Shown here in pieces: positions 1 to 64,000 of a stretch of 64,000 bases of DNA. The translations under genes and the position numbers were made by a program. The stretch spans positions 126,421,256 through 126,485,255 of the forward strand of contig NC_052149.1 in assembly GCF_902713615.1 (NCBI RefSeq), given 5' to 3'. Under the pieces are notes generated by a model. It saw nothing but the letters and a program-made list of their open reading frames with translations. It did not search any database and had not been told where the DNA came from. Source of the DNA: Scyliorhinus canicula. Its lineage: Eukaryota. Position 1 is the first letter of the stretch, and the number at the start of each line of letters is the position of its first letter.

Positions 1-130
1 AAGATGTGAATTGTGATGTCTCCAGGGATCTGAGCTGGAGCCTCAGCTTTTCACTGTATTTCTCAATGACTTGGATGAAGGAATAGAGAGACATATATCC
101 AAGTTACTGACCACACTAAGTGAGGCAGCT

Positions 131-850
131 TGGAGGAGGTTACAGAGATAGGGAGGGTAGAGGACAGGGAGGGGTTTGAGAACAAGGATGGGAATTTAAA
201 ATCGAGGCATTGCTGGACCGGGAGTCAGTGTAGGTCAGTGAGCAGAGGGGGTGATGGATGAACGGGATTTGGTGTGAGTTCAGATCCAGGCAGCAGAGTT
301 TTGGATCAGCTGATGTTTACGGAGGGTGGTAGGTGTGAGGCCGGCCAGGACAGCATTGGAATAGTCACGTTTAGAGGGAACAAAGACATGGAGGAGATTC
401 TCAGCAGCAGATGATGTGAGGCAGGACGGACTCGGGCGATGTTACTGAGGGGGAAATAGGCCGTCATAGTGATGGAGCGGATGATGTGGTGGGAAGGTCA
501 TCTCAGGGTCAAATAGGACACCATGGCTGGGAACTGTGTGGTTCAGAGTCAGACAGGCCCAGGGAGAGGGATGGAATCAGTGTCTGGGGAACAGAGATTG
601 TGATGGGGACTGAAGACAATGGCAGATGGAGTTCAATGTGGGGCTGTGAAATCATCCACTTTGGATCAAATAAAGAGAAATCAGAATCATTTCTAAATGG
701 TGGGAAGCTGGGAATTGTGGAGGAACAGAGAGATGAGGCCAATGTTGTAAAGAGTCTGGTTGAGCAGCAGACAGAGCTCAGGGAGAGGGATGGAGTTTGT
801 ATCGGGAGCTGAAGACGATGGCTTTGATCTTCCCAATGTGTTTCCCAGTG
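131..850 (-). mobile_element. Degenerate L2-type LINE 3' fragments
   Basis: Resembles the reverse complement of the vertebrate L2 3' region; no intact ORF; boundaries approximate. Confidence 0.5.
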
Positions 851-1069
851 AGCCTGGCTCCTCAGTCCTGACTGCTCTTAGCTGCTGTTCTTTTCACTGA
901 TTGGACAGTTATTGTTAGAGATTCAGACCACAGCAGAAACCCCCAGTGTAAAAAATAACAGCAAAGACTGTCAGATCGGAAGATTGAAACGTAACCAACA
1001 GAGGAAGTGAAAGAAGGGGCTCAGAGCAGCTGGATGTTTGTTACTGACACGGGAGAAAACTGAACCGTG
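731..1069 (+). promoter_or_regulatory. Cluster-shared upstream block with EICE and E-box (candidate B-cell enhancer), copy 1
   Basis: Near-identical to 34786-35126; GGAAGTGAAA at 1003-1012; CAGCTG at 1027-1032. Confidence 0.45.
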
Positions 1070-1295
1070 GGTTTCGTCCAGGTCCTCCGGTTTAGTCCCA
1101 CAGTCCAAAGACGTGCAGGTTAGGTGAATTGGCCATGTTAAATTTCCCTTAGTGGCCAAAAGAGTTAGGTGGGGTTACTGGGTTACGGGATAGGGTGGAG
1201 GTGTGGGTTTAAGTAGGGTGCTCTTTCCAAGGGCTGGTGCAGACCCGATGGGCTGAATGACCTCCTTCTGCACTGTAAATTCTATGATTCTATGA
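1070..1295 (+). mobile_element. HE1-type V-SINE, 5'-truncated
   Basis: V-domain cccacagtccaaagacgtgcaggttaggtg and CR1-like tail ending tctatgattctatga. Confidence 0.75.
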
Positions 1296-1311
1296 GCATT
1301 TTCTTTATGTT

Positions 1312-1657
1312 ATAGAACATAGAACATAGAACAGTACAGCACAGAACAGGCCCTTCGGCCCTCAATGTTGTGCCGAGCCATGATCACCCTACTCAAACCC
1401 ACGTATCCACCCTATACCCGTAACCCAACCCTTAACCTTACTTTTTATTAGCACACTACGGGCAATTTATCATGGCCAATCCACCTAACCCGCACATCTT
1501 TGGACTGTGGGAGGAAACCGGAGCACCCGGAGGAAACCCACGCACACAGGGGGAGGACGTGCAGACTCCACACAGACAGTGACCCAGCCGGGAATCGAAC
1601 CTGGGACCCTGGAGCTGTGAAGCATTTATGCTAACCACCATGCTACCCTGCTGCCCC
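1312..1657 (-). mobile_element. HE1-type V-SINE, full length
   Basis: tRNA-like head (rc GGTTCGATTCC B box), V-domain, (tagaaca)n tail. Confidence 0.85.
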
Positions 1658-1679
1658 AATAAATGTGTAATTGTCCACC

Positions 1680-2400
1680 TTTGAGGAAGTCACAAGGTGG
1701 ACAACGGAGAATTTGTAGATGTGAAGAACACGGAATTCCGAAAGGTGCCACATCAAATGTTACGACACAAGATGTGATCTCATGGTGTACGGGGTATCAA
1801 CTTGGCATGGATCAGCAATTTGTTAGTTAAGAGAAAACAGAGAAGGGGGATAATTTGGGCTTTTTTGGGTTGTCCAGCAGTAACTAGTGGAGTGGTGGAG
1901 AAATCAGTGCTGGAGCCTCAACTATTCACAATCAACATCAATGATCAGTGAAGGAAGCAAATGTAGTTAGTGTGAAAATAACACTAAGATAGGTGGGAAA
2001 GTAAATAATCAAGAGGATGTAGAGAGTCTGAAAAGGGATAGAGGCAGCGTGATTAAGTGTGAAAATGTGAACTTGTCCACTTTGGCAGGAAGAATAGAAA
2101 AGCAATAAAGTATTTAAATGGAGAGAGGTTGAGGAACTGGCTGCTACAGAGGGATCTGGGTGTCCTGGTACATGAATCACAAAACGTTAGTCTGCAGATC
2201 CAGCAAGTGATCAGGAAGGGAAATGGAATGTTGGTGTTTATTACAAGAGGAACGGAAAATAAAAACAAGGAAGTTTTACTGCAGCTGTACAGGTTAGACT
2301 TTCAGGTGAATGCGAGATGATCTTAAATAAACATCAGATCCTGAGGGGACCTGTAGAGTGGATGAGGATGTTCCCTCCTCTCAGGTAGAGGGAGATGAGA
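1680..2400 (+). mobile_element. CR1 LINE RT/3' fragments, decayed
   Basis: Translates to CR1 C-terminal motifs (LQRDLGVLVHES..QQVIRKGNGMLVFITRG). Confidence 0.7.
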
Positions 2401-2605
2401 ACACAGAGGAACAAAGTGAGAAATAAAGTGAGGGAGAAAGAGACGTGAAGTGAGGCAGAAAGAGAGAGAGAGAAAGCGGAGAGCAAGCAGATACAGTGAG
2501 ACAGGAAGAACAAGATGGGGAGACAGACAGAGAGAGACAGAAACTGAGGGACAGATTTTGAGAGAGGGAGTGAGTGAGGGTGAGGGAGTGAGTGAGAGAG
2601 AAGAA

Positions 2606-2700
2606 GAGGACGTGAGGGTGCTGACGTGGTGTCTCTGCCTCATACCATTTACATACTGAGGAATGGGCAGTCAGACTCTCACAGGCTGCAGCTTTATAAA
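2606..2700 (+). promoter_or_regulatory. V1 promoter: TGACGTGG, octamer variant ATTTACAT, TATA box
   Basis: TGACGTGG 2622-2629; ATTTACAT 2647-2654; TATAAA 2695-2700, 61 bp before the ATG; same layout in cluster 2. Confidence 0.75.
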
Positions 2701-2760
2701 GCAGAGCCCAGTGAAGGGAGAGTTTATCAGTAACCAGGCACAGGGACAGGAGCAGACACC

Positions 2761-2809
2761 ATGATTTCAGCCATCCAGCTGATCTGGCCTCTGGCATTCT
2801 GCATCGCAG
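2761..2809 (+). CDS. IGKV: Ig kappa-type light chain leader exon, cluster 1 (MISAIQLIWPLAFCIA/G)
   Basis: ATG in accATG context; hydrophobic signal peptide; phase-1 GT donor at 2810 matches the AG acceptor at 2994-2995. Confidence 0.95.
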
Positions 2810-2995
2810 GTACAAATCTCTCTCCTTCCACCTTGAATATTTTCCTGCTCTCCATTTCAATCCAATTCTACTGACTTGTGATTGAAGGGAAAATGCTGAA
2901 AGCAGAGAAATAGTCAGTGTCTCCAACAATATCTCATTGTACAGGCTCTTTCTGTGACAGTTCTTACTTCACTCTGTTTCTCTATTACCCCTCAG

Positions 2996-3294
2996 GTATC
3001 AGTGGAGACATCATCATGACCCAGTCTCCCACGGTGCTGTCATTGAGCCTGGGCCAGACCGCAACCATCACCTGTACGGCCAGTCAATCTGCTCGCAGTT
3101 ATGTTAATTGGTATCAACAGCGAGACGGTCAGAAACCGGCTCTGCTGATCTATGATGCAACAACCCGATTCACAGGAATATCCGACCGATTCACCGGCAA
3201 TCAATATGGAACACGATTCACCCTAACAATCAGCAATGTACAGAATGAGGATGTCGCTGATTATTACTGTATGCAGGACAGCAACTGGCCCATA
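2996..3294 (+). CDS. IGKV: Ig kappa (type III/NS4-like) V gene segment 1
   Basis: [12 protein letters not shown]...TITCTASQ...WYQQR...[15 protein letters not shown]; conserved Cys-Trp-Cys; followed by a 12-RSS. Confidence 0.97.
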
Positions 3295-3322
3295 CACAGT
3301 GATACAGAGCCTTACAAAAACC
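3295..3322 (+). other. 12-bp-spacer RSS of V1
   Basis: CACAGTG-atacagagcctt-ACAAAAACC, perfect heptamer and nonamer. Confidence 0.98.
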
Positions 3323-3524
3323 TCAATACACACAGCCCCACCTCCTGTACTGACACATCCCACAGTTTTATATAATATAGAATAAAACAATTATAGGAAA
3401 CTGAACAAGTTATTTTCACTGTCCACTACACATTCCAGTCCCTATGGAGTCCACCACTCGCTGAAGGCCTTGGGTTTCCCTCTTACTCTTACAGCTGAAA
3501 GATTTATTATCTAAAATTAGAATT

Positions 3525-3711
3525 TAGATGGGGCTGGTTTAGCACAGTGGGCTAAGACAGCTGGCTTGTAATGCAGAATTAAATCAGCAGAGTGCATTCA
3601 ATTCCCGTACCGGCCTCCTCCAACAGGTGCCGGAATGTGGCGACTAGGGGCTTTTCACAGTGACTTCATTGAGACCTACATGTGACAATAAGCGATTATT
3701 ATTATTATTAT
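3525..3711 (+). mobile_element. tRNA-headed SINE (ggggctggtttagcacagtgg family) inserted between V1 and J1
   Basis: Absent at the paralogous cluster-2 site (attagaattctctactctc, ~44418-44436); AATT duplication at 3521-3524 and 3712-3715; (att)n tail. Confidence 0.9.
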
Positions 3712-3842
3712 AATTCTCAACTCTCCCAACAAAGCACAGAGACAATGAGAGAAACAGAGAGTGAGAAAGCGTGAGAGAGAAAGACATGAGTGAGTGAGAG
3801 ACAGAGAGAGGGTGAGAGTGAGTGAGTGAAGCAGAGAGCAGA

Positions 3843-3881
3843 GGTTTTTGTACAGCCCCTGCACTGGAAGCTGTCAGTGTG
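3843..3881 (-). other. 23-bp-spacer RSS of J1
   Basis: GGTTTTTGT-23 bp-CAGTGTG; heptamer one mismatch from CACTGTG with the CAC end intact. Confidence 0.97.
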
Positions 3882-3916
3882 GCTTACGTTCGGTAAAGGA
3901 ACCAAGCTCAGACTGA
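3882..3916 (+). CDS. IGKJ: Ig kappa J segment 1 (LTFGKGTKLRL)
   Basis: FGxG motif; GTAAGT donor at 3917; phase compatible with C exon. Confidence 0.97.
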
Positions 3917-4029
3917 GTAAGTAAACCCCAATCCTCCGTTATTAACCCTTTCAATACTGAAACTTTCTCAAACACAAATGCTGAATAGTTGAAGGTGTTA
4001 GTGGGGAGCTGCAGTGAATGAAATGGTTC

Positions 4030-4530
4030 ATTGAAGAACACTGTGTAGAACAGGGTGCCCAGCTGTATTTCTTTAGTTCCATTCCCCCCCCTTTAAGCAG
4101 CAAGATATAAGTAAGCAGCTTTTACCCACCGTGTGGAGGAGATCTGGACGTTTGCAGACTGTGTTCACATTCCTGGACCATGGAGTGAAATCACTCACTA
4201 GACTCCTGTCAGTCTGCGTGTGACAGACACGGGCAGAGTTTGATGTGAGCTCTGGCTCCCTGTCACACTCTCTGATATAACTGATCACAGCAGCAGCAGC
4301 AGCACAGTGAGACACCGAGGTCCCACTTCCCCCAGCTTTAACTCTGCTCTCTCCACTCCCTGCTTATCTCTTAGCAAAGTTCTGATGACAAACAGGTCCA
4401 GCAGGGCTCACATTCCAGTGGCTTCAGTGTTCCAGGCTTTTGGGGAGACTCTCAGTTACTTTCTCTTTGGGTCGAGTTCAGTCTGATATTTATTCCTGAT
4501 CCAATATTCCTGAAAATCCCTGGAGATATT
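4030..4530 (+). promoter_or_regulatory. Candidate J-C intronic enhancer region
   Basis: Non-repetitive and nearly identical in both clusters; CAGCTG 4060-4065, Ets core (rc GGAAGT) 4325-4330, kB-like rc GGGATTTTCA 4511-4520. Confidence 0.3.
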
Positions 4531-4554
4531 TTTATTGTTTGATGTGATGTGTGA

Positions 4555-4705
4555 TCTCTGGCTGGGCCAGCATTTATTGCCCATCCCTAATTGCCCTTGA
4601 ACTGAGTGTCTTGCTCGGCCATTCCAGAGGGCATTTCAGAATCAACACGTTACTGAGGATCTGGAGTCACTTGTAGGCCGGACAAGGTCAGGCTGGCAGG
4701 TTCCC
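4555..4705 (-). mobile_element. 3' half of tRNA-headed SINE related to the LINE at 35454; also at ~45272-45422
   Basis: rc contains cactcagttcaagggcaattagggatgggcaataaatgc, matching both ends of the 35454-38118 LINE. Confidence 0.7.
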
Positions 4706-4744
4706 ACTTCAGACCCACACATCCCATAAATTAACTTTTAAAAA

Positions 4745-5585
4745 TGGCCCCAACTCCACTTTCCTGTCGGTCCCCATAACCCTTGACCCCCTTCAATGAG
4801 AAATCTGTCTAACTCAGCCTGGAATATATTCAATGCCCCAGCATGCACTGCTCTCTGGGAAAGAGAATTCCAAAAACTAACGACCCTCTGAGAGAAGAAA
4901 TTCTTCCTCATCTCCGCCTTTAATGGAGATCCCTTATTTTTAAACTGTGTCCACTCATTCTATATTCCACACGAGGGGAAACATTCTCTCAGCATCCATC
5001 CTGTCAAGCTCCCTCGGAATCTTATGTGTTTCAATAAGATTACCTCTCATTCTGCAATGAGTACAGACCCAACCAGCTCAACCTTTCCTCATCAGACATT
5101 CCATTCCTCAGTGGAATCAGCCCAGTGAACCTTCTCTGAACTGCTTCCAATGTCGGAACATCCGTCCTTAAGTAAGGAGACCAACACTGTACCCAGTACT
5201 CACGGTGTAGTCTGCCCAATATGCTGTATTGATGGAGCAAGACTTCCCTACTTTTATACTCCATCCCCCTTGTAATAAAGGACAACATTCCATTGACCTT
5301 CCTCATCACTTGCTGTACCTGCAGGTTAACTTTCTGTGATTCATACACAAGGACACCCAGATCCCTCTGTACCACAGCTTTCTGCAGTCTCTCTCCATTT
5401 CAATAATATTCTGCTTTTCTATTCTCCCTAACAAAGTGGACAAGCTCACATTTCCCCATATGATACTCCATCTGTCAAATGTTCTCCCCACTCACTGAAC
5501 CTATCAATATCCCTTTTCAGACTCTGTGTCCTCCTCACAACTTGCTTTCCTAACTATCATTTTATCATCAGCAAATTTAGCTACA
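4745..5585 (-). mobile_element. CR1 LINE 3' fragment shared by both J-C introns
   Basis: Minus-strand MVQRDLGVLVYESQKV...LEAVQRRFTGLIP; paralogue at ~46400-47410. Confidence 0.85.
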
Positions 5586-8500
5586 ATACTGTCAGTCCAT
5601 TTGTCTGACTTGAAAAAATAGACAAGGATCAAGCACAGCAAATTCTGTTCTTAGACTTTATTGGAGTTCTCAAGGTGGCCGGGAGACCAGGTCTGCCTTA
5701 CCCTTCACGCAAGATGTTAGACTAAATCCAACTCAGCTTGGAGACACAAGTGCACAGCTTATACACATTTTAGACAGTCCTTATCACTGCTCTTTGCTCC
5801 CCACACTATTCTGTAGCCTGGCCTTTTCCTAACAAGCAACTTTTATCCAATACCCTCAATATTTCCATGGCGACGCTATTATCCTTAATTTCCCAGGCAT
5901 CTCCCGTGACCTTTAGAATTGGTAATAGGTCAAGCTTCTGGACATTTGCTGGCTGGGTACTCCTTCATCCCATAGGGGAAGAATTTATGTCTGCCAAGTC
6001 CTTCCCTCTGATATCGGCTGATGTCAGCAGCCGGAATGGAGGATGCCACTGCGTGCGGGGGCGTGCCATGTCAGAAAACAGGTCTGGTGGGCCGGAGAAT
6101 CCCGCCCTCTGTCTCTCTCTTATCAGCTATCTGGCCATGAGGCCTCAACTAGCTTTTACTGCGAGTCTTAAAAGCTGCATTGGATCATTTTACTTTTAGT
6201 ACTCAGGATAATATGGTCACCATTCCTAATTCACAGAATATTTTAAATGCTTGGTATAAAAAGATTATTACAAGTTACCATAACTGTTACAATGTGTAAT
6301 ACAAAGTCAAAAGTAATCACTTCTTTGTAACATTTATAAGATAGATCATTATGTTAACAGCTGTGGTTCTGCTTCAGTTCTGTGGCACCACAGTCCTCTG
6401 CTATTTGCTCTTTCTGCTGATAGCAAAACAGAACATTCCAGTTGCCTTGCCGGTTTGACAATCCTGTGATAATTGGCTGTCCCTCATTCACCTGGTCTCA
6501 GGCCTGCATTTTAGTTTAATGAAGCCTAATTCAGCAAGGCCAATCAGATAACACATATCCTGTAAACCTTACAAGTTCTGTTATCTCAAGCCCTGTCCGT
6601 TGCCTCTTAGTTAAATATGTGGTATTATCATAACTATAAGAACTGCAAAGGTTAATGAAATGTCTAGAGAGCCATCAGAGGGAGCTACAGTTACAAGTAT
6701 ATAAGGCATTGATGCTAAGCCTTGTGGGAGAAAGTATTGAAGGAGTTAGCTGGAGACAGACAGAAGTAAAGATAGTGTGAGTAAGAGCAGATCGTAGTTT
6801 ATAACGGTATAAAGATTAATTGTAGATGAGTGTAGTTTATATGTTAATAATCAACTATGTATTATTTAGGAGTAACTGTCAAATCCAAAGTAGTACTGTT
6901 AATACATTTATAGTTTTGTTCAAGTTAAAGCTATTTTGTGGTGTTTGTGAACACTACGCCAACTCTCCCGAATTTGGCAACACAAAGTACACTGCATGGT
7001 ACCAGGAGTTCATTTCTACAAGTAAGAAGCAGTTGGATTCAATAAGATTAGCATAAGAAGATTGAAGAAAGCATTCAAGACCCTACAAACCTCAGAAAAT
7101 CTACAAAGAAGACAAATAGTAAGATGGAGAGTCTCAAGAAGCCTGGCCACTTCAGGACAAACGGTAACTATGTCAAAACTGGACTTCCTTAAACAGCAGT
7201 TTGAAGTTTTCCTATCTGCCTCCCCGCGAGAAAATGCTTCTGATTAAAGAAAAATAGCACTGCTATTACATCTGGCTGGAACGCAAGCATTAGAGCTTTC
7301 TGATTCCTTTGAATTTACTGCTGATGAGGATAAAATAGAATGTAACATGGTGCTACAAAAGTTCAATACACACTGCAAGAAGCAGGTGAATGAGACCTAT
7401 GAGTGCTACATGTTCAGAAAAAGACTGCAGTTAAGGGGGAGTCAGTAGATTATTTCATAACAGCTTTAAAGTTAAGAGCGCAGTCCTGTAATCTTTCCTC
7501 AGCTTCTGATTCAATGCTGCGTGATCAAGTTGTGTTTGGGATAAATGACGAATGTTTGCGTAAATAAATGCTAAGATGACCGATTTTACTTCTAGAAGAC
7601 GCGATTAATACGTGCAAAGCCAGTGAACAGGCATCCTGAGAATATGCGGAGTTCATGGCAAACAAAAATAGCGCAAGATCGGGAAATGTGGCTGACGTCA
7701 TTAATGCTGTGCCGCAGCAAAGAAAACTGCGTGCAATGGCTGGTGGCTATTTTGAGAGTGATGTTACGAGCGTGACCATGTGCACACTCTGTGGCCACGC
7801 CCACAGTAAAAAAAATTGTCCGGCAAAAGGCAAACAATGTTCCAATTGTTGCAAGTTCAACCTCTTTGCAGCACAGTGTCGTTTCTCAACAGCTTCTCCA
7901 GTAACCAAATTTAATAAGTCCGACAATGACTTCAGAAGGATCCAGACTGAAGATTAATAATCTAATATCTTGACTGAAGGAGAGGATTTCTCACTGTACA
8001 TGCTAAAGTATACTTTCATGATTGAAGCAGTCACTAGGATTAATTTGCTGGATTGCAAGGACAGACCAGGACAACAGCTCTCCAAGATAATTCAGGAGTG
8101 GACTCTATTATTAGAAATTAATGAAGAAGACATACCATTTCAAATTAATACAGGGGCACTTGCAAATATTATCACTGAAAAACATTGAAGACAAGCTTAT
8201 ACGATACCGCTAATAAACACATCTACTTGTCGGCTGACCGATTACAATTGTAACACTCTAGTCACAAGAGGATCCTGCCGTCTCGTTCTTAGAAATGGTG
8301 ACATTGAAATGCCTATCACCTTTGAGATAGTGGAAGATGATAAGTCATCGCTAATTGGGGTGGATGCTTGCAATAAAACAAAGCTTGTTGTAAAGGTTCA
8401 CTCAAATAAGACATGAAGAGCCAAGGGAAGACTTAGTTGTTGAGGATGGTGAGGATACCTTATCCAGAGCTACCACTGATGCTGACACATCAGATACAGA

Positions 8501-8805
8501 GATAGTACATAGAGTGGAAGCTCAAGCCTCTTTCTTTACCAAGATCCTTCCAGTGTCTGACCGAAAACTACGAATTGTCAAAGCCCTAACAGAAAAGGAT
8601 TTGATGCTCCAGAGGGAGATGAAATATCTCAAAGAAGGGTAGCCCAATGGATGTCGATGTGTCTTTCGAAGTAGAAAGGCTGATTTTACTGTAATAGGGG
8701 GTTTCCTTTTCAAGGGAGATAGAATTGTGATTCCTGCAATTCTACATGAAATAATTCTGCAGCAGATTCACGAGGGTCATCAAGGCATCGAAAAGTGTCG
8801 TAGAA

Positions 8806-8987
8806 GGGCTGGTTTAGCTCACTCAGCTAAATCGCTGGCTTTTAAAGCAGACCAAGCAGGCCAGCAGCACGGTTCGATTCCCGTACCAGCCTCCCCGGAC
8901 AGGCGCCGGAATGTGGCGACTAGGGGCTTTTCACAGTAACTTCATTGAAGCCTACTCGTGACAATAAGCGATTTTCATTTCATTCAT
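8806..8987 (+). mobile_element. tRNA-headed SINE (same family as 3525) inside Gypsy integrase
   Basis: Interrupts the RRRA/RQSVYW integrase sequence. Confidence 0.85.
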
Positions 8988-9494
8988 AGACAATCGGTAT
9001 ATTGGCCTGGAATCAACAAAGATGTTGATCAATATGTACTTGAATGCACAATCTGCCAGATGCATCAGCCTGTACAGAGCAGAGAATGCATGAAAGAAAT
9101 GGAAATCGTCACCAATCCATGGATCAAAGTTGGTATGGATTTGTTTTACTTTACAGGTCACGACTATCGAGCCATCATGGACTATTACTCCAACTATCCT
9201 GAGGTGACGACGTTGAATGATTCGACAGCAAGATCTGTCATAAGGGCAACAAAATCCACTATGTCTCTGACAATGGTCCTTGTTTCTCAAGCTGGGAGTG
9301 GACACAGTTTGCAGAGCAGTACATCTTCAATCACACGACCTCAAGCCCACGTTACCCTCATTCAAATGGCAAAGCAGAGAAGGGAACAGGAATAATCAAG
9401 AAATTGTTCCATAAAGCAATCGATGATAATAAATATCAATCGTTGGCGTTGTTGACATACAGAACAACACCACTGTCAACTGGATTACTGGCCA

Positions 9495-9670
9495 GGGGCT
9501 GGTTTAGCACAGTGGGCTAAACAGCTGGCTTGTAAAGCAGAACAAGGCCAGCAGCGCGGGTTCAATTCCCCTACCAGCCTCCCGAACAGGCGCCGGAATG
9601 TGGCGACTAGGGGCTTTTCACGGTAACTTAATTTGAAGCCTACTTGTGACAATAAGCGATTTTCATTTAA
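9495..9670 (+). mobile_element. tRNA-headed SINE (same family as 3525) inside Gypsy integrase
   Basis: ggggctggtttagcacagtggg head, gacaataagcgattttcatt tail. Confidence 0.85.
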
Positions 9671-10709
9671 TCTCATTATCACCTGCTCAGATGCTAATAG
9701 TTAGCTGAATTTGCACAACATTACCTGAGATCACCATTCCAGACATGAATGATCAAGAGATACACAACCGTATCAGATCAAGAAAAGAGAAGCAAAAAGA
9801 GGACTATGATAAACAAACAAAACCTCTACCTGGATTAAAAGAAAGTGACTTTGTACACATTCAGAATCCTGATGGTGGATGGTAACAAAGAGCGAAAGTT
9901 CGAAGACAAGTTGCACCCAGAAAACACAGATATACACGGAACGCGCAAATATCAGAACCCACAAATATACACACAACACATAAATATACACAAAGACACA
10001 CAAATATACACAGAATTCAGAAATACTTACAACAGCATGGATGGAGAAGAATAAACAAACAAAATTACAAAAAAGCAAATATATGCAGAGCAGATAACTA
10101 TAGAGTTCAGAATATAAATATTTGCACATTGAATACTGAGAAATGCACACACACACATACAGACAACATAATGCATTAATATACACAACACTCCGATTGT
10201 TTCTGACAAGCCCTGAGTTTGGCATCAACATCTTAAATTTAAACAATATATTTTTGATTGCAAAATCCAAATGTTGAATGTAAGCTGTGAACAGCAGAGA
10301 CCCCGGCACTGATCCTTGGGGAACACCACTTCCCACCTTCTGCCACTCCGAAAATCCACCCTTTACTCCCACTATCTGCTTTCTGTCTTGAAGACAGCGA
10401 GCAATCCATTCCGCCACTTATCCCCGACTCCACATCCTCTGACTTATTCGTTAATCTATTCTGGGGAACCTTACCGAAGGTCGTTAGAAAACCCTAATAA
10501 ATTAGATCAACTGCACTCAGTGTCTGCTCTCTCTGTCACCTCCTCAAAATATTCAATCATGTTGGTCGGGTAAAATTTTCCCTTTTGAAATTCTATGCTG
10601 ACTGTTAATCTAAAATACAATCAAAAAACAAAAATATACAAACAGAATATTCAAATGTACACAGGATTCACTAATACACAACAATTAAATTCCTTCTCTT
10701 CTCTTCCAG

Positions 10710-11038
10710 GCAGAAACACGTCAGAACCCACGCTGACCCTGCTGCCCCCCTCCCTGGAGGAGGTCAAGACCAAGGGCACTGCCACCCTGGTGTGCCTTGC
10801 CAATCACTTCTATCCCGATGAGCTGGTGGTGGAGTGGAAGAAGGATGGTGCAGCCATTTCGGACGGGGTTCAGACCAGCAACTACCTGCGAGCTTCGGAC
10901 AACACCTACAGCGTCAGCAGCCTGCTGACCCTCTCTGGCTCTGCCTGGGAATCCAACGCCCGCTTCTCCTGTGCCCTCACCCACGTGAGCCTCTCCTCTG
11001 CCCTCAGCAAGAGCATCAGGAGATCAGAATGTGCGTAA
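10710..11038 (+). CDS. IGKC: Ig kappa C exon, cluster 1
   Basis: Polypyrimidine-CAG acceptor; RNTSEPTLTLLPPS...ATLVCLANHFYP...W...FSCALTH...RSECA-TAA; C1-set domain with terminal inter-chain Cys. Confidence 0.97.
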
Positions 11039-11187
11039 AGTGTTAGAGACAGTCCACAGAGGAGACACAACTTTAAACAGAACAGGGGTGAGCTGGGAGG
11101 GCAAAGGTCATTGTCAGCACTGAATTACAACTCTCTTCCTTTTCGGGACTGAGGCACTATTGAGGGTCAGGGGTTAAGGCATGTTTT

Positions 11188-11337
11188 GGGACAGTGTAGA
11201 GGGATCTTTAATCTGTATCTAACCCTGTGATGTACCTGTCCTGGGAGTGTTTGATGGGACAGTGTAGAGTGAGCTTAACTCTGTATCTAACCCTGTGCTG
11301 TACCTGTCCTGTGAGTGTTTGATGGTACAGTGTAGAC
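11188..11337 (+). repeat. 68-bp tandem repeat in the C1 3' UTR (about 2.2 copies)
   Basis: Units start at 11188, 11256, 11324 (gggacagtgtagag...gtgtttgat). Confidence 0.8.
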
Positions 11338-11530
11338 TCGTGAAGCCAAGTAAAACCTCTCTAAGATGCTGAAGACTGTCAACTTTACAAAAATAATGTG
11401 ACCCTCTAAAGTTTCTGCTTCAGGAAACCAGACCTCCTTCCTGCTCACCCTGCAGTTACAATTGAAGTTTTAGTCGCTGTTTAAAGGGACAGGATTCTCC
11501 TGTTATTGAGAAAATCTCCACAAGTGTTTT

Positions 11531-11536
11531 AATAAA
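11531..11536 (+). terminator. Poly(A) signal, cluster 1 (second AATAAA at 11626-11631)
   Basis: AATAAA about 500 bp after the stop; conserved in cluster 2. Confidence 0.7.
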
Positions 11537-11689
11537 CCTCCATTCTCCCTGTGAATTTCTCCAGCTTCCTCTGGCTGGGCTGTTTATTCAAGTCTTTTTT
11601 CTGACAATGTAAATCTGTAAAAGGTAATAAACATTAAGAATATTCAGTCTGTGTCTCGTGTGTGCTTTGGAAATGTCCCTCCTCCCCAT

Positions 11690-11773
11690 CAGCTGATTGG
11701 CTGCATTTCAGCAAGTGATTGTCATGATTGGCTGGTTGGCCTGTCAATCAATGACACATCAGCAGAAGATTGG
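11690..11773. promoter_or_regulatory. E-box / CCAAT / PBX motif cluster downstream of C1
   Basis: CAGCTG 11690; ATTGG at 11696, 11727, 11769; rc TGATTGACAG at 11741-11750; conserved at 52874-52957. Confidence 0.4.
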
Positions 11774-12170
11774 ATTGAAAGACAATTATCAATCATTTTA
11801 AAATGATCAGTTTTATCTGGAATCTCTGAGTTTACAAGATTCAAAACAGAAAAGAAACTGAAAGTTGCTGGGATTAAATCATCACAATCACAATTCTCCA
11901 ACCCATATTCCCCACCTCCCCCTTGACCTGACCATCTCACGTGGTCTCACTACTCCCATAGTTTCAATCACAGATAAGACCATCTCTGATCACTTCCTTG
12001 TATCACTCCCCAACCACATCCCCCTTTCACACCCCAACCCTACCCCTTTCTGTATCCATCCCTGGAAAAACCTATTCCCCAATTCACTTCCAACGGCACC
12101 TTCAAAATGCCAACTATCTGTCTCTGGCCCTCCGATCACCACAACATTTCTGCAGCGACTGATTTACTCA

Positions 12171-15100
12171 GGGAGCAATGTAACTGGGAATGAACAGGCT
12201 CCTGTTTTGGGAGTGTTTAGTGGGGTGTTTCCCGGAGCCTGCAGTGCTGAAAATGATCCCGTTATTAATGGGGACTCTGGGATATTTGGGCCTTGGTGAG
12301 GAAGGAGCCTTCGAGGCCGCACTGACATCCACTTCCTGTGAGCTGTGCCCGTCAGTGCAGGGAGAGATCAGGGGGTGATCTTTAAATGCTGCCCCCATCC
12401 CTCAACTCCCACCGCGGCCTCCGGATTCCCCAAATTACTGATGAGGGGGTCCTCAAGCCCCCTTTATCTCACTTGATAAGGGCAGGGAACCCCCGGGCCT
12501 GATCTCAGCCATGGGCAACCTGCCAGCTGGGCCTCAAGGCACTGCCAGTCTGTCACCGACATGTCCTGGGTTCAGCAGGTGATAAATAAGATGCATGACC
12601 CCCTCTGAGCACATGCAGATGTCAGGCCACTCTTTACAAACAGAAAGGGGTACCACTCGATGAACGTGGAGCTGGTGTGTGATCATGAGCTGCACATCAA
12701 GTACGCCTCCGCCCAACACTCGGGCAGTGTGCACGACGCCTTCTTCCTGGCACACTTGACGGTTACTGGCTTCATTGAGGCACCCCCCCCCCCCCCCCCC
12801 CCCCGGCTGAGGAGTTGGCTCCTGAGTGACCGCTGTGGTCATGGCTGATGATGCTTATCCGAAGGCCACAGACTGACGTGGGGACCCGCCAGGCCTCCTC
12901 CGACAAGAAGGATGCGAGGTAGGGCGAGGATGGGCAGGACAACACGTCCTGGGGGGCTGGACAACGCATGCGCCTGACCCTCTTATCACCTCCAGGTTCA
13001 CTGACTAGAGGGCCTAGGTATAAGCACGGACGTCCCATCCCACCAGCCTACCCTCCGGCCGCCACCCCCTCCCATGAAAACCCTCCCATGATTCTTACCT
13101 GCAGGCGGCAGGCCCTGGGTTGGTCCATGGGATGCAGGATGGTGACAACCCGCTCTGCGATGAGTTCTGGTGCTCCACATCGTTTGACAACATCTGACTC
13201 CTGCCCACGGTAGCATTTCCCATTGTCCACCTGAGTGATCCCTGCCTGCGAGTTGGCCATTCCATCACACGGTCCCATCAAACCCTTGGGGGGATGGAGA
13301 TGGGGACAGTGGGGGGGCACCAGGGTAGTATGTGCTGGCTGAACTGGGGACCCTACACCATGCCCACCCCCAACATCCACCCATCACCCCACCACTCCTG
13401 CGGCCAGCCCAGACTAGCCAATCCCTCACACCCTTCTGACAGAGCACCGGGACAGGTGTTTAATGTGAACAAATATGTACAGCTTTGTGCCCTCGCCTCT
13501 AACACTGTCCTGTGTGATCCCATGCCGACTTAACATGCCTAACTTTCTGGCCTTATGGGCCCGAACGCTACATCGAGGTAGATCCTCAGGTGGTACATCA
13601 GGAATTGAGGCGGCCTGCTTGATTCCCGCCATGCGACCTGGGTCTCTGTTGGCGGTCGTCTTCAGGAGCGACCGGGTCTGGATGGGCCCGTCTGCTGCCC
13701 ATGTGTCCCAGGTGGCGTGGTGTTGTCCAGTTCTGCCTACTGTCTATCAGATGCACCAGGAAGAGGAGAGGAGGTGTCCGAGGTGCTGCGGTGTCCTGGC
13801 ACCTCTCCTGCATGAGTCACCAGCCCCATCACCTCCTCCTCCCTCGGGGTGTCCGATGGCCCCCGGGCTACTCCATGGGACAGGGGTGTGAAGGGAGCTA
13901 ACCCGTGAGGCTCCCCGTCACTTGGCACTGCCTGCTGATACCCTGAGGCATGACCCGCTGTGACTGGGCCATGCTCTGGAGAGCCGTTGCAATGCCCAGG
14001 TGACCCTGTGAGAGGGCAGCCCTGTCCTGGGCCTTGGCCACTGCCCGCACAGAGTGCCCAGACCTTGGACATCCTGACCAATGACCAAAACCTTCGCCCC
14101 CAAGGCATCCAGCGTGAATGCCACCCATGCGGTGTTGCCCTGGCAGGCACACATGGTCGGCACCACCTCCTGCTTCTGTATGCGGTTCGACTCCTCCGCC
14201 TGCACCTGTAGGTGCTGGATGCTCACCGACAACCCCTCATGTAGTCCCTGGCTCTGTGACTGCATCTCCACTATCGATGGGACTGCCCATTCCAGAAGCC
14301 CAAAACCCTTCTGGACGGCCGCTGGCCCTGGGGTCAGTTCGCCCTCTGACCATCCGCCCCCTCGTGGGTTCCTACCTCCACCTGATGTACTGCAGTATGT
14401 GTGTGGTGCGCACCAGATAGTGTCCCAGGAGCCTCTTCACTAAAGTGCCCAACCCAGGTGAGTGTCTCTGGGATGGTGGAGGGTGTTGGAGACGCTGTGA
14501 TGGGAAGTCGGTGTCGACACCGGACTAGTGCTCCGGGGTGTCTGAGGCTGCGGGTCGAGGGCTCCTGTCCATGTCCATGTCCTCCTCCTCCTCGCTGCTC
14601 TCCTCCTGGGGTTATAATTGTTATTGGGGTCGGGGGCGTGGGGTACCAGAAGGGCCCGCCTCATCGCCAGGTGATCCTGCAAGGCACAAGACAAGATGCA
14701 TGATTTGATCGCGGGTTTAGGGTGGCAGGTGGTGGAGGGGGCAGCGTGGGGGGGTGTGGGGGTGGTGGTGGGGGGGTGTGGGGATGGTGGAAGGGTGGTG
14801 GAGGGAGTGGAGTGGGGTGGTGGAGGGGGCAGTGTAGGGGGGTGTGGGGATGGTGGAAGGGTGGTGGGGGGTGTGGGGGTGGGGTGGTGGAGGGGGCAGT
14901 GTAGGGGGGTGTGGGGATGGTGGAAGGGTGGTGGGGGGTGTGGGGGTGGGGTGGTGGAGGGGGCAGTGTAGGGGGGTGAGGGGATGGTGGAAGGGTGGTG
15001 GGGGGTGTGGGGTGGGGTGGGGTGGTGGAGGGGGCAGTGTAGGGGGGTGTGGGGATGGTGGAAGGGTGGTGGGGGGTGTGGGGTGGGGTGGGGTGGTGGA

Positions 15101-17600
15101 GGGGGCAGTGTAGGGGGGTGTGGGGATGGTGGAAGGGTGGTGGGGGGTGTGGGGTGGGGTGGTGGAGGGGGCAGTGTAGGGGGGTGTGGGGATGGTGGAT
15201 GGGGGTGGGGGGTGTGGCGGTGGTGGTGGTGGAGGGGGCAGTTTGGAGGGGTGTGGGGATGGTGGAGGGGTGGTGGGGTTGTGGGGGTGGGGGTGGTGGA
15301 GGGGGCAGTGTGGGGGGGTGAGGGGATGGTGGATGGGTGGTGGGGGGTGTGGGCTGGTGGTGGTGGAGGCGGCAGTGTAGGGGGCTGTGGGGCTGGTGGA
15401 AGGGTGGTGGGGGTTGTGGGGGTGGGGGTGGTGGAGGGGGCAGTGTGGGGGGGTGAGGGGATTGTGGAAGGGTGGTGGGGGGTGTGGGGTGGGGTGGTGG
15501 AGGGGGCAGTGTAGGGGACTGTGGGGATGGTGGAAGGGTGGTGGGGGGTGTGGACTGGTGGTGGTGGAGGCGGCAGTGTAGGGGGCTGTGGGGATGGTGG
15601 AAGGGTGGTGGAGGGTGTGGGGGTGGGGGTGGTGACACACTTGCCGTGGGGAACCACAACCCAGCGGGGTCTCACTTGCTCGCCCAATGCCAACCTTCGC
15701 CTCAGTGGCTGCCCTCTGCAGGGCTACTAACCATGTCCAATGCCCGCTGTAGACCCCCTCTATTATTTTCCCTCATCCAGCGGATGTGGGCCTCCTTCTC
15801 CTGGGGGGGAGGAGACAGAAACACAGTGTTAGATAGTCGGATGCATGTAGCACAGGGGATGGGTAGCTGGTGACCTTCAGTGGCCAAGGCACCCACCATG
15901 GCGGCTGCCATAGGTGTTTACAGGTGGTGACGGTGCGGTTATTCAGTCGCCATCCAGGTAGGGGAGGGGTGGGGTTATGGGTGTGTGGGTCGGGGGTGAG
16001 GACCAGGAGCACCGTGCTGTCAACTCACCCTGGGCGCCCTGAGGAGGTCGTGCAGTTTCTTGTGGCACTGCTGGCCGGTGCTGGCAGCGTTGCCCACGGC
16101 GGCGTTCACAACCTCTCCCACCTGGGCCCAGGCCCGTGCACGGTGGTGGATGCTAACCTCCTCCCCACCCCGAGGTACAGGGAAGCCCGACCCTCCTCCA
16201 CTGCACCCAGTTGTGTCTCCAGTTACAGGTCTGTGAATCGCGGTGCCCCTCTCCTTGTTGCCATCTTGTTGTCTGGAATGGGTGTGTGTAGAGTGCTTTT
16301 CTGCAGCTGCAGCTTGTCAACCTCTTGAGTGTCAATCCCGACTCCGGCGAATACCACACCGGGTTTCATTGGAATCGCTCGTGTTCCGTGTGGTGCCGGT
16401 GCTAGCTCATTAATGGTTGATGAATTGCTCTGGAAATAGCGCCAATTTTCCTGTCATAGAACACCACTGATTCAGTCAACACTTGGTGGTGTTATTCTCC
16501 GGCCTCGCTGCGCTCTCGCTCAAGCAAAACAAGGCCGGTGAATAGCGGGAGAAGTTGAAAATGAGATCCGCGCCAAGTGCCAAACAGTTTGCGATGTAAC
16601 CAGCCGCTCCCATAGGCCAAATCAGGATCTCGCCGTAGCGCGGCAAGAAACCAATTATCACCACGTAAGCCCCATTTCCATACAATTAACTGGAGGCACC
16701 GCATATTCAATGGCCTCCTGTGATTCAGCGGCCTCCCCAGTAAGTGACCACGCTGGCGCTAATTAGTGCTCCTTTTGAAAAACGTGAACCTGGTGGAAGG
16801 GGTTCTGTGGGAGAGCCGAGAAGGTGAGTAGCCATCTTTACTCACAAAGAGCCCGGGGGCACTGGGCTTGCCACCCCAGTGCTCGAAGACGGGTGGGGAT
16901 CCTTGGCAGGGGGTGCGTGACACTCTGCAGGGATGGGCTACCATGGGAGGGTGGGGGGATGCGCTGGGGGGGCAACCGGGGGTCAACCACGTTCAGCACC
17001 ATCATGCCAACCTGTGGATCATGTGCACCCATTCCAGGGACAGCCCTTGCCCCTGCCCATCTGGCCCAATGACCACCCACAGCCCCCACCGACTGCCAAG
17101 GCCTCTAGCCATGCGGCTGAGGTTATTGCTAATAGGAAATTGGCAATCGTGGTTAAGTGAGCACTTCACACAACCCAAGTGGATTCCCGTGGGTGGGTGG
17201 GCCATGTAGCATGTGGGAGTCATTGCCCAGAATCCCAATCACACCTTGATGCCTGGACAATGAGCTTGAACAGTGTGGCAGGCAACACCACACACACAAC
17301 AGCCAACATCTGACCACTGACTGGATGGGACACTGCACTGGGGACATGCCCACGGCCAGAGGGTGGGAGAGCAGCATGGGGGGGGTTGGGAGGGGGTGCT
17401 GTTGGATGCCGGGATAGATGGGCCAAGGGTTCAGAGGTCGGCCCACATTGCAGAAGAAAGTGACAGAGGCATCATACCGGTTGTGCACAAGGGTGTTTAT
17501 TGTGTGTAACAATTCAACACTCGCCCAATGGCAACGCCTCCTCCCCCCCACCCCTTTCACCCCTTACCTAACCGCTCCCCACCCCATCCCCTCCCCTGGT
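12171..17600. mobile_element. Decayed PIF/Harbinger transposon complex: transposase remnant (+, ~12560-12960) and Myb/SANT-like gene remnant (-, ~16030-16300)
   Basis: NRKGYHSMNVELVCDH...SGSVHDAF Harbinger DDE motifs; convergent Myb-like APRFTD.. remnant; outer boundaries approximate. Confidence 0.75.
14716..15633 (+). repeat. G-rich minisatellite, G4-prone, inside the Harbinger remnant
   Basis: Repeated ggggtgtggggatggtggaagggtggtg...ggagggggcagtgtagg units, nearly C-free on the + strand. Confidence 0.9.
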
Positions 17601-17619
17601 ACCGTCAGTGATCCTCTGA

Positions 17620-18400
17620 CTAGCTCGTGGCACTGGTAAAAATCCTGAGATTACTACCTTTGAGGTCCTACTTTTTAGTTTAACTCCTAACTCCCTGAAT
17701 TCAGCTTGTAGGATCTCATCCTGTTTTTTACCCATATCGTTGGTGCCTATGTGCACCATGACAGCTGGCTGTTCATCGTCCCCCCCAGAATATCCTGTAC
17801 CCGCTCCGAGGCATCCTTGACCCTTGCACCAGGGAGGCAACATACTATCCTGGAGTCTCGATTGAGTCCGCAGAACCACCTGTCTATTCCCCTTACAATT
17901 GAGTCCCCTATCACTATAGCCCTGCCATTCTTCTTCCTGCCCTGCTGCGCAGCAGAGCCAGCCATGGTGCCATGAACCTGGCTGCTGCCTTCCCCTGGTG
18001 AGCCATCTCCCTCAACAGTATCCAAGGCTGTTTACAGCGAGATGACCGCAGGGGACACCTGCACTGCCTTCCTACTCTTGCTCTATCCTTTGGTCACCCA
18101 TTTTCTATCTCCCTCAGTAATTTTTACCTGCGGTGTGATCAACTCAGCGAATGTGCTATCCACGACCTCCTCAGCATCGTGGCTGCTCCAAAGTGAGTCC
18201 ATCCGCAGCTCCAGAGCCGTCATGCGGCCTAACAGGAGCTGCAACTGGACGTACTTCTTGCACGTGAAGGAGCCAGGGACAGTGGACGTGTCCCTTTGCT
18301 CCCACATCACACACGAGGAGCATAACACGGGTCTGGGATCTCCTGCCATGTCTTAAACCTTAGGTTAACTTCAACAACTACAATTTCAAAAAACAAAAGA
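17620..18400 (-). mobile_element. CR1 LINE 5' part: ORF1 with Zn-finger and SGNH esterase, decayed
   Basis: CSSCVMWE...VIGDSIVRG...CCLPGARVKD...VHIGTND motifs typical of CR1 ORF1. Confidence 0.85.
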
Positions 18401-18764
18401 CAAAAAATAGACAAATGAAAAGAAAAACTACTTACCAGTCAGTTACCAGGGATAAAAAGCACCTCCTCCCCACCCAGCTTCGAATTCCCAAACTCACACT
18501 TCGCTGTCTCACTCTGGCTGTGTCTTCTCTGGCTCACTGGGAGAACTCACTGGGAGTGAGTTACAAGTTGCTCTTTTAAATTGGCCTGAGATGACTAATC
18601 TGCTAATGTTGGATCAAAGTAGCCTTTAAGTGACTGACGGTTAACTGCCAATCAGTTATGTGAGTGGGTGGGGCAGCCCTTCTAACCTTCACTGCACAAT
18701 TCTAGATTAAATTAAATTCCTGAAATTTAAAAAGGAACAGTCTTCCCGATTCAATTCAATTCCC

Positions 18765-19230
18765 ACCTCGATTCAAATTCTGAGATCACCATTCCTGAAA
18801 TCAGTAACAAAGAAAGACGTGAACGTGTCACAGCTACGAAAAGGAAGCAAAAAGAGGGCAGTGATAAACAACCCAAACCTCTGACCGAACTTCGAAAAGG
18901 TGACTTTGTACGAATGTAGTACCCAGAAGGAGGATGGCAACACGTTGCGAAAGTTCTGAAACAAGTGGCACCAAAGGTCATACTTAGTCAAAACAGAGCG
19001 GGGATCGCTGTTCAGGAGAGATAGACTGCTGCGTGTCAGGCATAAAGTCCAACCTCAGCTTTCGAATGTTGTACCAAGTGATAACATATTCAAGGACATT
19101 GCCTTTCCAGATCCTTACTGAGCACAGACCCAGCACGAAGATGTGGCACAGCAATCAAATATCTTGACCATCCCGTTGAGACGATCGACGACAAGAAGAC
19201 CGCCAGAGAGACTTAATTTGTGATGACTGT
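18765..19230 (+). mobile_element. Gypsy integrase 3' fragment related to the 6618 element
   Basis: Similar to 9727-9920 (ctgagatcaccattcc...gtgactttgtac). Confidence 0.7.
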
Positions 19231-19399
19231 ATAATGAAACATTTGCTCATCAAAATGATGTAACAGTTATTTACGAATTATTGTACAGGATTATAGTGAG
19301 TTTATGATAGTTACTAGCTAATAGTCAGAATTACACCTGCAAGGTAATGGTCAAAGAAAATATCACAACCAATGTTAGAGAAATGTTCTTTTGCAGAGA

Positions 19400-19960
19400 A
19401 GCCTTAAAACACCAGGTTAAAGTCCCACAGGTTTACATAGAACATAGAACAGTAGAACAGTACAGCACAGAACAGGCCCTTTGGCCCTCAATGTTGTGCC
19501 GAGCCATGATCACCCTATACCCGTAACCCAACAACCCCCACCTCCTTAACCTTACTTTTATTAGGACACTACGGGCAATTTAGCATGGCCAATCCACCTA
19601 ACCCGCACATCTTTGGACTGTGGGAGGAAACCGGAGCACCCGGAGGAAACCCACGCACACAGGGGGAGGACGTGCAGACTCCACACAGACAGTGACCCAG
19701 CCGGGAATCGAACCTGGGACCCTGGCGCTGTGAAGCATTTATGCTAACCACCATGCTACCCTGCTGCGAATCACTAGCTTTCGGAGCACAGCTCCTTCCT
19801 CAGGTGAATGAAGAGGTGGGTTCCAGAGACATATATATAGACAAAGTCGATGATGCAGGACGATACTTTGAATGCGAGTATTTGCAGGTAATTAAGTCTT
19901 TACAGGTCCAGACAGAGCATCTGGAGAGAGGGATAATCACAGGTTAAAGTGGTGTGAATT
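19400..19960. mobile_element. Penelope-like terminal fragment interrupted by an HE1-type SINE (19437-19766, minus)
   Basis: aacaccaggttaaagtc...gctttcggagcacagctccttcctcagg flanks; the HE1 copy is near-identical to 1312-1657. Confidence 0.55.
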
Positions 19961-19974
19961 GTCTTCATAGCAAG

Positions 19975-20900
19975 AGAGTTTCAGTATAGGAGGTGTTTTA
20001 CTGCAATTGTACAGTGCATTGGTGAGGCCATATCTGAAGTAATGTGTGCAGTTTTAATGTCCTTAACTGAGGAAGGATGTTCTTGCTATGAGGGGAGTGC
20101 AGCAAAGGTTTACCAGGCTGATTAGTGGGATGGCGGGACTGTCATCTGAGAAGTGACTAAATCTGTTAGGATTATATTCATTGGAGTTCAGAAGATTGAT
20201 AGGGGACTGTGATGAGATGCATAAACTATCATATATACAATGATGTACACGACCACTGCCAGCAGGTGGCAGTGTAAATCTACCATGTGACTCTGTACCT
20301 CGGGGAGTTGGATGTCAGTCATGCTGGTGGATAGTCATACTTGCAGCAGCTCTTGGATAATTTATCAGGATTAGTAGTTTGTAATATATTTCTTATCGTT
20401 ACCTTTACCATGCATTTGTTTAATAATAAATTACTTTGACTAGTCAAGAACCAGATGTTCTAATGTGCATCATTCCAATTGGTCATTGCACAAGAACATG
20501 AAGTGATCTCATAGAAACGTATCAAATTCTAACAGGATTAGACACGGCAGATTCAGAAAGAATGTTCCTGATGGTGGGGGAGTCCAGAACTAGGGGGTCA
20601 TAGCTTGAGGATAAGGGGTAAACCTTTTAGGACTGAGGTGAGGAGAAATTTCTTCACCCAGAGAGTGGTGGATCTGTGGAATTCGCTACCACAGAAAGTC
20701 GTGGAGGCCAAAGGGTTGTGTAATTTCCTGAAGGAATTAGATACAGCTCTTGGGGCTAAAGGTATCTTAGGGATATGGGGGGAAGGTGGGATCAGGGTTT
20801 GAACTTGATGATCAGCCATGATCATAATGAATGGCGGAGCAGGTTCAAAGGGTCAAATGGCCCCGTCCCGCTTCTGTTTTCTATGTTTCTATGTAAAGGG
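19975..20900 (+). mobile_element. CR1 LINE 3' fragment with an LTR-like insertion at ~20208-20500
   Basis: CR1 tail LRIRGKPFRTEVRRNFFTQRVVDLWNSLP; insertion starts TGTG, has a central AATAAA and interrupts the CR1 sequence. Confidence 0.7.
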
Positions 20901-20989
20901 CAACTATGAACAGCTGCCCAAGTGGTGTGGGGGAAGGGGGACGAATGGTCAGGGAAAAACAGATCAATAGAAGAAATGAAAATCAATTG

Positions 20990-23110
20990 ATTGAAATAAA
21001 AATGGATGAAGGTGGAGGAGAGAGTTCACAGTCTGAAGTTCCTGAACTCAGTCTTAAGTCCGGAAGGCTGTAACGGGCCTAATTGGAAGATGAGGTGCTG
21101 TGCCTCCAGTTTGCATTGGGCTTCACTGAAACATTGCAGCAGGCTAAGGACAGACATGTGGATGTGAGAGGAGGACGGTGAGTTGAATTGGCAGTGACAG
21201 GAAGGTCTGGGTTCTGCTTGCGGACGGATCGAAGGGATTCTGCAAAGTGGTCACCCAGTCTGCGTTTAGTCACTCCAATGTAGAGTAGATCACATTGGGA
21301 GCAGCGAATAAATAGAGCAGATTGAAGGAGGTGCACGTGAAGCTCTGCCTCACTTGGAAAGAGTGATTAGGCCTTGAGATGGTGAGCTGGGAGGAGGTAA
21401 AAGAACAAGTCTTACACCTTCTGTGATTGCATAGGAAGGTGTCATGAGAAGAGGGTGAGGTGCTGGGGGTGATGGAGGAGTGGACCAGGGTATACAGGAG
21501 GGAATGGTCCCTGTGGATTGCTGACAGAGGGAGTGAGGGGAAGACGTGATTGATGGTAGAATCATGCTGGAGTTGGCGGAACTGGCGCAGGATGATCCTT
21601 TGACTGTGGAGGATGGTGGGTGAAAAGTGAGGACAAGGGGGACCTTATCCTGGTTCTGGGAGGGAGGAGAGGAGATGAGATCAGGGTTGTGGGAGATGGG
21701 TCGGACAAGGTTGAGAGCCCTGCCGACCACAATGGGTGGGAAACCACAATTATGGAAGTCTGAAGATATCTCAGCAGCACCGTTTTGGGAAGTAGCATCA
21801 TCAGAACAGCTGCGACGGAGGTGAAGGAACTGGGAGAATGGGATGGAGTCCTCACGGGATGTGGGGTATAAAGAGCTGTAGTCGAGGTAAGGGGGTCAAG
21901 GGTTATGGGAGAAGGCAGGAGAATGGAAATGAGAAAATTATCAGCCATGATTGAATGGCAGAGCAGACCCGATGGGCGGAGTGGCCTAATACTGCTCAGA
22001 TGTCTTATAGTCTCATAGCTGTGGGAATCAGGAGGTTTCTAATGGACATTAGTAGATAATCGATTCACAGAAATTGAAATAAAATGGTCAAGAAGAGAAG
22101 GGAAGTGTCGGAGATGGACAATATGAAGGTGATAGAGGGTGGAAATTGGAAGCAAAATGAATATTTTTTTCCAGGTCCAGACAGGAACATGAAGTGGCAC
22201 CGAAACAGTCATCGATTTACCGATAAAAGAATTGTGGGATGGGGCCGGAGTGGGACTGGAACACATACCCCATAAAGAGACAGACAAAACTGAGAGTCAT
22301 GTGGGTACCCACAGCCACACCTTTGGTTTGGAGGAAATGAGACATGTTATCGGAGAAATAGTTCAGTGAGAGGACAGGTTCAGCCAGACAGATGAGCTTA
22401 ATAGTGGATTAGGATCATTCAGGCCTCTGCCCAAGGAAATAGCGGAGAGCCCTCACAGCATCCTGGTGGGAAATGGAGGGAGAGAGGTATTGCATTTCCA
22501 TGGTAAAGAGGAGGCGGTTGGGGCCGAGGAATTGGAAGTTGTTGATCTGGTGTAGGGCATCGGAGGAATCATAAATGTAGGTTGAAAGGGACGGGACAAA
22601 AGGAGAGAATATGGCGTCAAGGTAGGAATAAATGGGTTTGGTGGGGCAGGAGCCGGCTGACATGATGGGCCGAGCGGGCTGTCCGGGATTGGGAGATTAT
22701 GAGGTTGGAGGCTGTGGCATCCAGAGGAGATGAGGTCAGTGACAGTCCTGGAAACAACAATGGCTTGATGCTCAGTGGTGGGGTCATGGTCCAAGGGGAG
22801 GTAGAAAGAAGTGTCGGAGAGTTGGTGTTCAACTTCAGTCAGGTAGAGGTCAGTATGCCAGAAAACAACAGCCCCACCCTTTGTCGGCGGGTTTGATGAC
22901 AAAATCAGGGTTGGACCTGAGGTAGTGGAGTCATATCAGAAGGAGGCAGGTTAGATTGGGTGAGAGGCGCAGAGAAACTGAGATGGTCACTGTCACGCGA
23001 CAGGTCTGAATGAAAAGATCAAGAGGCGGTAAGCGGCCAGAGAGAGGGGTCCATGTGGAGGGAGATTTCTGGGGGCGGGTAAAAGGATCTGTTGAACGGG
23101 GGGAGGAATC
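20990..23110 (-). mobile_element. Penelope-like retroelement (RT plus GIY-YIG endonuclease), decayed
   Basis: IRCSQCDLLYIGVTKRRLGDHFAE (GIY-YIG); KGGAVVFW and PNRLLFTM RT motifs. Confidence 0.85.
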
Positions 23111-23472
23111 CTACCCGAAGGAGTGAGCACAAAGTCGAAGGCGGCGGAAAAAGAGTTTAGCATTGTGTCGAGTGACAGTAATAAGGGCCTGGGAGCAACG
23201 GTCAAGGACCCGGAAAACAGGTCCCGGCGGCTGAATTTGCAGATCGTGGGGCTGCCTGAGGGTGTGGAGGGCCTGTGGCCGGAGTACTTTTCAACAATAT
23301 TTGGGAAGTTGTTGGAGAGGAGGTGCTGCCTCCCCCCTTCAAGCTGGATACGGCACATCGGTCGCTCCGGCCAAAGCCAAAGGCTACCGAGCCAGGTAGA
23401 GGTGTAACAACCTGCTTTCACAGATACCAGATGAAGGAGAAGATGCTGCAATGGGTGAAGCAGAACCATGAG

Positions 23473-23829
23473 GTGAGGTGGGATGGCAATGGTGTGAGGT
23501 GGGATGGCAATGGTGTGAGGTGGGATGGCAATGGTGTGAGGTGGGATGGCAATGGTGTGAGGTGGGATGGCAATGGTGTGAGGTGGGATGGCAATGGTGT
23601 GAGGTGGGATGGCAATGGTGTGAGGTGGGATGGCAATGGTGTGAGGTGGGATGGCAATGGTGTGAGGTGGGATGGCAATGGTGTGAGGTGGGATGGCAAT
23701 GGTGTGAGGTGGGATGGCAATGGTGTGAGGTGGGATGGCAATGGTGTGAGGTGGGATGGCAATGGTGTGAGGTGGGATGGCAATGGTGTGAGGTGGGATG
23801 GCAATGGTGTGAGGTGGGATGGCAATGGT
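23473..23829 (+). repeat. Perfect 21-bp tandem repeat x17, in frame (VRWDGNG) within L1 ORF1
   Basis: gtgaggtgggatggcaatggt; 357 bp = 17 units. Confidence 0.97.
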
Positions 23830-24009
23830 ATTCGGATATACCAGGATGTCATGGTGGAGCTGGCGAGACCTTCAATAGGGCGAAGGCAACTCTTCACAAA
23901 AACCGAGTGCATTTTGGAGTGGCCTAGTTAAGGGTCACACACAATTCTTCGGGGCAGCGGAGAAGGCGGAGGCGTTTGTGAAGGCAGAGGGACTTGGACT
24001 GAACTGCGC

Positions 24010-24480
24010 TTAGAGTCAGAGATATTTACAGCATGGAAACAGGCCCTTCGGCCCAGCCTGTACATGCTGCCCACTTTCTATCACTAAGCTAGTCCCACTT
24101 TCCCGCATTTGGCCCCTATCCCTCTATACCCACCCTGCCAATGTAACTGTCTAACTGCTTTTTAAAGGAAAAAATTGTACCCGCCTCTACCACTGCCTCT
24201 GGCAGCTCGTTCCAGATGCTCACCACCCTCTGTGTGAAAACATTTTCCCTCTCGTCTCTTTTGTATCTCTCCCCTCGCACCTTAAACCTGTGCCCTCTAG
24301 TTGTAGACTCTTCGACCTTTGGGAAATGATGTTGCCTATCTATCTTATCGATGCTCCTCATTATTTTATTGACCTCTATAAAATCACCTCAAGCCCCTAC
24401 GCTCCAGGGAAAATAGTCCCAGCCTATCCAGCCTCTCCTTATAACTCAGACCATCAACTCCTGGTAGCATCCTCGCAAAT
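24010..24480 (-). mobile_element. CR1 3' end inserted in the L1
   Basis: RGHRFKVRGERYKRDERENVFTQRVVSIWNELP on the minus strand. Confidence 0.8.
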
Positions 24481-24851
24481 CTGAATGTTGGAAGAGGGAC
24501 TTTGGTTTAAAAGAGTGGTGCTGGAGGGCTATGTGTTGTGCAATTTCTTTGTTTTACTTGGGGCTCGTCATTGTTTTAGTATTATGGTATTGTGAATGGT
24601 TAATTGAAAAGTGTTTTGGGGTTGTTCATAGAATGGGGTTACTTCTCTCCTTTGTCTTTTGTGCTTTTAGTGGTAGGTATGGGTATATGGAAATGGAGAG
24701 GGGGGTCAGGGTGGTTGGCAGTAGGGGAAAGGGTTTTTGAGGTATTAAGTTGTGTGTGGAGGGCTCCTTGAGTGTGTTCTTTGTTGATTATTGGGTATGG
24801 GGCACTCTGGCAAGTGTGCCACCCGAGCAAACTACAGTTCTTGAGTAAATG

Positions 24852-24889
<38 letters not shown>

Positions 24890-25861
24890 GGAGGACCCCC
24901 GATTCAGTTGGTGACGTGGAATGTGCTGGGAGGATCCGGGTGAAACTGGTTAGATTTATTGCTCACTTGAAGAGCTTGAGGGCTGATGTGATGCTGTTGA
25001 AGAAGACTCACATGCGGGTGAAGGACCAGGTTGGGGTCCGTAAGGGTTTGGTTAACCAGGTATTTTATTCGGGCTTTGACAGCAGGGCTGGGGGGGTGGC
25101 AATCCTGATCAATAAAAGACTCTGGTTCTAGATGCAGAAGGTGGCAGCGGATCAGGGGGACAGATATGTGAAGGTCTCTGGGTGTGAGGGGGCAGGTTGG
25201 TAGTTGGTGAATGTATATGCTCCAAATTGGGATGAGCAGAGTTTGTGAAGAGGGTGATGGCTACAATACCGATTATGGATCCACATCAATTGATCCTGGG
25301 TGGGTGACTGGAGTACAGTCTTGGATACAAAAGTGGACCGCTCCAAACCAAGTCTTTGTCTCTTTCAGGGGCTCCGAGCGTGTTGGTGGTGTTTACGATA
25401 GGGATGGGGGAGCGGATCTGTGGCCGGGCGACAAGAAGGTTTATTTCTTCTCGCCAGTGAATGAGATCTATTCACGTCTTCATTTCTTTATTGTGGAGAG
25501 GTCCCTGTTGCCGGGGGCTCGGGGAGCAGAATATTCTGCGATTGTTATTTCAGGTTGTGCCCCACACCTGGTGGATGTGGTGCTGGAGAAGGGGCGGCCC
25601 AATGGCCAGTCTGCAGTTTAGATTTTGGGCTGATAACAGATCTGGGGTTTTGTGTGAGGGTGGCAAAGGCGATTAATAAGAATGTTGGGTTTAATAGAAA
25701 TGGGGAGGTCTCGTCCTCGGTGCAATGGGAGGTGTTGAGGATGGTGAGAGATAATTGCACATAAGGTGCAGGCTGATAGGGAGCTGAGGGAGGAGCGGCA
25801 GTGGCTGGTGGATGGAATTCTGGAGGTGGAAGGTAAATATGCAGAGGACCCGGTCATGATA

Positions 25862-26226
25862 TGTGTATTGACTGGGATGTAAAGGGATAGCAAGTTAATG
25901 ATAATGATTCATACCACTAGAGGGAACCACAGAACATTCATATATATATCATGTGACTTGGGGATTCTGGGATTAGAAGATTAAGAAGATTAGATAATGA
26001 GACGATTAGATCGTGAGGTGTGAGAGAGAGCAGTTGTATTCGTGAGAGTTCTATAAATTAGAGATTGTATAGTTTAATACAATAGCCTTCTACTTTATGA
26101 ATGTGAATGAATCTTAGTTATTCGTGTAAATAAATTCATAGTTTTGTTTGTCAACAAAGCTTTATGTTCTTTGTTCAACACTACGCATCCGAGCCATCCA
26201 GGTAAAGCAGAATAGAGAACATGACA
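25862..26226 (+). mobile_element. Probable solo LTR in L1 ORF2
   Basis: TG..CA ends; AATAAA; shares tagttttgtt...aaagct...aacactacgc with LTR 6618-6996; exact ends uncertain. Confidence 0.6.
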
Positions 26227-27088
26227 GATCCCACCCCTGAACTATTGGCTAGTGGGAAGAATCTTCAGATACTGTTTAATCTGGGGACTACGGATAAGGC
26301 GGTGCACCAACTACGGAGGGCTGGGGCGGGGTGTGGGGGCGATGTATGAATATGGGGAGAAGGCCAGTCACTTGTTGGCTGGCCAGTTGAGAGGGCAAGC
26401 AGCTTCCCGAGAGATTGTTCAGGTGTGGGGTATGGGAGATGGGTTAGTGGTCACGTCTGAAATGATGAATGGGGCATTTGAGGTGTTCTATGAGAGGTTG
26501 TATAGGTCGGAACAGCCAGAGGACAAATCGGACTTGGGGAAGTTTTTAGAAGGGTTGGAGTCTCCTACATTGGATGAGGAAGATCGGGAAGATGAGAAAA
26601 GCCTTTGGGAGCAGAGGAAGTTCAACAGGCAATCGGAAGCAAGGTGCCGGGGGTTCCTGATGGAATTTTATTAAAAGTTTGCTGACCGGCTGATACTGCT
26701 GCTAATGCAGGGATTTGAGGACTCAATGGTTTGGGGGTCACTCCCAGATGATGATGCAGGAATCTATCTCCGTCATTCTGAAGATGGATAAGGACCTGAT
26801 GGATTGCAGATCGAATCGGCCAATCTCTTTAGTGAATGTGGATGTTAAGACCCTGGCGATGATGCTGGATTGGAGGAGTGTCTCCTGAGTATTGTTGGGA
26901 AGGATCGAACAGGGTTTTGTGAAGTGTAGGCTGTTGTCCACTAATGTGTGGCTCCTGTTAAATGTGGTTCTGTCCCCGCTGGAAGAGGGGAGGGTGGTAC
27001 AGGAGGACATTGTGACGCTGGTGCAGAAAAGACATTCAGTAAGGTAGAGTGGAGCAATTTGCTTGAGGTGTTGGAGCGGTTTGGGATT

Positions 27089-27504
27089 GGGCCCAGTTTG
27101 TGTCGTGGGTAGAGTCTGGTATAAAGGGAATCGAAGGCTTGGGCCCAGCTTGTGCCGTGGGTGGAGTCTGGTATACAGGGAATCTAAGGCTTGGGCCCAG
27201 CTTGTGCCGTGGGTGGAGTCTGGTATACAGGGAATCTAAGGCTGGGGCCCAGCTTGTGTTGTGGGTAGAGTCTGGTATACAGGGAATCTACGGTTTGGGC
27301 CCAGCTTGTGTTGTGGGTGGAGTCTGGTATACAGGGAATCTAAGGCTTGGGCCCAGCTTGTGTCGTGGGCAGAGTCTGGTATACAGGGAATCTGAGGCTT
27401 GGGCCCAGCTTGTGTTGTGGGTGGAGTCTGGTATACAGGGAATCTAATGCTTGGGCCCAGCTTGTGCCGTGGGTGGAGCCTGGTATACAGGGAATCTAAG
27501 GCTT
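27089..27504 (+). repeat. 52-bp tandem repeat x8 derived from L1 RT sequence
   Basis: Units start at 27089, 27141, 27193, 27245, 27297, 27349, 27401, 27453. Confidence 0.93.
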
Positions 27505-27866
27505 GTGTTCACACGAATAGTATGAGTTTGAATTCTCTGCAATTGTACAGGGGAACGAGGCAGGGGTGCCCGATGCCCCTTCTCTTATTTGCTTTGGCGA
27601 TAGAGCCCTTGGCCATCTCATTGAGGAATTGGTGGGAGTGGCGGGGATAGTGAGGGGGGCGGGGTAGGGGGGGGGGTAGGGTGTCCCTGTATGCTGATGA
27701 CTTGTTACTGTAAGTTTCAGACCCGGTTCCTACAATAGGCAGTATAATGGCTCTTCTGAAGTGGTTTGGCATGTTATCTGGGTACAAATTGAATCTTGAG
27801 AAGATTGAGTGTTTTTCAGTTACCTTCTCGGAGAAGGGAGTTAATCGGTAGGGTTGCAATTTCTCA

Positions 27867-28100
27867 GAATCACAGAATCCCTACAGTGAAGCAGGAGGCC
27901 ATTCGGCCCATCGAGTCTGCACTGACCCTGGAAAGAGGCTCCACCCAAGCCCATTTCCCCGCTCTATCCCAATACCCCTTAACCAAACCTGCAGGTCCCT
28001 GGACACTAAAGGGCAATTTACCATGGCCTAACCTGCACGTCTTTGGACTGTGGGAGAAAACCAGAGCACCCAGAGGAACCCCACACAGACACGGGAAGAA
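27867..28100 (-). mobile_element. HE1-type SINE, partial
   Basis: V-domain rc and tail cacagaatcacagaat. Confidence 0.75.
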
Positions 28101-29464
28101 TGTGCTTAAAGCATTTTTTGTGGGGGTAGAGAGCCTAATTTTGTCCTTTGTTTGGGCCATTGTAGGTTGGAATGATTTGGTGAACGGTTCTGCAGAGGGA
28201 CCGGCAATCTGGGGGCTTGGCAGTGCTGAGTCTCAGCTTGTATTATTGGGCAACAAGTACAGAGAAAATGTTGGGCTGGTGTGGGGACCAGGAGGCTGTT
28301 TGGGTGAGGGTGGAATCTGGTTCATGTCAGGGATCGGGGCAGTGGATACTGGCCCATTCTCTCCAGGGGAATATTCATGCAACCCAGTGGTGGTCGTGAC
28401 GTCGATAATATGGCTGCAATTCCGGCAGCATTTTAAGTGAGGTAGGATGTTGAAGTTGGCACCGATTTGTTGATCGCCACATGTCTCAGCCGGCAAGGCT
28501 GGATGGCAGAGTTTGAGGATGGGTGGGCAACAGGGGGGATGGCCCGGGGAATTTGATTCTGCAGGAGTGGTTTGTGAGCCCGGAGGAGCTATCAGAGAGG
28601 GTTGGGACTTTGCCAGGAAGGTCTCCCCCTTATTGCCGGTGGTGCTGCCAGCTTTATTGTTGGAGAGGATTCTGTCACTCACGGGGATGGAAGAAGGGAG
28701 CGCCAAAGGGATTTACAGGAGGATAAGGGTGGAGGAAACTGCATCCCTGGTGGTGGCTAACTCCAAGTGGGAGGAAGAGTTGGGGGTGGAATTGGATGAG
28801 GGCCTTGTGTAGGATGCTTCTTCGTCATACACGAGGCTTGGGCTGACACCGTTGAAGATGGTGCCCAAGACACACTTAACCAGGACTAGGATGAGTCGGT
28901 GTTTGTGGGGGTGGAATGTAAATATGAGTGTTGTGGGAGGGTCCGGAAAATTATGTGCATATCCTGAGCTGGTGAGGGATTCCTTCTTCAGCACCATCAA
29001 AACCATTTACCCTAACATACTGAATTCCACAAGAAACATACAACTCTCAATCCATCTTAAAATTAGCATGGCAGAAAGTAGGACTTGCTCAACAGAACAG
29101 ATTTGGCTCCTGTTAGAACCCCTTCAGACTCTGGCTGAATATCTTCAAAACTTTGATTCATCTGGCATGTTTTAGCTTCTTCCTTGTCCTCAGATAAGAC
29201 TTTACTGCTTTAAATATTATTACTCTTTTTACAACTATCCGGCTGGGAGAGAATTATGAACTCAGTGTCAGCCAGATCAGATTCAACTTCTCTCCAAAGC
29301 TTTTACAAAAACTCTTTCTCAATCCCTTAGCTCCACCCAGTAATGACATCATCTCCCCAAGCTGAAAAATAAATTAACTCTCCAGGTTGAAAGCACATTA
29401 ACTTCCCAGAGAATTTCCCCAGTCAAACCAGAGTGCATTAGCCCAGATTGAAAACACATTCCTC

Positions 29465-29800
29465 TGGTCGGCACTGTAGCACAATGGTTACCATTGTTGC
29501 TTCACAGCATCAGGGACCTGGGTTTGATTCCCGGCTTGGATCACTGTCTGTGCAGAGTCTGCACGTTCTTCATGTGTCTGTGTGAGCTTCCTCCAAGTGC
29601 TCCGGTTTCCTCCCACAGTCCAAAGATGTGCAGGTTAGGTGGATTTGCCGTGCAAAATTGCCCTTAGTGTCCAAAAAGGTTAGGTAGGTAATTGGGTTAT
29701 GGTGGAGATGTGGGCTCATGTAGTGTGCTCTTTCCAAGGGTCGGTGTAGACTCGATGGGCTGAATGGCCTCCTTGTGTAATGTGGATTCTATGATTCTCT
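29465..29800 (+). mobile_element. HE1-type V-SINE
   Basis: tRNA-like head GGTTTGATTCC, V-domain, attctatgattct tail. Confidence 0.8.
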
Positions 29801-30834
29801 GTTCAATTTCACCTTTTGGCTCCTAAAAGCCCCCAAGCAAAGCAAAGCAAAATCCTTTTAAAATCATGACCTCTACAGTCAAACACTATAACTCCAGTCT
29901 TTTAACCTTTAAGATTTCAACCAATAAGATCAGGATGAGGTTGGTCAAATAGTCGGTCACTTCCAGGCTCCCCATTGTAACATCCCATAATGTCACTTTG
30001 GCTTTCTCCACTTCTAATTACCCCATCCTGGGGCAGTGACATGGCAGCTGGGCACTGAGTGTGTTTCTGATAGCCACAGATTGACAAATTAAAACATCTC
30101 GAATGTCTACAGCCAAGCCGATTAACAACATTTATACATTGCTCTGGGCAATACTGTCCCTCAAATTCTGCCACCCAAAGAAGGGGGGGCAGATTAGTCC
30201 ATACCACCATAATGTCCATTCCTGAGTTGGATACAGATAACAGAATTGTCCCCACACCTAAGCTGGTGTTGGGCAATCCCTTTATGTCCACATTTCCAGC
30301 TGGGTCATTAGTGTAAAGGTCGGGACAATGCTACCCGAGTCACATTGTTCCCTTCTGATAATTTAACCTGAATGACAGTTTCCCGGTTACCTTGATCATT
30401 TAAAAAATTGTTTTCTTACTCTTCAGACCACATTAACCATTTCATGTCAAAGGGGGAGGGGTATCTATCTCCGGATCTTTGCTTTATCTCCCCCTGCCTG
30501 GTTCCAATGTTACAGCTGAGGGGCAGATTATCAATTTTAGTTCTCAAATAAAGTTTGTATGTTGTGTCCTTTTTCCCAAATTCATCTCTGAGCCATCGAG
30601 CAGGATTCTCCGACCCCCGCCGTGTCAGAGAATCCCCGGGGCGGCGTGAATCCCGCCCCGACGCCAGCTGCCGTATTCTCTGCTGTTGGTTTTTGTGCGG
30701 GGGCGGGATTCCCGCCACGCCGGTCGGGGGCCGGACAATAAAGTGTTCCCCTGTGAGGAGAGGTGAGAATCCCTTTCAGAGTCTCACTGAGGTTCGAAGC
30801 TGCACTCTGGACATTACAGGAATGAGCGACTGAC

Positions 30835-31065
30835 ATTTGATTTTGATTTGATTTATTTATTGTCACGTGTGCCGAGGTACAGTGGAAAGTATTGTTCTGT
30901 GGACAGTCCAGGCAGATGCATGAATACATAGAACATGTTATTAATACACAATGTAAATACATAGACACTGGGTGCAGCATACAGAATATAGTCCTACAAC
31001 TATAGAGAAGAAGCATAGCAACATCAATTCAGTCCATAAGAGAGCCATTCAGGGGTCTGGTAACA
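30835..31065 (-). mobile_element. Rex1/Babar-type LINE 3' tail
   Basis: Same tail as 38870-39110. Confidence 0.55.
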
Positions 31066-31962
31066 GCGGGGAAGCATAATGATTATAATGTGACAATGAT
31101 AATTTATAATATATAAAATTAATTTCTAAGAGTGATAGTATTGAAAGGAAGAAAGATGACTTTATTGAAAGGAGAAGCACTTTGTATATATCTGAGGAAA
31201 AGAAGACAGACTGATCTTTATTTAAACACAAACAAGAACCACAATTTGGTCGGTTCCACCACAGCTCCTCCAAAATTGGTGCCCACGTTACTGTCCCCTC
31301 AGTAAACTCTTTACCAAGTCACTGAGTAATCCCAGTGGGTGGGCACTATGGTCAGTCAATCCGTTTCTGACCCTTCCTCCTGACGTCCGTGGATGACTAT
31401 TCCACCCCAGCACTGAGTCTCTGAAGCAATGTCTCTTTAAACTGGATTTCTGGCTCCATTCCAGTATCGTGAAGCCTGCCACACAATCTTTCCCCAAACA
31501 AATCTCAGCTCTTCTCAGTTCCTCTCACAGGGAGCTCAAGGTGAAGCAGACTTTGTCATATTCAGCTTGTTTACGGAGCTCTTGATGGTGTTTTCCCATC
31601 TGTCATCAATCAGGTGTTATGTCCATCAATGAAACTTCATCTTCTGATGCTTCAGGTGACCACAGCAGATAAGATTACTCAGCGACTTGCTCTGTAATCC
31701 AAGGTCACAGAATGCCGGAGAACAACACTTCTAATCAACAAAAACAACTTATTTTAATATTCTAGTTTGAGAAAGTGGAAAAACAAATGATTAGTCGAAA
31801 CACCAGCTGTGTGGCCAGTACAGAGAGAAAACAAGATTGAGAAAAACAGGTCACTGCTGATTATTATTGATTAATTAATCAAAGTACAATCATAGCTGGG
31901 TTAAGATCAGTGTTTATCAAGTCAGAAAATACAAAATCACTTCAAATATTAAAATCAAAGCA

Positions 31963-33323
31963 GAGCTGAAATAAAATGTAAAATACAAAATTGCAAAATC
32001 ATGCTGATCCATAGCCGAAACTGTTACCCCCAATGCCTCCACCACGACCACCACCTGTGTGGTGTCGGTCTGGGTGGCATGCATGACTGGCACCACCCCC
32101 TGCTCCTGCAGGCGGATGGACTCCTCCACCTCCGCCCGCAGGTGCTGGACGCCCACCATCATCCCCTCTTGTAGTCCCTGGGTCTCTGACTGCAGCTGCA
32201 CTATGGCTGGGACTGGATGTTCCAGGAGCTCGGGACCCATCAGGACGGCAGCTGGTTCCTGGGGCTGGCCTGCCCACCGACCATCCGGCCCCTCGGCTGC
32301 TCCTACCTCCACCTACTGTACCGGATACGATGGGTGGTGCTCACCAGATAGTGTCCCAGGAGCCTCTTCACTAATGGCAGTCTCTGGGCTGGTGGAGGGT
32401 GTTGGAGACAGCTGTGACGGAAAGTCAGTGTACATTTGGGGCATATATTTGTCATGGGGATCCGCAACTAAGCAGGGTTTCACTTGCTCGCCTGCCACCG
32501 AACTCCACCTCGCCGACCTCCGTTTCCTCTGGGCCACCGACCACGTCCAGTGCTCTCTGCTCAGGCACGGTGATGGGCCACAGTTCTGGTGGTTCCCCTC
32601 CTGGCTACTCCTGCTCCCAGCTGTGGTGGGCAGCCTTCGCCTTGCGGAGGAGAATCAGGGCGCGAACACAAACAGAAAAACTGTTCAGCATTCTGACACG
32701 TACAGCTCAGGTGTTGGGTAGATGGTGGGCTCAGTGGCCAGGGCACCCGGCCATGGCAGCTGGCATGTGGGGCAGGGTGAGGGTTCGGCTGTCCCCTGGG
32801 GGGAGGGCCCGGGTACGGGTATATTCAGGGGACGGGGTTAGTGCCAGGGGCACACCGCTGCTGACTCACCCTTGCTGCCCTGAGGAGGATGTGGAATTTC
32901 TTCCTGCACTGCATGCCTCTGCCGCCTGTGCCCAGGCATGGCGAACGGCGGCACCTGCCGGCCTTCATCCCAGGCCGGGGTACAGGGTCATCCTTCTCTC
33001 CTGTACGGCGCTCATGAGGGTGTTCAGCTCAGCGTCCCTGTGCCATGGCACTGCTCTCCTTGCAGCCATCTTGTTGGCTGGGATGGTGTGTGTGTGGGGA
33101 TGGATCGTTTCAGTGCGGCTGTGGCTTGTGAGCTTCATGTGCGCCAATCACGGACCCGGCTAATCCAGCACCATTTTGCATGGAATTGGTTGTGTTTCCC
33201 GTAGATATGGTGCTAGCCCATTTGAGGTAGCTGAATCGGTGCAGCTGTTGCGCCATTTTTCCTGTCGCAAAACGCCACTGCTTCCACGTCGGCACTTAGT
33301 CTCAAAATCAGAGAATCCAGCCC
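31963..33323 (-). mobile_element. Harbinger fragment with Myb/SANT-like gene remnant and one TIR
   Basis: MAARRAVPWHRDAELNTLMSAVQERRMTLYPGLG; similar to 14080-16400; TIR gagaatccagccc ends at 33323. Confidence 0.75.
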
Positions 33324-33689
33324 ACAGTCTCAGAAAGAAAGGAAAATTCCGGAATGATCAGCACCAATCAGCATTGAGCATCCATTGAGACCCGGGAATA
33401 TAAAGTAGTCCTTTGGCTGACAGCCAAGTCCATCAAGAGATGGCATTACTGAAGTCAGAGCGACAGCACAGCCTGCTGGGGGATGTTCATTTTTATATTA
33501 ATAGGGAAGTACATCTTAAAGGCATTGGCCCGAGTAATTGTCCAGGAGGAAAAATGATTAAAGCCAAAAACAATCAGAAATTACAAAGGAAAACAAGGGA
33601 CACACAAGGATTTCCAAAATGATCCTTACAGCACCAGCCATCAAACTAGCAAAGACAGGTATGATATCTGAGGAGAGGGACTGATATAT

Positions 33690-34150
33690 GAGGAGAAGAA
33701 CTGTCATATGAGGAGAAATTGACTCGGTTGAGATTGTTATCGCTTGAGTTCAGAAGAATGAGGGGGGATCTCACAGAGACTTATAAAATTCTAACAGGAC
33801 TAGACAGGAAATGCAGGGAAGATGTTCCCGATAGTGGGTGTGTCCAGAACCAGGGGTCACAGTATGAGGATTCAGGGTAAACCATTTCGGACAGAGATGA
33901 GGAGACATTTCTTCACCCAAAGAGTGGTGATCCTGTGGAATTCATTACCACAGAAGTAGTTGATGTTAGCACATTGAATATATATAAGAGGTGGCTAGAT
34001 ATAGCACTTGGGGCGATGGGATCAAAGGTTATGGGGAGAAAGCATGATAAGGCTATTGAGTTGGATGGTCAGCCATGATCGTGATGAATGGTGGAGAAGG
34101 CTCGAAGGGCCAAAAGGCCTCCTCCTGCTCCTATATTCTATGTATCTCTG
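33690..34150 (+). mobile_element. CR1 3' fragment
   Basis: Same tail as 20510-20900. Confidence 0.75.
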
Positions 34151-34785
34151 TAATCTGTCTACAGACTGAGGATAAAAGAGTTTGGTAACATCATGCTGAC
34201 CAACTACTATCTTCACAAAGTGAATTACTGAATCTTCACCAGAGATATTCATATCGGAACGTATGGACAGTGATACATCAGAACCGAGACCAATTACACA
34301 GGAAATTACAGAATCTGTCACTTCAGAATCTTCAATATCAACAGACACAGGGGCTGGGTTCATTTGTCAAGAATTACCAACAACAAGTGAACAGGAAGAC
34401 ACTTTGGACCCCAAGGCAGGGATTCTCCCCGACCTGGCGGGGCGGGGGGTCCCGCGGGATGGAGCGGCGTGAACCACTCCGGCGTCTGGCCGCCCCAAAG
34501 ATGCGGATTTCTCCGCACCTTTAGGGGCCAAGCCCTAACCTTGAGGGGCGATCATTTCACTCATTTTCCTCCTAAAAACCATCATCTCAAACTCCCGGAC
34601 AGTGAATTGTGTCACTCACCTATCTGTCCCTTCCCTCATCTGTCTCTACTCTGCTCAAGTCTTTCACTCGTCTCCTCCCTGTTTGTGAAACCTCTCCTTC
34701 TGTGTAATCGGCACATTCCAATTCTCGGGGGGAGTGGCTGATCTTTACGATGTGGAGGATTTGGGGGGGTTCAGGTCGGGGTCAA

Positions 34786-35126
34786 AGATGAGGCCAATGT
34801 TGTAAAGAGTCTGGTTGAGCAGCAGACAGTGCTCAGGGAGAGAGATGGAGTTTGTATCGGGAGCTGAAGACGATGGCTTTGATCTTCCCAATTTGTTTCC
34901 CAGTGAGCCTGGCTCCTCAGTCCTGACTGCTCTTAGCTGCTGTTCTTGTCACTGATTGGACAGTTATTGTTAGAGATTCAGACCACAGCAGAAACCCCCA
35001 GTGTAAAAAATAACAGCAAAGACTGTCAGATCGGAAGATTGAAACATAACCAACAGAGGAAGTGAAAGAAGGGGCTCAGAGCAGCTGGATGTTTGTTACT
35101 GACACGGGAGAAAACTGTGAACCGTG
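34786..35126 (+). promoter_or_regulatory. Cluster-shared upstream block with EICE and E-box, copy 2
   Basis: Near-identical to 731-1069; GGAAGTGAAA at 35058-35067. Confidence 0.45.
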
Positions 35127-35453
35127 TCCGCTACCTCGAATCTTCCAGCACAGAAGGAGGCCATTCTGCCCATCGTGCTGTGACTTACCCAATTAGTCCC
35201 ACTCCCCCTCTCTATCCCCATAACCCAGCCAATCTTTCCCTTTCAGGGATATCTCCAATTGCCTCTTGTAGACCTGGGTCCACAGCACGAGACTGTCCCT
35301 AACCTGGCTCCAAATTGGCATCTCATTCATTCATTGGAAGACAAAATGCCTGGGCTGGGAAATGGAGCTCAGGGCTCCGAACATTCCCTCTCCCCTCCTG
35401 AGGGACAACTCATGCTGGGATACAGTTCCATGGAGCCCCACAGCACAATGTGG

Positions 35454-38118
35454 GGGAGGCCGTGGTGTAGTGGTAATGTCACTGGACTAGTAATCCAGAG
35501 GCCCAGGCTAATGCTCTGGTCACAGGTTCAAATCCCACCATGGCAGCTGGTGGAATTTAAATTAAATGAATAAATCTGGAATTAAAAGCTCGTCTCATTA
35601 ATGGTGACCATTGTTGTTTGTTGTTTGTTGGTTGTTGTAAAAACCCATCTGGTCAACTAATGTCCTTTAGGGAAGGGAATCTGCCGTCCTTACCTGGTCT
35701 GGCCTACATGTGACTCCAGACCCACAGCAATGTGGTTGACTCTGAAATAGCCACTCAGTTGTATCAAACCGCTGAAAATTCTAAAAGGAATGAAACCGAA
35801 CAGACCACCCGGCATCGACATAGACCCCGGAAACAACAACGGCAAACCCAGCCCTGTCGACCCTGCAAAGTCCTCCTTCCTGATATCTGGGGGCTTGTGT
35901 TAGAATTGGGAGAGCTGTCCCACAGACTAGTCAGCAACAGCCTGACATAGTCACACTCACAGAATCATACCTTACAGATAATGTCCCAGACACCACCATC
36001 ACCATCCCTGGGTATGTCCTGTCTCACCGGCAGGACAGGCCCAGCAGGGGTGGGGGCACAGTGGTATACAGTCAGGAGGGAGTCACCCTGGGAATCCTCA
36101 ACATTGAATCCAGACTCCATGTAGTCTCATGGTACCAGGTCAAACATGGACAAGGAAACCTCCTGCTGGTTACCATTTTCAGTCCCCACTCAGCTGATGA
36201 ATGAATACTTCTCCACGTTAAACACCACTTGAATCAAACACCACTTGAATGAGGGTAGAAATGGTGCAAATTGTATTCTGGCTGGGGGACTTCAATGTCC
36301 ATCAGTGTGTGGGTAGCATCATTACTGACCAAACTGTCCAGGTCCTAAAGGACATTATTGCTAGATTGTGGCTTCAGGTGGTGAGGGAACCAACAACAGG
36401 GAAAATCATACTTGACCCTATCCTCACCAACCTGCCTTCCATGAGGTATCTGTCCATGACTGTATGGGTAGAAGTGACCACCACACAGTCCTGCTGGAGA
36501 CAAAATCCCGTCTTCACATTGAGGATACCCTCCATGGTTTTGTGTGGCATTACCCACTCTGCTAACTGGGATAGATTTCTAAAAGATATAGCAGCTTCAG
36601 CCAGACATCCATCAGGTACTATCAGCAGCAGCAGGATTGTGCTCAAACACAATTTGTAACCTCCTATCCCCATTCCCCCAATCCAGGGGATCAACATCTG
36701 GTTCAATGAAGATTGCAGGGGGGGCACGCGAGGAGCTACGCCATGCAGACTGAAAAATGAGGTGTCAACCTAGTGAAGCTACAGGACTACTTTCATGTCA
36801 AACAGCTTAAGCAGCGGGTCACAGACAGAGCAAAGGGATGAACCAATTTATTAGATCTAAGTTCTGCAGTCCTGCCTGATCCACTGGTGAATGGTGGTGG
36901 ACAATAAACAACTCACTGGAGGAGGAGTCTCCACAAATATCCCCATCCTCAATGATGGAGGAACCCAGCTCATCTGTAGAACAGATCAGGCTGAGGCATT
37001 TGCAAACATCTTCAGTCAGAAGTGCCGAGTGGATGGCCCATCTCGGTCACCTGAAGTTCCCAGATGTCAGTCTTCACCCAATTGGATTCACTCCACGTGA
37101 TATCAGGAAATGGTTGAAGGCACTGGATACTGCAACGGCTATGGGCCCTGACAATATTCTGGGAAGAGTACTGAGACTTATGCTCCAGAACTTTCCCCTA
37201 GCCAAGCTGTTCCAGTACAGATACAACACTGGCGTCTACCCAGCAATGTGGAAAATTGCCCAGGTATGTCCTGTACACAAGAAACAGGACAAATCCTATT
37301 CAGCCATTTGCTGCCCCGTCCATCTGCACTTCATCATCAGTGAAGTGATGGAAGGTGTCATTAACAGCGCGATCATGAACTGAAATGAAATGAAATGAAA
37401 TGAAAATCGCTTATTGTCAGGAGTAGGCTTCAATGAAGTTACTGTGAAAAGCCCCTAGTCGCCACATTCCGGCGCCTGTCCGGGAGGCTGGTACAAGAAT
37501 CGAACCGTGCTGCTGGACTGCTTGGTATGCTTTAAGAGCCAGCGATTTAGCTGAGTGAGCTAAACCAGCCCCTGTGGCACTTACTCAGCAATAACCTGCT
37601 GTCTGATTCTCCGTTTGGTATCCGCCAGGGTCACTCAGCTCCTGTGATGGAATAATCCCCACTTCCCTGGATGAGTGCAGTTCCAATAACACTCAAGAAG
37701 CTCCACACCATCCAGAACAAAGCAGTCGCATGATTGGCTCCCCATCCACCACCCTCGGTATTCACTCCCTCCACCACTGATGCACTGCAGCAACTCACCA
37801 AGGTTACTTCAACATCCTCTTCGAAACCACGCCCACTATCATCTAGAAGGACAAAGGCAGGAGACACATGGGAACACCACCACCTGGAAGTTCTCCTCCA
37901 AGACACTCACCATCCTGACTTGAAAATATATCGGCCGTTTGTTCACTATCGCTCGGTAACATTCCTGGGACTTTCTCCCTAACAGCACTGTAGGTGTACC
38001 TGCACCTCAGAGCTACAGCAGTTGAAGAAGGCAGCTCACCACCACCTTCTAAGAGGCAATTAGGGATGGGCTATGAATGATACTCTGACCAGCGACACCC
38101 ACATCCCAGGAATGGAAT
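35454..38118 (+). mobile_element. Non-LTR retrotransposon (APE plus RT remnants) with a tRNA-like 5' head
   Basis: A box TGGTGTAGTGG 35462-35472; B box GGTTCAAATCC 35525-35535; APE region (LTESYL..RQDRPSRGGGTVVY); RT MWKIAQVCPVHKKQDKS; clade not assigned. Confidence 0.75.
37378..37572 (-). mobile_element. tRNA-headed SINE (same family as 3525) inserted in the LINE RT
   Basis: (tgaaa)n tail; rc head aaaccagcccc. Confidence 0.85.
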
Positions 38119-38249
38119 CATTTCCAAAGTCCACCCTCACCCACTTTCCCATTCTGTGGATGTCTGGAGCCTGTCATTAGGATATTTAACTGCAGGAGCC
38201 ATCATCACTTTTTCTAATTCTGTCCCCACCTGAAATCCCCTCACAACCT

Positions 38250-38650
38250 GCATTTATATAGTGCCTTAATGTATAAAACATCCCGAGATGTTTCACAGAG
38301 CGGCAGGAAGGAGAACGACAGAGGGAATGGGGGGACTTTATGAAGATTGAGCGAAGGCTCAGGTGAAACGTTTGATGGACTTGGGTGACCTGGAGAGGGG
38401 GAGGGTTTAAGGGTGTGAGTTCAGAGAGCAGGGCCTAGGTGTCTGAAGGCTATGGAAGTAATTAGAGGTCAGTGAGGTCAGGGGCAAGAGGCCAGAGATA
38501 TCAGGATTTGTGCGACATTTGCTGTGAGACAGGGTGCGGACCCACTGCATTTGGGACAAGTTGGAGATTGTGGAGCGTGGATGAATGAAGCCGGGAGAGG
38601 ACATCGGAATAATGGAGCTAGGAGGTAGAACAAGCAGGGATACAAGTTTC
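38250..38650 (-). mobile_element. L2 LINE 3' fragment
   Basis: rc of the L2 tail gcactatataaatgcaggttg. Confidence 0.6.
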
Positions 38651-38654
38651 AGGT

Positions 38655-38865
38655 CCCTAATGAAGGATCCAGTGGGAAGGAGGCCCATGTTTACAGGCCC
38701 CTTTTGGAAGATCCAGTGGGAAAGAGGCCTATATTTACTGGCCCCTATTGGAGCATCCAGGAGGAAGGAGGCCCATGTATCCTGGTTCCTGTGGGAGGGT
38801 CCAGTGGGAAGGAGGCCCATGTTTACTGGTTCCTGTGGGAGGGTCCAGTGGGAAGGAGGCCCATG
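38655..38865 (+). repeat. 44-bp minisatellite, array A
   Basis: ggatccagtgggaaggaggcccatgtttactggtccctatt units. Confidence 0.85.
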
Positions 38866-38869
38866 TTTT

Positions 38870-39780
38870 GGATTTGGATTTGTTTATTGCCACGAGTACC
38901 AAGGTGCAGTGAAAGGTATTGTTCTGTCCAGTCCAGGCAGATCATTCCAAACATGGAAAAAAAACATTCGGCATACATAAATACACAATGTAAACACAGG
39001 CATCGAGTGAAGCACACAGGAGTGTAGTACTACTCAGTAGAGAAGATGTGTGAAGAGATCAGATCAGTCCATAAGAGGGTCATTCAGGAGTCTGGTAACA
39101 GCGGGGAAGAAGCTGTTATTGAATCGGTTTGTGGTGTTCTCAGACCTTTGTATCTCCTGCCTGATAGAAGTGGTGAGAGTGAATAAGACAGATGAGCGGG
39201 GTCTTTGATTCTGCTGCCCCCTTTTTCAAGGCAGCAGGAGGTGTAGACAGAGTCAATGAATGGGAGGCGGGTTCGCGTGATGGACTGGGCTGTGTTCACG
39301 ACTCCGTAGTTTTTAACGGTCTTGGGCCGAGCAGTTGCCATACCAGGCTGTGATGCAGCCCGATAGGATGCTTTCTATGGTGCATCTGTAAAAGTTGGTA
39401 AGAGTCAATGTGGAAATGCCGCATTTCCTTAGTTTCCTGAGGAAGTATAGGTGCTGTTGTGCTTTCTTGGTGGTAGCGTCGATGTGGGTGGACCAGGACA
39501 GATTTTTGGTGGTGAATTTGAAGCTGCTAACCATCTCCACCTCGACCCCGTTAATGCAGACAGGGGTGTGTACAGTACTTTGCTTCCTGAAGTCAATGAC
39601 CAGCTCTTTAGTTTTGCTGACATTGAGGGAGAGATTGTTGTCATTACACCACTCCACGAGGTTCTCTATCTCCCTCCTGTACTCTGAGTCATCGTTGTTT
39701 GAGGCCAGACCCACTACGGTCGTGTCATTAGCAAACTTGTAGATTGAGTTTGAGCCATATTTTGCCACACAGTTGTGTGT
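38870..39780 (-). mobile_element. Rex1/Babar LINE 3' fragment
   Basis: KFANDTTVVGL...NLSLNVSKTKELVIDFRK...AQQHLYFLRKLRK...IESILSGCITAWYGNCS. Confidence 0.85.
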
Positions 39781-39854
39781 GTATAGGGAGTATAGTAGGG
39801 GGGTAAGTATGCAAGTTTGCGAGGCACCGGTATTGAGGTCTATTGTGGAGGAGG

Positions 39855-40585
39855 TGTTGTTTTCTGGTCACCTCATTTTAGGAAGGATGTGGAAGCTTTG
39901 GAAAAGGTGCAAAGGAGATTTACCAGGATGTTGCCTGGAATGGAGAGTAGGTCATACGAGGAAAGGTTGAGGGTGCTACGCCTTTTCTCATTAGAACGGA
40001 GAAGGATGAGGGACAACTTGATAGAGGTTTATAAGATGATCAGGGGAATAGATAGATTAGACAGTCAGAGACTTTTTCCCCGGGTGGAACACACCATTAC
40101 AAGGGGACATAAATTTAAGATAAATGGTGGAAGATATAGAGGGGATGTCAGAGGTAGGTTCTTTACCCAGAGAGTAGTGGGGGCATGGAATGCACTGCCT
40201 GTGGTAGTAGTTGAGTCGGAAACGTTAGGGACCTTCAAGCGGCTATTGGATAGGTACTTGGATTAGGGTAGAATAATGGAGTGTAGGTTAACTTCTTAAG
40301 GGCAGCACGGTAGCATTGTGGATAGCACAATTGCTTCACAGCTCCAGGGTCCCAAGTTCGATTTCGACTCGGGTCACTGTCTGTGTGGAGTCTGCACATC
40401 CTCCCCGTGACTGCGTGGGTTTCCTCCGGGTACTCCGGTTTCCTCCCACAGTCCAAAGATGTGCAGGTTGGGTGGATTGGCCATGACAAATTGTCCACAA
40501 TTCTATGATTAACCTAGGGCAAAAGTTCGGTGTAACATCGTGGGCCGAAGGGCCTGTTCTGTGCTGTATTTCTCTATCTATCTAT
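39855..40585 (+). mobile_element. CR1 3' fragment followed by an HE1-type SINE (~40281-40585)
   Basis: LEKVQRRFTRMLPG...FFTQRVVGAWNALP, then gggcagcacggtagc head. Confidence 0.8.
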
Positions 40586-40679
40586 CCTTACTGGGTAAGG
40601 AATTCAAGGACCTAGGTGCTGAGGGAGGAGCCAAGTCCAGGGTTTTATAGCTTTGATAAGAGCTTGGCTGAAATGATGG

Positions 40680-41275
40680 TGTTTACTGGTCCCTATTGGA
40701 GGGTCAGTGGGAAGGAGGCCCATGTTTTCTGGTCCCCATTGGAGGGTCCAGTGGGAAGGAGGCCCTTGTTTACTGGTCCCAGTTGGAGGGTCCAGTGGGA
40801 AGGAGGCCCATGTTTGCTGGTCCCTATTGGAGGGTCCAGTGGGAAGGAGGCCCATGTTTACTGGTCCCTATTGGAGGATCCAGTGGGAAGGAGGCCCATG
40901 TTTACTGATCCCTATTGGAGGGTCCAGTGGGAAGGAGGCCCATGTTTACTGGTCCCTATTGGAGGGTCAGTGGGAAGGAGGCCCATGTTTACTTGTCCCT
41001 ACTGGAGGAGCCAGTGGGAAGGAGGCCCATGTTTACTGGTCCCTATTGGAGGGTCCAGTGGGAAGGAGGCCCGTGTTTACTGGTCCCTATTGGAGAATCC
41101 AGTGGGAAGGAGGCCCATGTTCACAGGTCCCTATTGGAGGATCCTGTAGGAAGGAGGCCCATGTTTACTGGTCCCTATTGGCGGGCCCAGTGGGAAGGAG
41201 GCCCACGTTTACTGGTCCCTATTGGAGGGTCCAGTGGGAAGGAGGCCCATGCTTACTGGTCCCTATTGGAGGGTC
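40680..41275 (+). repeat. 44-bp minisatellite, array B (same unit as array A)
   Basis: About 13-14 units. Confidence 0.9.
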
Positions 41276-41521
41276 AGTTAGGACATGGACACCATGGTTG
41301 ATATGGAGGATGGTTCCTTTATGTTGTAAATGTGTGGTTATCCAACCCTCATCCCAGTTAAACACCAGGACCCAGAGACTGACCATAGAAGGGGAAGGAG
41401 GGGGGAAGGGATCTGAATGTGTTCTGAATGGACAGCATGTATCAGTGGCTCAGTCTCTGTCCCTCCAACTCACACTAATGGGATGAGAATCTCCTCTCTC
41501 TGCTGGGCCTCCATGAAATGA

Positions 41522-42043
41522 GGGGAACGATTCTCCAATCACAGGACAGAGTGTCCGCGCCTTGGTGAACGCCGTCGCACGGGCACTAGCGATTCTGGAC
41601 CCCAAAGGGGGCCAGCACGGCACTGGAGTGGTTCATGCCATTCCAGCCTCACTTCCTGGCGTGCAATCTGGGCGGCGCCAACCCGCGCATGCGCGGTGGC
41701 TTTACAGAACGCGCTGGCCTTGACGCAACATGGCGTGGGGGTTCTGGGGTCGGACGCGCAACAACGTATGCCCGGGAGGAGGGGGAGAGGCCGGCCGACC
41801 AATCGGTGGGCCCCGATCGCGGGCCAGACCCCATCGGAAGCCCCCCCCGTGGACAGAGCCCCCTTCCCCACGCCACAGGCCGCACCCCGACCCTTCGCGC
41901 AGAGTTCCCATCGACAGCGACCAGGTGTGGACGGTGCCGGCAAGCCTGTGCTTTTTCCACGTGGCCGCTCGGACCATTCGTGCCGGAGAATCGGCGGCCC
42001 GGCCTCGTACAGCGGCTCGGGGCGGGGCTGGGTGAATTGCGCC
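41522..42043. mobile_element. GC-rich Harbinger-type MITE
   Basis: Imperfect TIRs gggaacgattctcc / gggtgaattgcgccc. Confidence 0.55.
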
Positions 42044-42169
42044 CGCGGTTTGTGTCCAAACCAGTGCCTACTGAGAATAGGCCAACAGCACAGAACTGCT
42101 CTTAATCTGACAATAGTCTGTCAGTCTGACTGAGCGAGGTCACAGCACGGTCAATGTGGGAATTTAAAA

Positions 42170-42513
42170 ACAATTTGTTCATGGGGTGTGGATGTCGCTG
42201 GCTGGGTCAGCATTTATTCCCATTCCTGAGAGCATTCACGAGTCAACCACATTGCTGTGGGTCTGGAATCACATTTAAACCAGAACACAGGTAAGGATGA
42301 CAGATTTCCTTCCCTATTGGACATCAGTGTATCAAATGAGTTTTAACGACAATGGTTTCATGGTCAGCGTTAGACTTTTAATTTTAGATATTTATTATTG
42401 AAATCAAATTTTACCATCAGCCACGGTGGGATTTGAACCCTGGTCCTCAGAGCAGGTCCCCTGGGTCTCTGGATTACACGTCCAGCGACAATACCACTAT
42501 AGCAATGCCTCCC
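42170..42513 (-). mobile_element. Full tRNA-headed SINE matching both ends of the 35454 LINE
   Basis: B box rc at 42429-42439; core gacccacagcaatgtggttgactc; tail ccagcgacatccacacccc. Confidence 0.75.
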
Positions 42514-42526
42514 AAATAGGACCCAA

Positions 42527-43125
42527 GGGAAGCATTTAACTGTGATCCACCTGGGAGAGTGTGGGATAGAGAGAGCGAGGAACAGACTGTGACAGAGAGA
42601 GAGAGGGAAGCATTTAACTGTGATCCACCTGGGAGAGTGTGGGGAAGAGAGCGAGGAACAGACTGTGACAGAGAGAGAGAGGGAAGCATTTAACTGTGAT
42701 CCACCTGGGAGAGTGTGGGAAAGAGAGAGCGAGGAACAGACTGTGACAGAGAGAGAGAGAGAGGGAAGCATTTCACTGTGATCCACCTGGGAGAGTGTGG
42801 GACAGAGAGAGTGAGGAGCAGACTGTGACAGAGAGAGAGAGAGGGAAGCATTTAACTGTGATCCGCCTGGGAGAGTGTGGGAAAGAGAGAGCGAGGAACA
42901 GACTGTGGCAGAGAGAGAGAGAGAGAGGGAAGCATTTAACTGTGATCCATCTGGGAGAGTGTGGGAAAGGGAGAGCGAGGAGCAGACTGTGACAGAGAGA
43001 GAAAGGGGGGGGGGGGGAAGCATTTAACTGTGATCCACCTGGGAGAGTGTGGGAAAGAGAGAGTGAGGAGGAGACTGTGACACAGAGAGAGAGAGAGGGG
43101 GGGGGGGGGAGCATTTAACTGCTGC
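42527..43125 (+). repeat. ~80-bp minisatellite (7 units plus a partial) with (GA)n spacers, upstream of V2
   Basis: gggaagcatttaactgtgatccacctgggagagtgtggg...cagactgtgacag(ag)n. Confidence 0.9.
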
Positions 43126-43488
43126 ACCAGCACTCAAAGTGTTACAATCAAAGTAAAAACACCTGTTATAGAAATCAGTTCGAGAATTACAGAACGATGG
43201 AGAGTGGGAGAGAGAGAGAAAAAGAGGAGGAGGGAGAAAGAGAGAGAGAGAGGAAGAGAGATAGATAGGAAAGATAATATATGGAGAGTCAGAGAGAGGG
43301 AGATGGAGGGAGGCAGAGGCAGAGAGGGTGGAGTAGAGAGGGAGAGACAGAGAGAGATGATTGAGAAACTGATAGGTAGGCCAAAGTGGAGAGGAAGTGA
43401 GAGAGAGCAGAGACTGAGGGACACTGAGGGAGTGAGTGAGAGAGAGCAGAGACTGAGGGACACTAAGGGAGCGAGTGAGAGAGAAGAA

Positions 43489-43583
43489 GAGGAAGTGAAG
43501 GTGCTGACGTGGTGTCTCTGCCTCATACCATTTACATACTGAGGAACGGGCAGTCAGACTCTCACAGGCTGCAGCTTTATAAA
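43489..43583 (+). promoter_or_regulatory. V2 promoter: PU.1-like site, TGACGTGG, ATTTACAT, TATA
   Basis: GAGGAAGTGAAG 43489-43500; TGACGTGG 43505-43512; ATTTACAT 43530-43537; TATAAA 43578-43583. Confidence 0.75.
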
Positions 43584-43643
43584 GCAGAGCCCAGTGAAGG
43601 GAGAGTTTATCAGTAACCAGGCACAGGGACAGGAGCAGACACC

Positions 43644-43692
43644 ATGATTTCAGCCATCCAGCTGATCTGGCCTCTGGCATTCTGCATCGCAG
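43644..43692 (+). CDS. IGKV: Ig kappa leader exon, cluster 2
   Basis: Identical to 2761-2809; GT donor at 43693. Confidence 0.95.
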
Positions 43693-43878
43693 GTACAAAT
43701 CTCTCTCCTTCCACCTTGAATATTTTCCTGCTCTCCATTTCAATCCAATTCTACTGACTTGTGATTGAAGGGAAAATGCTGAAAGCAGAGGAACAGTCAG
43801 TGTCTCCAACAATATCTCATTGTACAGGCTCTTTCTGTGACAGTTCTTACTTCACTCTGTTTCTCTATTATCCCTCAG

Positions 43879-44177
43879 GTATCAGTGGAGACATCATCAT
43901 GACCCAGTCTCCCTCGGTGCTGTCAGTGAGCCTGGGACAGACCGCGACCATCACCTGTACGGCCAGTCAAGGCATTGATAATAATATCGAGTGGTTCCAA
44001 CAGCGAGAAGGTCAGAAACCGGCTCTGCTGATCTACGAGGCATCAATCCGGTTCACAGGAATATCCGACCGATTCACCGGCAGTCAATCTGGAACACGAT
44101 TCACCCTGACAATCAGCAATGTACAGAATGAGGATGTCGCTGATTATTTTTGTGCACAACGGCAAAGCTACCCCATA
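43879..44177 (+). CDS. IGKV: Ig kappa (type III/NS4-like) V gene segment 2
   Basis: [39 protein letters not shown]...[15 protein letters not shown]; 299 bp, same length as V1. Confidence 0.97.
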
Positions 44178-44205
44178 CACAGTGACACAGAGCCTTACAA
44201 AAACC
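44178..44205 (+). other. 12-bp-spacer RSS of V2
   Basis: CACAGTG-acacagagcctt-ACAAAAACC. Confidence 0.98.
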
Positions 44206-44562
44206 TCAATACGCACAGTCCCACCTCCTGTACTGACACATCCCACAGTTTTATATAATATATAATAAATACAGGTTAGGAAACTGAACAAATGATTCTC
44301 ACCGTCCACTGCACACTCCAGTCCCTGTGGTGTCCACAGCTCACTGAAGGCCTCAAGTTTCCATCTTACTCTCTGTGTCCACGTATGAAGAGCAGCTGAA
44401 AGATTTATCATCTAAAATTAGAATTCTCTACTCTCCCAACAAAGCACAGAGACATTGAGAGAAACAGAGTGAGAAAGAGTGAGAGAGAAAGACATGAGTG
44501 AGTGAGAGACAGAGAGAGAGACAGAGAGAGTGTGAGAGTGAGTGAGTGAAGCAGAGAGCAGA

Positions 44563-44601
44563 GGTTTTTGTACAGCCCCTGCACTGGAAGCTGTCAGTGT
44601 G
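44563..44601 (-). other. 23-bp-spacer RSS of J2
   Basis: GGTTTTTGT-23 bp-CAGTGTG, identical to J1. Confidence 0.97.
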
Positions 44602-44636
44602 GCTTACGTTCGGTAAAGGAACCAAGCTCAGACTGA
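44602..44636 (+). CDS. IGKJ: Ig kappa J segment 2 (LTFGKGTKLRL)
   Basis: Identical to J1; GTAAGT donor at 44637. Confidence 0.97.
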
Positions 44637-45451
44637 GTAAGTAAACCCCAATCCTCCGTTATTAACCTTTTCAATACTGAAACTTTCTCAAACACAAATG
44701 CTGAATAGTTGAAGGTGTTAGTGAGGAGCTGCAGTGAATGAAATGGTTCATTGAAGAACACTGTGTAGAACAGGGTGCCCAGCTGTATTTCTTTAGTTCC
44801 ATTCCCCCCCTTTAAGCAGCAAGATATAAGTAAGCAGCTTTTACCCACCGTGTGGAGGAGATCTGGACGTTTGCAGACTGTGTTCACATTCCTGGACCAT
44901 GGAGTGAAATCACTCACTAGACTCCTGTCAGTCTGTGTGTGACAGACACGGGCAGAGTTTGATGTGAGCTCTGGCTCCCTGTCACACTCTCTGATATAAC
45001 TGATCACAGCAGCAGCAGCAGCACAGTGAGACACCGAGGTCCCACTTCCCCCAGCTTTAACTCTGCTCTCTCCACTCCCTGCTTATCTCTTAGCAAAGTT
45101 CTGATGACAAACAGGTCCAGCAGGGCTCACAATCCAGTGGCTTCAGTGTTCCAGGCTTTTGGGGAGACTCTCAGTTACTTTCTCTTTGGGTCGAGTTCAG
45201 TCTGATATTTATTCCTGATCCAATATTCCTGAAAATCCCTGGAGATATTTTTATTGTTTGATGTGATGTGTGATCTCTGGCTGGGTCAGCATTTATTGCC
45301 CATCCCTAATTGCCCTTGAACTGAGTGTCTTGCTCGGCCATTCCAGAGGACATTTCAGAATCAACACATTACTGAGGACCTGGAGTCACTTGTAGGCCGG
45401 ACAAGGTCAGGATGGCAGGTTCCCACTTCAGACCCACACATCCCATAATGG

Positions 45452-46391
45452 GGGCTGGATTGTCCGATTTTCAGGCTATACCCTGACACCGGCGTGGGAT
45501 CGGTGGCATTTTGCGAAAGGAAATTCAGCGCAAAATGGCCACCAATCCTCCATATGGTGGGGGGCTAGCAGGCAGGTAGCGTAGTGCACCTGGCTCTAGC
45601 TATCGATACAGCTGGAGAATTGCAGGGTCCATGGCCGCGCATGCGCACGGCTGCGCCGTTCAACATGGCGCCGGCCACACATGGATCCGGCCTGCCAAAT
45701 AGTGCTCCTTCTTTGGGCGGCTCGCAACACCTGACCACCCCCAACTGTTCTCCCAGTGTGGTGAATGTAACTCTGTAATTCACACTCTGATATATATATG
45801 AGACCGTACGATTGTAAGCGCAGTTGCGTTTCCCGACCACTAGGGGGAGTAGCTCTGGGAATGCTTAGCAGTTTGTACAGGGCTCCTCCCTTGGCCCTGC
45901 CCACTGCTCCTCCCCCTGGACTGCTGTATAAATATCGATGCCCAGAGCCAGCCGACCAGTTCATCGAGAGTTCAACGTGTAACAGGCTGGCTCTGTAGTA
46001 AGTAGATTAAAACCACTGTTCATATCTCAAAGCACGTGTCTAGTGAATTGATGGTCTCATCACCCAGCTCCTGCCAAAGATCCCCCAGCCAGGGGATCAG
46101 CTCTCCCCCGACGTCGGCGGTGCTGGACTCAGTCCGTAGCCGCCACGGTGAGATCCCGACATATAATAGCATGAGAGACCCACGCTGTCAAGAACTCGGC
46201 CGGTCGGGGGCGGAGGATCGTTGGGGGGGAGGGCGTCAGGCAACATCCTGAAGCCGTCCATACAGCAGTACACTGCTTTGGAGAGGGCGGAGCATCGCGA
46301 AACGGCGCCGCCCCCGATTTAGGATCGAACATTGATTCTCTGGCCGATCGCTGAACAAGATTTCGGTATCAGTGACCGGAGAGTCATGCCC
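45452..46391. mobile_element. Harbinger-type MITE specific to the cluster-2 intron
   Basis: TIR-like gggctggattgtcc / ggagagtcatgccc; absent at the cluster-1 site (~4728). Confidence 0.7.
45757..46062 (+). mobile_element. Gypsy solo LTR nested in the MITE
   Basis: TGTGG...CATCA ends; 5-bp TSD CCCAG at 45752-45756 and 46063-46067. Confidence 0.9.
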
Positions 46392-46399
46392 AGGAACTT

Positions 46400-47410
46400 T
46401 AAAAATGGCCTGAACTCCACTTTCCTGTCGGTCCCCATAACCCTTGACCCCCTCATCAATCAAAAATCTGTCTAATTCAGCCTTGAATATATTGAATGTC
46501 CCAGCATGCACTGCTCGCTGGGAAAGAGAATTCCAAAAACTAACGACCCTCTGAGAGAAGAAATTCCTCCTCACTCCGCCTTTAATGGAGATCCCTTATT
46601 TTTAAACTGTACCCACTAATTCTAGATTCCCCACGAGGGGAAACATTCTCTCAGCATGCACCCTGTCAAGCTCCCTCGGAATCTTATATATTTCAATAAG
46701 ATCACCTCTCATTCTGCAATGAGTACAGACCCAACCAGCTCAACCTTTCCTCATCAGACATTCCATTCCTCAGTGGAATCAGCCCAGTGAACCTTCTCTG
46801 AACTGCTTCCAATGTCCAAATATCCATCCTTAAGTAAGGAGACCAACACTGTGCTTAGTACTCACGGTGTAGTCTCCCCAATGTGCTGTATCGATGGAGC
46901 AAGGCTTCCCGACTTTTATACTCCATCCCCCCGTGTAATAAAGGACAACATTCCATTGACCTTCCTAATCACTTGCTGTACCTGCAGTTTAAACTTTCTG
47001 TGATTCATACACAAGGACACCCAGATCCCTCTGTACCACAGCTTTCTGCAGTCTCTCTCCATGTCAATAATATTCTGCTTTTCTATTCTCCCTAACAAAG
47101 TCGCTTATTGTCACGAGTAGGCTTTAATGAAGTTACTGTGAAAAGCCCCTAGTCGCCACATTCCGGCGCCTTCCCGTACCTGCCTCCCGGACAGGCGCCG
47201 GAATGTGGCGACTCGGGGCTTTTCACAGTAACTTCATTGAAGCCTACTCGTGACAATAAGCGATTTTCATTTCATTTTCATTTCAAGTGGACAAGCTCAC
47301 ATTTCCCCACATTATACTCCATCTGTCAAATGTTCTCCCCACTCACTGAACCTATCAATATCCCTTTTCAGACTCTGTATCCTCCTCACAACTTGCTTTC
47401 CTACCTATCA
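46400..47410 (-). mobile_element. CR1 3' fragment, paralogue of 4745-5585
   Basis: MRRNFFSQRVVSFWNSLSQR and YRGIWVSLCMNHRK on the minus strand. Confidence 0.85.
47102..47284. mobile_element. Fold-back (palindromic) SINE 3'-end insertion
   Basis: ~70-bp inverted arms around a ~23-nt loop; AAGT duplication at 47098-47101 and 47285-47288; empty site at ~5430-5440 in cluster 1. Confidence 0.9.
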
Positions 47411-47598
47411 TTTTATCATCAGTACTCATCATTTCCACCAAACTTTGTGTCGTCCGCAAACTTACTAATCAGACCAGTTACATTTTCCTCCAAATCATTT
47501 ATATATACTACGAACTGCTGATTAACAACTGATCTTGTATCAATTGCCAATTGTGGAAGAGATTTTCAAATCTCTACCATCCTTTGAGTGAAGAAGTG

Positions 47599-48274
47599 GG
47601 GCGAAATTCTCCGCTCCCGCGAAAAATTGGGAAGGCAGTCGTGAACTCGGCCGAGTTTCACGATGGCCTCGGAGGCCGCTCCTCTCACCTTATTCACCCC
47701 CACCCGGGGGGCTAGGAGCGGCCGCCGGGGGGCGCGCCGAGAGTGACGCGACGGCAGCGCCTATGTGACGTCAGCCGCGCATGCGCAGGTTGGCCGGCTC
47801 CAACCCGCGCATGCGCAGCTGGCATCATGACGGCTAACGCTCAAACCCGCACATGCGCGGTTGCCGTCTTCCCCTCCGCTGCCCCGCAAGACATGGCAGA
47901 TTGATCTTGCGGGGCAGCGGAGGGGAAAGAGTGCGTCCCTTTGAGACGCCGGCCCAACGATCGGTAGGCACCAATCGCGGGCCAGTCCCCTCCCGAGCAC
48001 GGCAGTGGTGCTCACTCCCCTCTCCGCCCCCCACAAGCTTCAATCCAGCTTTTGGCGCCATGTTCACGGCGGCAGCGACCAGGTGTGGTTGCCGCCATCA
48101 TGAACCGGTCGAGAACGGCAGGCCACTCGGCCCATCTCGCGTGAAAAACGGCGAGAGACGATTCTTCCGAGCGGGGGGTGGGAGAATCGCGGGGGGCGCC
48201 AGGGGGGCATGTCGTGAGTCGCCCGGCCCTCCCGCAATTCTCCCACCCGGCGTGGGGAGCGGAGAATCACGCCC
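47599..48274. mobile_element. Harbinger-type MITE
   Basis: TIRs gggcgaaattctcc / ggagaatcacgccc; 3-bp TSD GTG. Confidence 0.85.
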
Positions 48275-48279
48275 GTGGT

Positions 48280-49550
48280 TCCTAACATCGCTTCTGAACG
48301 GTCCAGACTTAATCTTTAAACTCTGTTCCCTAGTTCTAGAATCTCCAACCAGTGGAAATAGTCTATCTTTATCTATCCTGTGTTTTCCTGTCAACATCTT
48401 GAAGATTTTGATCAGATTCCCCCTTAACCATCTAAATTCTGAAGAAAACTGGCCTAATCTGTGCAGTCAATCCTCACAACCTAACCCCTTAAATCCAGAT
48501 ATAATTCTTATAACCATACGTTGCACAACCCCAAGGCCAAAATGTCCTTCCTAAAGTGTGGTACCCAGAATTTGAAGACCTACTCATTGCCCCTACTTTC
48601 TGATGTCTTCTATTTATCCAATTTCCCAGCCAAGTCAGTAATGTTCCTACAATTCCGTGGGGTTCTACCTTAGTAAACAGTCTCTTATGTGAGACTTCAT
48701 CAAATGTCTTCTGGAAGTTCATATAAGCAACATCCTGACACATTCCCCTGGCGACTAACTTAGTCACCTCTTCAAAATTCACAAATTATATCAGGCGTGA
48801 CCTACCTGTCATCAACCCATGCTGGCTCTCCCTGATTAACTGAAATTTCTTTGAGGTGTTCAGATTCCCTATCCTTGATTATGGACTCCAATAATTTTCC
48901 CACCACAAATGTGAGGCTGACAGGTCTGTAAATCCTTGGTTTTCCTCGATCCTCCTTCTTAAAAAGCAGAATGACATGAGCAATTTTCCAATTCAGAGGG
49001 ATGACTCCTGAATCTAGGGAACTCTGAATGATTATAGTTAGGACATCTACCATGTGCTCATCTATTCCTCGGATGGAAACCGTCGGGTCCTGGGGATTTT
49101 TCACTTTTTACTTCCATTAATTTCCTGATTATCGATGTTTTACGCACGTTAATTCTATTTAGTCCTGTCCCTGATCCACAATTAATGTTGTCGGGACTTC
49201 CAGCAAGCTACCCTCCTTTTCTACTAGAAATACTGAAGCAAAGTAATTATTCAACATGTTTGCCATTTCATAGGATCATAGAATCATAGGCTCCCTGCAG
49301 TGCAGAAGGAGGCCATTTGGCCCATTGAGTCTACACCGACCCTCTGAAAGAGCACCGTAACGAGGCACAATCTCCCACCCTACATCGTAACCCCACCTAG
49401 GGGCATTTTAGCAAAGCCAATCCACCTAACCTGCACATGTTTGGACTGTGGGAGGAAACAGGTGCACCCGGAGGAAACCCATGCAAACTCCACACAGTCA
49501 CCCGAGGTTGGAATCGAACCCGGGTCCCTGGCTCTGTGAGGCAGCAATGC
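48280..49550 (-). mobile_element. CR1 RT fragments followed by an HE1-type SINE (~49270-49550)
   Basis: WKIAHVILLFKKEDRGKPRIYRPVSLTFVVGKLLE; HE1 V-domain rc. Confidence 0.8.
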
Positions 49551-49557
49551 TTCTATA

Positions 49558-50152
49558 CAGTAGTCCCCCGTTATACCGCGCCCCGCAATACCGCGGTTCG
49601 CGATATACGGCGGGGGGGCTTATGGACCCCAACTTACTTGCACTGGGACGGAGCTGGGGCAACTTCAGGCTTCCAGTCGGGGAGCGGATTATTTTTAGCA
49701 AACAAGCCCGCTGACAGCAGCGAGAGTGATGGGCTGCATTCAGGAAGGGGAACCCTTACTCGCGGGCATTGGGGAGTGGGCTCAGTTTTAAAGCTTGGAT
49801 GTTGACATCTGCAGTCACTTGCCCTGTGGTCTCTGCTCCGCTTCGAACAGTCTGTACGCCTCCAGGCGCGGTGTTGCGAGGCTTTTTCTCTGTACTCCTT
49901 CAAAATGTATGATGTCCAAATCCTGTTTCTCAAATTACAGAATTCCTGTCTCCACACTTCTACCCTGCGTTGTTGCTGATGATACGTTTATATGCATACT
50001 CACCATATGCATACTTTAGTTTAAGTTTATATAGTTTAAAATTCCAAATGACTGTTCGTATGAGTTTTGAATGATAAAATGATCCGCGGCTCGGGTGTAA
50101 CGCGGGTGGCTGTCTTGGACCCCAACACCCGCGTTATAACGGGGGACTACTG
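49558..50152. mobile_element. Tc1/pogo (Tigger-like) MITE
   Basis: 23-bp TIR cagtagtcccccgttata(c/a)cgcg; TA TSD at 49556-49557 and 50153-50154. Confidence 0.9.
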
Positions 50153-50689
50153 TATTCCACTATTCTTCAGTTGTTTTACCCATTAGCAGAATTTCCTAGT
50201 TTACTGTGGACAGTCTCTGTCTCATCTCATTCAAGTCGGCCTTACCTAAATCGAAACTTCTTGCTGCTGATTTGGGCTTTTCACTTTCAAACATTCCATT
50301 GAACTTGAATATGCTATGATCACAATTTGATAAATGTTCACTCAGATTAGGTGACTAACTAAATCCGACTCATTACTAAATCCAATATTGCTGTCTGTTC
50401 CCTTGTTACATCCAGGACACATTGCTGTAGGAAATTGTCCCTGACACACTGGAAATATTCACTACCTTTCAGACAGGTGCTTGACTGCCTGCCCCAATCG
50501 ATGTTAAAGTTAAAAGCCTCCATTAATAGTACTTTGCCTTTGCTACACGCTTGTCTAATTTCTGCACAATCGAGCACTTCTGACCTTATACCAGGGGTCT
50601 GTGCACAACAGCTTTCACTTTTAGATCCTTTACTGTTCCTATTTATAAACACAGAGACATGAATATACACAGGGAAGATAAATAAATAC

Positions 50690-51150
50690 AGAGAACACAA
50701 ATACACACGGAGCATACAAATATACACAGAGCACACACATATACACGGAGCACACATATACATACGGAGCACACAAATATACACAGAGCACATACACAGA
50801 ATACACACATATACACGGAGCACACAAATATACATAGAGCACACAAATACACACAGAATGCACAAACATACACAGAGCACACAAATATACAGAGCACACA
50901 AATATACACAGAGCACACAGATATACACAGAGCACACAAATATACACGGAGCATACAAATATACACTGAGCACACAAATATACACAGAGCACACAAATAT
51001 ACACAGAACACACAAATATACACAGAGCACACAATATACACAGAACACACAAATATACACAGAACACACAAATATACACAGAGCACACAATATACACAGA
51101 ACACACAAATATACACAGAGCACACAATATACACAGAACGCACAAATATA
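50690..51150 (+). repeat. ~19-bp minisatellite (acacaaatatacacagagc)n; short degenerate paralogue at ~9925-10020
   Basis: Direct inspection. Confidence 0.9.
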
Positions 51151-51751
51151 CACAGAGCAGACGAGAGTCCAGAATACACATGTTTGTACATCGAACACAG
51201 AAAAATTTACACACACTACAAACATAGAAAAAACAATGCATTAATATACACTACATTCCGATTGTTTCTGACAAACCCTGAATTTAGTATCAACACCTCA
51301 AATATAAATGCAAAGTCCAAATGTTGAATGTAAGCTGTGAACAGCAGAGATCCCGGCACTGATCCTTGGGGAACACCACTTCCCACCTTCTGCCACTCTG
51401 AAAATCCACCCTTTACTCCCACTACTGTATCTGCTTTCTGTCTTGAAGACAGCGAGCAATCCATTCCGTCACTTATCCCCGACTCCACATCCTCTGACTT
51501 ATTTGTTAATTTATTCTGGGGCACTTTACCGAAGGTCTTTTGAAAAATCCAAGTAAATTACATCTACTGGATTCCCAGCATCTACTCTCGCTGTTACCTC
51601 CTCAAAATATTCAATCAGGTTCGTCAGGAAATATTTTCCCATCTGAAATCTATGCTGCCTGTATTCTAATGTATAATCAGCAGACAGAACACTCAAATGT
51701 ACACAGGATTCACAAATACACAACAATTAAATTCCTTCTCTTCTTTTCCAG

Positions 51752-52080
51752 GCAGAAAAAATTCACAACCCACACTGACCCTGCTGCCCCCCTCCCTAGA
51801 GGAGGTCAAGACCAAGGGCACTGCCACCCTGGTGTGCCTTGCCAATCACTTCTATCCTGATGAGCTGGTGGTGGAGTGGAAGAAGGATGGTGCAGCCATT
51901 TCGGATGGGGTTCAGACCAGCAACTACCTGCGAGCTTCTGACAACACCTACAGCGTCAGCAGCCTGCTGACCCTCTCTGGCTCTGCCTGGGAGTCCAACG
52001 CCAGCTTCTCCTGCGCCCTCACCCACGTGAGCCTCTCCTCTGCCCTCAGCAAGAGCATCAGGAGATCAGAATGTGCGTAG
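51752..52080 (+). CDS. IGKC: Ig kappa C exon, cluster 2
   Basis: RKNSQPTLTLLPPS...RSECA-TAG; 329 bp, same as C1; 4 aa differences. Confidence 0.97.
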
Positions 52081-52235
52081 AGTGTTAGAGACAGTCCACA
52101 GAGGAGACACAACTTTAAATAGGACAGGGGTGAGCTGGGAGGGCAAAGGTCATTGTCAGCACTGAATTACAACTCACTTCCTTCTCGGGACTGGGTCTGA
52201 GACACTTCTGAGGGTCAGGGGTTAAGGCAGGTTTT

Positions 52236-52521
52236 GGGATAGTGTAGAGGGGTCTTTAATCTGTGTCTAACCCCATGCTGTACCTGTCCTGGGGCATTTG
52301 ATGGGGACAGTGTAGAGGCAGCTTTAAGCTGTATCTAACCCTGTGCTGTACCTGTTCTGGGAGTATTGATTGGGACAGTGTGGAGTGAGCTTTACTCTGT
52401 ATCTAACCCCGTGCTGTACCTGTCCTGGGAGTGTTTGATGGGACAGTATAGAGGGAGCTTTACTCTGTATCTAACCCTGTGCTGTACCTGTCCTGGGAAT
52501 GTTTGATGGGACAGTGCAGAC
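52236..52521 (+). repeat. 68-bp tandem repeat in the C2 3' UTR (about 4.2 copies)
   Basis: Units at ~52236, 52304, 52372, 52440, 52508. Confidence 0.8.
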
Positions 52522-52714
52522 TCGTGATGCCAAGTAAAACCTCTCTAAGATGCTGAAGACTGTCAGCTGTATTAAAATAATGTGACCCTCTGAAGTCCCT
52601 GCTTCAGGAAACCAGACCTCCTTTCTGCTCACCCTGCAGTTACAATTTAAGGTTTCGTCACTGTTTAAAGGGACAGGATTCTCATGTTATTGAGAAAATC
52701 TCCACAAGTGTTTT

Positions 52715-52720
52715 AATAAA
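52715..52720 (+). terminator. Poly(A) signal, cluster 2
   Basis: AATAAA paralogous to 11531-11536. Confidence 0.7.
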
Positions 52721-52873
52721 CCTCCATTCTCCCTGTGAATTTCTCCAGCTTCCTCTGGCTGGGCTGTTTATTCAAGTCTTTCTTCTGACAATGTAAATCT
52801 GTAAAAGGTAATAAACATTAAGAATATTCAGTCTGTGTCTCGTGTGTGCTTTGGAAATGTCCCTCCCCCCCAT

Positions 52874-52957
52874 CAGCTGATTGGCTGCATTTCAGCAAAT
52901 GATTGTCATGATTGGCTGATTGGTCTGTCAATCAATGAGATATCAGCAGATGATTGG
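52874..52957. promoter_or_regulatory. E-box / CCAAT / PBX motif cluster downstream of C2
   Basis: CAGCTG 52874; ATTGG at 52880, 52911, 52919, 52953; rc TGATTGACAG at 52925-52934. Confidence 0.4.
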
Positions 52958-54623
52958 ATTCAAAGACAATTATCAATCATTTTTAAATGATCAGTTTTAT
53001 CTGGAATCTCTGAGTTTACAAGATTCAAATCAGAAAAGAAACTGAAAGTTGCTGGGATTAAATCATCACAATCACAATTCTCCAACCCATATTCCCCACC
53101 TCCCCCTTGACCTGACCATCTCACGTGGTCTCACTACTCCCATAGTTTCAATCACAGATAAGACCATCTCTGATCACTTCCTTGTATCACTCCCCACCCA
53201 CATCCCCCTTCCACATCCCAACCCGACCCCCTTCTGTATCCATCCCTGGAAAAACCTATTCCCCAATTCACTTCCAACGGCACCTTCAAAATGCCAACTA
53301 TCTGTCTCTGGCCCCCCGATCACCACAACATTTCTGCAGTGACTGATTTACTCAGGGAGCAATGTAACTGGGAATGAACAGGCTCCTGTTTTGGGAGTGT
53401 TTAGTGGGGTGTTTCCCGGAGCCTGCAGTGCTGAAAATGATCCCGTTATTAACCGGGATTCTGGGATATTTGGGCCTTGGTGAGGAAGGAGACTCTGAGG
53501 CTGCACTGACATCCACTTCCTGCGAGCTGAGCCCGTCAGCGCAGGGAGAGATCAGGGGGTGATCTTTAAATGCTGCCCCCATCCCTCAACTCCCACCGCG
53601 GCCTCCGGATTCCCCAACGTCCTGAATAAGGTGTCCTCGATCCACCTCATCAAGCCTGATGAGGGCAAGGAATCCCCAGGCCTGATCCCAGGCACGGGCA
53701 ATCTGCCAGCTGGGCACAATGGCATTGACTCTGCCAACCTTGCAGTACCACATGGCATTGCCAGGGTGCCTTCATGGCATTGACAATGTGCCAGGCTAGC
53801 AATGCCAAGAGGCCTGGGTAGCATTGGTGGTACCAGGGTTCCATACAGCCCAGAGTCCGACCACCAAGGGGCTTCCTGTGTCCCGGAAAATGCCCCCAGG
53901 TACTGTTACATAGAACATAGAACATACAGTGCAGAAGGAGGCCATTGAGCCCATCGAGGCTGCACCGACCCACTTAAGCCCTCACTTCCACCCTATCCCC
54001 GTAACCCAATAACCCCATCTCACCTTTATGGACACTAAGGGCAATTTAGCATGGCCAATCCACTTAATGTGCACATCTTTGGACTGTGGGAGGAAACCGG
54101 AGCACCCGGAGGAAACCCTCGCAGACACGGGGAGAACATGCAGACTCCACACAGACAGTGATTCAAGCCGGGAATTGAACCTGGGACCCTGGTGCTGTGA
54201 AGCGACAGTGCGATCCACTTGTGCTACCATGCTGCCCGGTACACCTGGTCCATATTTATGTGGACCAGTGCTATACGGTGCCACGGCACAGTCTCTTGGC
54301 ATGGGTATTCGTCCTGACCTTTGGGAAACTGCAGCACAGTAAGAACCCCTGGGACGGTCAGCAACAAAGATGCCATCGACACGGATGGGAGCCATCGCCC
54401 TGTATCCCGGGACACCCCAGAGCTCGAATTCAGTGGAGACACTGACTTCCCGTCACAGCGTCTCCAATACCCTCCACCATCCCAGAGACACTCACCTGGG
54501 TTGGGCACTTCAGTGAAGAGGCTCCTGGGATACTATCTGGTGCTCACCACACACATGCAGGGGTAGATCACGTGGAGGTAGGAACTCCCGGGCAGCAATT
54601 GGTCGGAGGGCTGCCAACCTCAG

Positions 54624-54857
54624 TGAGGCACCCTCAATTACGACGCGAGAGCGAGGTCGGTAATCAAAATGCTTTAATCTACAGAGAACTGAACAGCATC
54701 CGAGAGAAGTGTGCTCACCACATGGAGCCTTATCCTATATACCGTTTCCTGGGGGCGTAGCCAGAGGCGGAGTCCCCCAGGGTTCCAAGCCTCTTAACGG
54801 GGCAAGGTATTAAAGGTCAGGTACCGTTTCCGGCAGTTATTAATACCGTTCATCACA
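54624..54857 (-). mobile_element. Solo LTR
   Basis: TG..CA ends; 5-bp TSD CTCAG at 54619-54623 and 54858-54862. Confidence 0.85.
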
Positions 54858-56287
54858 CTCAGGGACTTGCTGCCTTCCAGGTGGGTTTTGGGCTTTTAGA
54901 ACAACAGTCGCATCTATAGAGGAGATGCAGTCCCAGAGCCAGGGACTACATGAGGGGTTGTTGGTGAGCATCCAGCACCTGCTGTTGCAATTGGAGCAGG
55001 AGCAGGAGGTGGTGCCCGCCATGTGTACCACCCAGGCCGACACTGCGCGGGTGGCGTCTGCCGTGGAGAACTTGGGAGCCAAGGTTTTGGCCATGGATCA
55101 GCATGTCCGAGGCCTGGGGCACTCTGTATAGGCACTGGCCAAGGACCAGGTGAGGGCTGCCCTGAGTGAGGCCCAGTCACAGGGGGCCATGGCTGAGAGC
55201 GGCAGTGACATTCCCTAGGCGCTGGCTGCTGTGGCACAGACCCAGAAGCTGGTGGTACAGTAGCAACATAATGTGGTGCAGTCCCAGATGGAGGTAGTCC
55301 ACTCCCTGTGCTCTATGGCAGTGAGCATACAGACCCTGGTCGAGAATAGCATTGGCCTCCAGGACTGGCAGTGCCAGCCGATTAAGGGGCAATTTAGTAT
55401 TGCCAACCCACCTAACCTGCACATCTTTGTGTTGTGGAGAATGTGCAAACTCCACACAGACAGTGACCCGGGGCTGGGATCGAACCCGGGTCCTCAGCGC
55501 CGTCCTGGCACCAGTTAGGTTGGCACGGGTGCAGGGCACAGTTTAGCGATATGGGATCGGACGTAAATCTGTCTATATGTTTTCCCACCAAACACCTGTG
55601 CACAATGTTACACCCGGCGTCGGTGCTCTGTCAGCAGGATGTGTGGGATTGGCTGGTCTGGGCTGACCACAGAGCGAAAAGGATAGGACAGGTGATGTTG
55701 GTGTCGGGCACCACAGTCCAGCCAGCGCTCACCACTCTGCTGTGCCACCCTCATCCCCTCCAGGCCCCCACCTCTGCCACCCCAGGGATCCGACGGGACC
55801 GTGTGATGGAATGACCAGCTGGCATGCAAGGATCACCCAGATGGATGGTGGAAAGTGTTATCGTGGGCAAGAGTCAGACAGGGGTCACTGTCTGTGCGGA
55901 GTCTGCACATCCTCCCCGTGTGTGCATGGGTTTCCTCCGGGTGCTCCGGTTTCCTCCCACAGTCCAAAGATGTGCAGGTTAGGTGGATTGGCCATGCTAA
56001 ATTGCCCTTAGCGTCCAAAATTGCCCTTAGTGTTGGGTGGGGTTGCTGGGTTATGGGGATAGGGTGGAGTTGTTGACCTTGGGTAGGATGCTCTTTCCAA
56101 GAGCTGGTGCAGACTCAATGGGCCGAATGGCCTCCTTCTGCACTGTAAATTCTGTGTTCTGTGTCTGTGTTAAAATTGTCAAATAATGCAGTGCACCAGA
56201 GCTCATCGCAGAGCGGGTTATCATCATCCACCATCCCATGGACCAGACCCGCTGTAACAGCCAATCCAGGGCTGACACCACGTAATG

Positions 56288-57845
56288 AGGCGGGGGGGTG
56301 GTCGGGGTGGTGGGGAGGGGGGCGGGGGGGTGCTGAGGGGGGCGGGTGTGGCCGGGGAGGGGGGCGGGGGAGTGGCCGGGGTGGTGGGGAGGGGGGCGGG
56401 GGGGTGGCCGGGGTGGAGGGGAGGTGGGCGGGGGGGTGGGGATGGGGGCGGGGGGGTGACTGTGATGGTGGGGAGGGGGGCATGGGTGTGGCTGCGGTGG
56501 AGGGGAGGGGGGCAGGGGCGCGGATGGGGTGGAGGAGAGGGGGGTGGGGGTGTGGCCGAGGTGGTGGGGAGGGGGGCGGGGGGGTGGCCGGGGAGGGGGG
56601 CGACGGTGGGCAGGGTGGTGGGGATGGGAGGCGGGGGAGTGGCCGGGGTGGTGGGGAGGGGGGCAGGTTTGTGGCCGGGGTGGTGGGCAAGGGGGCGGGG
56701 GGGTGGCCGGGGTGGTGAGGAGGCGGGCGGGGGTGTGGACGGGGTGGTGGGGAGGGGAGGTTGGCCGGGGAGGGGGGCGGGGGAGTGGCCTTTGTGGTGG
56801 GGAGGGGTGTGGCCGGGTTGGTGGGGAGGGGGGCGTTGGAGTGGCCGGGGGTGTGGGGTGGGGCGGGGGGGCTGTCTGGTGTGGTGGGGAGCGGGGTGGG
56901 GGGTGGCCGGGGTGGAGGGGAGGGGGGGGGCGGGGGGATGGTCGGAGAGGGGGGCGGGCGCTGGCTGTGGTGGTGGGGAGGGGGGCGGGGGGGTGGCCGG
57001 GGTGGTGGGGAGGGGGGCGGGGGGGTGGCCAGGGTGGTGAGGAGGGGGGGTTGGCCGGGGAGGGGGGCGGGGGAGTGGCCTTTGTGGTGGGGAGGGGGTC
57101 GGGGGGGTGGTGGGGAGGGGGGCGGTGGCTGGGGTGATGGGGAGGGGGGTGGCCGGGGTGGTGGGGAGGGGGGCGATGGAGTGGCCGGGGGTGTGGGGTG
57201 GGGCGGGGGGGCTGTCTGGTGTGGTGGGGAGCGGGGTGGGGGGGTGGCCGGGGTAGAGGGGAGGGGGGCGGGGGGATGGTCGGAGAGGGGGGCGGGCGCT
57301 GGCTGTGGTGGTGGGGAGGGGGTCTGGGGGGGTGGCCGGGGTGGTGGGGAGGGGGGCGGGGTGGTGGCCGGGTTGGTGGGGTGGGGAGGGGGGCGTCGTG
57401 GTGGCCGGGGTGTTGGGGAGGTGGGCGGGGGGGTGGCCGGGGAGGGGGGCAGGGGCTGGCTGTGGTGGCGGGGAGGGGGGGCGGGGGGGCGGGCCGGGGT
57501 GGTGGGACTGGGGGCGTGGTGGTGGCCGAGATGGCCGGGGAGGGGGGGCGGGGGGGTGGCCGGGGTGGAGTGGAGGTGGGCGGGGGGTGGGGATGGCCGG
57601 GTGGTGGGGAGGTGGGCGTGGGGGTGGCTGCAGTGGAGGGGAGGGGAGCGGGGGGCGGATGGGGTGGTGGGGAGGGGGGCGGGGGAGGTGGCCGGGGAGG
57701 GGGGCGAGGGATGAGAGGCGGGGGAGTGTCCGGGGTGGTAGGCAGGGGGGCGGTGGGGTGGCCGGGGTGGTGAGGAGAGGGGCGGGGGTTGTGGCCGGAG
57801 TGGTGGGGATGGGCAGGGGGGCGGGGGGTTGCTGGGGCGTTGGAG
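56288..57845 (+). repeat. G-rich minisatellite, G4-prone, about 1.55 kb
   Basis: Repeated ggccggggtggtggggaggggggcggggg units. Confidence 0.9.
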
Positions 57846-58004
57846 GCGGTGCCCTTGCCCCTGTCCAGTTCCCCCTAGTCAGTGAACCTGGATGGGACCA
57901 GAGCGTCCCATGCACCTCAGCCCTGGTGCACACGTGGTTCTGCCTCCTGTGCCTGACCGGTCCCATGTCCTACCCATCCTCGCCCTCATCCTGCTTGTCA
58001 GAAG

Positions 58005-61000
58005 ACGACTGGTGCTGGGGAGTCACAGGTTCTTATACTCCGCCTTACTGGGCGGAACCAGCAGGCAGGCTTCACCAATGATATAGCAGCGTCAGGTACT
58101 TCCCACACCAAGGCCTTACAGCATTGTCCAGGGTACCGTAATACCCCTAATACCGACTACCACATTCACCCCCTGTTAAAAAAAGGAGTCCGGCGGGGTG
58201 GTGGTCTCGTGTTTTACAGTGGTAGAGGTTGAGGTTATGGTGGTACCCAGTATACATTAGCACAGCGATTTGCCTCATTACATGTCGCACCTATTTACAA
58301 TATTTATTTCCAGTCAGAATGAAGCAATTAGTCAATCTGGGGCCCTGGTCGTCCTCTGCGATCGTCATAGCTTCGGCGGTGATGCAGGCGCCGGCTTGGG
58401 CATCCATTGCTCCGGGAGCGTGGCTTCGGCTTCTTCGGCAGCTTCATCACCCCTGGATGGGACCGGTGGGAGAACCGATCCACCTGGGAAGGGGGAGGCT
58501 GTGGGGTACGCCGGTGGGAGGGAGGATGGTGATGGTGGGGTTGGTGTGGGTGGAGATCCAGCGGGCGCCAGGTTCCGTAGGGAGACCATATCCTGTCGGT
58601 CGTCGGGGTACACCACGTAGGCGTATTGAGGGTTAGCGTGAAGGAGGTTGACCCTCTCAACCATTGGGTCTGACTCGTGCGCCCGCACGTGTTTGCGGAG
58701 CAGGATGGGTCCAGGAGCTGCCAGCCAGGTTGGGAACGAGGTCCCAGAGGAGGACTTCCTAGGGAAGACAAGGAGACGTTCGTGAGGTGTTTGGTTGGTC
58801 GTGGTACACAGCAGTGATCGGATGGAGTGGCGAGCATCAGGAAGGACCTCCTGCCAGCGTGAGACTGGGAGATTCCTGGACCGTAGGGCCAGTAGGATGG
58901 TCTTCCAGACTGCCCCGTTCTCCCTCCCTACCTGTCAGTTTCCCCGGGGGTTGTAACTGGTTGTCCTGCTTGAGGCAATGCCCTTGCTGAGCAGGAATTG
59001 ACGCAGTTTGTCGCACATAAAGGAGGACCCCCTATGTTCGTATATATAGGCGGGGAAACCAAACAGTGTAAAGATACTGTGGAGGGCTTTTATGACGGTG
59101 GCTGCGGTCATATCGGGGCAGGGGATGGCGAATGGGAACCGGGAGTACTCGTCAATCACGTTCAGGAAGTACGTGTTGCGGTCGGTGGAGGGGTGGGGCC
59201 CTTTGAAGTCCATAGTGAGGCGTTTAAAGAGACTGGAAGCCTTTATCAGGTGCGCTTTCTCTGGCCTGTAGAAGTGCGGCTTGCACTCCGCGCAGATTTG
59301 CCAGTTCCTGGTGGCGGTCCTGACCTCCTCGAGGGCCCGGAGTCGGTCCACTTGTGCGTTGGCACATGTGCCGCAGGATAGGGCATCAGGAGGCTCGTTT
59401 AGCTTCCCGGGACGCTACAAGATCTCATAGTTGTAGGTGGAGAGCTCGATCCTCCACCGTAAGATCATATCATTCTTTATCTTGCCCCGCTGTGCATTAT
59501 CCAACATGAAAGCTACCGACCATTGGTCAGTGAGGAGAGTGAATGTCCTGCCGGCCATATAATGCCTCCAATACCACACAGCTTCTACTATGGCCTGGGC
59601 CTCCTTTTCAACTGAGGGATGGCGGATTTCTGAAGCATGGAGGGTGCGTGAGAAGAAGGCCTGCGGTCTGCCCGCTTGGTTGAGGGTGGCCGCCAGAGCT
59701 ACGTCGGACGCATCGCATTCGACTTGGAAGGGAAGGGATTCATCGATTGCGTGCATCGTGGCCTTTGCGATGTCCGCTTTGACACTGCCAACAGGGGAAA
59801 AACCGGGGACTGGATTAGTGGGCAGGCTTTGTCCGCATAGTTGGAGACCCACTGGGCATAATATGAAAAAGGAAGCGTTTCAGGGCCTCGGAGCAATGGG
59901 GGAGGAGAAACTCCATGAGGGGGCGCATGCGTTCGGGATCTGGGCCTATAACTCCACCGTGCACTACGTAGCCGAGGATGGCTGGACGGTCTGTGCGGAA
60001 CACACATTTGGCCTTGTTGTAGGTGAGATTAAGGATTTTTACGGTATGGAGGAATTTGCGGAGGTTGGTGTCGTGGTCCTGCTGATCGTGGCCGCAGATG
60101 GTGACGTTATTGAGATACAGAAACGTGGCCCGCAAGCCGTACCGGTCAACCATTCGGTCCATCTCCTGTTGGAAGACCAAGACTCCATTTGTGACACCGA
60201 AGGGAACCCTTAGAAAGTGGTAGAGTTGCCCATCTGCTTCGAATGCAGTGTATTTACGGTCGCTAGGGCAGATGGGGAGCTGGTGGTAGGCGGATTTCAG
60301 ATCCACTGTGGAAAAGACCTTGTATTGTGCAATCTGATTGACCAAATCAGATATGCGGGGGAGAGGGTACGCGTTGAGCTGCGTATACCTGTTGATGGTC
60401 TGACTATAATCGATGACCATCCTGTGTTTCTCCCCTGTCTTTCCAACCACTACTTGAGCTCTCCAGGGGCTGTTGCTGGCCTTGATAATACCTTCCTTCA
60501 GTAACCGCTGGACTTCCGACCTAATGAAGGTCCGGTCCTGGGCACTGTACCATCTGCTCCTGGTGGCAACGGGTTTGCAATCCCGGGTGAGGTTCGCAAA
60601 AAGGGAAGGCGGCTCGACCTTGAGGGTCGCGAGGCTGCAGACAGTGAGGGGGGGTATAGGGCCGCCGAATTTAAAATTTTAACTTTGGAGGTTACATTGG
60701 AAATCTAACCCTTGGAGCGTGGCAGCGCAGAGGTGAGGGAGGACATGGAGGCGGAAATTTAAATTCCCTTCCCTGGACCGTGTGGTTCGCTATGCAGAAC
60801 CCTTTGATCTCTACAGAGTGAGACCCGGTGGCCAGGGAGATTCTTTGATAAACTGGGTGGATGACAAGAGAACAGCGCCTTACCGTGTCGGGGTGTATGA
60901 AGCTCTCTGTGCTCCCGGAGTCGATCAGGCAGGATGTTTTGCGTCCGGTGATGAGCACGGTCGTCGTTGCGGTCGAGAGCGTTCGGAGCCGAGACTGATC

Positions 61001-62250
61001 CAGGGTCACCGAGGCAAGTCGTGGCAAAAACTGGAAGTTTTCTTCGGGCGATGTGTGGTCATCCGAATCAGGGTCCTGAGGCTACAGCCAAGATGGCGGC
61101 GCCCACTGGTCACACATGGCTGGGAGGGTGCAAGATGGCGGCGCCCATCCGTCGCACGTGGTCCCTGGGGAGCAAGATGGCGGCGCCCGGGGCCCACACG
61201 TGGCTCTGGGAAAGGAAGATGGCGGCACCTGCTGGCTGCACGTGGCTCGTGGAGAAGGTTGGAGTGGCGGTCTCGGTTCACCCCGGAGACCGCAGTGACC
61301 ACCCGAGCCTGGCATACCGCCACGAAATGGCCCTTTTTGCCGCACCCTTTGCAGGTGGAGGAACGGGCCGGGCAGAGCCTCCGGATGTGCTTGGCTTTCC
61401 CACAAAAATAACAGTGGGGCCCCCCGAGGTTGCCTGGTAGCTGTGTGGCACAAGCTTGTGGGGGGATGGGGGATGCATCGGGGTCAGCCGCCGGCGGGTT
61501 CCACGCTGCCCAAGGGGCTGCCGCGCGGTCGGGGACGTTCACGCAGGCGTTTCGGACAGCCACATCCAGGGAGCTAGCAAGGGCCCGTGCCTACTTGAGG
61601 CCTAGTGTCTCTTTCTCCAGCAACCACTGATGGATTTGGGAGGACAGCATACCTGCAACGATTGCGTCCCGGGTTAAAAGTTCTGTGTGGTCGCTGGCTG
61701 AAACTTATGGGCAGTCACAGTTCCTACCTAACACCAGGAGCGCATGGTAGAATTCACCCAGCGATTCCCTGGGGATTTGCCGTCTCGTCGCGAGCTGACG
61801 CCGGCCATAGACCTGATTCACTGGGCGGATGTAGTGTCCTTTCAACAGGGCCATCGCAGCCTCGAAATTGTCCGCATCCTCGGTGAGGGTGTAGATCTCT
61901 GGGCTCACCATCGAGTGAAGAACTTGCAGTTTCTGGTCCTCCGTGGGTGTAGTTGTGGGCGTCCTGCGGTACCTGTTGAAGCACGCCAGCCAGTGTTTGA
62001 AGGTTGCCGCTGAGTTTTTGCCGCGTGGGGGTTGAGTTGCAGACACTCCGGCTTGATTCGGAGCTCCATTCTTTAAAATCTAGTCCAATAAATTGATGCT
62101 CCATCAATGACTCCAGAAGCGAGATTGGATGACAATTGAAGGCTTTATTGGACTAGATGTTTCCCCCAGCAGCACAGGTACAGAATGCATCTGCTAGGGT
62201 GACACAGGCTCTTATACTCCGCCTTACTGGGCAGAACCAGCAGGCAGGTT
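58005..62250 (-). mobile_element. Gypsy LTR retrotransposon, near full length, decayed
   Basis: gag MELRIKPECL and Zn-knuckles; protease LIDSGSTESF; RT VIDYSQTINRY..YPLPRI..VPFGVTN; RNase H ECDASDVA; integrase TMDFKGP..VIDEYSRFP; PPT next to the 3' LTR at 58164; both LTRs partial. Confidence 0.9.
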
Positions 62251-62460
62251 CTGTCGTAGTCGGTATTAGGAGTATTACGGTAGGTATTAGGAGTATTACG
62301 GTCCGCAAAAAAAAAAAGGTTAATGGGGGGGGGGGGAGGTTGTTGTTGGGTTACTGGTATAGGGTGGATACGTTGACTTGAGTAGGGTGATCATTGCTCG
62401 GCACAACATCGAGGGCCGAAGGGCCTGTTCTGTGCTGTACTGTTCTATGTTCTATGTTCT

Positions 62461-62926
62461 AACCTCGATGAGGGTGTAGATCTCTGGGCTCACCCTCGAG
62501 TGAAGAACTTGCATCTTCTGGTACTCCGTGGGTGTAGTTGTGGCCGTCCTGCGGTACCCGTTGAAGCACGCCAGCCAGTGTTTGAAGGTTGCTGCTGAGT
62601 TTGCCGCGTGGGGGTTGAGTTGCAGACACTCCGGCTTGATTCGGAGCTCCATTCTTTAAAATCTTGTCCAATAAATTGATGCTCCATCAATGACTCCAGA
62701 AGCGAGATTGGATGACAATTGAAGGCTTTATTGGACTAGATGTTCCCCCCAGCAGGACAGGTACAGAATGCAGCTGCTAGGGTAACACGGGCTCTTATAC
62801 TCCGCCTTACTGGGCAGAACCAGCAGGCAGATTTCACCAATGATATAGCTGCCTCAGGTACCTCCCACACCAATCGTCTTACAGCATTATCCAGGGTACC
62901 GTAATACTCCTAATACCGACTGCCAC
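62461..62926 (-). mobile_element. Second copy of a complete LTR (62679-62926) plus gag start
   Basis: Similar to 61880-62250; preceded by an HE1 tail at ~62315-62460. Confidence 0.85.
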
Positions 62927-64000
62927 AGAACCTGCCTGCTGGTTCCGCCCAGCAGGTGGAGCATAAGAGTCTGTGTTTCACCCACAGCAGTCATTCTGTA
63001 CCGGAGCTGCTAGGGTAACTACTTGTTCATTAAAGCCTTCAATTGGACTACAATCTCGCTTCAGTAGTGATTGATCGTGCATCAATTTAATGAACAAAAC
63101 TGAAGAATGGCTGCTCTCCGCATCAAGCCAGAGTGTCTACAAATCAACCCCCCCGCAGCAAATGCAGCAGCAACTTTTAAACATTGGCTGGCATGTTTCA
63201 ACGGGTATATCAGGAAGGCCCCGACTATCCCCACAGAGGAACAGAAACGCAACTCCTCCACTCAAGGGTGAGCCCAGAAATCTACACACTTATCGAAGAT
63301 GCTGACGGTTTTGAGGATGCAATTACTTTGTTAAAAGAGCACCACGTCCGCACTGTCCGCACTGTGAATCAGGTATACGCTCGGCATCTTTTAGCTACCA
63401 GACGGCAGATCCCAGGGGAATCACTGGACGATTTTAACCGCGCATTGTTAGTGTTAGGTAGAAACTGTAACTGTCCACAAATCTCAGCCAATGACCACAC
63501 CAAACTCTTAATACGGGATGTGTTTGTTGCGGGCATGCTGTCCTCTAAAATACCCCAGCGACTACTGGAAAATGACATGCGAGGGCTTAAAGAGGCACGG
63601 AAACTTGCCCACTCCCTAGATGTTGCCTCCCGCAACGCCCAGGCCTACGTTCCCAACCGTGCGGTACCCGCATGGACAGGGGGACCCCACCCGCGGCCGA
63701 TTCGAAAGCACCCCTAAATTCCCCACAAGCTTGTGCAGTGCGGCAGCCAGGAAACCCAGGGGGGGGGGGGGGGGGGGGGGCGATGCTATTTTTGCGGAAA
63801 AAACAAACACCCCCGGCAACGCTGCCCGGCCCAATCCACAATCTGCAAGGGCTGCGGGAAGAAGGGGCACCTCGTGGCAATATGCCAGGCCCGGTCGGCC
63901 ATCGGTGTCTCCACAGGCGAACCAGGCCCGCTGCCATTCCTCTCCTCACAGGCCATGTACGATTCATGGGGGCAGCTACCTTGGATGATGTTTCAGGACC
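62927..64000 (+). mobile_element. Related Gypsy element (partial LTR plus gag), running off the window
   Basis: LHSRVSPEIYTLIEDADGFEDAITLLKEH...RRQIPGESLDDF gag; diverged from the minus-strand copy. Confidence 0.85.

What the first reader, a model, noticed from the sequence alone, without database searches (positions are those of the whole stretch)
3525..3711. SINE with a built-in RSS-like motif inserted between V1 and J1; this copy has a perfect heptamer
Seen: the SINE carries CACAGTG (3656-3662), a 22-bp spacer and ACAATAAGC (3685-3693; 7/9 match to ACAAAAACC), oriented like the V 12-RSS. A second CACAGTG lies in its A box (3543-3549). Other copies read CACAGTA-22-ACAATAAGC (8932-8969; rc at 37409-37446; both arms at 47.1-47.3 kb) or CACGGTA-23-ACAATAAGC (~9618-9656). 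Only the V-J copy has the perfect heptamer. Four of the five insertions lie inside V-to-C units. Established: RAG tolerates 23+/-1 spacers; the T in the nonamer A-tract should weaken binding. Inference: a retroposon family spreading cryptic 23-RSSs. Here it could pair with the V1 12-RSS 340 bp away (inversional, non-productive join), act as a decoy lowering V1-J1 use, or seed RAG off-target breaks genome-wide.
Basis: partly seen in the sequence, partly recalled or inferred. Interest (0 to 1): 0.72.

Follow-up and report, generated by a model that had tools for sequence, protein, structure and literature searches.

The report
Shark SINE with chance RSS-like motif
A common shark jumping element (SINE) landed between the V and J segments of one antibody light-chain gene and happens to carry a sequence resembling a recombination signal, but the evidence points to a chance look-alike of a very common kind and not to a working signal.

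Summary
A 187-bp tRNA-derived SINE (3525-3711, 4-bp target duplication AATT) sits in the V1-J1 gap of a shark kappa-type V-J-C cluster. It carries CACAGTG (3656-3662), a 22-bp spacer and ACAATAAGC (3685-3693), oriented like the V 12-RSS. The paralogous cluster at 44.4 kb is the empty site, so the insertion post-dates the cluster duplication.

The functional reading is not supported.
- The family letter at heptamer position 7 is A in 96-99% of read depth. Published assays show A and G are near-equivalent there, so the "perfect" heptamer is a private and largely irrelevant transition.
- The family-level motif (13/16) occurs by chance 3-4 times per 64 kb. Relaxed functional rules give about 2 sites per kb here.
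- The coding flank is poly-T, an unfavourable flank type.
- A second abundant variant of the element has about 34-bp spacing.
- V1-type CDR3 joined to J is expressed in two RNA studies.
- No joint at the SINE heptamer was listed, although that test has low power.

This is an ordinary SINE insertion carrying a weak cryptic RSS, like millions of others. The scan had not noted this motif before.

The parts
3525..3711 (+). tRNA-derived SINE copy (187 bp): tRNA-like head with A-box and B-box-like sequences, a conserved core, a tail, and an (ATT)n 3' end
   Evidence: BLAST finds 5 further copies or arms in the window with unrelated flanks. They are aligned. Huge multi-copy depth in all four runs. 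The less-decayed copy at 8808-8891 gives a weak tRNA covariance-model match of 17.9 bits, below the gathering score.
3521..3524 (.). target-site duplication AATT, left copy (the right copy is at 3712-3715)
   Evidence: Comparison with the empty paralogous site. The joint 3520->3712 has 4 ambiguous bases.
3712..3715 (.). target-site duplication AATT, right copy
3656..3693 (+). RSS-like motif: heptamer CACAGTG (3656-3662), 22-bp spacer, nonamer-like ACAATAAGC (3685-3693). The coding-flank side is GCTTTT.
   Evidence: The family majority letter at 3662 is A in 96-99% of depth.
3543..3549 (+). second CACAGTG, part of the Pol III A-box-like sequence of the tRNA-like head; the copy at 9508-9514 shares it
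   Evidence: No consensus-like nonamer lies at 12+/-1 or 23+/-1 from it. At 23 bp the 9-mer is GCAGAATTA, which passes only the relaxed rule.
3295..3322 (+). genuine V1 12-RSS (CACAGTG, 12-bp spacer, ACAAAAACC)
3843..3881 (-). genuine J1 23-RSS (read on the minus strand: CACACTG, 23-bp spacer, ACAAAAACC)
2998..3294 (+). V1 exon, an open kappa-type V. The leader exon ends near 2806-2809, and the 186-bp leader intron is spliced in RNA.
   Evidence: Translation; splice joint 2806->2993.
3882..3919 (+). J1 segment (approximate 3' end at the GTAAGT donor)
   Evidence: V-J joints land at 3882-3886.
44417..44430 (+). empty (pre-insertion) site in paralogous cluster 2; the junction is 44425|44426
8806..8984 (+). 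SINE copy in the J1-C1 intron (CACAGTA-22-ACAATAAGC at 8932-8969)
9495..9677 (+). SINE copy in the J1-C1 intron (CACGGTA-23-ACAATAAGC at 9619-9657)
37394..37572 (-). SINE copy upstream of V2, 96% identical to the 8806 copy
47101..47287 (.). single insertion in the J2-C2 intron made of two head-to-head arms of the SINE 3' part; the empty site in cluster 1 is at 5437|5438

Best explanation
This is an ordinary retroposition event. A tRNA-derived, LINE-dependent SINE inserted into the roughly 400-bp V-J spacer of one kappa-type light-chain cluster, after that cluster had been duplicated. The insert carried along the family's conserved core and tail.

That core and tail happen to contain CACAGTA, a 22-bp spacer and ACAATAAGC. 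The likely reasons are shared descent and perhaps constraints of the element's own life cycle, such as a candidate 3' hairpin recognised by the LINE reverse transcriptase (inferred, not shown). A private A-to-G transition in this decaying copy produced the textbook heptamer.

The motif was not shaped by RAG or for RAG. At most it is a weak cryptic 23-type RSS of a quality that is common in any vertebrate genome. It has no demonstrable effect on V1-J1 joining, and cluster 1 appears to remain rearranged and expressed.

Shown: SINE identity, insertion limits, empty site, family consensus, chance frequencies, and expression of V1-type V-J joints. Inferred: neutrality, and the reason for tail conservation.
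For: 1. The SINE has multiple dispersed copies, a target-site duplication and an exact empty site in the paralogous cluster. The empty-site form is also seen as a 191-bp skip in RNA contigs.
2. The family majority letter at 3662 is A: 97% of depth in X4, 98% in X14, 99% in the DNA run X10 and 96% in raw reads X23. The same copy has private changes at 3619, 3621, 3628, 3673, 3674 and 3680, a pattern of random decay.
3. Two of these changes break pairs of the consensus hairpin, so the tail is no longer under constraint in this copy.
4. Position 7 needs only a purine (heptamer rule CACNRYR). CACAGTA scored 0.051 and CACAGTG 0.060 with the GA spacer, the one context of that table where both are listed (PMC9723617).
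5. Poly-pyrimidine coding flanks (TTT, CTT) gave 5% and 3% of joints, against 92% for a good flank (PMC9723617). The flank here is GCTTTT.
6. Sites at 13/16 or better are expected 2.7-4.2 times per 64 kb by chance, and 3 unrelated ones are present. The relaxed rule (CACNRYR plus R-W-R-W at nonamer positions 4-7) gives 134 hits, or 2.1 per kb.
7. RIC-passing cRSSs occur about once per 500-720 bp in human and mouse (PMC2896083).
8. The heptamer lies in a 50-bp block (3622-3671) with about 40-fold more depth than the rest of the element. That block is shared with other elements whose downstream sequence places the ACAAT-type motif about 34 bp away, so RSS-like spacing is a subfamily accident.
9. 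Joints 3286-3291 -> 3883-3884 keep the V1-specific CDR3 end and join J in two independent RNA studies. Their depth is not lower than that of a V2-like junction.
Against: - At the stricter 14/16 level this is the only non-genuine RSS-like site in 64 kb (0.2-0.5 expected). It lies inside a transcribed V-J interval, where RAG would be concentrated. Depth of 178-400 over 3402-3509 and a perfect 92-nt contig at 3684-3775 in RNA run X4 show that transcription.
- The nonamer keeps the R-W-R motif at positions 4-6, and T at position 5 is tolerated by the RAG1 nonamer-binding domain (PMC12711392).
- 23+/-1 spacers are accepted as RSS lengths (PMC2896083, PMC12711392).
- The read test had little power. 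Contigs drop rare forms, and the only raw-read run had fewer than 10 reads over V.
- The hairpin explanation for tail conservation has no covariation support, and the fold energies are not better than shuffles.
Confidence: 0.8

Rival explanations
1. Weak but real RAG off-target. The SINE motif is occasionally cleaved as a 23-type cryptic RSS and paired with the V1 12-RSS. This inverts 3295-3655 and inactivates cluster 1 on that chromosome. The frequency would be low, detectable only by sensitive junction capture, and without selective consequence.
For: - Perfect CAC and the CACNRYR heptamer form.
- R-W-R-W in the nonamer (PMC12711392).
- A 22-bp spacer, within the accepted 23+/-1 range.
- The correct orientation for an inversional 12/23 pair, 354 bp from the V1 heptamer.
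- The interval is transcribed in germline configuration.
- It is the only non-genuine site at 14/16 or better in the window.
Against: - The poly-T coding flank is unfavourable.
- The spacer is one base short and nonamer position 8 is G.
- No such joint was listed in two lymphoid RNA contig sets or in a raw-read run (low power).
- V1-type V-J joints are expressed.
- Dozens of other CAC sites in the same cluster satisfy relaxed rules.
Confidence: 0.13
2. Biologically meaningful decoy, or a family-wide RAG hazard. The SINE family acts as a dispersed set of cryptic 23-RSSs that measurably lowers V1-J1 use, or shapes genome instability or heritable rearrangement in sharks. The G allele would be selected in, or tolerated specifically at, the V-J site.
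For: - The motif is part of the family consensus in all 6 copies or arms in the window.
- The element is very abundant.
- Four of five insertions lie in V-to-C units (post-hoc p about 0.02).
- RAG has acted in shark germ cells, as germline-joined NS4 genes show (PMC2193156).
Against: - G versus A at position 7 is functionally near-neutral.
- The G is one of about 8 private substitutions.
- V1-type junction depth is not below V2-like junction depth (a crude measure).
- Another abundant variant has non-RSS spacing.
- The family-level motif is of chance quality.
- Five insertions cannot show enrichment, and SINEs commonly accumulate in or near genes.
Confidence: 0.05
3. The resemblance reflects descent. 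On this view the SINE tail derives from a RAG-like or Transib-like transposon end, whose inverted repeats resemble RSSs.
For: Only the heptamer/nonamer-like layout itself.
Against: - The heptamer lies inside a core shared with other SINEs, while the nonamer lies in a different module at variable distance, 22, 23 or about 34 bp.
- No inverted partner end and no transposase context are present.
- The element has a tRNA-like head, a simple-repeat 3' end and a short target duplication, which are features of retroposition.
Confidence: 0.01

Closest known systems
Cryptic recombination signal sequences (cRSSs) of vertebrate genomes
   Same: It has a CAC-initiated heptamer, a spacer near 23 bp and an A/T-rich nonamer-like 9-mer outside any gene segment. 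cRSSs are very common: about 1 per 500-720 bp pass RIC in human and mouse (PMC2896083), and 'millions' of potential sites exist (PMC12711392).
   Different: No cleavage or joining has been shown for this one. It is carried by a repeated element and sits between a real V and J only 354 bp from a bona fide 12-RSS, which is an unusual address.
tRNA-derived, LINE-dependent SINEs of cartilaginous fishes (such as the SacSINE1 / HE1 type families described in PMC5499810 and in the reviews found)
   Same: It has a tRNA-like head with A-box and B-box-like sequences, a conserved internal block shared between families, a 3' tail ending in a short tandem repeat, high copy number, short target duplications, and modular heads and tails.
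   Different: I could not align it to a named consensus, because none is held by the tools, and no partner LINE with this tail lies in the window. The family name is therefore left open.
Nurse-shark NS4 (kappa-type) split V-J-C light-chain clusters (PMC2193156)
   Same: The leader intron is 186 bp. The V-J intervening sequence is a few hundred bp (502-524 bp in NS4; 424 bp in cluster 2 and 587 bp in cluster 1 here). V carries a 12-RSS and J a 23-RSS, followed by a single C.
   Different: Cluster 1 here carries a 187-bp SINE in the intervening sequence. The NS4 paper does not use the word 'repetitive' at all (term search).
Isolated heptamer in the mammalian J-kappa to C-kappa intron that recombines with the kappa-deleting element (own knowledge, not tested here)
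   Same: It is a non-gene-segment heptamer inside a kappa V-to-C unit. Two further SINE copies lie in the J1-C1 intron.
   Different: No partner RSS of the complementary type was found downstream of C1. The scan at 13/16 or better found nothing in 11-34 kb. There is no evidence of use.

Membership tests
Functional 23-RSS (RAG recombination signal) | Heptamer begins with CAC and fits CACNRYR | tested here: met
   CACAGTG at 3656-3662. The rule comes from PMC9723617. The family form CACAGTA fits it equally.
Functional 23-RSS (RAG recombination signal) | Spacer of 23 bp (+/-1 tolerated) | tested here: met
   The spacer is 22 bp (3663-3684), at the edge of the accepted range. One copy has 23 bp (9626-9648). 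Another abundant variant has about 34 bp.
Functional 23-RSS (RAG recombination signal) | Nonamer able to bind the RAG1 nonamer-binding domain (consensus ACAAAAACC, or R-W-R at positions 4-6) | tested here: inconclusive
   It matches 7/9. Positions 4-7 are A-T-A-A, which fits R-W-R-W. Position 8 is G where both the canonical and non-canonical consensus have C (PMC12711392). The paper's scored nonamer tables are not held.
Functional 23-RSS (RAG recombination signal) | Flanks a gene segment, with a coding flank permissive for cleavage | tested here: not met
   The flank is SINE core sequence ending GCTTTT and there is no coding segment. Poly-pyrimidine flanks gave 3-5% against 92% (PMC9723617).
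Functional 23-RSS (RAG recombination signal) | Observed cleavage or joining in lymphocytes | tested here: inconclusive
   No joint at 3655|3656 appears among those listed for 4 runs. Five joints were not shown, contigs drop rare forms, and the raw-read run had fewer than 10 reads on V.
Functional 23-RSS (RAG recombination signal) | RIC23 score above the pass threshold (-58.45) | not testable with these tools
   The threshold is from PMC2896083. The model parameters are not available. By my own recollection, not checked here, RIC23 models score a fixed 39-mer. If so, a 22-bp spacer shifts the nonamer out of register to CAATAAGCG, a 4/9 match.
tRNA-derived LINE-dependent SINE | tRNA-related head with internal Pol III A and B boxes | tested here: inconclusive
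   A-box-like and B-box-like sequences are visible in the alignment. The Rfam tRNA model gives 17.9 bits, below the gathering score of 29, on the 8808-8891 copy. It gives nothing on the V-J copy, and ARAGORN calls none.
tRNA-derived LINE-dependent SINE | Dispersed multi-copy element with unrelated flanks, a target-site duplication and an empty site | tested here: met
   There are 6 copies or arms in the window. The depth is very high in the DNA and RNA runs. The AATT duplication and exact empty sites are seen for two insertions.
tRNA-derived LINE-dependent SINE | 3' tail shared with a partner LINE | not tested
   No LINE with this tail lies in the window. Earlier scan notes propose Rex1-type or other partners for SINEs of this genome, but I could not link them to this tail.
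V-SINE / DeuSINE superfamilies | Presence of the superfamily's conserved central domain | not tested
   A 50-bp block (3622-3671) is shared with far more abundant elements, as expected for a superfamily core. No reference consensus was available for comparison (one search failed; PMC5499810 gives no sequence in its text).

The most novel reading that the evidence does not exclude
The SINE-borne 23-type cryptic RSS inside the V1-J1 recombination centre is cleaved by RAG at a measurable rate. It pairs with the V1 12-RSS and inverts 3295-3655, which silences that cluster. This would happen somatically and, because RAG has acted in shark germ cells, perhaps heritably. The family's many copies would then be a major class of RAG off-targets in sharks.
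Probability: 0.06. Interest if true: 0.55.

Novelty: new member of a known kind. Interest (0 to 1): 0.2.

Why it matters
If the motif were a working RAG target, an abundant retroposon would be seeding recombination signals through a shark genome and inside antigen-receptor clusters. That would bear on RAG off-target load and on how cluster-type loci decay or are silenced.

As it stands, the value is more modest. The insertion is a clean presence/absence marker that dates SINE activity to after the duplication of two kappa clusters. It shows that a V-J spacer can take a 187-bp insert, apparently without stopping V1-type rearrangement. It also offers a natural, easily assayed test substrate for cRSS rules: G against A at heptamer position 7, T at nonamer position 5, and a poly-T flank.

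Tried and rejected
- Rfam scan of 3400-3900 found no match. ARAGORN did not call any SINE head as a tRNA.
- RNA folding of five core/tail copies gave z-scores between -0.5 and +0.6, so they are no more stable than shuffles.
- RNAalifold on six copies gave a consistent hairpin with the heptamer in the loop. None of its 17 pairs shows a compensatory change, so the 'RT-recognition hairpin' explanation of tail conservation stays untested.
- Read laying gave no joint at the SINE heptamer. Sensitivity was low, and paralogues map together at 90% likeness. It also could not tell whether organism B carries the insertion, because there were holes at 3402-3509.
- The nonamer-score supplement of PMC12711392 is not held.
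- The original V-SINE paper is not held.
- Literature searches for SINE + shark + RSS, and for cryptic RSS + SINE, found nothing specific.
- A scan-notes search by sequence was blank.
- A RIC score was not computed because no model parameters were available.
- A Transib/RAG-transposon origin of the motif was rejected because of the element's modular structure.
- A kappa-deleting-element-like role for the J-C intron copies was considered. No complementary RSS lies downstream of C1.

Full report
**Setting**

The window holds two paralogous kappa-type (NS4-like) V-J-C light-chain clusters of a shark.

- Cluster 1 has a leader, a 186-bp leader intron that is spliced in RNA (joint 2806->2993), and an open V exon at 2998-3294.
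- Its V 12-RSS is CACAGTG, a 12-bp spacer and ACAAAAACC (3295-3322).
- Its J 23-RSS spans 3843-3881, with a perfect nonamer, a 23-bp spacer and the heptamer CACACTG read on the minus strand. J starts at 3882.
- Its C exon lies at about 10.7-11.04 kb.
- Cluster 2 repeats this layout at 43.6-52.1 kb.
- The 186-bp leader intron and the V-J spacer of a few hundred bp match nurse-shark NS4 genes (PMC2193156).

- CACAGTG lies at 3656-3662, followed by a 22-bp spacer and ACAATAAGC at 3685-3693.
- The A-box CACAGTG lies at 3543-3549.
8932-8969, 37409-37446 (-), 47103-47140 (-) and 47224-47261 have CACAGTA-22-ACAATAAGC. 9619-9657 has CACGGTA-23-ACAATAAGC.

**What the element is**

- BLAST finds six copies or arms with unrelated flanks.
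- The alignment shows a tRNA-like head with A-box and B-box-like sequences, a nearly invariant core and tail, and a short tandem repeat at the 3' end.
- The tRNA covariance model matches the best-preserved head only weakly (17.9 bits, below threshold).
- The V-J copy's head is 73% identical to the 8806 copy, while its core and tail are 90.5% identical. The element is therefore modular.
- Cluster 2 is an exact empty site: the flanks of 3525-3711 are contiguous at 44425|44426, with AATT duplicated in cluster 1.
- RNA contigs also show the 191-bp-shorter form with 4 ambiguous bases. This form could come from a paralogue or from an allele.
- The insertion therefore post-dates the cluster duplication, whose flanks are 89-97% identical.
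- None of the family's insertions is shared between the two clusters. The inverted pair at 47101-47287 is a single insertion whose empty site is 5437|5438 in cluster 1.

**Family-wide view from reads**

- Because the element is multi-copy, reads from all copies pile up on it.
- At 3662 the letter is A in 97% (X4), 98% (X14), 99% (X10, DNA) and 96% (X23, raw reads) of depth. The perfect heptamer is thus a rare variant at 1-4%.
- The V-J copy also differs from the majority at 3619, 3621, 3628, 3673, 3674 and 3680. Two of these changes break pairs of the consensus hairpin. It is a decaying copy, and the G is one transition among several.
- The 50-bp block 3622-3671, which contains the heptamer, has about 40 times the depth of the rest of the element. 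It is bounded by loose ends on both sides, so it is a core shared with other, more abundant elements.
- One abundant continuation after 3671 adds 12 bases, which puts the ACAAT-type motif about 34 bp from the heptamer.
- About 6% of raw reads carry an extra T, giving 23 bp.
- The RSS-like spacing is therefore a subfamily accident. It is not a conserved design.

**Is it more than chance?**

- With an obligatory CAC and spacers of 12+/-1 or 23+/-1, sites matching 14/16 or better number five in the window: four true RSSs plus this one. Markov shuffles give 0.2-0.5. One extra site is unremarkable.
- At the family's own level (13/16) shuffles give 2.7-4.2 per window, and three unrelated sites are present. 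A 190-bp element has roughly a 1% chance of carrying one, so among many repeat families some will.
- Under the relaxed functional rules of recent assays (CACNRYR, with R-W-R-W at nonamer positions 4-7) the window has 134 sites, or 2.1 per kb.
- RIC-passing cRSSs occur about once per 500-720 bp in human and mouse (PMC2896083).

**How good a signal would it be?**

In favour:
- The heptamer fits CACNRYR.
- The nonamer keeps R-W-R at positions 4-6, and T at position 5 is tolerated by RAG1 residue R391, whereas G or C is not (PMC12711392).
- 23+/-1 is the accepted spacer range.

Against:
- Position 7 needs only a purine. CACAGTA scored 0.051 and CACAGTG 0.060 with the GA spacer, the one context in PMC9723617 table 1 where both are listed. 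The G therefore adds little.
- The coding flank GCTTTT is of the poly-pyrimidine type that yielded 3-5% of joints against 92%.
- Nonamer position 8 is G.
- The spacer is one base short.
- By contrast, the true V RSS reads CACAGTG followed by AT, the top-ranked class.

With the same orientation as the V RSS, a 12/23 join would invert 3295-3655 and be non-productive. The motif cannot legitimately pair with the J1 23-RSS.

**In-vivo evidence**

- Runs X4 and X14 are RNA, since they contain the leader splice. They hold many V-J joints.
- Joints 3286-3291 -> 3883-3884 keep the V1-specific CDR3 end. They occur in both studies, at a depth (339 in X14) not below that of a V2-like junction (116).
- This is crude evidence, because contig depth is a poor measure and unseen identical paralogues are possible. 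It argues against a strong decoy effect.
- The V-J interval is transcribed in germline form: depth is 178-400 at 3402-3509, and a mismatch-free contig covers 3684-3775.
- No joint at 3655|3656 was listed, but the test has little power.

**Enrichment**

Four of five insertions lie in V-to-C units, which make up 26% of the window. The post-hoc binomial p is about 0.02. With n=5, and given the known tendency of SINEs to sit in or near genes, I give this no weight.

**Comparison and verdict**

- The element works like, and is best filed as, a tRNA-derived LINE-dependent SINE of cartilaginous fish. The family name is left open.
- The motif is best filed as a cryptic RSS of ordinary quality at an unusual address.
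- It fails one defining feature of a functional RSS, namely a permissive coding flank next to a gene segment. Evidence of use is lacking.
- Earlier scan notes gave context: these are shark kappa clusters, and the genome has modular SINE families with LINE-type tails. None addressed this motif.

Noticed in passing
window 3712-3842 and 44426-44562: A GA-rich tract lies directly 5' of both J 23-RSS nonamers. It has 14 and 17 GAGA motifs in 131 and 137 bp, against 7.2 per kb in the window as a whole, and is 76% purine. It is conserved between the clusters. It recalls the mouse J-kappa GAGA motifs reported as needed for nucleosome remodelling and V-kappa to J-kappa recombination (bioRxiv 10.1101/2025.01.21.634169; only the abstract was seen).
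   Followed up: partly
window 47101-47287: A single insertion consists of two head-to-head arms of the SINE 3' part, 71 bp reversed plus about 115 bp forward. The empty site is in cluster 1 at 5437|5438. It looks like a snap-back or template-switch product of retroposition. Both arms carry the RSS-like motif in opposite orientations.
   Followed up: partly
window 3295-3322 and 44178-44205: Both genuine V RSSs read CACAGTG followed by a spacer that starts with A then T or C. The V1 form (CACAGTG + AT) is the top-ranked heptamer and spacer-start class in mouse RAG high-throughput assays (PMC9723617 table 1). The J heptamer (CACACTG) departs from the CACNRYR rule.
   Followed up: no
window 35459-35545 and 42406-42513: ARAGORN calls a tRNA-Thr(AGT)-like sequence at 35459-35545. 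It has a 78%-identical reverse copy at 42406-42513. It is probably the head of another tRNA-derived repeat family upstream of V2.
   Followed up: partly
window 45448-46398: Cluster 2 has about 950 bp in the J-C intron that is absent from cluster 1, between paralogous blocks ending at 4729 and starting at 4737. This is another cluster-specific insertion, not examined.
   Followed up: no
window 14720-15634 and 56294-57806: These long stretches match each other at about 67% identity in many registers. That suggests diverged tandem arrays downstream of both clusters.
   Followed up: no
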